This document shows, in pieces, positions 1 to 32,000 of a stretch of 32,000 nucleotides of DNA. The position numbers and the translations under genes are program-made. The notes beneath the pieces were generated by a model. The model was not told where the DNA came from, did no database searches, and saw nothing but the letters and a program-made list of their open reading frames with translations. Positions within the stretch are counted from its first letter, which is position 1; each line of letters opens with the position of its first letter. The stretch comes from an uncultured archaeon (lineage in GTDB: Archaea > Asgardarchaeota > Thorarchaeia > Thorarchaeales > Thorarchaeaceae), in contig CAYHAA010000016.1 of assembly GCA_964354495.1 (NCBI GenBank), positions 21,034 to 53,033 on the forward strand, written 5' to 3'.

Positions 1-191
1 GTATCTGCGAATTTCACGCCGCCCGCCTTTCCTCTCTTCCCCGCAAGCACCTGTGCCTTCACAACAACAGGTCTGCCTACCTCCGCGGCACGTGCCTTGG
101 CCTCTTCGGGCGTCCTCGCAACACCACCTGGAGGTATTGGCATATTGAAAGTTCTGAAGATGTCCTTCGCTTCATGTTCGAATAGCTTCAT
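1..191 (-). CDS. sucC: Succinyl-CoA synthetase beta subunit (ATP-grasp), N-terminal part only; runs off the left edge of the window
   Basis: Not in the ORF track. Manual minus-strand translation from ATG 191 gives [63 protein letters not shown]. This is the classic SCS-beta N-terminus (MxLxExxAK...VVKAQVxxGxRGKAGGV). An SD-like GGTGA lies 6 nt upstream. An ADP-forming acyl-CoA synthetase paralog cannot be excluded from 63 aa. Confidence 0.85.
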
Positions 192-236
192 CAATGATCA
201 CCATGTTAGGCCTGACCCGCCTCGGTTCATGTCCGT

Positions 237-242
237 AAAAAA
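237..242 (-). terminator. Possible archaeal oligo-U terminator
   Basis: A T6 run on the minus strand follows immediately after the TAA stop (243-245) of the helicase-like gene. Confidence 0.3.
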
Positions 243-2450
243 TTACCGCATGGAGTTGAGCAGCGTAAGAAGACTGACCTCCATCTCCTCTGCCTCCTTT
301 CTGAGAGCATGTCTCTGTTCCATGAGACTGAGAAGAATGTGGTTGATGTACTCTAGCTCTTCAAGACAGTTCTCTACTATCCCCGGCATATTATCTTCGC
401 AGACCACCTCATCAATACTGGCGGCAGGAAGTTTGCTCAGTACCTGATTCGCCACAGGTTCAAGCATCTCTGCTCTTGCTCGAATGAGGCCTCGAAGAAC
501 CGTCTTCAGGTCTGAGCGTTTGTCACCGATGGCTCTCATTACCTTCTTTGCATCTTTGACAGGAACACCCAGTATTGATACATTCTCTCCAAGAGGGGTG
601 CACTTGATACTCTTTCCATCACGAGTTATGAGCCCGTCCATCTCAAGTTCACCAAAGACTTCGAGTCCCCGCAACGCCTGCTTGATCACTCCTGCAGCAT
701 ATGCCTTGGTATCGTCCTGCCTCATGGCATACGTTGAGAACTTGACCAAGTGTTTGCAGAGACGGTGCCTCCGAATGTCTTGAAATTTCCAGGACTCACA
801 TGAACATGACACCCCGTCTCGTGATCGCAGCGAAACGTAGTGCCAGATCTCCCTGCTTCCACTGTGAACCAGCCCCTCAATCTTGTCAGGTCTCACTGAG
901 ACAAGTTTCACGCTCTCATCAGGAATCTCATTTGCCCGATTAAATGTGGACTTTGTAGAGCGCATCATCAAGAGAGAGTCCACGGAGGCATCTTCAGGAA
1001 TCTCAATTCCAATCTCCCTCACATTGGTGACTCTGCTGCTACTTCCCCAGAATGTTCGATCGATTACTGAGAACGGGTCATCCCTCTTCTCCTGTTTTCC
1101 ACATAACTGCATGAGAACAAGGTCCTGAATGTTCTCAGCCTCATCCATTTCACTATCGACTTCGCCGTGTATTGGAAGTAGGTTTCCCTCCGCGTCCCTG
1201 TCAAAGTACTTAGCTAGAATCCTGATTCGCTCTTGTTCATTGTTTACGACCACTATGCCAAAAGACTCGTTATCGATTCCTCGCCGTCCAGACGATCCCA
1301 GGACGTCACTTAGTTGCCACTCTGACAGCATCGCGACTGCATCCTCTTGGGACAACTCCTTTCCGAACTTCTGCAAGTATACCCCCATGAGAAAGACCAA
1401 TGATGCATGTAGACCACTTGCAATGGCAAAACGAATTGGCATGACAATTACCGGGAGAAGGCCCTCCTCCCAGGCCTTGGTTATTTCGCGTCTCTGGGAG
1501 GTAGACACGCCCTCATGAAAGAATGCAACTCCCCTCGATATCATCTGGCTCAGTTTCACCGTCATAGTACACTGCGGGTATTTCTTGAGAATCTCCCTTG
1601 CAAGCTGACTCAGATCATCGCGATGCTCAGGAGTCAGTCTCAGGTCCAAGACTGCAGATGTAGGCGTCTGTGCGACACCAGACAATTGACTTGCCATGTC
1701 CTCGCAAGCCTGTATATTCGCGCAAAGTATCATCACTTGCCCACTGCGATAATGAACAAACTCTGTCAGGTCCGCAAGTGAATCATTGATGTCTTCAAAT
1801 GCCTTCACGCTGAAGATTCGTTTCACATCTTCCTTCGCATCTTCTACTATACTGGCCTTCAACCAGTCGCTCAACTCCCTAAGGTTCTCAAGAGGGGGGC
1901 AGATTGCAATGTACTGCACACCCGTCAGTCCTAATAGGGTCACAAGAGACGTCTCCAGCCGCGCCCCTAATTCCGGTTGCCCTATGAGGTCAAGACGGTC
2001 TACTAGAACACAGACCAGGTCCTCCAGAATTGCTGGGTTCACCCTAGATGCAATATCGAAGGACTGGTACGTGGCGACGATGACCCGGCCTGTTCCAGCA
2101 GTCATTCTCGAAGCATTTCGTCTACGGATTATCTGTATTGCTTCTATGCCAAGCCTTCTGCATTTTTGGCTCAAGGACTGGAACCGTTTCTCTGCTTGGT
2201 GTGGGTTCGGGCAGAGGACCAAGGCTCTCGCTATGTGGTCTGATGCAACACGGTTCAGGAGCGAGATCTCTGCGATTGTATATGCCTCATCATAATCATG
2301 AGAGACTAGAATTTGGCTGACTCCTCTGGTCAAGCCCTTGCCGACAGCATCTTTCTGGAAGTCAGTCAGGTTTGCAAGACCCTGCCTTCTCAATACCTCC
2401 AGCAGCCGAGGTGCGACTTGCTGGAGTTCTAGTTCCTTGAGGGTGCTCAG
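243..2450 (-). CDS. Hel308/Ski2-like SF2 helicase homolog, predicted catalytically inactive, with an inserted SWIM zinc-finger domain
   Basis: Colinear with archaeal Hel308/Hjm: Q-motif (LTDFQKDAV), IAEISLL, VIVATY, LIGQPELGARLE, NLRELSDWL, GVAFFHEG, winged-helix TPLG. Motif I reads SHDYDEAY, motif II DRLD, motif III CPP, motif VI DVLGSSGR. SWIM CSCx13CKH lies at 816-750. The track start is TTG 2393, but the frame is open to 2468 and Hel308-like sequence continues upstream, so CTG 2450 is the preferred start. Confidence 0.85.
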   Translation of the reverse strand: MSTLKELELQQVAPRLLEVLRRQGLANLTDFQKDAVGKGLTRGVSQILVSHDYDEAYTIAEISLLNRVASDHIARALVLCPNPHQAEKRFQSLSQKCRRLGIEAIQIIRRRNASRMTAGTGRVIVATYQSFDIASRVNPAILEDLVCVLVDRLDLIGQPELGARLETSLVTLLGLTGVQYIAICPPLENLRELSDWLKASIVEDAKEDVKRIFSVKAFEDINDSLADLTEFVHYRSGQVMILCANIQACEDMASQLSGVAQTPTSAVLDLRLTPEHRDDLSQLAREILKKYPQCTMTVKLSQMISRGVAFFHEGVSTSQRREITKAWEEGLLPVIVMPIRFAIASGLHASLVFLMGVYLQKFGKELSQEDAVAMLSEWQLSDVLGSSGRRGIDNESFGIVVVNNEQERIRILAKYFDRDAEGNLLPIHGEVDSEMDEAENIQDLVLMQLCGKQEKRDDPFSVIDRTFWGSSSRVTNVREIGIEIPEDASVDSLLMMRSTKSTFNRANEIPDESVKLVSVRPDKIEGLVHSGSREIWHYVSLRSRDGVSCSCESWKFQDIRRHRLCKHLVKFSTYAMRQDDTKAYAAGVIKQALRGLEVFGELEMDGLITRDGKSIKCTPLGENVSILGVPVKDAKKVMRAIGDKRSDLKTVLRGLIRARAEMLEPVANQVLSKLPAASIDEVVCEDNMPGIVENCLEELEYINHILLSLMEQRHALRKEAEEMEVSLLTLLNSMR

Positions 2451-2737
2451 ATACTGCCACTCCGTCGTTCATTTGAGCATACTCTAATGCTATGAGGACG
2501 TAGTATCATATCCTATTAGTTTTACGTGTGTTTGGTCCAAATAGCGTTGAGCTGGTCCAAAAATACTCAAAAAGGAGTGCGTGGACGGCATGTCACCTCT
2601 CGCCAAGACTGTGAGCAGGTGGTCTATCTTACGCAGACACATACAAAGTCTCAAAAGCAGCAATCGATAGAACTGATTGAAAAGGCATAATGTAGGGTTT
2701 ATGCAATCCGTCCTTTCATATTGAGGCTTGAATAGTA

Positions 2738-3478
2738 ATGGCTTTTGTAGCTACTACCGACTCGAACTTTCAGATTATCCTGAAGAAGGGATTCAAAGTC
2801 AGACCAGGTTCAACATTCATCTGTGGGTTTCACGGACTTGGCGAAGTGGGTTTTCTGAGCACAGCACATCTGACAAGGACTCTCGAGGCAGAACGTGTGG
2901 GTTTCATAAAGAGCGACATGTTACCGCTCTTTGTGTCGATGGAGGACAAGAAACTGGTCCTGCCGTTCGAGATCTACTCCTATGGACCAAAGAAGATGGT
3001 GTTCTTGGTTCCTCGGTTCCAACCGCATCAGTCAGAGCAGTGGGGCTTTATCGACAAGCTCGCCAAGTGGATTGCAGAGAATGAATTCGAGGAGACCCTT
3101 CTCCTTGGAGGTCTAGATGCCAGCTTCAAGGAGGACGATCAGGAGATGCGTTCTGTTCCAACCTCAGCATACGAGCCCAGACTTGAGAAATGGTCAGTTC
3201 CCCTGCTAGAGGAAGGCCTCTTCGTGGCTGGTCCTCTGGCACTGATACTCGCTGAGCTTGAGATGCTTGACGTACCAGCAATCGGTCTTCTCACATATGC
3301 GACCCGTGGCCGACCCGATCCACGCTCTGCTGCCACCATGCTCGAGAAGATCAACGAGGTGTATGGTCTAGAGGCTAATGTTGAACAGCTGCTAGAGGAG
3401 TCCCGTGAGATTGAGCGCCTCGAGAAGATGCGGAAATCAATAGAATCTTCTGACAGGCCTGGTGACATGTTCGTCTAA
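2738..3478 (+). CDS. PAC2-family (proteasome assembly chaperone, PbaA/PbaB-like) protein
   Basis: 246 aa with GFHGLGEVG, LLLGGL, GPLALIL, PDPRSAA and a C-terminal helix ending MFV, all typical of PAC2. Confidence 0.85.
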   Translation: MAFVATTDSNFQIILKKGFKVRPGSTFICGFHGLGEVGFLSTAHLTRTLEAERVGFIKSDMLPLFVSMEDKKLVLPFEIYSYGPKKMVFLVPRFQPHQSEQWGFIDKLAKWIAENEFEETLLLGGLDASFKEDDQEMRSVPTSAYEPRLEKWSVPLLEEGLFVAGPLALILAELEMLDVPAIGLLTYATRGRPDPRSAATMLEKINEVYGLEANVEQLLEESREIERLEKMRKSIESSDRPGDMFV

Positions 3479-3625
3479 CGTTCACTGTAACGTGGACAAT
3501 CCTGGACATACGCCCTTTGTCCTTCCAGAAACGGCACTGGGACCTTCCTAATGCTAGACGAATGGTACAGACTTATATCATCAAACAAATGTCTGCTGAG
3601 TGTCCATGTTTTCGTAGATGTTCGT

Positions 3626-4171
3626 CTAGCCAAGTCTTCGGATGAACCATCCAATATCCACGAGATTCTTGCCCACGAGACTATCTTGAGACAGATACTC
3701 GATTCGTGTGGCATCCACAGTTAGAGAGGCAATACCCAGACAGTCATGTTCTTCGTTCACAATGAGGACCCTTTGCCCTCTCTTCAAATTGGGCTCGTAC
3801 CAGACGACAGACGCCTTGAGTATGCTCCGGCCATATGTGAACGCCTCTGCGCCTCTTCTCGAGACAATGACTACTTTGGTCGTCAGCTTCACCAGTTCAG
3901 GAATGATCTGAAGGCTCAGTCTGAAACCATCCTTCGCCACAACTCCCAGTTGCCTCCCGACAAGATGATAGTCGAATCCAACTGGAGTCTCTTCTAACAG
4001 ACGTCGCATCCAAGCAGTCGGGACGAGGTAGATGTTTCTCCAATCCTTATCAATCAGAACAATCGGAGTTCGAGCACCCAGCAATTTCCTGCTTATGCCA
4101 TCACCATACTCAGTATCTATCGATCGTGCAATACTCTCCCACTCAATTGTGTCCAAAATCTGTGGCTTCAT
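3626..4171 (-). CDS. nip7: NIP7-like (UPF0113) PUA-domain ribosome biogenesis protein
   Basis: 181 aa with a C-terminal PUA signature (GAEAFTYGRSIL...GQRVLIVNE...LGIA...DIGWFIR). Its ATG overlaps the NOP2 stop (TAATG). Confidence 0.8.
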   Translation of the reverse strand: MKPQILDTIEWESIARSIDTEYGDGISRKLLGARTPIVLIDKDWRNIYLVPTAWMRRLLEETPVGFDYHLVGRQLGVVAKDGFRLSLQIIPELVKLTTKVVIVSRRGAEAFTYGRSILKASVVWYEPNLKRGQRVLIVNEEHDCLGIASLTVDATRIEYLSQDSLVGKNLVDIGWFIRRLG

Positions 4172-5175
4172 TAGGCGCCCTCCTTGGTCATCTTGCAGAT
4201 GAAGAAGCCCTCTGTGCCATCCTTATGGGGGAGAAATCGGCGAGCCATCTTCAGTGATTCATCAAGCTGAACACCAAATGGCTCGGTGTATCCCGGGGAC
4301 CCGAATTCAAGAGGTATTGGTACTATCTTCACTTCATGGTGTCGCTTCAGAATGCTGTCTACTATGTATTCGTTCTCTTCAGGCGCAATCGAACAGGTTG
4401 AGTATACGATAGTGCCGCCGGGAGCCAAGATAGAGATTGCTGCATCGAGCATCTCGTCCTCCCTTGTAGCGCAATAGTGCACATCAGCCATGGTCTTGCT
4501 GGTCTTTCTTGTTGGATCTAGGGGAATCAGTCCCTCTCCAGAACATGGAGCATCCAGAAGTATTCTGTCTGGTTCTATGTTTAGAGCCGGTATTTTCCTT
4601 GCATCACCCCTGAGAACCAATGCGTTGGTGACACCGCAACGCAATATGTTGCTCTCCAGACTTGTCAACCGCTCACGATCCTGTTCAATAGCAATGACCA
4701 TGCCTGTGTTTTGCATCTCCTGGGCGATATGGGTCGTCTTTCCTCCTGGAGCAGCTGCTAGGTCAAGGACTGTTTCGTCTGGCTTTGGGCCCAAGACATT
4801 GACCGTGGTCATCGAGGGAACACCCTGTACATAATAGAATCCGAGCATATGTTCTAAGAACGCGCCGGGTGTTGATGTATTCGTGAAGTCACCATAATAT
4901 CCAGTGTCGAGCCAAGGAATTGGCTCAAGGGCAATCCCCTTTCTCTTCATCCTCTTGATTACAGTCTCTTGCGCAGCTCTCAGGGTATTCACTCGTATCG
5001 AGGTTCTTATTGGCAGCTCACACGCCTTTAGGAACTGCAGTGTTTCCTGTTCGCCCCAGAGAACGAGATATCTCTCAATCATGTACTGTAGATATCCGTG
5101 CTCCTTGGCAAGGACCTTTGCTCTCTCTCTCAGCTCCTTTCGTGCCATCATCTCGATCTCCGGATTCTCAATCAT
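4171..5175 (-). CDS. NOL1/NOP2/Sun (RsmB-family) RNA cytosine-C5 methyltransferase
   Basis: 334 aa with DLAAAPGGKT, ILLDAPCSGEG (motif IV Cys) and VYSTCS...ENE (motif VI Cys), then R..PH..GTEGFF. Confidence 0.95.
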   Translation of the reverse strand: MIENPEIEMMARKELRERAKVLAKEHGYLQYMIERYLVLWGEQETLQFLKACELPIRTSIRVNTLRAAQETVIKRMKRKGIALEPIPWLDTGYYGDFTNTSTPGAFLEHMLGFYYVQGVPSMTTVNVLGPKPDETVLDLAAAPGGKTTHIAQEMQNTGMVIAIEQDRERLTSLESNILRCGVTNALVLRGDARKIPALNIEPDRILLDAPCSGEGLIPLDPTRKTSKTMADVHYCATREDEMLDAAISILAPGGTIVYSTCSIAPEENEYIVDSILKRHHEVKIVPIPLEFGSPGYTEPFGVQLDESLKMARRFLPHKDGTEGFFICKMTKEGA

Positions 5176-5618
5176 TCTCCAATGTCTTCATTCCACAGAA
5201 ACGGGTTGCCCCTGATGAAGTCCCTCATGATGGATATGCATTTCTCATCTTGGAGAACCACAACTTCTACACCACGTCCTCTCACATGCTCTTCAGGACC
5301 TTGGAAATTAGTGTTCTCGCCCACGACAACGCGCGGAATCCCATAGAGCAATACAGCTCCACTGCACATATCACATGGAGAGAGAGTTGAATAGAGTGTG
5401 GCTCTCCTGTAGTCCTTTGCTTTGAGTCGTCCCGCGTTCTCAAGACAGTCCATCTCAGCATGAAGGATTGAACTATCCTCTTGGATTCGCTTGTTGTGTC
5501 CTCTTCCCCTTATCTTACCATCAATGACTAGAACGGAGCCTATAGGAATCCCGCCCTCCGCAAGTCCCATCTTTGCCTCTTTGATTGCCTCCAGCATGAA
5601 TATGGTATCAGTATCCAT
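5172..5618 (-). CDS. Cytosine deaminase, Zn-dependent CDA fold, yeast FCY1-like
   Basis: HAE and TLSPCDMC Zn motifs, GIPRVVVGEN and C-terminal WNEDIGE are typical of the FCY1 type. The start is placed at ATG 5618, 6 nt after SD GAGGTG (track start 5627). The stop overlaps the NOP2 start (ATGA). Confidence 0.85.
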   Translation of the reverse strand: MDTDTIFMLEAIKEAKMGLAEGGIPIGSVLVIDGKIRGRGHNKRIQEDSSILHAEMDCLENAGRLKAKDYRRATLYSTLSPCDMCSGAVLLYGIPRVVVGENTNFQGPEEHVRGRGVEVVVLQDEKCISIMRDFIRGNPFLWNEDIGE

Positions 5619-5634
5619 CCATAGCACCTCGATT

Positions 5635-6885
5635 TCAGTATCTTTTGAGAGCCTTCTTCAGTTCTGAGGTCTCAGGCGATATCAATGGTACCTTTGGTGT
5701 CAGTCGGTCTGGTGTCGCTAAGTCCTTGAATCCGGAGCCAGTGATTGGCACTACAACTCGATCTGATGGGTCAATCACGCCCTCAGACACAAGTCTTCTC
5801 AGTCCTGCGAGACCCGCCACACCACTCGGTTCAGCGAATATTCCCTCGAGTTTTCCAAGATTCACTAAGGCCTCTTCTATTGAGTCATCCGATACCGCTA
5901 TGGCCTCTCCGTCTGCAATATTCAGATACTTGATTGCAGCATCGCCATCCCATGGGAACGGGTCGGCAAGACCTCCAGCAACTGTATCATTGGAGCTCCA
6001 TGGAGTGATGTTCAGAGGGTCCTGTCCCTCATCGAATGCGCGAACAATGGGTGCACAACCCTCTGGTTGCACGACAACTGGTCTTGGCAGGTCATCGATG
6101 AGCCCCATTTGCTGGAACTCCCACAATCCCTTCATGGTGCCGGCCATCAAGCCCCCGCTTCCTGTTGGGAATAGAATCCAGTCTGGCGGGTTCCATGCAG
6201 TCTGCTCCGCAATCTCATAGCCTAGTGATTTGGTCCCTTCGAATTGGAAGCAGTTGAATGGTCCAAAGGAGGGCGTTGGCGTCCAACCGAACTCAGCACA
6301 AGCAGCACGGAGAAGCGTTGTGGTGGGATCCACACCCTGTTGGACCTTTCTGACTCTGAAGACCTTTGCTCCGAGCGTTCGCAGATGAATCAGTTTGCCT
6401 GCCGGTGCCTCCTCTGGTACAAACACTACAGCCTGGAGGCCTGCTCTGGCGGCATAGGTAGACATGGCCGCAGCTGCATTTCCTGAGGATGCCGCAGACA
6501 CGGTCACAGCTCCGTCTTCCAATGCCTTGCTCACACCGACGCAGATTGGTCGGTCCTTGAATGAGCCTGATGGATTGAATATCTCGTTCTTGAGATGGAG
6601 TCCTCTCAGTTTCCAGTCCTCAGCAAGCCTCTTGCTCGGGAGTAGAGGTGTATTTCCCTCTCCGAGCGTGACGATATTGCGCTGGTCGCGAAGGGGCATC
6701 AGGTCGAAGTACTTCCAGAGTCCCCCGCTCTTCTTCATCAAGGACTTTCTTGTGACTGTCTCCTTGAGCGATTCGAGGTCAAATTCGAAGTCAATTCGCC
6801 CTCCGCAGCCGTCATTTGGAGGAACATTGCTCTCAGTGTACTGCTTCCCGCATTTTGCACATTCAATTCTGTTAATCCTTGACAC
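5635..6885 (-). CDS. thrC: Threonine synthase (fold-type II PLP enzyme)
   Basis: 416 aa with LGEGNTPL, NPSGSFKDR (PLP Lys), ASSGNAAAAMSTYAARAG, PTGSGG, EGIFAEPSG and PITGSGFKD, plus an N-terminal Zn-ribbon-like segment. Confidence 0.85.
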   Translation of the reverse strand: MSRINRIECAKCGKQYTESNVPPNDGCGGRIDFEFDLESLKETVTRKSLMKKSGGLWKYFDLMPLRDQRNIVTLGEGNTPLLPSKRLAEDWKLRGLHLKNEIFNPSGSFKDRPICVGVSKALEDGAVTVSAASSGNAAAAMSTYAARAGLQAVVFVPEEAPAGKLIHLRTLGAKVFRVRKVQQGVDPTTTLLRAACAEFGWTPTPSFGPFNCFQFEGTKSLGYEIAEQTAWNPPDWILFPTGSGGLMAGTMKGLWEFQQMGLIDDLPRPVVVQPEGCAPIVRAFDEGQDPLNITPWSSNDTVAGGLADPFPWDGDAAIKYLNIADGEAIAVSDDSIEEALVNLGKLEGIFAEPSGVAGLAGLRRLVSEGVIDPSDRVVVPITGSGFKDLATPDRLTPKVPLISPETSELKKALKRY

Positions 6886-6993
6886 GTTGATACCAGCTGG
6901 TTCTTCAGGTGGACGTTCTGTTATTTGGATTGTGGCTTATGGCATGGAAACATCTAACAATGTGATGTCAGATACCGTACAGGAGGAATAGTC

Positions 6994-7578
6994 TTGAAAG
7001 CATCCTATGAGGTCGAGGTCAAAGTCCGAGTCAACGATGCGAGAGCAATCGAACAAGTAATCCTCCACGCAGGAGGTCGGCGACTGAACTCAGAGATTCA
7101 GACCGACATGTACTATGACCATCCCTGTCGTTCGTTCTCTCAGACCGACGAAGCCGTCAGAATACGGGCTCGAGAGGCTGTTGACAATGTTCCATTATCG
7201 AACTCAGGACATGCTCCCATGGAGCTTACCTACAAGGGGCCCAAGGTTGACAAGACGACCAAGACACGTCTGGAGTATACCACGGGAATCACTGATCTTG
7301 ATGCCACCATCTCTATTCTCCATCACACCGGGTTCAAGCACGTAGCAACCATCAAGAAGCATCGTCTCTTCTTCGATATCAAGGGGACTACCGTGAGCAT
7401 AGACGATGTGGATGATGTGGGGCTATTCATTGAATTGGAGATCATCGCAGCCAGTAAGAGGAGCATGGAGGCCGCAAGGAACAGGGTCATCTCTCTAGTG
7501 CAACAGCTCGGGCTTAATCCCGATTCAATGATAAGAGAGTCATATCTTGAGCTCTACCTTAGGCGAGTCGCTCATTGA
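6994..7578 (+). CDS. cyaB: Class IV adenylate cyclase-like CYTH-domain protein
   Basis: N-terminal EVEVK (ExExK), DEAVRIR, LTYKGPK, R-EY, KKHR and LGLFIELE. TTG start follows SD GGAGG. True substrate (cyclase or triphosphatase) is not determinable from sequence. Confidence 0.85.
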   Translation: MKASYEVEVKVRVNDARAIEQVILHAGGRRLNSEIQTDMYYDHPCRSFSQTDEAVRIRAREAVDNVPLSNSGHAPMELTYKGPKVDKTTKTRLEYTTGITDLDATISILHHTGFKHVATIKKHRLFFDIKGTTVSIDDVDDVGLFIELEIIAASKRSMEAARNRVISLVQQLGLNPDSMIRESYLELYLRRVAH

Positions 7579-8162
7579 TGCTCACTGCTGATCTCCTGTC
7601 TCAGTTGCTGAACAAACCTGTGGAGGGTCTTGTGACGTTCTGCAGCCAGCTTCTTTGCAGGAGCCGTGTACATCAGGTCCTTCAATCTTAGTAGTTTGTC
7701 TTCAGTGTGATTCAGAAATCCCTGAATTCCTTTTCCTGATGCTGCTGCTTGAGCTATGGCTCGATACACGCCAATGGCTCCCATTGCATCAAGCTTGTCC
7801 GCATCACTGAGTATCTGCCCCTCAAGAGAAGTCGGTTCAACATTCTCACTGAACCTATGTGTCCTGATTGCATCCACAATATGCTGTATCTCCCCAGCTG
7901 TATATCCGAGTTCTCGGAGATACTCTCGGCTCATCTCTCCAGATAGGATGGAATGCGAGACACCGGAATCTGCCTCTCTCGGCCTGCCGACATCATGAAG
8001 AAGCGCCGCCGCTTCGAGGACTCTCATATTGACCTGCAGTCCTTTGCTCAGCTGCATGGACAAGGAATATACCCTCATGCTATGGTCGTACGTGTGCGCC
8101 CCGAGCTGTGACCCAGAGAGTTGTTTCTGGACAAAACCCGTTATCATTGACTTTGTAGACAC
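7572..8162 (-). CDS. HD-domain metal-dependent phosphohydrolase
   Basis: H...HSMRV, AALLHDVGR, H-R-F and SDADKLDAMGAIG are present. The start could be GTG 8162 or ATG 8147. Confidence 0.9.
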   Translation of the reverse strand: MSTKSMITGFVQKQLSGSQLGAHTYDHSMRVYSLSMQLSKGLQVNMRVLEAAALLHDVGRPREADSGVSHSILSGEMSREYLRELGYTAGEIQHIVDAIRTHRFSENVEPTSLEGQILSDADKLDAMGAIGVYRAIAQAAASGKGIQGFLNHTEDKLLRLKDLMYTAPAKKLAAERHKTLHRFVQQLRQEISSEHQ

Positions 8163-8371
8163 TGATCAAGGCCTCCTTTGAATGATTCCTGGTGTCTGTC
8201 GAATGTGGTTCCTAGTGTCTTTTGTTCCCTCCGGTCCTTTCGATAAACAGAATTTGGAGCATCCAAGATATCCTTTAATTGCTAAAGCCGGAGGATTGAG
8301 GGTGACATGACACGCCGAATCAGTTCTAGTCACCACCAACCCCCTCTCGGGGAAGCAAGAGGATCTGGCAG

Positions 8372-11300
8372 TTGAGTGCTGTAACATCGACCCGAAAAAA
8401 GATGGGCTTGACCACGATAGTTGGTTCAATCCTCGTCGTCGCAAGCATAATCTGGGGTCTGTACAGCTTCGTACTGATACAATATGGGGGTGTGAGACCG
8501 TACGAGCCGCATTATGAGTATGACCTCATCGAATACTGGCCATATACGAATAATTTCACAGGCGGCACGACCAATTGGTTTGAAAATCTGAACTATACTG
8601 ATTTCCAGATAGATCAGCCACTCCCTGAAGATATCCTTGACCGGCTTGATGATGTTGTCTTCGTGGTCACCCCAAGAGACCCGGGACATCTCTGGCGTCA
8701 GGAGTCGTATGATTACTATGATGGTGCAGGGTGGTCCAAGACCATCACTGATTCTTTCAGACCCCTCACATCAGAGGAACTCATCCAACCCTCAGCAGCA
8801 ACGAATCCGATCTACACGGTCATCTTCAATGCGCCTGCAGGCGCGGGTGTAGGTTCTATTGAACTCCCCTCCCTCTTCCCGGCAATTCGTGTCATTGATG
8901 GTTCATTCAAGACCTATAGTCTGGTGGATGGTGTCCCTGTTGAAGACATCCCCTCGAGGTTCTTACATCTAGAACTAGCGACGGACGATTACGGGACACT
9001 CTTACTCAATCCACTCATTCAAGGAACTACTGGTGAGCAGGTTCCTGTAAGCTTCGAGCTCACCTTCGTGGACCAAGACATAGACAATGTCATAGCCAAT
9101 GCATTACAGGGGAGTGCAGCTCCTGGTTGGACAGCAATCTACAGACAGCTACCCGCTCTCACACAGAGGGTCATAGACAACATCACTCAATTCTCTTCCG
9201 TTGGAAACGACGCATATGAGAAAGCAATGGCAGTGAAGACATACTTCCAGAGCACCTTCGAGCTCAACATCACTCCAGAGGCACTTGCTGACTACCCACA
9301 GGGCCAAGAGGTGACTGATTGGTTCCTGGAGCGAGGAAACGGTCTTCCCCAGCATTTTGCCACCTCCTACGCCGTCTTCATGCGATATCTTGGAGTTCCT
9401 GCACGGGTAGTGAGTGGCTATGCCTTGGGCGAGCCAGATCCTGTGGAAGACTTCCGTACTGTCATGGTCCGTCATATGACCTTCTGGGTCGAGGTGTACA
9501 TTCCTATGTCCGGCGCCACAGAGGGAGAATGGATTCAGATGATTCCTACCCCTCTTCCTCCTGAGTTTGGAGGTGGCGAGGACCCTATCAATACTCCAAT
9601 ACCTAATATCGAGCTATTAGTATGGCCGAGCAACGGGCTTCAATGGGCTGAGATAGGCACACCCTTCGAGATCAGTGCATCAATGACCGTTGATGGTGTT
9701 CCCATCACGACGCCAGACACTATCATCTTCAATGATGAGACAGACTCTCGATTCGTTGGTACAGCCACTATTGGACAACCTCCCGACCTGCCCATAGCTA
9801 ATGTCACCTATGTCTTTCCTATTGATGCGACAGTGAGCTATCACATCATGTCTGCAACCTGGGCCAATCCTTATTTCTCTGTTATCAATGCGACTGCAAT
9901 CTTTGCCGTAGGAACACCTTCGCCCTCGTTCGATGAACGACAACAAGCGGATGGGTTTGTTACCAGTGAGACCCAAGAACTGAATGTCAGTCAGGGTGTC
10001 GATACCCATGTGGCCTATTGGGAAGATACAGTCCATGTGTTTGGCATCATGACAGTGAATGGAGTTCCTGTAAACAGCTCTCAATACAACAACCGGTACA
10101 TTCAGATTATGTGGGACAACACCATTGTAGGAGATGCCTTCATTGACGAGTACGGATACTACGAGCTTGATGTGACTGTAGATCCTATGGATTTTGCATT
10201 GATGAGGGTTGGTCTCCATGAGGTCTGGTCATGGTACGCAGGTGACTGGGATGGTGAGATACCACGCCTTCTAGAGGCGCGATCCAGTGACAATTCGACA
10301 ATCACAGTCTGGGGGCGAGTTGGATTTGATCTCAGTGTGAGTCCAACAACCACCTCTGCAGGTGCAACCATCTACTATGATGGTGCTATCCGTTTTCTGA
10401 ACGGTTCTCTCCTCCCCACAGGTCAAAACGTCGGTGTGTTCTTTGGGACACAGGCAAACGCAAGCCGACCCCTGAATGCAACAGGTCGTTTTCAGTGGAG
10501 CTACATGATTCCCGTGATTCAGCCTGACGGGACATATTTTGCACGTGCGAACTGGACCAATCCACTGAACTGGCAATACATCGCGGGCAATTGGAGCATC
10601 TCAATCCCAATTGATGTGGGTGCTGGCGGAACCAATCTTTGGGTGAACCCTCTTCCAGACCCGCTGTTCATCGGTCAGGAAATTGTGATCTGGGGATACT
10701 TGACACATGTTGTCAATGGATCTGGTATTGGCCTGAAGCTGGTCGATATCTGGTGGTCTACAGGAGTACCAGTCAATCTCGGTCCGGTCATTACTGCGGG
10801 AGATGGCTACTTCGAGGTAAATTACACGATTCCTGCAGGATACGAGGGCCCAGTGGAATATTGGGCATACTTCAACTCGGTCGATCCTGCGCTTGCAAGC
10901 TCGGAGCTACTTCCTCATCTCTTCTCGAACATAAAGCGCTATGATGTGACAATATCAATTCTGGTCAATCCTGACCCCGTGCGTCTTCTCCAGACGGTAC
11001 GTATTCAAGGGTCTGCAATACTACTTGAGAACGCCAGCTCTCCACTTGCTTTCGTTAGTATCGACATTTGGTGGGGGAACTCGACAGGTGACTACCTTCT
11101 CAACACGGTGTTGACCAACGCGACGGGCGGTTATGTGTTCTACTACCAGATTCCATTAGGTCACAGCATTGAAGTCGTGACTGTCTGGGTCAGTTATACT
11201 TCCCTGTTTTCGAATATTGCAGATGGCGAATCAATCCCCGAACCAGTCTCAATTGAAGCAACTGACACGCTGATTACGGTCAACGAGGACTTCACTACAT

Positions 11301-14164
11301 ATCATCTCAACGAAACCGTGCTTCTCTATGGTAGTCTTCAGTTTGCCAATGGGACTCCTATTGCATTCGAAACCGTGTACATACACTGGGTCAATGCATC
11401 GGGCGCCTTTGTCTTTGAGCGACTCACAGACATCAATGGTAACTACCAGTTCCAGTACAATTTCTCTACAAGCATGTCTGTGGGGATAATCGATGTGCAT
11501 GTGAACTGGACATCTTGGACTCCTCTCTATGCGGATGCCTTTGATACCCTCGTACCAAGCATTGAGGTTGTGAAATACGACCTTGAGATGACCCTGATAG
11601 CACCTGCGCAGATCTATCTTGATGAGGACCTGTTCTTTGAGGGTATCCTATCCTATGCAGGTGGCTCTCCACCATTGATAGGTGAGCTCATTGAGTTGTC
11701 ATATTGGAATGGGACGGATTGGGAGCTGCTAGGCTATCTACCAACGAATTCAACTGGAGGCTTCAACGCCACATTGGGTTTCCCCACGCCCATTGAATAT
11801 ACCTATCAGTTTCGCCTTCTGTATACAGCCACCAACCCACTGAACAACGATGCTGTTGAGTATTTCAGCGTGGAAACTGTGAAGTACACAATTAACCTGG
11901 ACATCACTGTGTCACCGAACCCTGTCATGCAGAATGAGACCATCACAATTCATGCGTATCTCTACTACCAGCATAACGGGACACCGCTAGTCAATGCTGT
12001 CGTGAGTATCTACTGGGATAACGGAACGCTGTTCTTCCTCGGAAATCTCATAACCAATGGAGCTGGACAGGCTGACTTCTACTACTCTGGTATGGACTAC
12101 GACTCAGTGCGAGTCAACATTGAAGTCTACGGGTACTATGCAGGTTCAGTCTATCGAGCCGAGAGAGAATCAATTCACACCATAGTGACACTCGAACAGT
12201 GGCTCACTGAAGTGTACAATGTTGATTCAGATTTGCCTAGGTACGGACTGACTGAAACAGTGATAGTGACTGGAAATCTGCGGTTCGTTCTTCCATCTGT
12301 GCCCTATGCCGGAGTGACCATAGAGCTCCTACTCTCTGGTGTCCCACTTAACGGCACGGTGACCGCATCAGACGGGTCGTTCACACTGTACTGGACCATA
12401 CCTGAGGACACTTCCCCTGATTTCTATGACCTCGTTGTGCGGTTCCAGTCAATGCTTCCATGGATTGCAGGCTCCCAAGCATCCGTTCCGCAGTTTGAGG
12501 TCTATGCGCTTGTTATCATAATCACAGCGAACGTTGACGTGACAACTGTACATCTGGGTGAACAGATCATCTTCTCAGGAACTGCGCAATTCTCGAACAG
12601 CACACCTCTGGACGGGTATGTGATTGAAATCTGGTGGAATGGTGTTCTTCTGAACACAGCAAACGTCACAGCTGGAACCTTTAGCTATGGCTATCTGGTG
12701 CCATACTCCCAGAGTCTAGGTGTCAGGTCAGGATATGCCTTCTTCAATGCTCCAACAGCTGCATTTGTTGATGTCACAGAGTACTTCCCTGACGTGACAG
12801 TCAGAGAGTACATTGACCTCTATCTTGACTCAGAGCCCGTCGTCGACATCTTCACACGAGGCGATACTATCATCGTGACGGGCTATGTCATGAATGATGG
12901 TGCTCTACCAGCAAGTGGGGTGTCGGTTGAGGTACTGGCAGATGGAACGCCCACAGGTTACACTGGAATGACACGTGCAGATGGGACATTTTCAATAAAT
13001 CTCCTCATTCGTTCAGACCAAGCAGTTGGCCTGTATACACTGACCATCGACTCGATTGGCCCCTATCGTGATGTTCTCTCCTCCCCCTCATCATGGACCA
13101 TCTCGGTCTACATGGACTCAGTCGTAGATATTATGACAGTGGGCAGAGCATTGATGCCTGGAGAGTACTTCACCATCAACCTGCAGCTTCATGATGATCA
13201 GGGCAATCCAATCAATGGTGTAACGATTCATGTGTATCTCGATTCTTTTGAGATTGCATCTCCCTACCTAGCAGATGGAAGTGGTCAAGACTTCGACTTG
13301 ACAATACCAATATCTTTGGTAGGAAACGGTGGCCTTTTCGATGTATATGCTGAATTCGCCGGCAGCTCTTTCATCAATGGTCATACTGCGACTGGCCCCC
13401 TAATGCACATCTTCACTGACGTGACCTTCAGGCTGCTTTCTGCCTCGCGTATCGATCCCGGGCAGAGCTTTGTCATAGAGGCTGAAGTCATTGACCCTGA
13501 AGGCAATCCAATCGAGGGAAGAGATGTGCTTCTCAATCTCAATGGGACCCAAGTGATTCCTCTTACAACAGGCTCAGATGGAAGAATATCGTACCCGTCA
13601 TCAGCCTATGCAGATGGTACAACACTCTATTTCACTATCACGCTCGTATCAACAGATGTACCTGATGTAGTATCAGGTCAGTTCACAATTAGAATTCAAA
13701 CTCAAGGTGGTATTATTTTGCAGGGAACGGATCTAATCATAGCAGGAATATTACTAGTAGGTGCAGCTGTCGCCGTCGCGGCGTATCTGTACGTTGTGAA
13801 GGGTATGGGCCGCTCAACGGTCATATCGAGAGGGATTGATATCCCAACAAAGTTACGAAACATCAAGAAGCTCGCTGATGCTGGAAAATATGGTGCGTCC
13901 ATTACCTTGGCGTATCGAACTTTCGAGCAGATGTGCGGTGCGAAAATGGGATCTGAACGGACCCAATCGGAAACCGCCCGTGAGTACCTGAGTCGCGTGC
14001 TCAAGTCTATCCCTCTAGATGGTGCAACTGTTGAGCAGTTTGTTCAGACCTACGAAGAGGCTCGCTTCTCACACCATGAGATGACTCGTGAGCGATACGA
14101 AGCGGCACTTCGCGTCTTCACAGACCTATATCCAAGGATTGACTCTACTGCACCAATGGAATGA
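8372..14164 (+). CDS. Giant membrane-anchored TgpA-like protein: N-terminal TM, inactivated transglutaminase-like core, about 13 Ig-like repeats, C-terminal TM, cytoplasmic DUF4129-like domain
   Basis: 1930 aa with LWRQESYDYYDGAGW and a TGase core (HFATSYAVFMRYLGVPARVVSGY, WVEVY). About 100-aa beta-rich repeats follow, then TM LIIAGILLVGAAVAVAAYLYVV and a DUF4129-like tail (SETAREYL...TYEEARFS). Confidence 0.85.
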   Translation: MSAVTSTRKKMGLTTIVGSILVVASIIWGLYSFVLIQYGGVRPYEPHYEYDLIEYWPYTNNFTGGTTNWFENLNYTDFQIDQPLPEDILDRLDDVVFVVTPRDPGHLWRQESYDYYDGAGWSKTITDSFRPLTSEELIQPSAATNPIYTVIFNAPAGAGVGSIELPSLFPAIRVIDGSFKTYSLVDGVPVEDIPSRFLHLELATDDYGTLLLNPLIQGTTGEQVPVSFELTFVDQDIDNVIANALQGSAAPGWTAIYRQLPALTQRVIDNITQFSSVGNDAYEKAMAVKTYFQSTFELNITPEALADYPQGQEVTDWFLERGNGLPQHFATSYAVFMRYLGVPARVVSGYALGEPDPVEDFRTVMVRHMTFWVEVYIPMSGATEGEWIQMIPTPLPPEFGGGEDPINTPIPNIELLVWPSNGLQWAEIGTPFEISASMTVDGVPITTPDTIIFNDETDSRFVGTATIGQPPDLPIANVTYVFPIDATVSYHIMSATWANPYFSVINATAIFAVGTPSPSFDERQQADGFVTSETQELNVSQGVDTHVAYWEDTVHVFGIMTVNGVPVNSSQYNNRYIQIMWDNTIVGDAFIDEYGYYELDVTVDPMDFALMRVGLHEVWSWYAGDWDGEIPRLLEARSSDNSTITVWGRVGFDLSVSPTTTSAGATIYYDGAIRFLNGSLLPTGQNVGVFFGTQANASRPLNATGRFQWSYMIPVIQPDGTYFARANWTNPLNWQYIAGNWSISIPIDVGAGGTNLWVNPLPDPLFIGQEIVIWGYLTHVVNGSGIGLKLVDIWWSTGVPVNLGPVITAGDGYFEVNYTIPAGYEGPVEYWAYFNSVDPALASSELLPHLFSNIKRYDVTISILVNPDPVRLLQTVRIQGSAILLENASSPLAFVSIDIWWGNSTGDYLLNTVLTNATGGYVFYYQIPLGHSIEVVTVWVSYTSLFSNIADGESIPEPVSIEATDTLITVNEDFTTYHLNETVLLYGSLQFANGTPIAFETVYIHWVNASGAFVFERLTDINGNYQFQYNFSTSMSVGIIDVHVNWTSWTPLYADAFDTLVPSIEVVKYDLEMTLIAPAQIYLDEDLFFEGILSYAGGSPPLIGELIELSYWNGTDWELLGYLPTNSTGGFNATLGFPTPIEYTYQFRLLYTATNPLNNDAVEYFSVETVKYTINLDITVSPNPVMQNETITIHAYLYYQHNGTPLVNAVVSIYWDNGTLFFLGNLITNGAGQADFYYSGMDYDSVRVNIEVYGYYAGSVYRAERESIHTIVTLEQWLTEVYNVDSDLPRYGLTETVIVTGNLRFVLPSVPYAGVTIELLLSGVPLNGTVTASDGSFTLYWTIPEDTSPDFYDLVVRFQSMLPWIAGSQASVPQFEVYALVIIITANVDVTTVHLGEQIIFSGTAQFSNSTPLDGYVIEIWWNGVLLNTANVTAGTFSYGYLVPYSQSLGVRSGYAFFNAPTAAFVDVTEYFPDVTVREYIDLYLDSEPVVDIFTRGDTIIVTGYVMNDGALPASGVSVEVLADGTPTGYTGMTRADGTFSINLLIRSDQAVGLYTLTIDSIGPYRDVLSSPSSWTISVYMDSVVDIMTVGRALMPGEYFTINLQLHDDQGNPINGVTIHVYLDSFEIASPYLADGSGQDFDLTIPISLVGNGGLFDVYAEFAGSSFINGHTATGPLMHIFTDVTFRLLSASRIDPGQSFVIEAEVIDPEGNPIEGRDVLLNLNGTQVIPLTTGSDGRISYPSSAYADGTTLYFTITLVSTDVPDVVSGQFTIRIQTQGGIILQGTDLIIAGILLVGAAVAVAAYLYVVKGMGRSTVISRGIDIPTKLRNIKKLADAGKYGASITLAYRTFEQMCGAKMGSERTQSETAREYLSRVLKSIPLDGATVEQFVQTYEEARFSHHEMTRERYEAALRVFTDLYPRIDSTAPME

Positions 14165-14177
14165 ATAACAAGGAGAA

Positions 14178-15590
14178 ATGCTGATGGGCTGGAAAGAGAT
14201 CCTCCAAGTCACCCTCTTCCTCATGACATGGGTTCCAGTGACAGTACTGGCAGGGTACACTCTCATAGGTCTACAGCCTGCCTACACCCATGACTTCTCC
14301 ATTTACAACGAGGAATGGAACGGTCTTAGTGAGTACCGAGGTGCGATTGAGGACACTGGCCGCCCTGTGTACTCTATCCAAGCCTCGATGAGCGTGGTCA
14401 CAAGGGAGAATGGATCTGCTGTGCTTGTTATCATGGGCCCAGTTCGAGACTTCAGTCTTGATGTGACGGCGGCAGTCTATCTTCACCTACTGGCTGGAGG
14501 GGGTGTTCTCATAGCTGATGATTTTGGATCTGCAAACAACTCCCTAGCTATTCTCAATGCGCTTATGACACAGCTTCTCCCAGGGCAGCTCCCTCAAGGT
14601 GTTTCAGCGTTTCTCTCTTTCACTGGGGGAGTGTTACTTGACTTGGATTCCTATGACCCTGCAAAGGAACCGCGACTTCCTATAATCAGAGACTTCCATA
14701 GTCCCCTAGGTGCTGATCAGGGCTTTCTCACTTCTGGAGTGAATGAGCTCCACCTTAATTGGGCCACCGCAATCAGCCCATATACTCTGCTTGGACTAGG
14801 TGGAATTGCGTGGTGCACTCCCCGGTCCTGGTGCGAAACCAACATCACCGATCCAAGTCCTGAGCCTAACCCGGGTGAGTGGAATGGCAGCCTTCCCGTT
14901 GCTGGTGCGCTTGATTTCTCCTCCCCTCAAAATCCAAACGGTGGTCGGCTGGTTGCAGTGAGTGATCCGAGTATTTTCAATAATGACATGTACGGCAGAT
15001 TCCCTGACAACCAAAGATTCGGTGCGAACATCATAGAGTGGCTATCTCATTCTAATGCTTCAGAACCAGTCCTATTCTGTGAGGAACTTCTTGCAGTACC
15101 ATGGAACAGTGCGGAGTTCTCATTTGGCCTGTATCTCAGTCGAGCCCTATGGTTGTCAACCTTCCCGTTGGTTTCTGCTCTATACCCGCTTATGACCGCG
15201 ATTGGTATGAAGAAATACCTGCCAGAGTTGAAGAAGCCTGAAGTAAAGAGTGTATCAGATGTCTTTCTCAGAAGAGGACAGACATACTTCAGCGAGCGTA
15301 TGACATTCTACAGAACTGAAGGCAATTATGCTAGAGTCGTGAAGATGCTTCATCGTAAGCTGAAACGAGGGCTTAGGAAGCAACAGCAGATGACCGAGTA
15401 CAGCTCGGCAGCTCTTTGGGATCTGATGCGCTATAAAGACTCCAAACTGCGGGAAGGAGAGTTCTTGGCCACTCTAGGGCGAATAGAAGAGATTGCAGCT
15501 GATCCGAATATGAAGATAAAGGAGAGCGAGATGATGGGGCTCTTCTTCTTTATGCGTAATATCCAATCATTGCTAATTGACACCAGATAA
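14178..15590 (+). CDS. DUF4350-like membrane-anchored protein
   Basis: N-terminal TM, then FSIYNEEWNGLSEY, GGGVLIADDFG and GRLVAVSDPSIFNNDM, a second TM and a helical cytoplasmic tail. This family is commonly found next to MoxR/DUF58. The start may be ATG 14184. Confidence 0.7.
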   Translation: MLMGWKEILQVTLFLMTWVPVTVLAGYTLIGLQPAYTHDFSIYNEEWNGLSEYRGAIEDTGRPVYSIQASMSVVTRENGSAVLVIMGPVRDFSLDVTAAVYLHLLAGGGVLIADDFGSANNSLAILNALMTQLLPGQLPQGVSAFLSFTGGVLLDLDSYDPAKEPRLPIIRDFHSPLGADQGFLTSGVNELHLNWATAISPYTLLGLGGIAWCTPRSWCETNITDPSPEPNPGEWNGSLPVAGALDFSSPQNPNGGRLVAVSDPSIFNNDMYGRFPDNQRFGANIIEWLSHSNASEPVLFCEELLAVPWNSAEFSFGLYLSRALWLSTFPLVSALYPLMTAIGMKKYLPELKKPEVKSVSDVFLRRGQTYFSERMTFYRTEGNYARVVKMLHRKLKRGLRKQQQMTEYSSAALWDLMRYKDSKLREGEFLATLGRIEEIAADPNMKIKESEMMGLFFFMRNIQSLLIDTR

Positions 15591-15607
15591 ATCAGAGGTA
15601 AAGGAAA

Positions 15608-16597
15608 TTGACAACAGAAGAACCGAATGAGATCCCGATTGTCGAGACAACCGCAACGATGAGTATCGATGAGGTTCGCAGTACGACCTCGGAGATCATT
15701 CGCGAATGCAACCGAATCATAGTTGGCAAGAATGAGATACTGCAGAATGTTCTCATTGCCATGCTGGCCAACGGACATGTAATACTTGAAGGAGTTCCCG
15801 GGCTTGCTAAGACTTACATGGCACGTACTTTCGCATCAATCCTAGGATGTGCCTTCAAGAGAATACAACTGACTGTAGACACGCTCCCTGCAGACCTGCT
15901 TGGAAGCAACGTGTTCAATCAACGAACAGGAGAGTTCTGGTTCCGTAAGGGTCCCGTGTTTGCCAACTTTGTGTTAGCTGACGAGATTAACAGATGCCCA
16001 CCAAAGTCACAGAGCGCACTGCTTGAAGTGATGGAGGAACGCCAAGTCTCAATTGAAGGTGTGACGAGAAAGCTGCCACGCCCATTCTTGATTGTGGCAA
16101 CCCAGAATCCAGTGGAGCAAGAGGGCACTTATCCACTGCCTGAGGCGCAGCTCGATAGGTTCATGTTCCGCCTGATATTGGACTATCCCACTGATGAGGA
16201 AGAGGCTGAGGTCATCCGGCGGAAGCATCTTGGTGAGGCTACAGAGCTCAGGGTTCTCGCTGACCCCTCACTCATGGTTCGTATGCAAAATACATGTCAG
16301 ACTGTCTTCATCGAAGAGGATATCATCAATTACATCCGAGACATTGTTGTCCGAACCCGGAATGACCCGCAAATCCTACTCGGTGGGTCGCCCAGAGCCT
16401 CGCTTGTCCTGATGAGTGCCTCTAAGGCACGAGCTGCAATGCTTGGTCGTGACTTTGTGATCCCTGAGGACATACGAAAACTGTCAGTTGAGACACTGAA
16501 CCACCGGCTCGTTCTCAAACCAGAGGCCGAGCTCGAAGGGCTATCCGTAGAACGGATTGTGACAAAGATACTCGGCGAGGTAGACTGTCCTCGCTAG
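15608..16597 (+). CDS. moxR: MoxR-family AAA+ ATPase
   Basis: Walker A GVPGLAKT, Walker B LADEINR, ATQNPVEQEGTYPLPEAQLDRF and GGSPRA. Confidence 0.95.
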   Translation: MTTEEPNEIPIVETTATMSIDEVRSTTSEIIRECNRIIVGKNEILQNVLIAMLANGHVILEGVPGLAKTYMARTFASILGCAFKRIQLTVDTLPADLLGSNVFNQRTGEFWFRKGPVFANFVLADEINRCPPKSQSALLEVMEERQVSIEGVTRKLPRPFLIVATQNPVEQEGTYPLPEAQLDRFMFRLILDYPTDEEEAEVIRRKHLGEATELRVLADPSLMVRMQNTCQTVFIEEDIINYIRDIVVRTRNDPQILLGGSPRASLVLMSASKARAAMLGRDFVIPEDIRKLSVETLNHRLVLKPEAELEGLSVERIVTKILGEVDCPR

Positions 16598-16615
16598 CAA
16601 CGGAGACGATAATCT

Positions 16616-17938
16616 GTGATCACCCAGAGGGGCTTTGTAGTAGTATTCGCGGGAGTCCTCCTGCTAACAAGTGGATTCTCCTTTGTCAATTTCTACTTCA
16701 TTCTGCTGGGTGCCTATCTTCTGATTGGACTTGTTGTGACATTGCCCCTCTTTGCTCTCACAGCGAATCTTGCTGGTATCGAAGTCGACCGCCAAATCGA
16801 CAAAGTAAAAGTGTTCTCGGGAGATTTCCTGCGAATTCGTGTCACCATCAAGAACATCTCCAGACGCCATTTTGACTTCATTGAAGTGCATGATCAGTAT
16901 CCTGAGACATGGATTCTCGCAATAGGAGAGAACTTCATTGCATCACGTATCGAGCCTGGCAGCAGTATCACCTTCTCGTATATCCTTCAGGCGAGGATGC
17001 GTGGCCGCTACTTCATTGGCCCCACGGAGGTAGTAATGCGAGATCGGCTTGGGCTCCATTACTATTCACGAACACTCAAGGCTCACACCGAAGTCCTTGT
17101 CTATCCTACATGGAAGGACGTGCGCCGAATGGAGGCTCTTGGCAAGCAGCGCCAGCTCGGACTCATGTTCGGAGCACACAGAACAAAGACCGTCGGAATG
17201 GGGTCTGACTTTGTGGGTTTCAGGGATTACACGCCCGGTGACGAGTTCAGGCTTATCGACTGGAAGACCAGTGCGAAACGCGGCGATATGGTGATCAAGC
17301 AGTTCGAGATGGAGAAGAATATCCAAGTCATCTGCATGTTGGACACAAGCGGAAGCATGGGAAATGGCTATCCAGAGAACACGAAACTGGAATACGCCAT
17401 CAGGGCTGCAGTACTTCTGACGCACATGGGCCTTGAGAGAAAAGACCTCATTGGGACGTGCGTGTTCAGTGACATAGTTCACAGCTATGTTCCTCCTGGA
17501 GTAACCCCTAATCACATGTATAGTGTCCTTGAGGCGTTGGCTGGTGCTGAACCGACGGGTTGGAGCGATTACGAGACTGCGATAGAGTACGTTGTGAAAC
17601 AGACAAAGAAACGGTCACTCATCATCTGGCTGACTGATCTTGAGGAGAGTCCGGCTCCACTCCTCAACGCAATGAAGGCGCTAGTGGCCAATGGTCACAA
17701 AGCCATGGTGATTAGCCCATTTGGCCCTTGGTTCGAGGCACCGGTTGGTCAGTTCGGACCCGTAGAAAAGGTGCTCTCTGAGGCAGTTTCTGAGGAGCTC
17801 TGGGAGAGAAGGGCCAAGATTGCTCAGGCGTTGGCTCGATTCAGTATTGAGGTCATCAATGTTGGCCCAGAGGACTTTCTGCCGACTATCATCAAGACCT
17901 ATGAGCATGCAAAACAGAAGGGGGTGGCAATGTTTTGA
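16616..17938 (+). CDS. DUF58 / von Willebrand A domain protein (MoxR partner) with N-terminal TM helices
   Basis: DFVGFRDYTPGDEFRLIDWKTSAK (DUF58), MIDAS-like DTSGS and WLTDL, with an Ig-like segment (GRYFIGP...DRLGL) before them. Confidence 0.92.
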   Translation: MITQRGFVVVFAGVLLLTSGFSFVNFYFILLGAYLLIGLVVTLPLFALTANLAGIEVDRQIDKVKVFSGDFLRIRVTIKNISRRHFDFIEVHDQYPETWILAIGENFIASRIEPGSSITFSYILQARMRGRYFIGPTEVVMRDRLGLHYYSRTLKAHTEVLVYPTWKDVRRMEALGKQRQLGLMFGAHRTKTVGMGSDFVGFRDYTPGDEFRLIDWKTSAKRGDMVIKQFEMEKNIQVICMLDTSGSMGNGYPENTKLEYAIRAAVLLTHMGLERKDLIGTCVFSDIVHSYVPPGVTPNHMYSVLEALAGAEPTGWSDYETAIEYVVKQTKKRSLIIWLTDLEESPAPLLNAMKALVANGHKAMVISPFGPWFEAPVGQFGPVEKVLSEAVSEELWERRAKIAQALARFSIEVINVGPEDFLPTIIKTYEHAKQKGVAMF

Positions 17939-19320
17939 GAGTCGTCACTTGGATTCTCCGGATTGCCTCGATTGCCACGTTTGCAGGCATGGCGTATCTT
18001 GTGTACAGTCTACTTGACTCCAATGACATCTGGCACTGGGCGGCTCCCTACGATTTTGTTGTAACTGTATTTCGTTTACTATCACTGCTCATCTTCTTCT
18101 TTACAAGTACTATGATCAGTGGACTCGCAGCTGCTCTCTCTGGTACTCTTCCAAACGATATCATAGTGGGTCTCTACAACGTCATTGTTCTTCGGTCGTG
18201 GTACATGCAACCATATGGTGTGGATGACCCGATGACCAATCTGGGACAAGTATGGGCTTCGTTCCAATCCAATCTTGCTCAAGTCCTTGCAGCTCTCTGG
18301 GATAATACCTTCCTCTTCTTGTATTTTCTATTTGCAGGAATTGGTATTGCACTCTTTCTGCAGTCTCTCTTCAGAATGGACCACAAGTTCGTCGGTGGTG
18401 CATTCATATCAATTCAGTCAATTCTGATTCTTGCTGCTTACAAGTTGCTGACGGTTCCCAATCTTGACCCATTTCCAACGGATTTTGTGGTCTTTCTAAG
18501 CGCGAATGCTCAACTTCTGGCACTAGTTTCCTTTGCCTATCTGGAGGTCAGTTACCAAATGATCTACAGCTACTCGGTTGGTAAACCCATTGAGGATCGA
18601 GAAGAGACCCTCAAGAAGCAGCTGCTGGCCCTCAGACAGGCAACAAGAAAGCAGGATGCCATCGAGAGAGGCGAGAAGGTAAGCATAACGGGCATGAGCC
18701 GTACGTCAGGATTGATTGCCTTCTCATTCCTACGAGAAGCAATCGAACGAAAGGTTGTTGGCACGCAGGATGCACTTGAGAATCTTGACGCAATCTCTGA
18801 TGTGCGGCGTCTCCAGATATTTGTTGATGAATTGCTTCAATCAGATTCGAAAGCAAAGGATGAGCTCACTGCGAAGGCAGCATCGCCATCATCGTTCTAT
18901 GTAATCGGGTCGGCGATAACCGGTTCTGCAATCAGATTTCTGAGTATCATTGCGATTGCATTCATTCTACTCAATCCCAGCGCGCTCATGATTCTACTCA
19001 ACTTGCCGCAGGGAATTGAGCACAGTATCGAGATACTCCAACCAGAGATAATACTGCTCTTTCTTGTCCCGATTATCCTTGCATTTCCATTTGTTTCGAT
19101 GATTATTACTTGGTTTTCAAAGAGGGAAGTTGAGGAAACAGAGGAACTCACCAACGAAGAGAAGGAAGCGGAACGACAGCGGAAGAAGGAGTCTGCTCGA
19201 CGTCGAAAGGAGGCAGCGAAGGCTCGAAAAGCTAGGGCAGAGGCAAGAAAGAAGCGGAAGGGCCATGAGATTGAAGTTGACGAGTGGGACAAAGCCTTGG
19301 AAGATAGCTATCGACGGTAG
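17935..19320 (+). CDS. Uncharacterised polytopic membrane protein with a large charged cytoplasmic loop and a K/R/E-rich C-terminal tail
   Basis: 461-aa ORF with about 7-8 hydrophobic segments. Its TTG start overlaps the DUF58 stop (TTGA), which indicates translational coupling. No family recognised. Confidence 0.75.
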   Translation: MRVVTWILRIASIATFAGMAYLVYSLLDSNDIWHWAAPYDFVVTVFRLLSLLIFFFTSTMISGLAAALSGTLPNDIIVGLYNVIVLRSWYMQPYGVDDPMTNLGQVWASFQSNLAQVLAALWDNTFLFLYFLFAGIGIALFLQSLFRMDHKFVGGAFISIQSILILAAYKLLTVPNLDPFPTDFVVFLSANAQLLALVSFAYLEVSYQMIYSYSVGKPIEDREETLKKQLLALRQATRKQDAIERGEKVSITGMSRTSGLIAFSFLREAIERKVVGTQDALENLDAISDVRRLQIFVDELLQSDSKAKDELTAKAASPSSFYVIGSAITGSAIRFLSIIAIAFILLNPSALMILLNLPQGIEHSIEILQPEIILLFLVPIILAFPFVSMIITWFSKREVEETEELTNEEKEAERQRKKESARRRKEAAKARKARAEARKKRKGHEIEVDEWDKALEDSYRR

Positions 19321-19336
19321 ACTGACCTAAGATTGA

Positions 19337-21658
19337 CTAATGAGTTGAAAAAATCACTGTAATTGCTGTGCTGAGTACCCAGACAACAGTCACAACAGCC
19401 TCCCCTGCGACGATACCGCTGAGTATCCTGCTGACTCTACCGTAATCTGCATCCTGAATCTCAATCTGCTGTTGTGGCAAACCTGCGCTTGAGATGGGCT
19501 CCTGAAGCTGTTGTCGTTTCTGGACTCGGTAATTGATGTACCCACCGATGAGGATTGCAACAACCGTGGCAGGCGGAATCAATACCCCGACAACTAGGCT
19601 CATCGGGCTCATGCCACGTCTATTGAGTTCTCTTCCCGCAAGAAAGCCCCCGATAGCAAAGGACAGTAGATAGGCAAATACGAGAACTGGGTGAACGCCT
19701 TCAAACTGATTCATCCCCGGAAGTTGCAGCTCGCCAATCCCCTGAAGGCTGATCACGAGAAAACCAAAGAGTTGCGCTGCGGGGCTTGGGAGATCCTTTC
19801 CGCCAAAACCGTTGTATGTATCGAACAATGTGTAGGTGATGAACGCCCCCATCGTCGTGCCAAGCATAGCGCCGACTATGACCGCTACTAGAATACTTCT
19901 CCCCCTAACTCCCGTCAGACGTCCAAGCTTAAGATGTGCTAGGAGCGAGATTGCCGCAACTTGAAGTGCGCCAAGCATTGACATGAATGTTGTTATGACT
20001 ACAAAGGAGACCTTGAACAAGAGAATTGCTGGTATTGCCACAATATCTGAGATGTATCCTGCAAGCATTCCTGTTTCACTCATGGCACGCGCGGTGAAGT
20101 AGACAGAGATCAGTGCAATGGGTGTTCCGACTATGAAGAGAAGCCAATGTATCTGGACGCCGGGGAAGGGTTGGATGAACCAGAAGACAATGATTCCAAC
20201 GATTATGAAGAGGCTCAACGATAGAAACGAGATCCATGGAGGCAGACGTCCTCTTCTGGATACTAGATACTCCCGAGGATTCATGACAATCTCGCGTATC
20301 TCCTCTCTGATCATCTCAATCGAAAAGAGCTCTCCCTTGACTCTCATCATCTGCGGAAGTTCAAGACTCTTATGAGGCGTATCTACTGTCACTCCGCGTT
20401 CCTTCTGAGCGAATGCGGCAGATGCCTGCTTTTCGAATTCTTCGGGAGTCATCTCTTCATCGCGTTTTTTGTTGCGACCTCCCATGAAATCGCCGGCTAT
20501 TACTGTGACAAACACCCCCAGAGCAATATAGATGATTTCTGCCCTCTTGATATGCTCCTCATATTTGATTGCAGGATTGGCTCCCTCCAAGAAGAACCAC
20601 ACTAGTAATGATGCCACACTTCCCATGGCCATGACCAGCGACCTCTTCCAGCCGACAAAGAAGCCTATTCCTACCATCATCGGAGAGTTACTGACACCGA
20701 TCCATGCGGGTATGGCTGATGCTGCTGGAACTGCCTGCGCTAGGGCATTTGGAAAGGAACTCAGGTTTGCTCCTGTTAGGCTCTCTGTTGCCTTCATTGT
20801 GCCCGTCCACGCGGCCGACCCTGCAATTCCAATTCCTACTGCCTTCTTTGCTCTAATATCCCCACCAATTGAATTGATTGTGAATGCTTGTGGTCGAACC
20901 TGTGGCCATGCTTCGTGTTCAAACCGGTCTCTGAATGGTGCCAGCAGAATGATGCCAAAGAACGCACTGAGTCCGGTTACAAGCATAATGAAGCTGAGAG
21001 TGGTTGTGGGATTATAGTCAGCGTGAGTCATGTTGAATAGAGGATTCCCTGGCTCGAAGATAGCAATAGCTGGGAATGTGATTAGGACACCAATTGAAAC
21101 CATGGCTGATGAATTGGCAATCGCTACGACGATGGTGTTCTCTTGTGCTGTATATCTGCCACCTACACTGAGCAAGATAGCACCCAGCATCTCTGCTCCA
21201 ACTAGGAATACAACGCCCAGCTTCAAGGCAAGCCAGATTCCAAGAAAAGTCATTATTACGCCAACTAACAGTCCTGTTCCGAGAGCCCGCTTTGTTAGTG
21301 GGTACTTGGGTTCGGCAAGGACTGCACCATAGACCAGCAGTCCAGCTGTTGCCATTAGTACAGTGTGATGAAGAGGTACGATGACTGAGAGAAGCCAGCT
21401 GATTGACAGATAGGCTAGTGCAATGAGCGAGAGGACTCCCAGCTCCAGACTGTCAGGGGGCTGCTTGAAGACTGACATGTAGAGCAGTGCAATCTCTATG
21501 ATGAGTGCAATGACCACACCGGGGTTGGCCCATCCTCCCTCTCCAATCACGTAGAGAAGATACACAATGCCTGCAAGAAAGATCCCTGCCAATAGTGCTC
21601 TGGTTGAATCAGGAAAGATGCCCCTCAGTCGCCGAAGAGTCAGGTGGGTCATCTTCAT
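19337..21658 (-). CDS. OPT (oligopeptide transporter/YSL) family transporter with an extra hydrophobic N-terminal extension
   Basis: LTKRALGTG...LALKLG, ENTIVVAIANS, GVLITFPAI, PSPAAQLFG and GIVAGEA resemble OPT family motifs. Many TM segments are present. Confidence 0.75.
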   Translation of the reverse strand: MKMTHLTLRRLRGIFPDSTRALLAGIFLAGIVYLLYVIGEGGWANPGVVIALIIEIALLYMSVFKQPPDSLELGVLSLIALAYLSISWLLSVIVPLHHTVLMATAGLLVYGAVLAEPKYPLTKRALGTGLLVGVIMTFLGIWLALKLGVVFLVGAEMLGAILLSVGGRYTAQENTIVVAIANSSAMVSIGVLITFPAIAIFEPGNPLFNMTHADYNPTTTLSFIMLVTGLSAFFGIILLAPFRDRFEHEAWPQVRPQAFTINSIGGDIRAKKAVGIGIAGSAAWTGTMKATESLTGANLSSFPNALAQAVPAASAIPAWIGVSNSPMMVGIGFFVGWKRSLVMAMGSVASLLVWFFLEGANPAIKYEEHIKRAEIIYIALGVFVTVIAGDFMGGRNKKRDEEMTPEEFEKQASAAFAQKERGVTVDTPHKSLELPQMMRVKGELFSIEMIREEIREIVMNPREYLVSRRGRLPPWISFLSLSLFIIVGIIVFWFIQPFPGVQIHWLLFIVGTPIALISVYFTARAMSETGMLAGYISDIVAIPAILLFKVSFVVITTFMSMLGALQVAAISLLAHLKLGRLTGVRGRSILVAVIVGAMLGTTMGAFITYTLFDTYNGFGGKDLPSPAAQLFGFLVISLQGIGELQLPGMNQFEGVHPVLVFAYLLSFAIGGFLAGRELNRRGMSPMSLVVGVLIPPATVVAILIGGYINYRVQKRQQLQEPISSAGLPQQQIEIQDADYGRVSRILSGIVAGEAVVTVVWVLSTAITVIFSTH

Positions 21659-21697
21659 TGTAGGGACACTCTCCTAGTCAGGGATACACGGTCAATC

Positions 21698-21749
21698 TCA
21701 CATGTGACTTATGAGGTCCTCTAGGTGAGGATTATGACCTCTATTTATA
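21698..21749 (-). promoter_or_regulatory. Probable promoter of the OPT gene: TATA box plus a downstream palindrome
   Basis: Minus-strand TATAAATA at 21749-21742 and a perfect palindrome TCACATGTGA at 21698-21707, between the expected TSS and the ATG. Confidence 0.45.
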
Positions 21750-21752
21750 GTT

Positions 21753-22055
21753 CTATATCGCCTCTGAGAGTTTCTGAATGGCAGCCTCTCTTGTCATATC
21801 TGTCACTAGAAGCGTCTTCTCTCGGCTCTTATGGCCTGCGACTATCGTGATACTTCCTGTGGTCACTCCAAGTGTCTTGGCCATCCTCTTGACCAGCTCG
21901 GTGTTTGCCTTCCCTTCTCTTGCTGGTCCTGTCAGGTTCAAGTGAACTGCCTCCGGCGTCATTTCTGATACGAACTCCTTGGACCTTGAATTGGGTTTCA
22001 CAATCACCTTGATGAAGGTCCCCCGTTCATTCTCCCATATGGATTTCTCACTCAT
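21753..22055 (-). CDS. DUF167 / UPF0235 (YggU-like) protein
   Basis: IKVIVKPNS, PAREGKANTELV...LAKTLGV and GHKSREKT. The start is moved to ATG 22055; ATG 22073 is also possible. The track start at 22169 overlaps the divergent promoter. Confidence 0.85.
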   Translation of the reverse strand: MSEKSIWENERGTFIKVIVKPNSRSKEFVSEMTPEAVHLNLTGPAREGKANTELVKRMAKTLGVTTGSITIVAGHKSREKTLLVTDMTREAAIQKLSEAI

Positions 22056-22184
22056 ATCTATGAGAATGTCCATAGCCTCCATAAGTCTATTCCCAGAATG
22101 TGCATTGAAGCCATCAACGATTTGTTTAATTGTAAAGTTTCGGTGAAGTTCCTTGGACGTAGTGTTCAACGGGGTGAATCCATC

Positions 22185-22565
22185 ATGGGCGATCCTGTAA
22201 TGGATGCATACACAATGGCGTATAACAGTTCAGGGAACATGATACAAGCCTTTGGGGTAATTACTGAAGGTGGGCAAGTCCTGTGGCAAAGCAACAACTG
22301 GGATCTGACTGCCGATGCCAGTGGCCTCATCTCTGCAGTGAAGTCACGTAGTCCTGCAGTCACACAGAACAACATTCGCTACTCCACAATGAGATCCACA
22401 CCTGAGAGTCTTGTCGCCCGCAATGTTCAGGGAAATGGAATCTTGATCCTGGCCAAGATTGAGGGTCAGAAGTGGGTTGTGGCATGGAGTGCACCGAACG
22501 CTCAGCCTGATGGTGTCTATGTCGATGTAGACCGGGCTGCAAAGGCACTCAAGGGCAGAATTTGA
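22185..22565 (+). CDS. Asgard-type profilin, copy 1
   Basis: 126 aa from ATG 22185 (SD GGGGTGA). QAFGVI...VLWQSNNWDL, IRY...TPESLVARNVQGNG and AWSAPNAQPDGVYVDVDRAAKAL match the pattern of Loki/Heimdall/Thor profilins as I recall it (QTENWD, GIKY, ERLxxTNxxGKGH). Confidence 0.85.
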   Translation: MGDPVMDAYTMAYNSSGNMIQAFGVITEGGQVLWQSNNWDLTADASGLISAVKSRSPAVTQNNIRYSTMRSTPESLVARNVQGNGILILAKIEGQKWVVAWSAPNAQPDGVYVDVDRAAKALKGRI

Positions 22566-22602
22566 TGGTGCTGCCCACGTGAGGGGAACTGTAGAATAAT
22601 AT

Positions 22603-22620
22603 GGGAGAATGATTTCTCCC
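22603..22620. promoter_or_regulatory. Perfect 7-bp inverted repeat between the two profilin genes
   Basis: GGGAGAA-TGAT-TTCTCCC, downstream of AT-rich AATAATAT and just upstream of the profilin-2 SD (GGAGG). Confidence 0.4.
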
Positions 22621-22639
22621 TTGCTCAGGAGGCCGTGAC

Positions 22640-23014
22640 ATGGAGTCTGCCATCAGCCGTCAATGGTATCAGCTGTACACGAACAATCCGAAAATACAGG
22701 CATTTGCTGTAGCCAAAGGAGACCAGGTCGTTTGGCAGACTGAAAACTGGAATCTACTCGACGACATCAAACAGATAGTCAATGCTCCAAAGGAGGAGGC
22801 AAGCAAGGTCTCTGTTGGCGGAATCAAGTACAAGCGAATTGCCTCTACCCTAGATGCTTACTTGGGAACTGCCCCCGATGGCAAGGGGCATCTGTTGATG
22901 GCGCGGATAAATGAAGGAGGCTGGGCCATCGCTTGGGCTGAGTCCACTTCGGTTCCTGAACTGGCACTTGTTGATCTCGCCAAGGCCGCAATACACCTCA
23001 GCGGCGATGTATAG
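22640..23014 (+). CDS. Asgard-type profilin, copy 2 (divergent paralog)
   Basis: 124 aa with IQAFAV...VVWQTENWNL, VGGIKY, GKGHLLMARI and AWA...P..ALVDLAKAA. SD GGAGG lies 7 nt upstream. Confidence 0.82.
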   Translation: MESAISRQWYQLYTNNPKIQAFAVAKGDQVVWQTENWNLLDDIKQIVNAPKEEASKVSVGGIKYKRIASTLDAYLGTAPDGKGHLLMARINEGGWAIAWAESTSVPELALVDLAKAAIHLSGDV

Positions 23015-23029
23015 TCTAGAATGCGTTCT

Positions 23030-23776
23030 CTATGGGACTGATTCACTTGCGAACAGAATATCTCGTGTCTTCAAGAGCACATCGCGATATTCTTTTGACC
23101 CCAGAGAATAGATCTGTAGCAAGGTCTCATAGATCTTGAGAACTTCCTTATCTGCTACATCGCCTTTTACAAGGTCGGCAATCTTCGTTCGCCATTCTGC
23201 TTGCATCAACTCGCCCTTCATCACTAACTCTTGGAGTTCCTTACGCTTCTCCTTGGGAATCTTTAGATCAAAGTTTGCAATCATGGTTGTGATGAAGGAC
23301 TCCACCATCTTTGCCAAGGTTGATGCTCCACCAGCCCATTCACCCTTGGTCAAGACAAAGCCCTTTGCTGTGCGACGCCAGTAATCTGTTGTGCGCTTTC
23401 CTGTGGTCACGGTTCCATACTTGATGACATATCCGCCTTTTTCCAGCGTAGGTAGATGGTGATAGACTTGGTTCTTGGATATCTCAATGTCAGGACCACA
23501 ACAATCTGTGGACAGCTTCACTATCTCGATAACACTGAGAGCATCACGCTTCAGTTCTCTCACTCTGATGATTTTGTCTCCATTCTTGTCCACGCTTTCT
23601 GTGGTCACGGTGTCGTTGACGCCTTCTCTCAAGACCTGTAGAATCTGATATCTCACGGGCTCATCCAAGATAACAGCTCGTTCCTGATCTGTTACGAAGA
23701 CAATCTCTTTCTGCGGTCTTCTTCCCTCGTCCGTTAGAACGATTCCCTTCAGGCTATCTGTGATCTCATCACCCAT
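23030..23776 (-). CDS. ArsR-like winged-helix transcriptional regulator with a C-terminal helical domain
   Basis: EPVRYQILQVL...LSVIEIVKL...SKNQVYHHLPTLEKGGYV...YWRRTA. A Cys-Cys pair (STDCCG) just before the recognition helix may be a sensor site. Confidence 0.8.
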   Translation of the reverse strand: MGDEITDSLKGIVLTDEGRRPQKEIVFVTDQERAVILDEPVRYQILQVLREGVNDTVTTESVDKNGDKIIRVRELKRDALSVIEIVKLSTDCCGPDIEISKNQVYHHLPTLEKGGYVIKYGTVTTGKRTTDYWRRTAKGFVLTKGEWAGGASTLAKMVESFITTMIANFDLKIPKEKRKELQELVMKGELMQAEWRTKIADLVKGDVADKEVLKIYETLLQIYSLGSKEYRDVLLKTRDILFASESVP

Positions 23777-23794
23777 CTTCGTGTCCCTCGATGC

Positions 23795-23872
23795 TCATTG
23801 CTGTCCGTATCGTTCAACGAAGGCACGATATGACTTGATTATGTCAACACGCCTCTTCGTTTTGGAGTACAT
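23795..23872 (-). CDS. Putative 25-aa upstream micro-ORF (MYSKTKRRVDIIKSYRAFVERYGQQ)
   Basis: The ATG lies about 30 nt downstream of the minus-strand TATA-like TTTTAAAT (23910-23903). The ORF fills the otherwise long 5' region of the ArsR-like gene. Confidence 0.4.
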   Translation of the reverse strand: MYSKTKRRVDIIKSYRAFVERYGQQ

Positions 23873-23902
23873 CTGTCTTGTTTAACACTGTCGCCTCTGC
23901 AC

Positions 23903-23954
23903 ATTTAAAATTATTGGTAAATGCTTAGCCATTAAACCATTTGTCTGGCAAACG
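23903..23954 (-). promoter_or_regulatory. TATA-like box for the ArsR-like transcript plus a degenerate operator copy
   Basis: TTTTAAAT (minus, 23910-23903). CATTTGT-CTG-GCAAACG (23938-23954) matches the 24024-24040 palindrome arms at 10 of 14 positions. Confidence 0.4.
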
Positions 23955-24023
23955 TTTTCAATATCTCCATATAACAAACTAAATACTCAACATAGTGTTT
24001 CTATAGCACCAAAAACTAGTAAT

Positions 24024-24046
24024 GGTTTGTCACACAAACCTTATAT
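24024..24046 (+). promoter_or_regulatory. Operator palindrome abutting the TATA box of the micro-ORF transcript
   Basis: GGTTTGT-CAC-ACAAACC (perfect 7-bp arms) is directly followed by TTATAT (24041-24046). The first ATG is 34 nt downstream. Confidence 0.6.
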
Positions 24047-24079
24047 GTGATTGGTGCATACGTCAACACGTGAACTACT

Positions 24080-24187
24080 ATGAATCACAGGAAGAACACT
24101 CTCACCTACTATGGAACATGGAACGAAAAGATGGCTCGAGTCTACACACTTGATGCCATTGGATATGCGTACGTATACAGGAGGTAG
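24080..24187 (+). CDS. Micro-ORF A, 35 aa (MNHRKNTLTYYGTWNEKMARVYTLDAIGYAYVYRR)
   Basis: Correctly spaced downstream of the TATA box. It shares the C-terminal DAIxYAYxYR motif with ORF B, with synonymous codon differences. Confidence 0.65.
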   Translation: MNHRKNTLTYYGTWNEKMARVYTLDAIGYAYVYRR

Positions 24188-24192
24188 AAAAC

Positions 24193-24282
24193 ATGGCACT
24201 CGCGAAACAAACAAAGAGAAAGGATGAATCTAGGAAGCAGATCTCTACAGATGCTATAACCTATGCATACATGTACAGGTAG
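24193..24282 (+). CDS. Micro-ORF B, 29 aa (MALAKQTKRKDESRKQISTDAITYAYMYR)
   Basis: A strong SD AGGAGGT (24179-24185) lies 7 nt before the ATG. It shares the DAIxYAYxYR motif with ORF A. Confidence 0.7.
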   Translation: MALAKQTKRKDESRKQISTDAITYAYMYR

Positions 24283-24288
24283 ATTGCT

Positions 24289-24402
24289 ATGAGTAGAGAA
24301 GACGAAACTACCATGTCCGACTGCCGCCAGGTTGTCTTGATGGAAGCTCCGATGCGCCCATCCGTGACCACAGAAGAGGTGCTCCTGTGGGAAGCCACTT
24401 GA
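24289..24402 (+). CDS. Micro-ORF C, 37 aa (MSREDETTMSDCRQVVLMEAPMRPSVTTEEVLLWEAT)
   Basis: Starts 6 nt after the ORF B stop, with a weak SD (AGGT). It lacks the shared motif, so support is positional only. Confidence 0.4.
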   Translation: MSREDETTMSDCRQVVLMEAPMRPSVTTEEVLLWEAT

Positions 24403-24542
24403 GCGCTTCCATACTCTTTCTAATGGATATTCACAATAGATTCAAGGCATTCTTCTAGATTGCTCTCTTATTGACCACTAATTCTTAACACTTGGCAGCA
24501 CCCGCAGAAATACAAATCGTGAGATCTGACCGGCTTTTGCAA

Positions 24543-25352
24543 TCACTTCTTGAAGACCATCTGGTAGAAGGTTTCGTTCATGATATAGGTGATTTCGACA
24601 TTGGACGCCTTCTCAGGGAGGAACTCAAGGGGTGGACGTGCTGCGAAGAGTGAGTTCGTCTTGATGATCTCCTTTCCCTTCTCAGTATTCCTCATTCGTG
24701 GTGACAGTCCCTCATCTATCACGATTACCATGCCCTCGCTTCTAGCTATCCTCAGCATCTCCTTCAGAGCTCCATGGATATCCGAGAAGGTGTTGATACC
24801 CCCCGTATGAAGTACAATATCGAAGAAATTGCTTTGATATGGGATGTTGAACACACTACCGTGGGTCAGGCTGGCATCGATCCCCAACTCTGCCATTTTT
24901 CGTTTAGCCACGCCCAGCATTCGTGTTGAGAGATCCATGCCATGAAGGTTGAATCTGCCCATCTGGCCCTTGAACCGGTTGTGAAGAGCGATAAAATTGG
25001 CTGCTGTACCGAGGCTGACATCGATAATTCTGGTCGGCCCTTCAATGGGAACGAACATAGCGAGTCGTTCTCGCTCCTTCATCATATTGATCCCAAGCCA
25101 GTCATCATACTGCTTGACCAATTCATCGTATGACTCGGCCATCTCATCATATTTCTTGATCCACTTTGCATCCTTTGCCCCTATAGGGGGATAGACAAGT
25201 GAGAGTATCTCACTATGTATGGGCCACCCATGCCCCTTCTCACAGATTATCGGCCGCTCTTCGACACTCTCATTCGATGCAGACTCTCTGCTGAATTGAA
25301 GCTTCTTTCCGCATTGAGGGCACTTGAGAGCAGCAAGATGAGGTTCTTTCAT
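24543..25352 (-). CDS. Class I SAM-dependent methyltransferase (UbiE/Methyltransf_11-like) with an N-terminal Trm112-like Zn-ribbon
   Basis: CPQCG...CEKGH.WPI N-terminus, motif I IDVSLGTAAN, GMDLSTRML, HGSVFNIPY..NFFDIV and EMLRIAR..G.VIVIDE. Confidence 0.85.
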   Translation of the reverse strand: MKEPHLAALKCPQCGKKLQFSRESASNESVEERPIICEKGHGWPIHSEILSLVYPPIGAKDAKWIKKYDEMAESYDELVKQYDDWLGINMMKERERLAMFVPIEGPTRIIDVSLGTAANFIALHNRFKGQMGRFNLHGMDLSTRMLGVAKRKMAELGIDASLTHGSVFNIPYQSNFFDIVLHTGGINTFSDIHGALKEMLRIARSEGMVIVIDEGLSPRMRNTEKGKEIIKTNSLFAARPPLEFLPEKASNVEITYIMNETFYQMVFKK

Positions 25353-25434
25353 CAGGTTTCTACGCCACCACAGTCTATCATCTGCTGTTAAATATGAATC
25401 GCATCAGAAATGCTAGGTCATAGGATATGTTGAC

Positions 25435-26265
25435 CTAGTGGGGCCTGTTTTGGATGATCATCTCCACGCTTGAGATGACCGTCTTCACGACCTGCCATTG
25501 AATAAGGACCACAAGTCTGCTGCGAATATGAAGCGACCAAGGTTGTGTTGCGTCATCTCCGGGAAGAAAGACACCGATACTCTCACGCCCATCAACATTC
25601 ATGATGAGTATTCTTGTTGGTTCCCAGTCATCGGGTGATAGCCTTGGAGCCTGAAAAATCTCCCTGAAGCTCTCCATGAATAGGTCCTTGCCGGGCATGG
25701 CCACACTCATAGTGAGATAATGTTCAAGTCCCTTGACCTGTTCGAACCCGGGTGTTGTTGTTATGAGTTCGATACTCACACCTCGGTTCTTTGCAGTACT
25801 GAATGCGCCTCTGAGATGGTTGAGGAGAACAGGCCAAGCTGACGCAATGTAGACATACTCCTGCGCGCTCTCAATCGATGTCCGCATACCCATGATGACC
25901 TGTTCCATCCCCTGTACAGACCAAGCAAACTCCTTGGCATCTGTCCCCCTAAGAGTCTGCAGTCCCTTCAGGGCCTTTCGGGCACTGCTTGCAGAGCTAG
26001 TCACTCTCTCCTCAAGATGATCTAGAGCTGCATCGACGGGAGCCGGGTCGAACTGCGTTGGATCCGTTCCTGCCACCTTCTTGATCACTCCTCGCTTTTC
26101 AAGAAGCTCGAGTGTTTCATACACCTTGCTCCTAGGAATACCAGACCCTTCGGCGATGGCTCTTGCAGTGGACCTCCCGAGTTTGACCAGCGTGTGGTAC
26201 GCCTTTGCCTCGTTCTTTGTCAGACCGATTCTTGTTAGATCATCAACAATGCTGCTCTGTGTCAA
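25435..26265 (-). CDS. TrmB-family transcriptional regulator
   Basis: LTRIGLTKNEAKAYHTL...TARAIAEGSGIPRSKVYETLELLEKRGVI, followed by an effector-binding domain. The start is placed at TTG 26265 (GTG 26274 is also possible) because the track start at 26316 lies upstream of the probable TATA. Confidence 0.9.
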   Translation of the reverse strand: MTQSSIVDDLTRIGLTKNEAKAYHTLVKLGRSTARAIAEGSGIPRSKVYETLELLEKRGVIKKVAGTDPTQFDPAPVDAALDHLEERVTSSASSARKALKGLQTLRGTDAKEFAWSVQGMEQVIMGMRTSIESAQEYVYIASAWPVLLNHLRGAFSTAKNRGVSIELITTTPGFEQVKGLEHYLTMSVAMPGKDLFMESFREIFQAPRLSPDDWEPTRILIMNVDGRESIGVFLPGDDATQPWSLHIRSRLVVLIQWQVVKTVISSVEMIIQNRPH

Positions 26266-26298
26266 TATGACCACGGGTCTTCCATACAAGGACGCGAG

Positions 26299-26329
26299 TT
26301 TTAAGTTGATTGTCACTTTCGGAGTGACA
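26299..26329 (-). promoter_or_regulatory. Operator TGTCAC-N7-GTGACA (copy 1) plus TATA-like box upstream of the TrmB gene
   Basis: TGTCACT-TTCGG-AGTGACA at 26311-26329, with minus-strand TTAAAA at 26304-26299, 6 nt away. Confidence 0.6.
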
Positions 26330-26337
26330 CACCTTGC

Positions 26338-26613
26338 TTACTCAGTGTCAATGTCCTCGCCTTCGAGGATTCGCTCTATTTCATACAGCCTGTTCACAAT
26401 TGCGATTCCCTTGTCTGTCAAGGATAGGTACGGGCTTTCATTCTCTCCAACGAACTGATAGACCAGCTCCTCTGTGAGTAGTCTGTCACGAATCTCGAGA
26501 AACCTTCCCTCATCGCCTATCCTGCTGCTCAGATCTTTCTCAAAGCGGTCGCCCCAGACCAGTTCGAACAAAGTCTCCCTCACATCCCTTAGGACAAGGA
26601 ACTCTAGTGTCAT
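26338..26613 (-). CDS. Small winged-helix protein (HxlR/MarR-like), 91 aa
   Basis: RDRLLTEELV...YLSLTDKGIAIVNRL gives the wHTH wing plus LTxKG. The start is moved to ATG 26613 (track start 26697). Confidence 0.6.
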   Translation of the reverse strand: MTLEFLVLRDVRETLFELVWGDRFEKDLSSRIGDEGRFLEIRDRLLTEELVYQFVGENESPYLSLTDKGIAIVNRLYEIERILEGEDIDTE

Positions 26614-26654
26614 GGTAGCCAACGATAGAAACAGCCTCATAATGAAGCATTCGA

Positions 26655-26685
26655 TGTCACTCCCTTCGTGACACCAGCATAATAT
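26655..26685 (+). promoter_or_regulatory. Operator TGTCAC-N7-GTGACA (copy 2) plus TATA-like element upstream of the ABC operon
   Basis: TGTCACT-CCCTT-CGTGACA at 26655-26673, followed 5 nt later by ATAATAT (26679-26685). Confidence 0.6.
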
Positions 26686-26719
26686 GCCTTGACTCACCTA
26701 GTTAGTACGGGTGATTTGA

Positions 26720-27682
26720 CTGGCATCAATCGTCGAAGTCACAGATCTCACACATGTCTACGCTGGTGGAATCAAGGCGCTCGATGGACTCTCGTTCTCA
26801 ATCAAAAAGGGTGAGATTGTCGGCATTCTCGGCCCCAATGGTGCAGGTAAATCGACTGCGGTGAAGATGATGACCGGCATCCTGCGGCCGACCTCAGGAA
26901 GCGTAAAGATTGCTGGAAAGGAGGTCGCTGAGAACCTCGACGCTGTAAGAAGAATCATTGGTTTCATGCCACAGGAGACCGCTCTATATGAGGACTTGAC
27001 TGCCCAAGAGGCGCTTGAGTATCACGCTGAGCTCTATGCTGTACCAAAGAATGAAGTAAGAGAACGAGTAGCAAAGATGCTTGAATTGGCAGGGCTCACA
27101 GCCCGCAAGAATGACCTTGTGAAGACCTACTCTGGGGGCATGAAGCGCCGGCTTGCACTGGTGCGTTCAATTCTGCATGACTCCGAGCTCCTCATACTTG
27201 ATGAGATGTCGCTTGGAGTGGATGTGCAGAGTCGGAATCTGATCTGGAATCAGGTCCGCAAGATGAGGAATCAAGGCCGGACAGTGCTCTTCTGTACCAA
27301 CTACATGGATGAGGCTGAGGCACTTGCCGACCGGGTCATTATCATCGACAATGGTCGTCTTGTGGCAGCAGGCACATCTGCTGAACTGAAGCAGAAGTAT
27401 GTAGGCAACTATCTGATTGAGGTTCTGATTGAAGGGATGAGTTCTGAAGAGGGACACGAATGGTTAGAGCAGAGAGTGCAGCTTGAGGTGGAGAAGGTCT
27501 CCGACCCATTGAATGTCGGTCCGCGTACAGCTTGGATTCGAAGTAAGGCAGGTCACGTAGATCTGCCCCTCGTGATTGGCAGACTGACTGAGAGCGGCCT
27601 CGCCGTGAAACAGGCATCGATGAGAGAACCATCACTGGGGGACGTGTTTCTAGCAATCACTGGTTCGAGTCTGAGGGATTGA
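26720..27682 (+). CDS. ABC transporter ATP-binding protein (ABC-2/DrrA-like exporter)
   Basis: Walker A GPNGAGKST lies upstream of the track start (26861). The frame is open back to CTG 26720, which is preceded by an in-frame TGA and by SD GGTGA. Signature YSGGM and Walker B LILDE are present; the H-loop reads CTNY. Confidence 0.92.
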   Translation: MASIVEVTDLTHVYAGGIKALDGLSFSIKKGEIVGILGPNGAGKSTAVKMMTGILRPTSGSVKIAGKEVAENLDAVRRIIGFMPQETALYEDLTAQEALEYHAELYAVPKNEVRERVAKMLELAGLTARKNDLVKTYSGGMKRRLALVRSILHDSELLILDEMSLGVDVQSRNLIWNQVRKMRNQGRTVLFCTNYMDEAEALADRVIIIDNGRLVAAGTSAELKQKYVGNYLIEVLIEGMSSEEGHEWLEQRVQLEVEKVSDPLNVGPRTAWIRSKAGHVDLPLVIGRLTESGLAVKQASMREPSLGDVFLAITGSSLRD

Positions 27683-27683
27683 G

Positions 27684-28817
27684 ATGCTGCGCGAGATTGC
27701 TGCTATCGTGAGGAAGGATCTGAAACAGGCGAAGCGCGATCCCTTGTTCCTTGGGCCCAGTCTAATCATACCCTTTGTCTTTCTACTAGTATATGCAATC
27801 ATGTGGAACAGTGTCGGAGGCGGAGAGTCCTTTGCCTGTGGTCTTGTCGTGATGGACACATCCCCCGAGGCTGAAGACATGGCAGATATCATTGAGAACA
27901 TGGTCTCCACGACGAATTATACCTGGTTCAGTATCGAGAGATACGATCTCACTACAGCTGATGAGCTCTATCGGAGCTCTTCACTGATATCTTACATTCT
28001 GATACCTGATGGATTTGGTGACAACATCACGTCCATGCAAAACGCAACAGTCGTGATGTACATCAACAACTCAAATGATGACATCGTCAAGAACTACGTT
28101 CATAGACTAGAAGCAGCAGTTCTTCTCTTCAACCAGGGCGCTGTCTACCCGGAGTTCGACCAATCGACCGCTCCGATATCGATTGAAGAGTCCTATAGCA
28201 ATACTGCAACTCCATCGAACTTGTCTTACATGGCAGCAGTGGATATACTCTTGTCATTCATGACGTGTGCACTGGCAAGTCAGGCCATGTTGACTGCCAC
28301 TGAGTTCGAAACTGGAGCCATTCAGGACACCCTGAGCTCCCCGACTCCCCGTATTGCTCTGGTCCTAGGTAGAACCCTTGCTGCCATCCCCCGATCATTC
28401 GCTGCGTCTTTGATATCGGCTCCAGTCATCTGTTTCAGTATGAACGTATTTCCAACTGGTAACGCACTCATTCTATTCGGAATACTGATTCTCTCCATCC
28501 TTGCTTTGGTCCCAATAGGCGAACTGATTGGGATGAAGATACGAAACAGAGAACAGGCTCTGCTTGCTGGCGTGCTCTTTGTAGTAATCGGTTTCGTAGT
28601 CGGGGGCGGTATGGCTCCCATTGCTCTCTCTCCCGCAGAAATCAGAGGTGTCGTTGGGCTTCTGCCGACCACCCATTCTCTTATTCTCTGGGCGCGAGTC
28701 TTCTTCCTTGACACGACTCTAGGCTTGATGACCAGTTCTGTGGTCTTGATTGCTACTTGGCTTGTGATGTCTGCTGTGGTAGCACATCAGATGAAGAAGG
28801 AGGTCGAAAGGCCATGA
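27684..28817 (+). CDS. ABC-2 type transporter permease
   Basis: N-terminal TM, an extracellular domain, then E.ETGAIQDTLSSP and five C-terminal TMs. Confidence 0.9.
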   Translation: MLREIAAIVRKDLKQAKRDPLFLGPSLIIPFVFLLVYAIMWNSVGGGESFACGLVVMDTSPEAEDMADIIENMVSTTNYTWFSIERYDLTTADELYRSSSLISYILIPDGFGDNITSMQNATVVMYINNSNDDIVKNYVHRLEAAVLLFNQGAVYPEFDQSTAPISIEESYSNTATPSNLSYMAAVDILLSFMTCALASQAMLTATEFETGAIQDTLSSPTPRIALVLGRTLAAIPRSFAASLISAPVICFSMNVFPTGNALILFGILILSILALVPIGELIGMKIRNREQALLAGVLFVVIGFVVGGGMAPIALSPAEIRGVVGLLPTTHSLILWARVFFLDTTLGLMTSSVVLIATWLVMSAVVAHQMKKEVERP

Positions 28818-29986
28818 ATCAGGCGCTAAGAGTGATAGAGGCTTGCTTCATCAAGGAGCTCAGGGTCTGGCGACGGAATCCTCGTAAACTCATGTTGGTG
28901 ATTCTATTGCCTCTCATGTTCTTCGTGTCATTTACGATGCTCATGGGAGGAGTATACTATGGCTCTGGCGTCGATACAGCTCTTGTAGTGGAAGAACAGA
29001 GTCCTGGGCTTTACACCAATGGGTTGATTGAGATTCTCGGCCAGAGCGATGTCATCCCACCACGACTGAATCCGATTCCTATGGATGCACAGACCGCTGA
29101 TGCACTGTTTCAGAATGGCAACATCTTGCTGGTCATCACTATTCCGGATGGCTTTGAGAATGCACTGGTGACCAATGCGACGACATCTATTCACATCCAG
29201 GTGGCGAACATACACGAAGACTTGACCAAGAATCTGAGGATGCCTGTCATCAGGAAGCTTGACATCTTTTACCAGACCTATCTCTTGAATGACTCCCTAG
29301 TGGACTTCAACATCGAGACCATGCGCCCATTCTCGCCGCCCAGACTTGCCTACATGGCTTGGACAATTACTGTCTACGCAATCATGTTCAGCGCAATTTT
29401 TGCCGCTGGGTCTGCTATGACTCAGGAGTTCGAGCAGAAGACAATGGATGAACTCACGCTCTCTAATCAACCACCTCGATACATCTACTTGGGCAAGATG
29501 TTGAGTGCTGTTGCCATCAGCTACATCGCTCCTCCGCTCCTATTCATGCTGAGCTATCTCCTATTCGGTGTCTGGCCCTCCGGAGACTTTCTGGTCTTCT
29601 TGCTGCTTACGTCTCTCCTAGCTCTCTTCTGTTCGGGAATTGGGATCATAGTGGGTGCGATAGTCCGTAATTCTGTGTTCACCGTGCCCACTGCAGCTCT
29701 GACAGGTATCTTCTACTGGATTGTTGGAGGCGGAATCGCACCGCTCGAAATCATCGGTGCTTCCTTTGGAGCCTTCGACGAATATCTCCCGATAGCCAAT
29801 GTGTATCGGTCGCTGATCAGGATGTTCATTGACGGTAACTATGAATGGCTGCTTGTCGATATTGGTATCATCGGAGTCTTTGCTGCTGTTTTTGTGATCA
29901 TCTCCCCAACCATAGCGTACAGGGCTGCACAGGTGAACTTTGGTCAGAAACTGCAGCACATGAGGAGCAGAAGACAGCGTACCTAA
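28814..29986 (+). CDS. ABC-2 type transporter permease (second subunit)
   Basis: KELRVWRRNPR..., EFEQKTMDELTLS and C-terminal TMs. ATG 28814 overlaps the upstream stop (ATGA); the track start at 28757 is too long. Confidence 0.9.
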   Translation: MNQALRVIEACFIKELRVWRRNPRKLMLVILLPLMFFVSFTMLMGGVYYGSGVDTALVVEEQSPGLYTNGLIEILGQSDVIPPRLNPIPMDAQTADALFQNGNILLVITIPDGFENALVTNATTSIHIQVANIHEDLTKNLRMPVIRKLDIFYQTYLLNDSLVDFNIETMRPFSPPRLAYMAWTITVYAIMFSAIFAAGSAMTQEFEQKTMDELTLSNQPPRYIYLGKMLSAVAISYIAPPLLFMLSYLLFGVWPSGDFLVFLLLTSLLALFCSGIGIIVGAIVRNSVFTVPTAALTGIFYWIVGGGIAPLEIIGASFGAFDEYLPIANVYRSLIRMFIDGNYEWLLVDIGIIGVFAAVFVIISPTIAYRAAQVNFGQKLQHMRSRRQRT

Positions 29987-30856
29987 TCATCCGCGAGCGG
30001 GGCAGCAGATTGCATACAAGTCAGTCGATAGTGTGGCCTCTGTATCTTTTCCACAGACCATTCTCCAGGAGAATGATACCTCTTTGAACCCGTACTCATG
30101 TAGCAGGTCTAGTGACGCTGTGTTAGTTTCGAGAACGCCGGCATTTAGGGTCTTTTTTGCCACACCTTTGGCGAAGCCCAACAGGAGTCGTTCTGCAAAT
30201 GTGTTTGATCTCATCATGGCCCACGGACCTATCCGAATAGAGTCGCCACTTGTACTTCCCATGATATAACCATGAATCTCATCATTAATCTCGAGTACCT
30301 TACAGTACTCTGGATGGGTAACATATCTCATTCTAAGGAAGCGGTCTCTTCTACCACCAAATAAACTCGCATCAAGTCTTGTGATAGGTGTGAGGTCATC
30401 CTGCCTCATGGGTCGCACATCTCTTGACCCTTCACCCACCATCACACCCTCTAGTCTCAAGGACCTGCAGATCTTTCTGAATCCCAGCCTCTCATAGAGT
30501 GTCACAGCTCTGGGAACACCATCGAGCAGTATTGATTGCGCTCCCTGATTTTGAAGGTAGTGCATTGCATGTTCCATGAGCGTCTTGCCACATTGTTGTC
30601 CTCTACAGGATTTGTCAACTATCAGGTTGCCAATGAATCCAAACTTCTGGTATGGGACTGCACAGACCATGCCGATTGGCTCCGCATCGATCTCACCGAC
30701 AAAACAGCCATGGGGATCATATTCGAGCAACTCCTCAAAATCGTGTCTCGTGCTGCTCCATCCTTCAGCACCTGTCATTACAAGTGCGAAATCTAGGTCC
30801 TCACGGGACATTGTTCTGATTTGTATTGATGCCCACTCTCCTTCCCAAGTCCTCAA
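29987..30856 (-). CDS. GNAT acetyltransferase (tandem GNAT, YitH-like)
   Basis: IRTMSREDL, GFIGNLIVDKSCRGQQCGKTLM (acetyl-CoA motif A) and AVTLYERLGF, followed by a second degenerate GNAT domain. The exact start is uncertain. Confidence 0.85.
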   Translation of the reverse strand: MRTWEGEWASIQIRTMSREDLDFALVMTGAEGWSSTRHDFEELLEYDPHGCFVGEIDAEPIGMVCAVPYQKFGFIGNLIVDKSCRGQQCGKTLMEHAMHYLQNQGAQSILLDGVPRAVTLYERLGFRKICRSLRLEGVMVGEGSRDVRPMRQDDLTPITRLDASLFGGRRDRFLRMRYVTHPEYCKVLEINDEIHGYIMGSTSGDSIRIGPWAMMRSNTFAERLLLGFAKGVAKKTLNAGVLETNTASLDLLHEYGFKEVSFSWRMVCGKDTEATLSTDLYAICCPARG

Positions 30857-30889
30857 TGAATCAACTATGCATACTACCTAACAAGAGAT

Positions 30890-32000
30890 TCAATGTTTCT
30901 CAGCTTGTTCGGTTGGAAGCTCAATCCTGTCTACAGTTTCTATCTCTTTATTGTGTCTATTGCTCACTCTGAAGAGTGCAAACGAGAGTATTGACATTGC
31001 TGCGGCAAAGAGCATTGCCGGCCAATATTCTGGCCAGATAAAATAGAAGGCCGTGGCGAGAATGGGCCCGATTACTCCTGAGAAGGCAAACATTGATTGA
31101 AGAAGACCAACTGCTGTTGACCTCTCCTGGTTATTCTCAGTGACATACTTCAATGAACCGACATACAGACATGCCCATGACAGTCCCAATAGTACCTGTG
31201 ACGGTAATATCTCCAGGATATTCCTTGCAAATGGGAACCAGGCAAAGGTAACAGCCGAAGCGATTAATCCAATGGTAATCAATTTCCTGCTCTCCACACG
31301 GTCTGTTATTGTTGCCATGAATACTACCTGCGACAATGCATTTGTTGCCTGTACAATCGCGATGGTAAACGTGGTCCCCCCAAGGTCAAAGAGGAATAAG
31401 GGCCAAAGAGCCCAGATAGCTGCAGAGCTACTCTGCCTGATCAAGACTGCTGTGTAGACATGTATGTTGCGTTTGAAGGTCTCCACAGGAAATAACGGCA
31501 CTCTCATGGAAACCCTTGGAATCTCGGGTAGAGTTAGAGCTGAAAGAAAGGCAATCGCCAAGAAGATTGTAGACATGACAAATGCATAGTAGATGTTGAA
31601 GCCCGCAGCATATCCTGCAAAGAGCGTTCCGAGTCCCCATCCTACTGCACCCCATGTAGCGAATCTTCCCATCTTAATCTTCGATTCATATGCATAGGCC
31701 GCAAGAGCTCCTGGATACATACCGACACAGAAACCGTTCATCACACGTACAATGAACAGTATTTCTAGGCTTGTTGATACGAGAAGCAATGAGATGCTCA
31801 AGGTAGCCAGAAGGAGACCTGCTCTAATGATCATCCGCCTGCCATAGACATCACCAGCTCGTCCAAAGATGTACGATGCAATGAATGCGGCAGTAGCTTC
31901 ACCACCCACGATGAGAGGGATGTAGATCTCTGAGACGCTCAGATTTTCTCTCGCCAGAATCGGAACGAAGGTATAGACTGACAGCAATGCCGCTCCTGCC
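30890..32000 (-). CDS. Major facilitator superfamily transporter; N-terminus lies beyond the right edge
   Basis: Motif A GRAGDVYGRR and a second-half TDRVESRK, with about 11 TM segments visible. The frame stays open to the window end. Confidence 0.9.
   Translation of the reverse strand, partial: AGAALLSVYTFVPILARENLSVSEIYIPLIVGGEATAAFIASYIFGRAGDVYGRRMIIRAGLLLATLSISLLLVSTSLEILFIVRVMNGFCVGMYPGALAAYAYESKIKMGRFATWGAVGWGLGTLFAGYAAGFNIYYAFVMSTIFLAIAFLSALTLPEIPRVSMRVPLFPVETFKRNIHVYTAVLIRQSSSAAIWALWPLFLFDLGGTTFTIAIVQATNALSQVVFMATITDRVESRKLITIGLIASAVTFAWFPFARNILEILPSQVLLGLSWACLYVGSLKYVTENNQERSTAVGLLQSMFAFSGVIGPILATAFYFIWPEYWPAMLFAAAMSILSFALFRVSNRHNKEIETVDRIELPTEQAEKH

Follow-up and report, generated by a model that had tools for sequence, protein, structure and literature searches.

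What does a helicase do once the residues that make it a motor have been replaced? This question is raised by a gene on the minus strand of the window (the whole stretch of DNA analysed here, 32,000 nucleotides from an uncultured Asgard archaeon of the order Thorarchaeales). A first-pass annotation described it as an intact frame encoding a Hel308-like protein without catalytic motifs. The frame is indeed open throughout when read from the start position of its orthologs, and this start is preceded by conserved elements:

243..2450, minus strand: pseudo-helicase coding sequence, 735 codons, from CTG at 2450-2448 (orthologous start position) to TAA at 245-243
2457..2463, minus strand: Shine-Dalgarno-like GGAGTGG, 6 nt 5ʹ of the orthologous start position
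2511..2523, minus strand: conserved element AAAACTAATAGGA, near-identical across 28 aligned ortholog loci from two genera

At the orthologous start position, TTG or GTG is usual in orthologs and the window copy has CTG; the first canonical start codon, TTG at 2393-2391, would give a protein of 716 aa. The Shine-Dalgarno-like element reads GGAG(T/C)(G/A)G in genus-level orthologs, and the next genus has GGGGTAG or a similar sequence. We infer that the element at 2511..2523 is an archaeal BRE/TATA-like promoter. A wetland metatranscriptome contig covers positions 2238-2458 of the gene, with 2 differences in 221; because RNA libraries can contain DNA, this contig is a weak hint that the gene is transcribed.

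Relationship to Hel308

The protein matches NCBIfam Hel308 models with E-values of 7e-27 to 4e-19, although its scores (68-94 bits) fall below the curated equivalog cut-offs of 887-1216 (NF040935, NF002654), and a PDB profile search matches it to Hjm at E 7e-22. Sequence homology to Hel308 is detectable across residues 1-450. The AF2 model (pLDDT 85, pTM 0.83) contains the four-domain Hel308 ring, consisting of RecA1, RecA2, a winged helix with a SWIM insert, and the ratchet domain. VIA aligned 576 residues of this model with Hjm 2zj2 at 3.1 Å (Z 34.7; model residues 2-735 against chain residues 1-658), and Foldseek gave E 4e-25 and TM 0.68-0.75. The Hel308 homology is far beyond chance. The alignment with archaeal Hel308/Hjm that had been noticed in the first pass extends over domains 1-4, in sequence profile and in fold. 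An atlas search with the protein returned generic DEAD/Helicase_C clusters alone.

The archaeal Hel308/Hjm proteins (COG1204; 2zj2, 2va8, 2p6r) share the RecA1-RecA2-winged helix-ratchet layout with the pseudo-helicase over its full length. In contrast to them, the pseudo-helicase has its ATP-binding and coupling motifs replaced, carries a SWIM insert of ~120 residues in the winged-helix domain, lacks domain 5 (helix-hairpin-helix), and has substitutions at the ratchet Trp and Arg.

Replacement of the helicase motifs

The motif states below were read by aligning the protein with relatives whose motifs are intact and, at profile level, with Hjm/Hel308 of solved structure:

2355..2369, minus strand: Q-motif region, LTDFQ; Gln32 invariant in 42/42 aligned family members
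2280..2303, minus strand: former Walker A (motif I), SHDYDEAY; P-loop Lys replaced by Glu55, Thr by Ala56
2184..2213, minus strand: former motif Ia, CPNPHQAEKR (VPLRALAxEK in active relatives); LCPNP.Q invariant in orthologs
2118..2132, minus strand: IIRRR patch at the motif Ib position (TGD in active relatives); arginines invariant or nearly so
1974..2000, minus strand: former motif II, DRLD-LIGQP (DEIH in active relatives); RLDLIG invariant
1893..1901, minus strand: former motif III, CPP and not SAT; both prolines invariant
1401..1442, minus strand: former motif V region, MPIRFAIASGLHAS (TTTLxAGxNxPAR in active relatives)
1257..1325, minus strand: former motif VI region, SEWQLSDVLGSSGRRGIDNESFG (QILGRAGRPGYD in active relatives)

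The profile alignment pairs PTASGKT of P. furiosus Hjm (2zj2) with (T)YDYDEAY, its DEIH with DRLD, its SAT with CPP, and its QMLGRAGRP with DVLGaaGRRG. Motif V can no longer be recognised. The positions first given for the two central motifs are exact: SHDYDEAY is residues 50-57 (2303..2280) and DRLD is residues 151-154 (2000..1989). In motif II, the catalytic Glu has become Arg152 and the His has become Asp154. Motif VI reads DVLGSSGRRG, with the first Arg changed to Ser, the second (R389) retained, and the next Pro changed to Arg. The original statement that every motif had been erased is therefore accurate for Walker A, DExH, SAT and motif V, but slightly overstated, since Q32 and R389 remain and parts of motifs Ic and IV survive (TYQSFD..R, GVAFFHEG).

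These changes are not peculiar to the window copy. Every ortholog examined shows the motif loss, and the residues that stand in for the motifs, D52 and E55 of the former Walker A among them, are invariant (14 orthologs, with identity down to 56%). No Thorarchaeales (Thor) ortholog has GK[ST] or the catalytic acid at motif II. Nowhere in the protein is conservation stricter than among the residues of the cleft. Pfam DEAD does not match the protein, and Helicase_C stays below threshold (14 versus 23.5 bits). Dead and active proteins cannot be told apart by their overall charge or pI. Since the P-loop lysine, the catalytic glutamate and motif III are gone, the protein would be expected neither to bind ATP in the canonical manner nor to couple hydrolysis to movement.

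The SWIM insert and the C-terminal domains

Two features of the C-terminal half set the protein apart from Hel308/Hjm:

636..998, minus strand: winged-helix insert of ~120 residues (485-605) with a SWIM zinc finger inside; four beta-strands, then helices
339..389, minus strand: ratchet-helix equivalent, MPGIVENCLEELEYINH; ratchet Trp replaced by Tyr, Arg by Asn; acidic, conserved

The CxC..CxH residues of the SWIM finger (C549, C551, C565 and H567; window positions 806..750) are invariant in 42/42 aligned sequences. Pfam SWIM (PF04434) gives 14.6-17.8 bits on the window copy, for a gathering cut-off of 19.6, and matches 26/31 excised modules of the family, with a best E-value of 1.5e-7. Modelled alone, the module (pLDDT 89) has the order of elements expected of a SWIM-like fold, a CxC on beta-strands followed by a CxH helix: the last of its four strands bears C65, C67 lies in the turn and helix that follow, and C81 and H83 are at the start of helix 82-93. 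Its best matches among solved structures are ZSWIM8 (Z 7.7, 102 residues) and then, weakly, Shu2 (Z 3.8). The unit formed by the SWIM finger and the winged helix has a conserved basic face, in which K..RRHR.CKH..K is invariant. The protein terminates after the ratchet domain, and hence has no helix-hairpin-helix domain 5; the pseudo-helicase has no HHH Pfam match, and the canonical Hel308 copy of the same genome has one.

Paralogs and partly decayed relatives

Does the cell have an active Hel308 as well? As the first-pass annotation had asked, a separate canonical Hel308 exists in the genome (contig C6). A second motor-competent relative, a paralog that has intact motifs and a SWIM finger, is encoded on contig C1. 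This paralog belongs to a group of Asgard SWIM Hel308-like proteins (others are labelled Jord-, Baldr- and Asgardarchaeia) that match the pseudo-helicase in length and in the site of the SWIM insert and, like it, mostly lack domain 5. They differ in retaining SPSGSGKT, DEIH/DEIQ, SAT, TTTLxAG and QxLGRAGRP, and in matching Pfam DEAD and Helicase_C, and they form a clade apart from the decayed lineage. Searches with the full length and with the C-terminal half of the closest active paralog found no match in four genomes that encode the pseudo-helicase (85-93% complete); a control genome matched. This makes an obligate pairing of the two proteins unlikely.

Partly decayed relatives of the pseudo-helicase (P0131, P0133, P0141 and P0132) occur in Hod-/Promethearchaeota (Hod), Odinarchaeia (Odin) and Ranarchaeia (Ran). 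In our tree, the Thor proteins form a clade (SH-aLRT 100) inside a clade with these relatives (100), and the grouping holds (82-90) with the non-ATPase C-terminal half alone. Members of the decayed clade have the signatures CxCE.W[KR]F and IPD..V in common. The partly decayed proteins share 20-24% identity with the window protein. Their Walker A is intact and motif II is partly kept (DETY, DDAQ, EECD, DEFQ); SAT and parts of motif VI have already gone.

Remnants of gene order are shared as well. PAC2 lies upstream, and the beta-CASP RNase and TruD genes lie downstream, in both Thor and Ran loci; Thor loci and one of two Odin loci have ATP-grasp_2/CoA-ligase genes downstream. The clade, recovered in both trees, the shared SWIM signature and these gene-order remnants tie the Hod, Odin and Ran proteins to the pseudo-helicase. 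The grouping, the signature and the gene order suggest stepwise motif loss, in which the Hod, Odin and Ran proteins would represent stages and the Thor protein the end point.

The neighbours of the pseudo-helicase gene are of mixed housekeeping type (PAC2, Nip7-like PUA, RsmB/F, succinyl-CoA ligase, beta-CASP RNase and TruD). They give no functional lead, and we use them solely as evidence of positional orthology. A complex prediction for the pseudo-helicase with PAC2, a conserved divergent neighbour of 246 aa, gave a score of 0.00, which is "no answer" and counts neither way. We also considered a defence system of the Hachiman HamB-like type, and rejected it: PADLOC shows generic weak SF2 matches (E 1e-4 to 3e-5), and a HamA-like neighbour is absent from the loci read.

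Distribution and selection

Is the gene maintained? Orthologs without an internal stop are present in 83/87 genomes of the order. As had been proposed, the frame is not a decaying one, and dN/dS is well below 1: it is 0.06-0.12, a low range that holds for each of the protein's four regions, and 0.06-0.11 across the 25 least saturated ortholog pairs. For matched genome pairs, dN/dS is 0.07-0.125 for the pseudo-helicase, compared with 0.09-0.12 for the canonical Hel308; the active SWIM paralog has values of 0.056-0.062. In these genome pairs, the pseudo-helicase and the canonical Hel308 are thus under purifying selection of equal strength. At columns that are otherwise invariant, the window copy has 3 private changes, and other copies have 0-13. 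A near relative of the window protein, P0002, is 96% identical to it.

The protein therefore combines the loss of catalytic motifs with purifying selection, the combination expected of a pseudo-helicase. Selection equal to that on Hel308, the real DNA-repair helicase, despite the lost ATP residues, points to a job that does not need the motor. The retained non-catalytic role put forward in the first pass is favoured by the distribution, the dN/dS values and the invariant replacement residues alike, and by the presence of a separate canonical Hel308. As specific roles, the first pass suggested that the protein may be a scaffold, a DNA-structure sensor or a regulator of an active Hel308, and that the acidic P-loop may mimic phosphate; the regulator idea is weakened in so far as it would call for an obligate pairing with the closest active paralog. 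Judged from these sequence comparisons, the protein is probably a selectively maintained, catalytically dead member of an Asgard lineage of Hel308-like proteins with a SWIM finger in the winged-helix domain.

Proposed role

What might a Hel308 ring do without a motor? We propose, with a probability of roughly 55%, that the protein is a static, conformationally fixed and ATP-independent binding module, in which the RecA lobes are bridged by charge and the SWIM/winged-helix unit presents a basic surface. The nucleotide site has been rebuilt with another invariant set of residues, by which motor function would have been abandoned. Opposite the acidic residues D52, D54 and E55 would stand R152 and the retained R389/R390, a charge-swapped set that probably takes over from Mg-ATP as the bridge between the RecA lobes and would lock the ring in one conformation. 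The basic SWIM/winged-helix face, together with the IRRR patch, may be the binding site of a nucleic-acid structure or of a partner protein. The pseudo-helicase could then serve as an adaptor or competitor alongside those Hel308-type helicases of the cell that are motor-competent.

Residues with which Hel308 contacts single-stranded DNA have changed too: motif Ia has lost its Arg and motif V its threonines, and in the ratchet Asn stands for Arg and Tyr for Trp. Because these contacts are replaced and the ratchet helix is acidic, canonical strand threading is doubtful, and binding of nucleic acid would need another surface. The retained Q-motif glutamine leaves some room for a nucleotide-related contact.

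Alternative explanations

One alternative, possible but in our view unlikely, is that the protein acts in trans as a regulatory subunit of an active Hel308-type helicase, in the manner of the inactive C-terminal cassette of Brr2. That cassette is a stimulator and interaction platform of the active cassette, to which it is joined in cis; it still binds ATP, and a Sec63 unit is present. Like the pseudo-helicase, it has kept a Hel308-type cassette without helicase activity, and our model superposes on it (residues about 1306-2059) as well as on the N-terminal Brr2 cassette (VIA Z 27-28 for both). The two motor-competent relatives encoded on contigs C6 and C1 are also consistent with such a role. 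Unlike the Brr2 cassette, the Thor protein has a gene of its own, is devoid of the P-loop lysine and carries the SWIM insert instead of Sec63. Against a role in trans, a helicase gene adjoins it in none of the loci read, and four genomes that encode it gave no match to its closest active paralog. A more elaborate proposal, which we regard as doubtful, is that the protein is a stand-alone Asgard counterpart of the dead Brr2 cassette, a nucleotide-free regulatory adaptor converted stepwise from a helicase, whose SWIM finger would be the docking site for a recombinase paralog or for an active Hel308-type helicase, giving it control over recombination or RNA processing without ATP.

Could the SWIM finger itself be the functional part? 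The protein would then be an adaptor for a specific protein, such as a RadA-family recombinase paralog or a substrate, with the dead helicase body as no more than its scaffold. The SWIM regions of ZSWIM8 and Shu2 are involved in protein contacts: Shu2/SWS1 binds a RadA-family recombinase paralog, and ZSWIM8 binds substrate. It is these SWIM proteins (Shu2 in the Shu1:Shu2 complex) that are the two best structural matches of the module. RAD51 paralogs are bound by HELQ, the Hel308 of animals (review PMC13623763). Two genes from the pseudo-helicase relative, one Odinarchaeia locus encodes a KaiC/RadC-type ATPase. Nonetheless, the Shu2 match is weak, and a RadC-like neighbour is confined to that one locus; it was not seen in the Thor, Hod or Ran loci, nor in the second Odin locus, where the contig ends one gene upstream. 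We consider this role improbable.

Far less probable is that the rebuilt cleft still serves an NTPase, or a switch that binds a nucleotide or other ligand at a non-canonical site. The strict conservation of the cleft would fit such a site, as would two retained residues, one motif VI Arg and the Q-motif Gln (the adenine reader of SF2 helicases), and the intact Walker A of the partly decayed relatives. Against it, every Thor ortholog lacks GK[ST] and the motif II catalytic acid, Pfam DEAD and Helicase_C remain below threshold, and an acidic P-loop would repel phosphate.

ATPase-null HELQ still anneals naked DNA, an activity assigned to domain 5 (PMC13623763). We do not adopt an annealase-only reading, because domain 5 is missing from the pseudo-helicase.

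The chance that the gene is a decaying pseudogene, still open by accident, is negligible, and at the level of the family this reading is already refuted: the CTG at a conserved TTG/GTG start and the loss of all catalytic motifs would fit it, but it is ruled out by the open frames in 83/87 genomes, a dN/dS like that of canonical Hel308, invariant replacement residues, a window copy that is not enriched in private substitutions, and the conserved promoter-like element and ribosome-binding site.

Significance

In the literature searched, we found no description of a Hel308 with a SWIM finger, of SWIM in Ski2-like or Asgard proteins, or of an Asgard pseudo-helicase. A 2024 survey of archaeal Ski2-like helicases covered 75 Asgard genomes, and Hel308-like proteins with a winged-helix SWIM finger were not found in it (PMC10946056). 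The parent group, Hel308-like helicases with SWIM in the winged-helix domain, is thus apparently undescribed. Pseudoenzymes with a motor fold are well known in eukaryotes, including the second cassette of Brr2 and Utp25, as are pseudokinases; to our knowledge, proteins with a motor fold and no motor are hardly documented in archaea. Utp25/Def, the pseudohelicase of the eukaryotic SSU processome, resembles the Thor protein in having an SF2 fold with degenerate motifs and a non-enzymatic role, but it derives from a DEAD-box and not a Ski2/Hel308-type helicase, is eukaryotic, and has an unrelated domain make-up (PMC9539457).

No Pfam family reaches its cut-off on the pseudo-helicase, and public records that name the protein label it "hypothetical protein". 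Hence, it is a clean test case for annotation. The SWIM Hel308-like group is also an addition to the helicases of those archaea that stand nearest to eukaryotes. Finally, relatives in other Asgard classes appear to hold intermediate stages, and they may therefore provide a natural series from helicase to adaptor, in which the order of motif loss can be followed.

Loss of the ATPase motifs in a conserved protein

The first-pass annotation had described an intact full-length frame for the pseudo-helicase, and this is confirmed; its motif coordinates are exact on recount.

243..2450, minus strand: pseudo-helicase coding sequence, a single open frame

No Pfam model passes threshold on the protein, with SWIM, Helicase_C and ResIII appearing only below cut-off. 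NCBIfam Hel308 equivalog models match residues 1-450 (E 7e-27 to 4e-19), at 68-94 bits against cut-offs of 887-1216. A profile built from 14 orthologs matches the P. furiosus Hjm structure 2zj2 (E 7e-22), the Hel308 structures 2va8 and 2p6r, and the helicase domains of Brr2 and Pol theta. In the profile alignment to 2zj2, PTASGKT lies opposite (T)YDYDEAY, DEIH opposite DRLD, SAT opposite CPP, and QMLGRAGRP opposite DVLGaaGRRG. The earlier claim that every motif is erased goes slightly too far: the Q-motif glutamine is invariant in all 42 aligned sequences, and parts of motifs Ic and IV and one motif VI arginine remain. The replacement residues are themselves invariant in orthologs (D52, E55, LCPNP.Q, RR, RLDLIG.P, PP and GR.G), and the cleft residues are the best-conserved part of the protein. 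Judged from sequence, the canonical ATP site has clearly gone.

More than 120 orthologs were recovered (56–96% identity); records with a name mostly carry the label Thorarchaeota MAG, and protein length is usually 733-741 aa. Of the 87 genomes of the window's order, 83 have the gene, as do 82/85 of the window's own family; the sole genome of the order's other family has no match at E 1e-60. None of the matches across the order's genomes contains an internal stop. Synonymous sites are saturated in most ortholog pairs, and NG86 dN/dS, taken from the 25 least saturated, is 0.056–0.111, being low alike in RecA1, RecA2, the SWIM region and the C-terminus. For matched genome pairs, dN/dS is 0.07–0.125 for the pseudo-helicase, 0.09–0.12 for canonical Hel308 and 0.056–0.062 for the active SWIM paralog. 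The window copy carries three private changes at otherwise invariant columns (other copies, 0-13). A decaying pseudogene is ruled out by the wide presence without stops, the low dN/dS, the invariant replacement residues and the few private changes. The first-pass annotation had argued for a retained protein from the absence of stops across 700+ codons, and had named shared motif loss and dN/dS well below 1 as its marks; both are borne out, and distribution, selection and invariant replacements support retention. On these comparative grounds, the pseudo-helicase is a real, conserved Hel308-type protein, predicted to be catalytically dead.

Predicted fold and mode of action

The structure prediction that had been suggested, an AlphaFold2 model from the 42-sequence alignment (mean pLDDT 85, pTM 0.83), matches the Hjm/Hel308 fold over its whole length, both in Foldseek (E 4e-25, TM 0.68–0.75) and in VIA, which places model residues 2-735 on Hjm 1-658 (Z 34.7, 576 residues, 3.1 Å). 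In the model, the winged-helix domain carries an insert of ~120 residues (485-605), comprising four strands followed by helices.

750-806, minus strand: SWIM ligands C549 (806-804), C551 (800-798), C565 (758-756) and H567 (752-750), invariant in 42/42 sequences

Pfam SWIM matches 26 of 31 excised family modules (best E 1.5e-7). Modelled alone (pLDDT 89) and compared with 48,161 solved chains, the module has SWIM proteins as its top matches, ZSWIM8 first (Z 7.7, 102 residues) and Shu2 next (Z 3.8). Invariant K, R and H residues mark the SWIM/winged-helix unit, which is basic (pI 8.6–9.5).

How might such a protein act? The P-loop lysine is replaced by glutamate and the motif II glutamate by arginine. 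Such an exchange of charges, along with D52/D54 predicted to lie opposite the retained R389/R390, could link both RecA lobes at the former place of Mg-ATP, and the ring would then be rigid and unable to cycle. Unlike in Hel308, the residues that hold ssDNA are altered (the motif Ia arginine and motif V threonines), and in the ratchet Arg is replaced by Asn and Trp by Tyr, with the helix acidic. Threading of a strand through the ring is doubtful because these ssDNA-holding residues have changed. The binding surface would more likely be the SWIM/winged-helix face with the IRRR patch, and the ligand a nucleic-acid structure or a protein.

Other helicases in the genome

The genome, 97.7% complete in 51 contigs, does contain a separate canonical Hel308, as the first-pass annotation had thought worth checking, and a motif-intact paralog.

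Contig C6: canonical Hel308, 755 aa, all motifs; Pfam DEAD, Helicase_C, HTH_61, Helicase_dom4_arc, HHH_5
G000:C1:645078-647267 (= L002:1480-3669): motif-intact SWIM-bearing Hel308-like paralog, 730 aa; SPTGSGKT, DEIQ, SAT, TTTLAAG, HQMLGRAGRP; insert with CxC..CxH

The paralog's start shares 4 bases with the end of an upstream 487-aa ORF (L002:20-1483) that has no family in Pfam or PADLOC and contains a P-loop-like GGAAESR, degenerate in appearance. It is unlikely that the pseudo-helicase is an obligate partner of this closest active paralog, because no C1-type paralog was found, with full-length and C-terminal-half queries, in four genomes that keep the pseudo-helicase (85–93% complete, two from one genus; a control genome matched).

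Relatives and gene order

An exhaustive representative search found a second tier of proteins (~700-790 aa, 20–25% identity) alignable through the SWIM region. The majority are motif-intact, and those with names come under Jord-, Baldr- and Asgardarchaeia labels. Partial decay is seen in a few: P0131 (Hod/Promethearchaeota), P0132 (Ranarchaeia), P0133 and P0141 (Odin) keep Walker A and have DETY, DDAQ, EECD or DEFQ as motif II, while SAT is lost and motif VI damaged; in P0142 and P0146 the Walker A region is lost or lacking. Such intermediates are few, and a search of 5.8 billion clusters gives P0131 just two close relatives. A maximum-likelihood tree nests the Thor clade (SH-aLRT 100), which has a long stem (1.78), in a clade (SH-aLRT 100) comprising exactly the decayed proteins, separate from the intact SWIM helicases and canonical Hel308. 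Since decayed sequences might attract each other, a tree was built from the C-terminal non-ATPase half alone; it retains the grouping with support of 82–90. Both trees come from quick searches, have no branch support other than SH-aLRT, and contain several long branches and heterogeneous composition. Thor and decayed proteins also have in common the signatures CxCE.W[KR]F and IPD..V, outside the motifs.

The Ranarchaeia locus shares with a 54%-identical Thor locus a divergent PAC2 gene upstream and beta-CASP RNase and TruD genes downstream. Thor also has ATP-grasp_2/CoA-ligase genes downstream, as does one of two Odin loci, and a PALP gene lies upstream in Thor and Hod alike. The grouping of Thor with the decayed proteins is backed by signatures and gene order as well as by trees.

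Across Asgard classes (L039, Thor; L053, Ranarchaeia; L042 and L052, Odin; L040, Hod), the loci preserve remnants of one ancestral arrangement around a helicase-like gene (divergent PAC2 upstream, beta-CASP RNase and TruD downstream), with insertions of succinyl-CoA ligase genes in Thor and aconitase/ATP-citrate-lyase-like genes in Odin.

2738-3478, plus strand: PAC2-family neighbour (proteasome assembly chaperone 2 homolog), divergent from the pseudo-helicase
8372-19320, plus strand: likely operon

The PAC2 neighbour is 80–94% identical across loci where the pseudo-helicase is 54–81% identical, and is therefore the more conserved. The likely operon encodes a transglutaminase-core/DUF4129 protein (1930 aa, Ig-like repeats), a DUF4350 protein, a MoxR-type AAA_3 ATPase, a DUF58/VWA protein and a 461-aa protein without a family.

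Start codon and upstream elements

Stop to stop, the frame extends to 2468. The ORF listing gives a 716-aa protein starting at TTG 2393; Hel308 homology is already present upstream of this codon. In 30 ortholog loci, the start lies 19 codons earlier (TTG in 25, GTG in 5), often with a stop immediately before it; the window counterpart is CTG (2450-2448, minus strand).

2463-2457, minus strand: ribosome-binding motif GGAGTGG, conserved upstream of the orthologous start and kept in the window despite CTG
2523-2511, minus strand: AAAACTAATAGGA element, conserved upstream, promoter-like

Because ortholog starts and upstream elements are conserved there, position 2450, the end coordinate in the first-pass annotation, is the orthologous start. 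The window copy would initiate either at CTG or at TTG 2393, and the latter would cost 19 residues and, in the AlphaFold2 model, two N-terminal helices. Uniformly weak start codons across the family may mean low-level translation. A three-codon mini-ORF (2469-2480, minus strand) follows the promoter-like element and precedes the ribosome-binding site; it reads ATGCTCAAATGA in the window and ATGCGCATTTGA in most same-genus loci, and is conserved within the genus and not in the next. A wetland metatranscriptome contig covering 2238-2458 with two differences faintly hints at transcription.

Significance

The literature searched describes neither a SWIM-bearing Hel308-like helicase nor this dead form. 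A 2024 survey of archaeal Ski2-like helicases (PMC10946056), with 27 Thorarchaeota genomes in its sample, makes no mention of SWIM; we suspect that a domain-based survey would miss a protein undetected by any Pfam model. Our analysis adds a matched-gene dN/dS control, intermediates with positional orthology, a phyletic argument against obligate pairing, and the start-codon change. Pseudo-helicases are a known kind of protein, and this one clearly bears on how helicases have evolved in Asgard archaea.

Follow-up and report, generated by a model that had tools for sequence, protein, structure and literature searches.

The window analysed here, 32,000 nucleotides of DNA from a thorarchaeal genome, contains a gene for a giant membrane protein whose extracytoplasmic head resembles the transglutaminase TgpA. 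Some 100 Thorarchaeota proteins of this kind carry the database labels 'transglutaminase-like putative cysteine protease' or 'transglutaminase domain-containing protein'. The Cys-His-Asp triad is needed for transglutaminase activity, and TgpA, which possesses it, has been measured as active (PMC3507681); in the protein encoded here, none of the three residues is found at its expected position. The locus thus raises the question of whether the head is an enzyme in decay, an enzyme with a rebuilt centre or a fold retained for a purpose other than catalysis.

Results

Overall architecture and genomic context

The longest open reading frame of the gene starts with TTG at 8372, but translation likely begins at residue 11 (8402), a Met that is conserved. 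Judged from its sequence, the product is built as a two-anchor membrane protein, in which a first transmembrane segment (TM1), the TgpA-like head, ~13 Ig-like repeats, a second transmembrane segment (TM2) and a DUF4129 tail follow one another (Table 1). TM1 provides a hydrophobic anchor of 19–25 residues directly before the head domain, with 78% mean column identity across 14 orthologs. The repeat array is devoid of cysteine and holds 30 of the 34 N-x-S/T sequons of the protein. The single cysteine of the 1930-residue chain, C1855, lies in the cytoplasmic tail, and the ectodomain of ~1750 residues between TM1 and TM2 is Cys-free.

The gene is the first of an operon of five co-oriented genes and is followed by those for a DUF4350 protein, a MoxR-type AAA+ ATPase, a DUF58/vWA protein and a polytopic membrane protein. 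In 13 species of the genus, this operon likewise contains an ortholog of 2038–2122 residues; within the genus, MoxR and DUF58 are 85–94% identical and the giant protein 45–67%.

Table 1. Features of the giant-protein gene and its operon (positions refer to the window)
Feature	Position	Strand	Basis
Gene for giant TgpA-like membrane protein (P0001), 1930 aa	8372..14164	+	One ORF, 1930 codons
TM1, N-terminal membrane anchor, residues 16–34	8417..8473	+	Kyte-Doolittle 2.19
TgpA-periplasmic-domain-like module (beta domain + transglutaminase core), residues ~67–404	8570..9583	+	Structural alignment to 6g49
Pfam Transglut_core match, residues 278–390	9203..9541	+	E 3.8e-15
Pro326 at catalytic Cys position, first helix residue, codon CCC, in GLPQHFA	9347..9349	+	
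His368, invariant, two residues before old catalytic His position	9473..9475	+	Family alignment
Thr370 at catalytic His position, codon ACC, in MTFWVEVY	9479..9481	+	
Ile391 at catalytic Asp position, codon ATT, in WIQMIPT	9542..9544	+	
Ig-like / CarboxypepD_reg / macroglobulin-like repeats, ~1350 aa	9659..13732	+	Pfam; predicted extracellular
TM2, residues 1788–1806	13733..13789	+	Kyte-Doolittle 2.63; 89% column identity
Cytoplasmic DUF4129 domain, residues 1847–1914	13910..14113	+	Pfam E 1.8e-12
DUF4350 protein, operon partner with extracellular domain	14178..15590	+	
MoxR-type AAA+ ATPase (AAA_3)	15608..16597	+	E 7e-62
DUF58 / vWA protein	16616..17938	+	
Polytopic membrane protein, 461 aa, last operon gene, without family match	17935..19320	+	

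A TgpA-type fold without its triad

A preliminary description of the locus, made from the DNA letters, had claimed that all three triad residues are substituted while the surrounding fold is kept, and both claims held. The reading frame, codons and coordinates of Pro326, Thr370 and Ile391 proved exact, and the match to PF01841 scored 56.5 bits, the cut-off being 23. A phmmer search of the PDB sequences retrieved TgpA of P. aeruginosa (entry 6g49; E 1e-6), in an alignment that places its Cys under Pro326, its His under Thr370 and its Asp under Ile391. An AlphaFold2 model of residues 36–450, built on 34 homologs, had a mean pLDDT of 86.7, with values of 93–98 in the core; the predicted 'catalytic' helix begins exactly at residue 326, and the other two sites lie on or next to strands 369–379 and 385–390. 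When this model was submitted to Foldseek, TgpA was ranked at the top (E 4.5e-14), and its superposition onto 6g49 with VIA-align (model residues 32–369) yielded a Z-score of 22.5 over 262 of the 288 TgpA residues, with an rmsd of 3.5 Å. The corresponding Z-scores for FXIII, TG2 and TG3 were 7–8.6. The Pfam match, the model, the Foldseek search and the TgpA superposition thus agree on the retained fold, and the model indicates that the TgpA periplasmic domain is conserved as a whole in the giant protein, including its beta domain, rather than in the core alone.

The head lacks the Cys-His-Asp(Glu) triad by which active transglutaminases and transglutaminase-like cysteine peptidases are recognised, and its sequence indicates that it is dead as either. 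As the substitution is read directly from significant homology, chance is not an issue, and a misalignment or a shifted triad was ruled out because the 6g49 alignment, the clade alignment and the secondary structure of the model are concordant. No substitute Cys nucleophile is present in the ectodomain of the giant protein, in which Cys334, found in 77% of the orthologs, is replaced by Ala. Two further transglutaminase-like genes in the same genome have an intact Cys-His-Asp triad, so that the loss is specific to the giant-protein gene.

Fixation of the loss and selection on the domain

The state of the triad was surveyed at three depths. Among the orthologs of the genus, all 23 species have Pro at the first site, T/A/V/Q/S at the second and I/V/M at the third. 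Across the class, 87 genomes were searched and every match was retrieved, which located the gene in 72 of them and in 17 of 17 genera. The family set comprised 70 gene copies from 16 genera, and the Cys site is Pro in each of these 70 copies, in 94 of 94 protein clusters at 90% identity and in 113 of 113 Thor-clade proteins (the 94 clusters plus 19 representatives at 50%). Nine residue types (M/T/L/A/V/I/S/Q/F) occupy the His site in the family, and His is not among them; at the Asp site there is I/L/V/M/F, or Asn in two clusters, but neither Asp nor Glu. The complete substitution of the triad is therefore fixed throughout the family Thorarchaeaceae-like f1, in which orthologs that mostly keep Cys, His and Asp, regarded in the preliminary description as evidence against repurposing, were not encountered.

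Selection was assessed through pairwise Nei–Gojobori estimates on pairs with dS 1.2–1.6, which gave dN/dS values of 0.04–0.14 for the transglutaminase core, equal to or below those of the N-terminal beta domain and the Ig array, and of 0.03–0.07 for the cytoplasmic tail, whose column identity is 93%. Within the ectodomain, column identity is highest in the core, at 0.80, against 0.65–0.70 elsewhere. Stop codons were absent from the aligned regions of all 70 family copies. At residue 326, the four proline codons CCA, CCC, CCT and CCG occur in 26, 20, 12 and 12 of these copies, respectively, and both available codons are in use for each of His368, Glu374 and Gln389; this synonymous turnover indicates that the residues themselves are held at all four positions. 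The domain is thus under strong purifying selection, and proline at the former Cys site is selected at the amino-acid level. A kept fold, a loss conserved across orthologs and purifying selection on the domain together point to a selected non-catalytic role, as had been surmised at the outset.

Stepwise loss across the phylum

Outside the family, the complete loss did not extend to the Asgard orthologs at large. The five-gene operon recurs in the same order at 20 loci across the phylum, and this conserved order identifies the giant proteins at these loci as orthologs. The one genome of the sister family (L051/P0030) encodes Asp-His-Glu. Most Asgard lineages have His-Asp preceded by Ser, Ala or Gly: Gly-His-Asp or Ser-His-Asp was read in some, Ala-His-Asp in others named Asgardarchaeia, and Ser-His-Asp in Ranarchaeia and Baldrarchaeia. 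One lineage (locus L056) encodes two tandem heads, of which the first is Cys-His-Asp and the second Pro-His-Asp. Since His and Asp are still present in distant orthologs, one of which has the entire triad, the loss was stepwise and does not represent the ancestral state of the whole group.

In a maximum-likelihood tree of the domain, the Cys-containing TgpA-type proteins, which combine TgpA_N, the core and DUF4129, are set apart from a Cys-less clade (support 100/100). The Pro clade is monophyletic (100/99), has a long stem (0.61) and is nested within the Cys-less clade as sister to the Asp-His-Glu form, so that a ladder leads from Ser/Ala-His-Asp through Ser/Gly-His-Asp and Asp-His-Glu to the Pro clade. 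The tree was midpoint-rooted for drawing only, and the direction of this ladder presumes a root on the TgpA-type side. With that root, the nucleophile would have been lost first, after which Ser, Ala and Gly were apparently interchanged at the site; this interchange suggests that by then the protein could do without a nucleophile. The other two residues, His and Asp, would have been retained for long, until both disappeared on the stem that leads to the Thorarchaeota family. Before that step, the Ig array appears to have roughly doubled, with ~1150–1200 residues in the Ser/Ala/Gly forms versus 1852 in the Asp-His-Glu form.

Surroundings of the former active site

Close to the old site, a conserved polar set comprises His368, Glu374, Thr331, Gln389 and Asp/His328, of which the first four are invariant or nearly so in the 113 proteins. 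Each of the 69 family copies that extend over position 368 has His there (one further copy is truncated), as do 113 of 113 proteins. A role for this residue as a shifted catalytic His was ruled out, as relatives that retain the catalytic His often carry both histidines (HxH). The presence of His368, Glu374, Thr331 and Gln389 in relatives with the catalytic His makes these residues look like features of the fold rather than parts of a rebuilt centre.

The three triad sites themselves have turned apolar, being occupied by Pro, by Met/Thr/Leu/Ala/Val and by Ile/Leu/Val, respectively. The residues at the His and Asp sites show hints of matched size, for instance Phe paired with Phe. Such an occupancy agrees no less well with a hydrophobic spot that has been filled in than with a cleft open to peptides.

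Discussion

Role of the head domain

We consider the head to be, probably, a pseudo-enzyme, namely a TgpA-homologous transglutaminase/papain fold that is unable to form a thioester and is kept as a non-catalytic part of the protein. On the outside of the membrane, it would act as a scaffold, either structural or for contacts with other proteins, and its active centre, once polar, would have become an apolar patch or core. Events outside may be coupled through TM2 and DUF4129 to MoxR–DUF58 inside, by analogy with TgpA, for which such coupling is assumed. The more specific proposal in the preliminary description of a peptide-binding tip was not supported, as the conserved TM1 adjoins the domain, the protein has TM2 as a second membrane segment and the former catalytic site has become hydrophobic. 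The position of TM1 directly before the head makes a membrane-proximal location more likely than one at a distal tip.

This bears on the fuller form of the same idea, which we deem unlikely, in which the head would have ceased turnover while its former cleft continued to bind either its original substrate of the Gln/Lys type or some glycan or protein of the cell surface. The head would then sit at the tip of a stalk and serve in sensing or adhesion. Dead transglutaminase folds do bind elsewhere, as in Cyk3p (PMC3386208), band 4.2 and XPC/Rad4 (PMC10318531); the motif residues that flank the triad are extremely conserved, and the ectodomain otherwise consists of Ig repeats in an array that resembles adhesins. 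A retained substrate pocket, however, would hardly have apolar residues at the triad sites and a His site that varies freely among nine types, and the placement of the head beside TM1 runs contrary to a distal tip. Neither a ligand nor a binding partner of the head was found in this analysis. A complex prediction for the head (residues 85–450) with the DUF4350 ectodomain (residues 27–330), both supplied as alignments, returned a score of 0.00, which speaks neither for nor against contact between the two.

Still less probable, in our view, is a head that remains an enzyme, a hydrolase or transferase acting on a surface substrate through a new Thr/His or His/Glu centre drawn from Thr331, His368 and Glu374. 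The near-invariance of these residues and of Gln389 would agree with this, as would the location of His368 on the same strand as the old His and two residues before it, which should orient it to the same face according to the secondary structure of the model. The polar residues are nevertheless inherited, given that relatives with the catalytic His have His or Asn at position −2, a WxE motif and Thr at Cys+5; the nucleophile position is occupied by Pro, which is incapable of that function, and the Ser/Ala/Gly swap in deeper branches suggests that a nucleophile was dispensable already. Decay of the gene or domain under relaxed constraint, with the triad lost through neutral erosion, might be considered in view of a giant protein that evolves much faster than MoxR and DUF58 within the genus and of the variable His site. 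We attach almost no credence to it and rejected pseudogenization, as ORFs of ~2000 residues are intact in dozens of species and free of stops, the dN/dS of the core is far below 1, Pro326 is maintained through all four codons and the core is the best conserved segment of the ectodomain. The pseudo-enzyme thus remains our preferred reading of the head.

Relation to known systems

TgpA (PA2873) shares with the giant protein the fold of the extracytoplasmic domain, a C-terminal transmembrane segment with a cytoplasmic DUF4129 domain, and an operon with MoxR and DUF58 (PMC3507681, PMC6803598). The two differ in that TgpA has the Cys-His-Asp triad and measured transglutaminase activity (PMC3507681), whereas all three residues are replaced in the giant protein; in that the polytopic N-terminal domain of TgpA contrasts with a single TM1 and no match to PF11992 (TgpA_N); and in the ~1350 residues of Ig-like repeats by which head and TM2 are separated in the giant protein. 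The operon likewise departs from that of TgpA through the addition of DUF4350 and a polytopic membrane protein.

A further parallel in gene arrangement is the bifidobacterial PFNA cluster (pkb2, fn3, MoxR-type aaa-atp, duf58 and tgm), which also combines MoxR, DUF58 and a membrane transglutaminase with a surface protein of the FN3/Ig type (PMC6803598), although repeats and transglutaminase are separate proteins there and fused in one polypeptide in Thorarchaeota. The comparison with tgm concerns the arrangement of the genes and not the state of the triad, the dead transglutaminase being a feature of Thorarchaeota. The MoxR–DUF58–transglutaminase gene triad was already known (PMC6803598, PMC12067865), and our literature search found no report on DUF4129/DUF4350/MoxR systems in archaea.

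Dead transglutaminase folds have been described in eukaryotes, including erythrocyte protein 4.2 (EPB42), Cyk3p, XPC/Rad4, menin and FBXO21 (PMC10318531, PMC3386208), and the dead domain of fission-yeast Cyk3p is essential (PMC3386208). EPB42, Cyk3p and XPC/Rad4 use the fold without a working triad as a scaffold or binding module, which they share with the role proposed for the head. Protein 4.2 and XPC were among the structural matches of the head model (Z 6–8, 12–16% identity) but have no specific relationship to it. EPB42, Cyk3p and XPC/Rad4 are, moreover, cytoplasmic or nuclear proteins of eukaryotes, whereas the head is extracellular, archaeal and tied to a MoxR/vWA operon, and, unlike in the eukaryotic dead folds, its decay can be traced stepwise in living lineages. 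A search of the literature that did not take in Makarova, Aravind and Koonin 1999 (PMC2144420) found no account of a TgpA-type head that is dead, of dead transglutaminase domains in Asgard archaea or of the present Asgard family. While dead transglutaminase folds as such were known before, the present one is a real, ancient and selected TgpA-type pseudo-enzyme in archaea.

Implications

The analysis corrects an annotation, in that none of the ~100 labelled Thorarchaeota proteins appears from its residues to be capable of the chemistry that the label implies. It also points to the giant protein as a major glycosylatable component of the Asgard surface, and Asgard cell-surface biology matters for models of eukaryogenesis. 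A bolder reading, to which we would assign only a slim chance, assigns to the dead head the task of recognition in a surface machine that is coupled to an AAA+ ATPase and widespread in Asgard archaea. Where the head once cross-linked or cleaved a surface substrate, it would now hold it non-covalently, and binding outside would be signalled via TM2 and DUF4129 to MoxR–DUF58. If this were true, these archaea would possess an ATP-driven device for adhesion or envelope remodelling, and the series from Cys-His-Asp through Ser/Ala/Gly-His-Asp and Asp-His-Glu to Pro-x-hydrophobic would preserve the steps by which an enzyme became a receptor.

Most valuable are the stepwise series and its implication for the function of the TgpA–MoxR–DUF58 module. 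The series runs from enzyme to pseudo-enzyme within one conserved operon and helps to ask which residues serve the non-catalytic job of TgpA-like proteins, of which TgpA itself has been reported to be critical for viability in P. aeruginosa (PMC3507681). If catalysis is dispensable throughout an archaeal lineage in which MoxR and DUF58 stay 85–94% identical, the core job of the module may not be the cross-linking of proteins.

Transglutaminase heads beyond the single dead head

The genome of the window (G000) also encodes two smaller transglutaminase-like proteins, both of which retain an intact Cys-His-Asp triad. The longer of these is rich in cysteine and begins with a hydrophobic region, a possible signal sequence; its gene adjoins that of a sequon-rich membrane protein. 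A separate family of large proteins, retrieved by protein searches, has three to four transglutaminase cores per chain, accompanied by repeats of the HEAT and Ig-like types and ending in a DUF4129 domain. Its first core usually reads Ser/Ala/Gly-His-Asp and the later cores Cys-His-Glu/Asp, so that dead and live heads occur within one chain.

Two tandem heads were found in an Asgard ortholog of the giant protein encoded in the same operon, at locus L056. The first head has an intact Cys-His-Asp triad, and the second has proline at the Cys site while retaining His and Asp. Either the cysteine was replaced independently in this lineage, or such a duplicate was the ancestor of the Thor-type head, i.e. 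the dead head with proline at the Cys site that is fixed across the Thorarchaeota family. In genome G010, an additional ORF directly upstream of the giant gene is 50% identical to the N-terminal part of the giant protein; part of the gene may have been duplicated there, or the assembly may be at fault. One genome of the family (G073) carries two dead-head copies far apart on a single contig.

Transglutaminase-like and operon features in the window and elsewhere
Feature	Location	Strand	Remarks
Transglutaminase-like protein, 350 aa	G000 contig C5 122818-123117; L001:916-1968	+
Transglutaminase-like protein, 484 aa	G000 contig C43 1541-1828; L003:1252-2706	-
Multi-core family, 1600-3300 aa	P0020-P0048, P0245/P0246		Representatives
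Tandem-headed ortholog	L056:12628-17340	-	Genome G030; also proteins P0049, P0065
Upstream ORF, 199 aa	L044:2217-2816	+	Genome G010
Two dead-head copies	G073 contig C1, 1398719-1399324 and 744624-745088		2.6-Mb contig
DUF4350 protein, C-terminal third	Window 15200-15590		Weakly hydrophobic segment near residue 330, then basic tail

Divergence within the operon and reach of the Cys-less clade

Across the genus (loci L038-L050), the operon members diverge very unequally (window 14178-19320 versus 8372-14164): MoxR and DUF58 share 85-94% identity and the DUF4350 protein 62-84%, whereas the giant protein shares only 45-67% (53% at locus L049). The basic tail of the DUF4350 protein, of approximately 120 residues, is helical and conserved (YFSERM...YRTEGNY...). 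Like the giant protein's DUF4129 tail, it may lie in the cytoplasm.

In the domain tree, P0151, a 646-residue protein from Candidatus Bathyarchaeia with an Ala-His-Asp triad, was placed with the Cys-less clade, which lacks the catalytic cysteine and contains the Pro clade. The Cys-less clade therefore extends beyond the Asgard archaea.

Follow-up and report, generated by a model that had tools for sequence, protein, structure and literature searches.

The window analysed here is a 32,000-nt stretch of contig CAYHAA010000016.1 (assembly GCA_964354495.1) from an uncultured archaeon of the family Thorarchaeaceae. A direct check of the sequence shows two long ORFs, bounded at 23776 and 24543, that leave a 766-bp gap between them. 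The gap lies between a divergent gene for a wHTH regulator and a convergent gene for a class I SAM methyltransferase. Inside it are three tandem micro-ORFs, A, B and C, together with the elements thought to control them (Table 1).

Table 1. Features of the micro-ORF locus and its flanks, with positions counted from the first letter of the window.
Feature	Positions	Strand	Description
wHTH regulator	23030-23776	-	248 aa, divergent; presumed repressor of the micro-ORF operon
Degenerate second operator copy	23937-23954		CCATTTG-N5-CAAACG; regulator side of the divergent intergenic region
Operator (predicted)	24024-24040		perfect palindrome GGTTTGT-CAC-ACAAACC (GGTTTGTCACACAAACC) at the BRE position
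TATA box	24041-24046	+	TTATAT, 34 nt upstream of the A start codon (ATG); position conserved in type-I loci
Micro-ORF A	24080-24187	+	35 aa, net charge +4; C-terminal end LDAIGYAYVYRR / TLDAIGYAYVYRR
Shine-Dalgarno (SD) sequence for B	24179-24185	+	AGGAGGT, embedded in the Arg, Arg and stop codons that end A
Micro-ORF B	24193-24282	+	29 aa, net charge +4; C-terminal end TDAITYAYMYR (ISTDAITYAYMYR)
Micro-ORF C	24289-24402	+	37 aa; variable N-terminus, conserved acidic tail TTEEVLLWEAT
Terminator-like hairpin	24376-24409	+	covers the final codons of C, stop codon included; -21.4 kcal/mol, z = -3.4
Pyrimidine/T-rich tract	24415-24421	+	3' of the hairpin; likely transcript end
Class I SAM methyltransferase	24543-25352	-	269 aa, convergent; N-terminal Trm112-like Zn-ribbon

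A and B have in common the C-terminal motif [ST]-T-[DE]-A-[IL]-x-[YH]-[AS]-Y-x-Y-R, also written S-T-[DE]-A-[IL]-x-[YH]-[AS]-Y-x-Y-R(R). In the window 8 of 10 motif residues are identical between the two, a match far beyond chance, and the DNA copies of the motif (24152-24181 and 24250-24279) carry synonymous third-position differences (GCC/GCT, ATT/ATA, GCG/GCA). Judged by sequence, B is a paralogue of A in this motif. The N-terminal parts of both peptides are basic, and the net charge of A and B ranges from +2 to +9 across loci. Both are hydrophilic: inspection of the sequences found no hydrophobic stretch, signal peptide or double-glycine leader, no Cys and no Gly-Gly-type cleavage site in either. 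An earlier sequence-only reading of this DNA had described the gap, the span and lengths of A and B, the motif identity with its synonymous differences, the basic N-termini, a TATA box 34 nt before A and an SD sequence 7 nt before B, and all of these were found as described. Its tandem pair of micro-ORFs stands; what it had missed is the third micro-ORF, C, and the existence of paralogous loci.

The peptides are restricted to one family of Asgard archaea. A degenerate DNA pattern for [DE]A[ILV]x[YH]AYxYR has seven matches in this genome and was found in 39 of 400 Asgard genomes, all of a single family, while the reversed pattern was found in none of the 400. The motif is present in 22 of 24 congeneric genomes and in 38 of 85 genomes of Thorarchaeaceae, and it is absent from all 315 genomes searched from 32 other Asgard families. 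A search of 1.84 billion proteins with an HMM of ORF A returned no more than 19 proteins, all small and members of the same protein family. An S-T-extended form of the motif pattern had no match on viral contigs. A search of sequencing runs found no RNA run with the locus, and three DNA metagenome runs contained only low-depth contigs of related strains.

Within the family the frame, stop codons and spacing are kept in more than 50 distinct loci from at least 15 genera, and the A-B-C arrangement, which many genera share, is invariant in 20 distinct triplets. Orthologues of A were found in 19 other distinct loci, and all of them end in YRR or FRR. The peptides are consistently 29-38 aa long. 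Conservation in A and B is highest over the C-terminal 12 residues, and the N-terminus is variable: dN/dS is 0.38 over the whole of A and 0.13 over its last 12 codons, with corresponding values of 0.24 and 0.15 for B. The motif values were obtained at a pS of 0.62-0.65, which means that synonymous sites are near saturation. A and B are genuine coding genes. The earlier proposal of an unannotated protein-coding family of small Tyr-rich peptides is thus supported by the conservation of frame, stops and spacing and by the low dN/dS of the motif, and homologues with a conserved frame do exist. The possibility that the region is a frameshifted remnant of one longer repeat protein was ruled out. Stops and gap lengths (5 or 6 nt) are kept from genus to genus, and the frame relation between A and B varies with the gap, yet both ORFs are intact.

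In 50 distinct loci micro-ORF C follows B or comes straight after A. The consensus of its tail is [DE]-[VI]-L-x-[WL]-E-A-T, and the tail is kept despite synonymous changes in the Leu codons (TTA/TTG/CTC/CTT) and the Val codons (GTG/GTA/GTC), with a dN/dS of 0.35. The coding evidence is weaker for C than for A and B because its tail overlaps an RNA hairpin, and part of the conservation of the tail lies at the RNA level. A stable hairpin is present in all 50 distinct loci, with registers shifted in some genera, and the stop codon of C falls within its 3' arm. Compensatory changes were seen in the stem (GTG..CAC→GTA..TAC and CTC..TGA→CTT..TAA). A clear T-tract follows the hairpin in 43 of 50 loci; the TCTTTCT of the window is weaker than most. 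This hairpin over the end of C is the only RNA-level element detected. The locus has no Rfam match at E up to 1 and A and B are conserved at the codon level, so a known structured RNA in place of coding genes was rejected.

The three ORFs are separated by 5-6 nt, and the SD sequence of each downstream ORF sits in the last codons of the preceding one. The junction between A and B, (A/C)GGAGGTAR-N5/6-ATG, is kept in 20 of 20 loci. In the same number of loci the stop codon of B is TAG, inside ACAGGTAGAT, which doubles as the SD sequence for C, and the stop codon of C is TGA in 19 of 20. Recoding of TAG (Pyl-type read-through) was considered, since the TAG of B is invariant and mostly in frame with C. 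It was rejected on three grounds: TAG ends more of the long ORFs in this genome than any other stop codon (42%), ARAGORN (no intron mode; only 14 tRNAs detected) gave no suppressor tRNA besides tRNA-Sec, and the TAG of B falls within the SD sequence for C.

The fixed stops are also what would be seen if the products were cis-acting nascent peptides. Ribosomes would stall on their C-terminal residues at the stops of A and B, which would mask the SD sequence of the next ORF; at C, a stalled ribosome would keep the terminator hairpin melted and cause antisense transcription into the convergent methyltransferase gene. As in the arrest peptides TnaC, SecM and MifM, only the last 10-12 residues are conserved and each stop lies inside or beside the next SD sequence or, for C, in the hairpin. 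A length of 29-38 aa is also about the capacity of the exit tunnel. However, in none of the locus types is the operon followed by a co-directional gene, so that there is nothing downstream to regulate in cis, and type-II loci in C3 stop after B with no C ORF. The fixed stops are explained more simply by the SD sequence (AGGT-A-GAT) together with hairpin pairing, and pairing fits because the stop of C covaries with a Leu codon in the compensatory change given above. We know of no leader-peptide control of the ribosome-arrest kind in archaea, and this reading is quite unlikely. A Tyr-codon attenuation leader was rejected as well: the non-Tyr residues of the motif (S, T, D, A, I, A) are conserved to the same degree, and the operon is not followed by a biosynthetic gene.

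Upstream of A, a GGTTKG-N5-CAAACC palindrome lies directly against the TATA box (17-nt offset) in at least 15 of 24 orthologous loci, which come from many genera. Many of the orthologous intergenic regions contain extra GTTTG-N5/6-CAAAC copies. Elsewhere in this genome there is only one perfect copy of the operator, at C1:548710. The regulator is present in 79 of 86 genomes of the family and adjoins the micro-ORFs in all 10 type-I loci compared and in 17 of 20 further sampled genomes. It forms a lineage-specific orthologous group, and a search with this query detected it in none of 5 genomes from other Asgard families. Pfam matches are weak (HTH_20/PadR). The AF2 model (pLDDT 87) has a wHTH followed by four C-terminal helices and no TPR domain, and its best PDB matches are 1uly and 2cwe, the P. 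horikoshii PH1932 'ArsR homologue' (E 9e-8, TM 0.51-0.65). Like PH1932 and the archaeal ArsR-type wHTH repressors, the regulator has a wHTH and then a C-terminal helical domain, and a palindromic operator at BRE/TATA is the usual arrangement in archaeal repressors; the comparison holds for the regulator only. Sequence identity to PH1932 is only 16-18%, and an extra beta-hairpin and an N-terminal extension are present here.

Small peptide genes that adjoin a transcription factor, with an ABC exporter (4 of 10 loci) or an MFS transporter (C1 locus) nearby, could encode secreted quorum-sensing-like pro-peptides that the neighbouring regulator detects, as in RRNPP systems. This is extremely unlikely. 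The peptides have no signal peptide, hydrophobic segment or double-glycine leader, and the regulator combines its wHTH with a helical dimerisation-type domain and not with a TPR or other peptide-binding domain. From genus to genus the C-terminus stays conserved, at the dN/dS of 0.13-0.15, and has not diversified into pherotypes. In addition, the paralogous loci have neither a regulator nor a transporter beside them.

These paralogous loci repeat the A-B-C layout with its 5-6 nt gaps; four clear examples and one degenerate one are found in this genome. Copies have been duplicated up to five times per genome and stand under a second operator. This type-II operator, GTCAC-N5-GTGAC plus a half-site, differs from the type-I operator; TrmB-like paralogues are candidates for the factor that binds it. 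Of 30 type-II sites, 22 precede the peptides and 8 precede a PF04519 bactofilin gene (eight species). The bactofilin gene of this genome is at C4:55921-57162. The link to bactofilin is a shared promoter, seen only at paralogous type-II loci and only within one genus. Type-II and type-III loci have no enzyme neighbour in common, and some loci lack C and consist of A and B. Synteny of the type-I locus is stable over at least 10 genera, and the locus of the window is the ancestral one.

The presence of several copies per genome in different contexts would suit a toxin-antidote-like module. In such a module A and B would be harmful cationic aromatic peptides that act on nucleic acid or membranes, C would neutralise them through its acidic tail, and the repressor would keep the whole module off. 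The charges are complementary (+2 to +9 in A and B, always -2 or -3 in the C tail) and the palindromic operators suggest tight control. However, the charge of the whole C peptide ranges from -6 to +2, and C is missing from some loci. The peptides are not hydrophobic, they have no PADLOC or PHROG match, the motif is on no viral contig, and the synteny of the type-I locus shows that it is not mobile. A toxin-antidote function is therefore very unlikely.

The convergent methyltransferase matches Methyltransf_11/25 in Pfam, with a weak Trm112_arch match over residues 1-52. Like the regulator it is specific to this lineage: all of its named homologues are from Thorarchaeota, and 5 genomes from other Asgard families yielded no orthologue. 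The triad of regulator, peptides and methyltransferase is present in 30 of 39 regulator loci. The gene is convergent and not co-transcribed with the micro-ORFs, and synteny is the only link between them. No radical-SAM, YcaO, LanM, P450, RRE/PqqD or protease gene is conserved beside any of the three locus types.

The co-inherited methyltransferase raises the question of whether the peptides are RiPP-like precursors. The Tyr-rich core of A, B and the orphan paralogues would then be modified, for example through methylation by the neighbouring enzyme or through cross-linking by an enzyme encoded elsewhere, and released as a natural product or cofactor. Several features resemble RiPP clusters such as those of prochlorosins, PqqA and MftA: tandem short ORFs, a common Tyr-containing C-terminal segment, extra copies elsewhere in the genome and one tailoring-type enzyme beside the main locus. 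Prochlorosin precursors are scattered orphans served by one enzyme. The methyltransferase has a weak PDB sequence match to the lanthipeptide methyltransferase LahSB (E 1e-5), and an ABC-2 exporter lies near 4 of 10 loci. On the other hand, the LahSB match holds only at the level of generic class I methyltransferases, and the exporter is missing even from one congeneric locus. No core-modifying enzyme, RRE or protease is conserved at any locus type, the methyltransferase is not part of the transcript, and A and B contain neither Cys nor a Gly-Gly-type cleavage site. The core is conserved and the 'leader' variable, which is the reverse of most RiPP families. The precursor reading is therefore unlikely.

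Searches with the peptides themselves found no known relatives. A, B and C had no match in Pfam, NCBIfam, PADLOC or PHROG, PDB profile searches of all three were empty at E up to 10, an ESM Atlas feature search with A and C gave no usable match, and no description of such peptides was found in the literature. The earlier statement that no described family carries this motif is borne out by these results. In an AF2 model of an artificial B-TAG-C read-through (pTM 0.32), the helix of the B motif has a pLDDT of 93 and the C tail of about 75. The variable motif positions x6 and x10 are spaced i, i+4 and fall on one helix face. The conserved small residues have the same spacing, with an invariant Ala followed four residues on by Ala or Ser. 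Co-folding of A, B and C in one complex gave a score of 0.04, which counts neither for nor against contact between them.

The last three residues of B resemble an HbYX C-terminus, by which B might dock in the 20S alpha ring like the C-terminus of PAN and open the proteasome gate. B ends in [M/L]-Y-R in 13 of 20 loci (M-Y-R in the window), the PAN of this organism ends in M-Y-C and one of its Cdc48 proteins in M-Y-G. PAN, Cdc48 and PbaB are the systems compared here; the PAN of M. jannaschii ends in LYR, and short HbYX peptides alone open the 20S gate in vitro. This role is scarcely probable. A ends in Y-R-R or F-R-R in 20 of 20 loci, which puts the aromatic residue in the wrong register, and many B paralogues or B peptides of other genera end in YRR, YSR, FRR, YKEV or YKQV. 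The Hb position is Thr or Lys (T/K-Y-R) in 5 of 20 loci, and the ends differ again in the remaining 2. A motif anchored by its carboxylate would not tolerate such register shifts, and the terminal Arg codons double as an SD sequence. The conserved motif also reaches 10 residues upstream of the tripeptide, so that the S-T-D-A-I part, like peptide C, would be left unexplained.

The explanation that we prefer, although we consider it evenly balanced between right and wrong, is a Thorarchaeaceae-specific, repressor-controlled operon of three translationally coupled micro-proteins, with the peptides acting as intracellular helical short-motif micro-proteins. The regulator would bind the palindrome and block TFB/TBP until some signal comes. 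All three peptides would then be made from one mRNA of about 350-370 nt, starting at roughly 24068-24072 and ending at roughly 24410-24425. The cationic A and B are probably disordered for the most part, with an N-capped (S-T-D) helix as their sole structured part; this helix would have a small-xxx-small core flanked by three Tyr. C would bear an acidic amphipathic helix. An intracellular role is preferred because the peptides have no hydrophobic or signal segment and because A and B are positively charged and the C tail negatively. Inside the cell, the helices may pack against a conserved partner, and this could be the methyltransferase inherited with the locus, the bactofilin that is co-regulated with the paralogues, the regulator, or another of the peptides. 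Among the three functions offered by the sequence-only reading, short linear-motif effectors fits this picture best; signalling fits poorly, and RiPP precursors would have no co-located core-modifying enzyme. A more specific version, in which the Tyr-rich micro-proteins are dedicated partners (substrates, activators or caps) of the Zn-ribbon/Trm112-like methyltransferase and of bactofilin, is a possibility worth naming but on the unlikely side.

The closest parallels to such an operon are the zinc-finger micro-proteins of haloarchaea and the small proteins that regulate larger enzymes in Methanosarcina. These too are shorter than 50 codons and missed by annotation pipelines, selection on them is likewise visible only by comparative genomics, and binding to a larger partner is probable in both cases. 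A, B and C nevertheless have no relationship to them by sequence, Pfam, NCBIfam, PDB or Atlas. They contain no Cys or zinc motif, and they form three coupled ORFs in which only the C-terminal motifs are conserved. In addition, they have a dedicated (predicted) repressor and operator, and are confined to one Asgard family.

No known organisms are more closely related to eukaryotes than the Asgard archaea. Thorarchaeia are uncultured, and their known biology therefore comes from annotated genes. The locus described here is a gene set skipped by annotation pipelines yet near-universal in one family and under strong purifying selection, with a predicted repressor, operator and terminator of its own, and it provides a testable example of hidden Asgard micro-proteins. 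Two cis-regulatory codes are defined with their regulons (GGTTTG-N5-CAAACC at the TATA box, and GTCAC-N5-GTGAC plus a half-site), and concrete candidate partners of the peptides are supplied. If the methyltransferase and bactofilin are indeed the partners, the peptides would add to Asgard cell biology a level of regulation by micro-proteins that has not been seen before, and modulation of the methyltransferase or of a cytoskeletal polymer by them would be a new regulatory principle for the lineage. Otherwise, they would still be a family-specific marker and a caution about intergenic gaps that appear 'empty'.

The 766-bp gap that separates two long ORFs (ends at 23776 and 24543) had been read as holding two micro-ORFs, A and B, with a common Tyr-rich C-terminal motif. 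This held up: the gap contains no long ORF, the ten-residue motifs share eight residues, and their DNA copies differ at synonymous third positions. The expression signals are also in place (TTATAT 34 nt before the ATG of A; AGGAGGT ending 7 nt before that of B). A third micro-ORF, C, absent from the sequence-only reading, starts 6 nt after B. Together they form a conserved, terminator-bounded operon under repressor-type control, which holds the genes of two paralogous micro-proteins, both cationic and Tyr-rich, along with the micro-ORF C.

Features of the operon, its neighbourhood and related sites (bare positions: window; C-numbers with positions: contigs of the same genome; L-numbers: fetched loci)
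Feature	Position	Description
Profilin-like genes	22098-23014	Two in tandem
wHTH regulator	23030-23776 (-)	Divergent
Degenerate operator copy	23937-23954	
Type-I operator	24024-24040	Perfect GGTTTGT-CAC-ACAAACC
ORF A	24080-24187	35 aa; ends LDAIGYAYVYRR; dN/dS whole ORF 0.38, last 12 codons 0.13
ORF B	24193-24282	29 aa; ends TDAITYAYMYR; dN/dS whole ORF 0.24, last 12 codons 0.15
B-C junction	24280-24291	TAG ATY NNN ATG
ORF C	24289-24402	37 aa; tail TTEEVLLWEAT; dN/dS whole ORF 0.54, last 12 codons 0.35
Hairpin	24376-24409	Last C codons, stop codon and following bases; -21.4 kcal/mol, z = -3.4
Hairpin and T-tract	24376-24421	
SAM methyltransferase	24543-25352 (-)	Convergent
GTCAC-N7-GTGAC elements	26312-26328; 26656-26672	Before TrmB-like gene and ABC exporter operon
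Second type-I operator	C1:548710-548726 (L061 ~2211-2233)	Perfect, with TTATAT
MFS transporter	L061:2517-4055	512 aa
Zinc-ribbon micro-ORF	C3 ~181300-181410 (L065)	36 aa; CxxC...CPxC
Bactofilin-domain gene	C4:55921-57162	With type-II promoter, C4:55832-57162 (L062/L095)
Degenerate peptide locus	C9 ~82150-82354 (L063)	A-like ORF ending ...STDAIAYAFLSSLR, then unrelated 42-aa ORF

Coding selection was measured on 20 distinct A-B-C triplets, with the last 12 codons also scored separately. Synonymous divergence is near saturation (pS ~0.6) and non-synonymous divergence in the last 12 codons of A and B is 0.17-0.18; the resulting dN/dS values support the earlier proposal of an unannotated peptide family. 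Decay of one longer gene is excluded because the spacing of 5 or 6 nt puts A and B in different relative frames from locus to locus, yet both remain open. An Rfam search of the region found nothing. The amino-acid motif of C outlasts changes in the register of the 3' hairpin and synonymous Leu/Val switches in the tail (TTA, TTG, CTC, CTT; GTG, GTA, GTC, ATA). It was therefore retained as a probable coding gene, less certain than A and B.

The suggested motif search of Asgard genomes returned homologues. A degenerate DNA pattern for [DE]A[ILV]x[YH]AYxYR (the strict pattern) was run on 400 genomes, with the reversed pattern as control. It matched 22 of 24 genomes of the same genus, 38 of 85 of the same family and none of 315 from 32 other Asgard families; the control gave no match in the 400. 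A profile of A detected just 19 matches (33-49 aa) among 1.84 billion representative proteins, all plainly of the same family and either unnamed or labelled 'hypothetical', and the motif was found in no viral contig. By these searches the operon is specific to Thorarchaeaceae and has no known relatives. To our knowledge, Thorarchaeia have never been cultured.

The fetched loci hardly vary in layout: A has 35 aa, B 28-30 aa and C 35-40 aa, with 5-6 nt between A and B and usually 6 nt between B and C. When the organism's own genome (3.3 Mb) was scanned in six frames, contigs C17 (A-B-C) and C3 (A-B) proved to carry this arrangement too; copies on C1 and C9 are weaker. The C9 copy, a fifth and degenerate locus, has an intact type-II promoter.

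Loci of the window's kind (type I) share the promoter ATGGTTTG-N5/6-CAAACC-TTATAT; at least 15 of the 24 orthologues, which come from many genera, have the palindrome immediately next to the TATA box. In type II, an A2 ORF beginning MALTTNNRN... is followed by one or two B-like ORFs, with or without C, and a different, equally conserved promoter is used (GTCAC-N3-TTGTGAC, TTCAT-NN-TGTG, TATATATAC). Directly upstream of it, several genomes carry a zinc-ribbon micro-ORF (also in L003 and L013). Type III has an extra micro-ORF with an LESLYxDY motif upstream of the A/B-like ORF. A fourth kind of micro-ORF, D (29-42 aa, ...(T/H)-(L)-E-S-L-Y-x-(D/E)-(Y/F)...), lies upstream of A/B-type ORFs in L004, L017, L019, L026, L052, L053 and the second cluster of L022, giving D-A-B-C operons.

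The junctions point to coupled translation. At A-B the sequence is (A/C)GG-AGG-TAR-N5/6-ATG, so that the Shine-Dalgarno (SD) sequence for B consists of the two Arg codons at the end of A. At B-C nearly all loci have ACAGG-TAG-ATY-NNN-ATG. All 20 loci have TAG as the B stop codon, and in most of them C follows in the frame of B, an arrangement that would allow read-through to a B-C fusion. Read-through is not supported, since the fixed TAG is most simply explained as part of a predicted SD for C, AGGU(A)GAUC.

A hairpin over the end of C was present in all 50 distinct loci examined, 43 of them with a following T-tract. Compensatory changes are frequent (e.g. GTG..CAC to GTA..TAC), the C stop codon covaries with a Leu codon (CTC..TGA to CTT..TAA), and in a few genera the stem is made from different codons. 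The hairpin is most simply read as the operon terminator, and its covariation across a coding region and 3' UTR is an unusually clean archaeal case. It also explains the fixed C stop codon (TGA in 19/20 loci) and the lower synonymous rate of the C tail. Arrest or leader peptides, for which fixed stop codons might be a sign, are a weaker explanation, because SD and hairpin account for these codons and there is no downstream target to regulate.

The neighbours of 24 loci were clustered. A divergent wHTH regulator of ~250 aa flanks the type-I locus in 10/10 loci and a convergent SAM methyltransferase lies on the other side in 9/10; the TrmB-plus-ABC-2-exporter block by the window's copy occurs in just 4/10 and is missing even in one congeneric genome. 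The regulator was found in 79 of 86 family genomes (15 of 16 genera). Among 20 sampled genomes without a strict-pattern match, 17 have A/B- and C-like micro-ORFs next to it, some as A and C only, others as D-A-B-C. The regulator-peptides-methyltransferase triad is complete in 30 of 39 regulator loci. Five genomes of other Asgard families contain no orthologue of regulator or methyltransferase, and all named methyltransferase homologues are from Thorarchaeota. Judging from this synteny and family-limited occurrence, the triad is therefore a family-level innovation, inherited together. A toxin-antidote module fits these loci less well: synteny is stable, some loci lack C, and there is no family match. 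The profilin-like genes upstream of the regulator form a mutual BLAST cluster (one weakly matches PF00235) and are syntenic with the locus in 8 compared loci.

The regulator model (pLDDT 87) combines a winged helix-turn-helix with an inserted beta-hairpin and, at the C-terminus, four helices. In structural comparison 1uly/2cwe (P. horikoshii PH1932, 'ArsR homologue', E 9e-8) come out best; the matches to PadR and to the Pyrococcus heat-shock regulator are weaker. The methyltransferase is generic class I (Methyltransf_11/25) with an N-terminal Trm112-like zinc ribbon.

Shared promoters offer leads to a wider regulon; these links are predicted and are not binding evidence. The type-II operator/promoter occurs 37 times within the genus (reversed control 0). 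Of 30 fetched sites, 22 lie in front of a type-II peptide operon, exactly 60 nt from its ATG, and 8, in eight species, lie in front of the gene for a 413-aa bactofilin-domain protein (PF04519, E 5.5e-12; besides the own genome, L072, L076, L077, L078, L080, L087 and L088). This points to a conserved two-member regulon of type-II peptides and bactofilin. The own genome has just one other perfect type-I operator with TATA box, on C1, right after the fourth peptide locus and ~290 nt before an MFS transporter gene; the window's regulator may act there as well. GTCAC-N7-GTGAC occurs twice in the window (0.37 expected). Its half-sites are those of the type-II operator, which has an N5 spacer, and a TrmB-like paralogue may for this reason be the type-II regulator.

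A and B have a net positive charge in every case (+2 to +9) and the conserved C tail a negative one (-2 or -3); the charge of the C N-terminus varies. No hydrophobic segment was found in A, B or C. Secreted signals are a weaker reading: leader and TPR-type receptor are both missing, and the C-terminus is kept instead of diversifying. A and B contain no Cys. RiPP precursors are also less well supported: the loci have no core-modifying enzyme, and conservation runs opposite to that in most RiPP families.

The invariant A/B residues are two small ones at i and i+4 (Ala, then Ala or Ser), the surrounding Tyr and a preceding S-T-[DE], interpreted as a helix N-cap. The variable positions of the motif, two in number and also spaced i, i+4, would share one helix face. 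B and C share a frame in most loci, so B-TAG-C was folded, as a computational device only (AF2, TAG=Q, alignment of 18 loci). The helix over the B motif reached pLDDT 93 and that of the C tail ~75, with no confident packing (pTM 0.32). HbYX proteasome openers are suggested by the M/L-Y-R ending of B in 13/20 loci and by the organism's PAN and one Cdc48, which end M-Y-C and M-Y-G, but the register is wrong in A and in many B paralogues, which makes this reading weaker. The own PAN ends S-S-M-Y-C and two Cdc48-like ATPases S-M-Y-G and P-G-Y-M (C6:39742-40854, C20, C5), so in this organism the Hb residue of the HbYX motifs is Met or Gly.

Our statements on function are inference wherever they go further than gene structure, selection, synteny and cis-elements. 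The wHTH protein would sit on the palindrome at the BRE/TATA position, and on its release the three peptides would be produced together. They would work intracellularly, with their C-terminal helices serving as short motifs that bind a conserved partner; candidates are the methyltransferase, the bactofilin and the regulator, or the peptides could bind one another. We consider this scheme the most likely one and give it, as a whole, roughly even chances.
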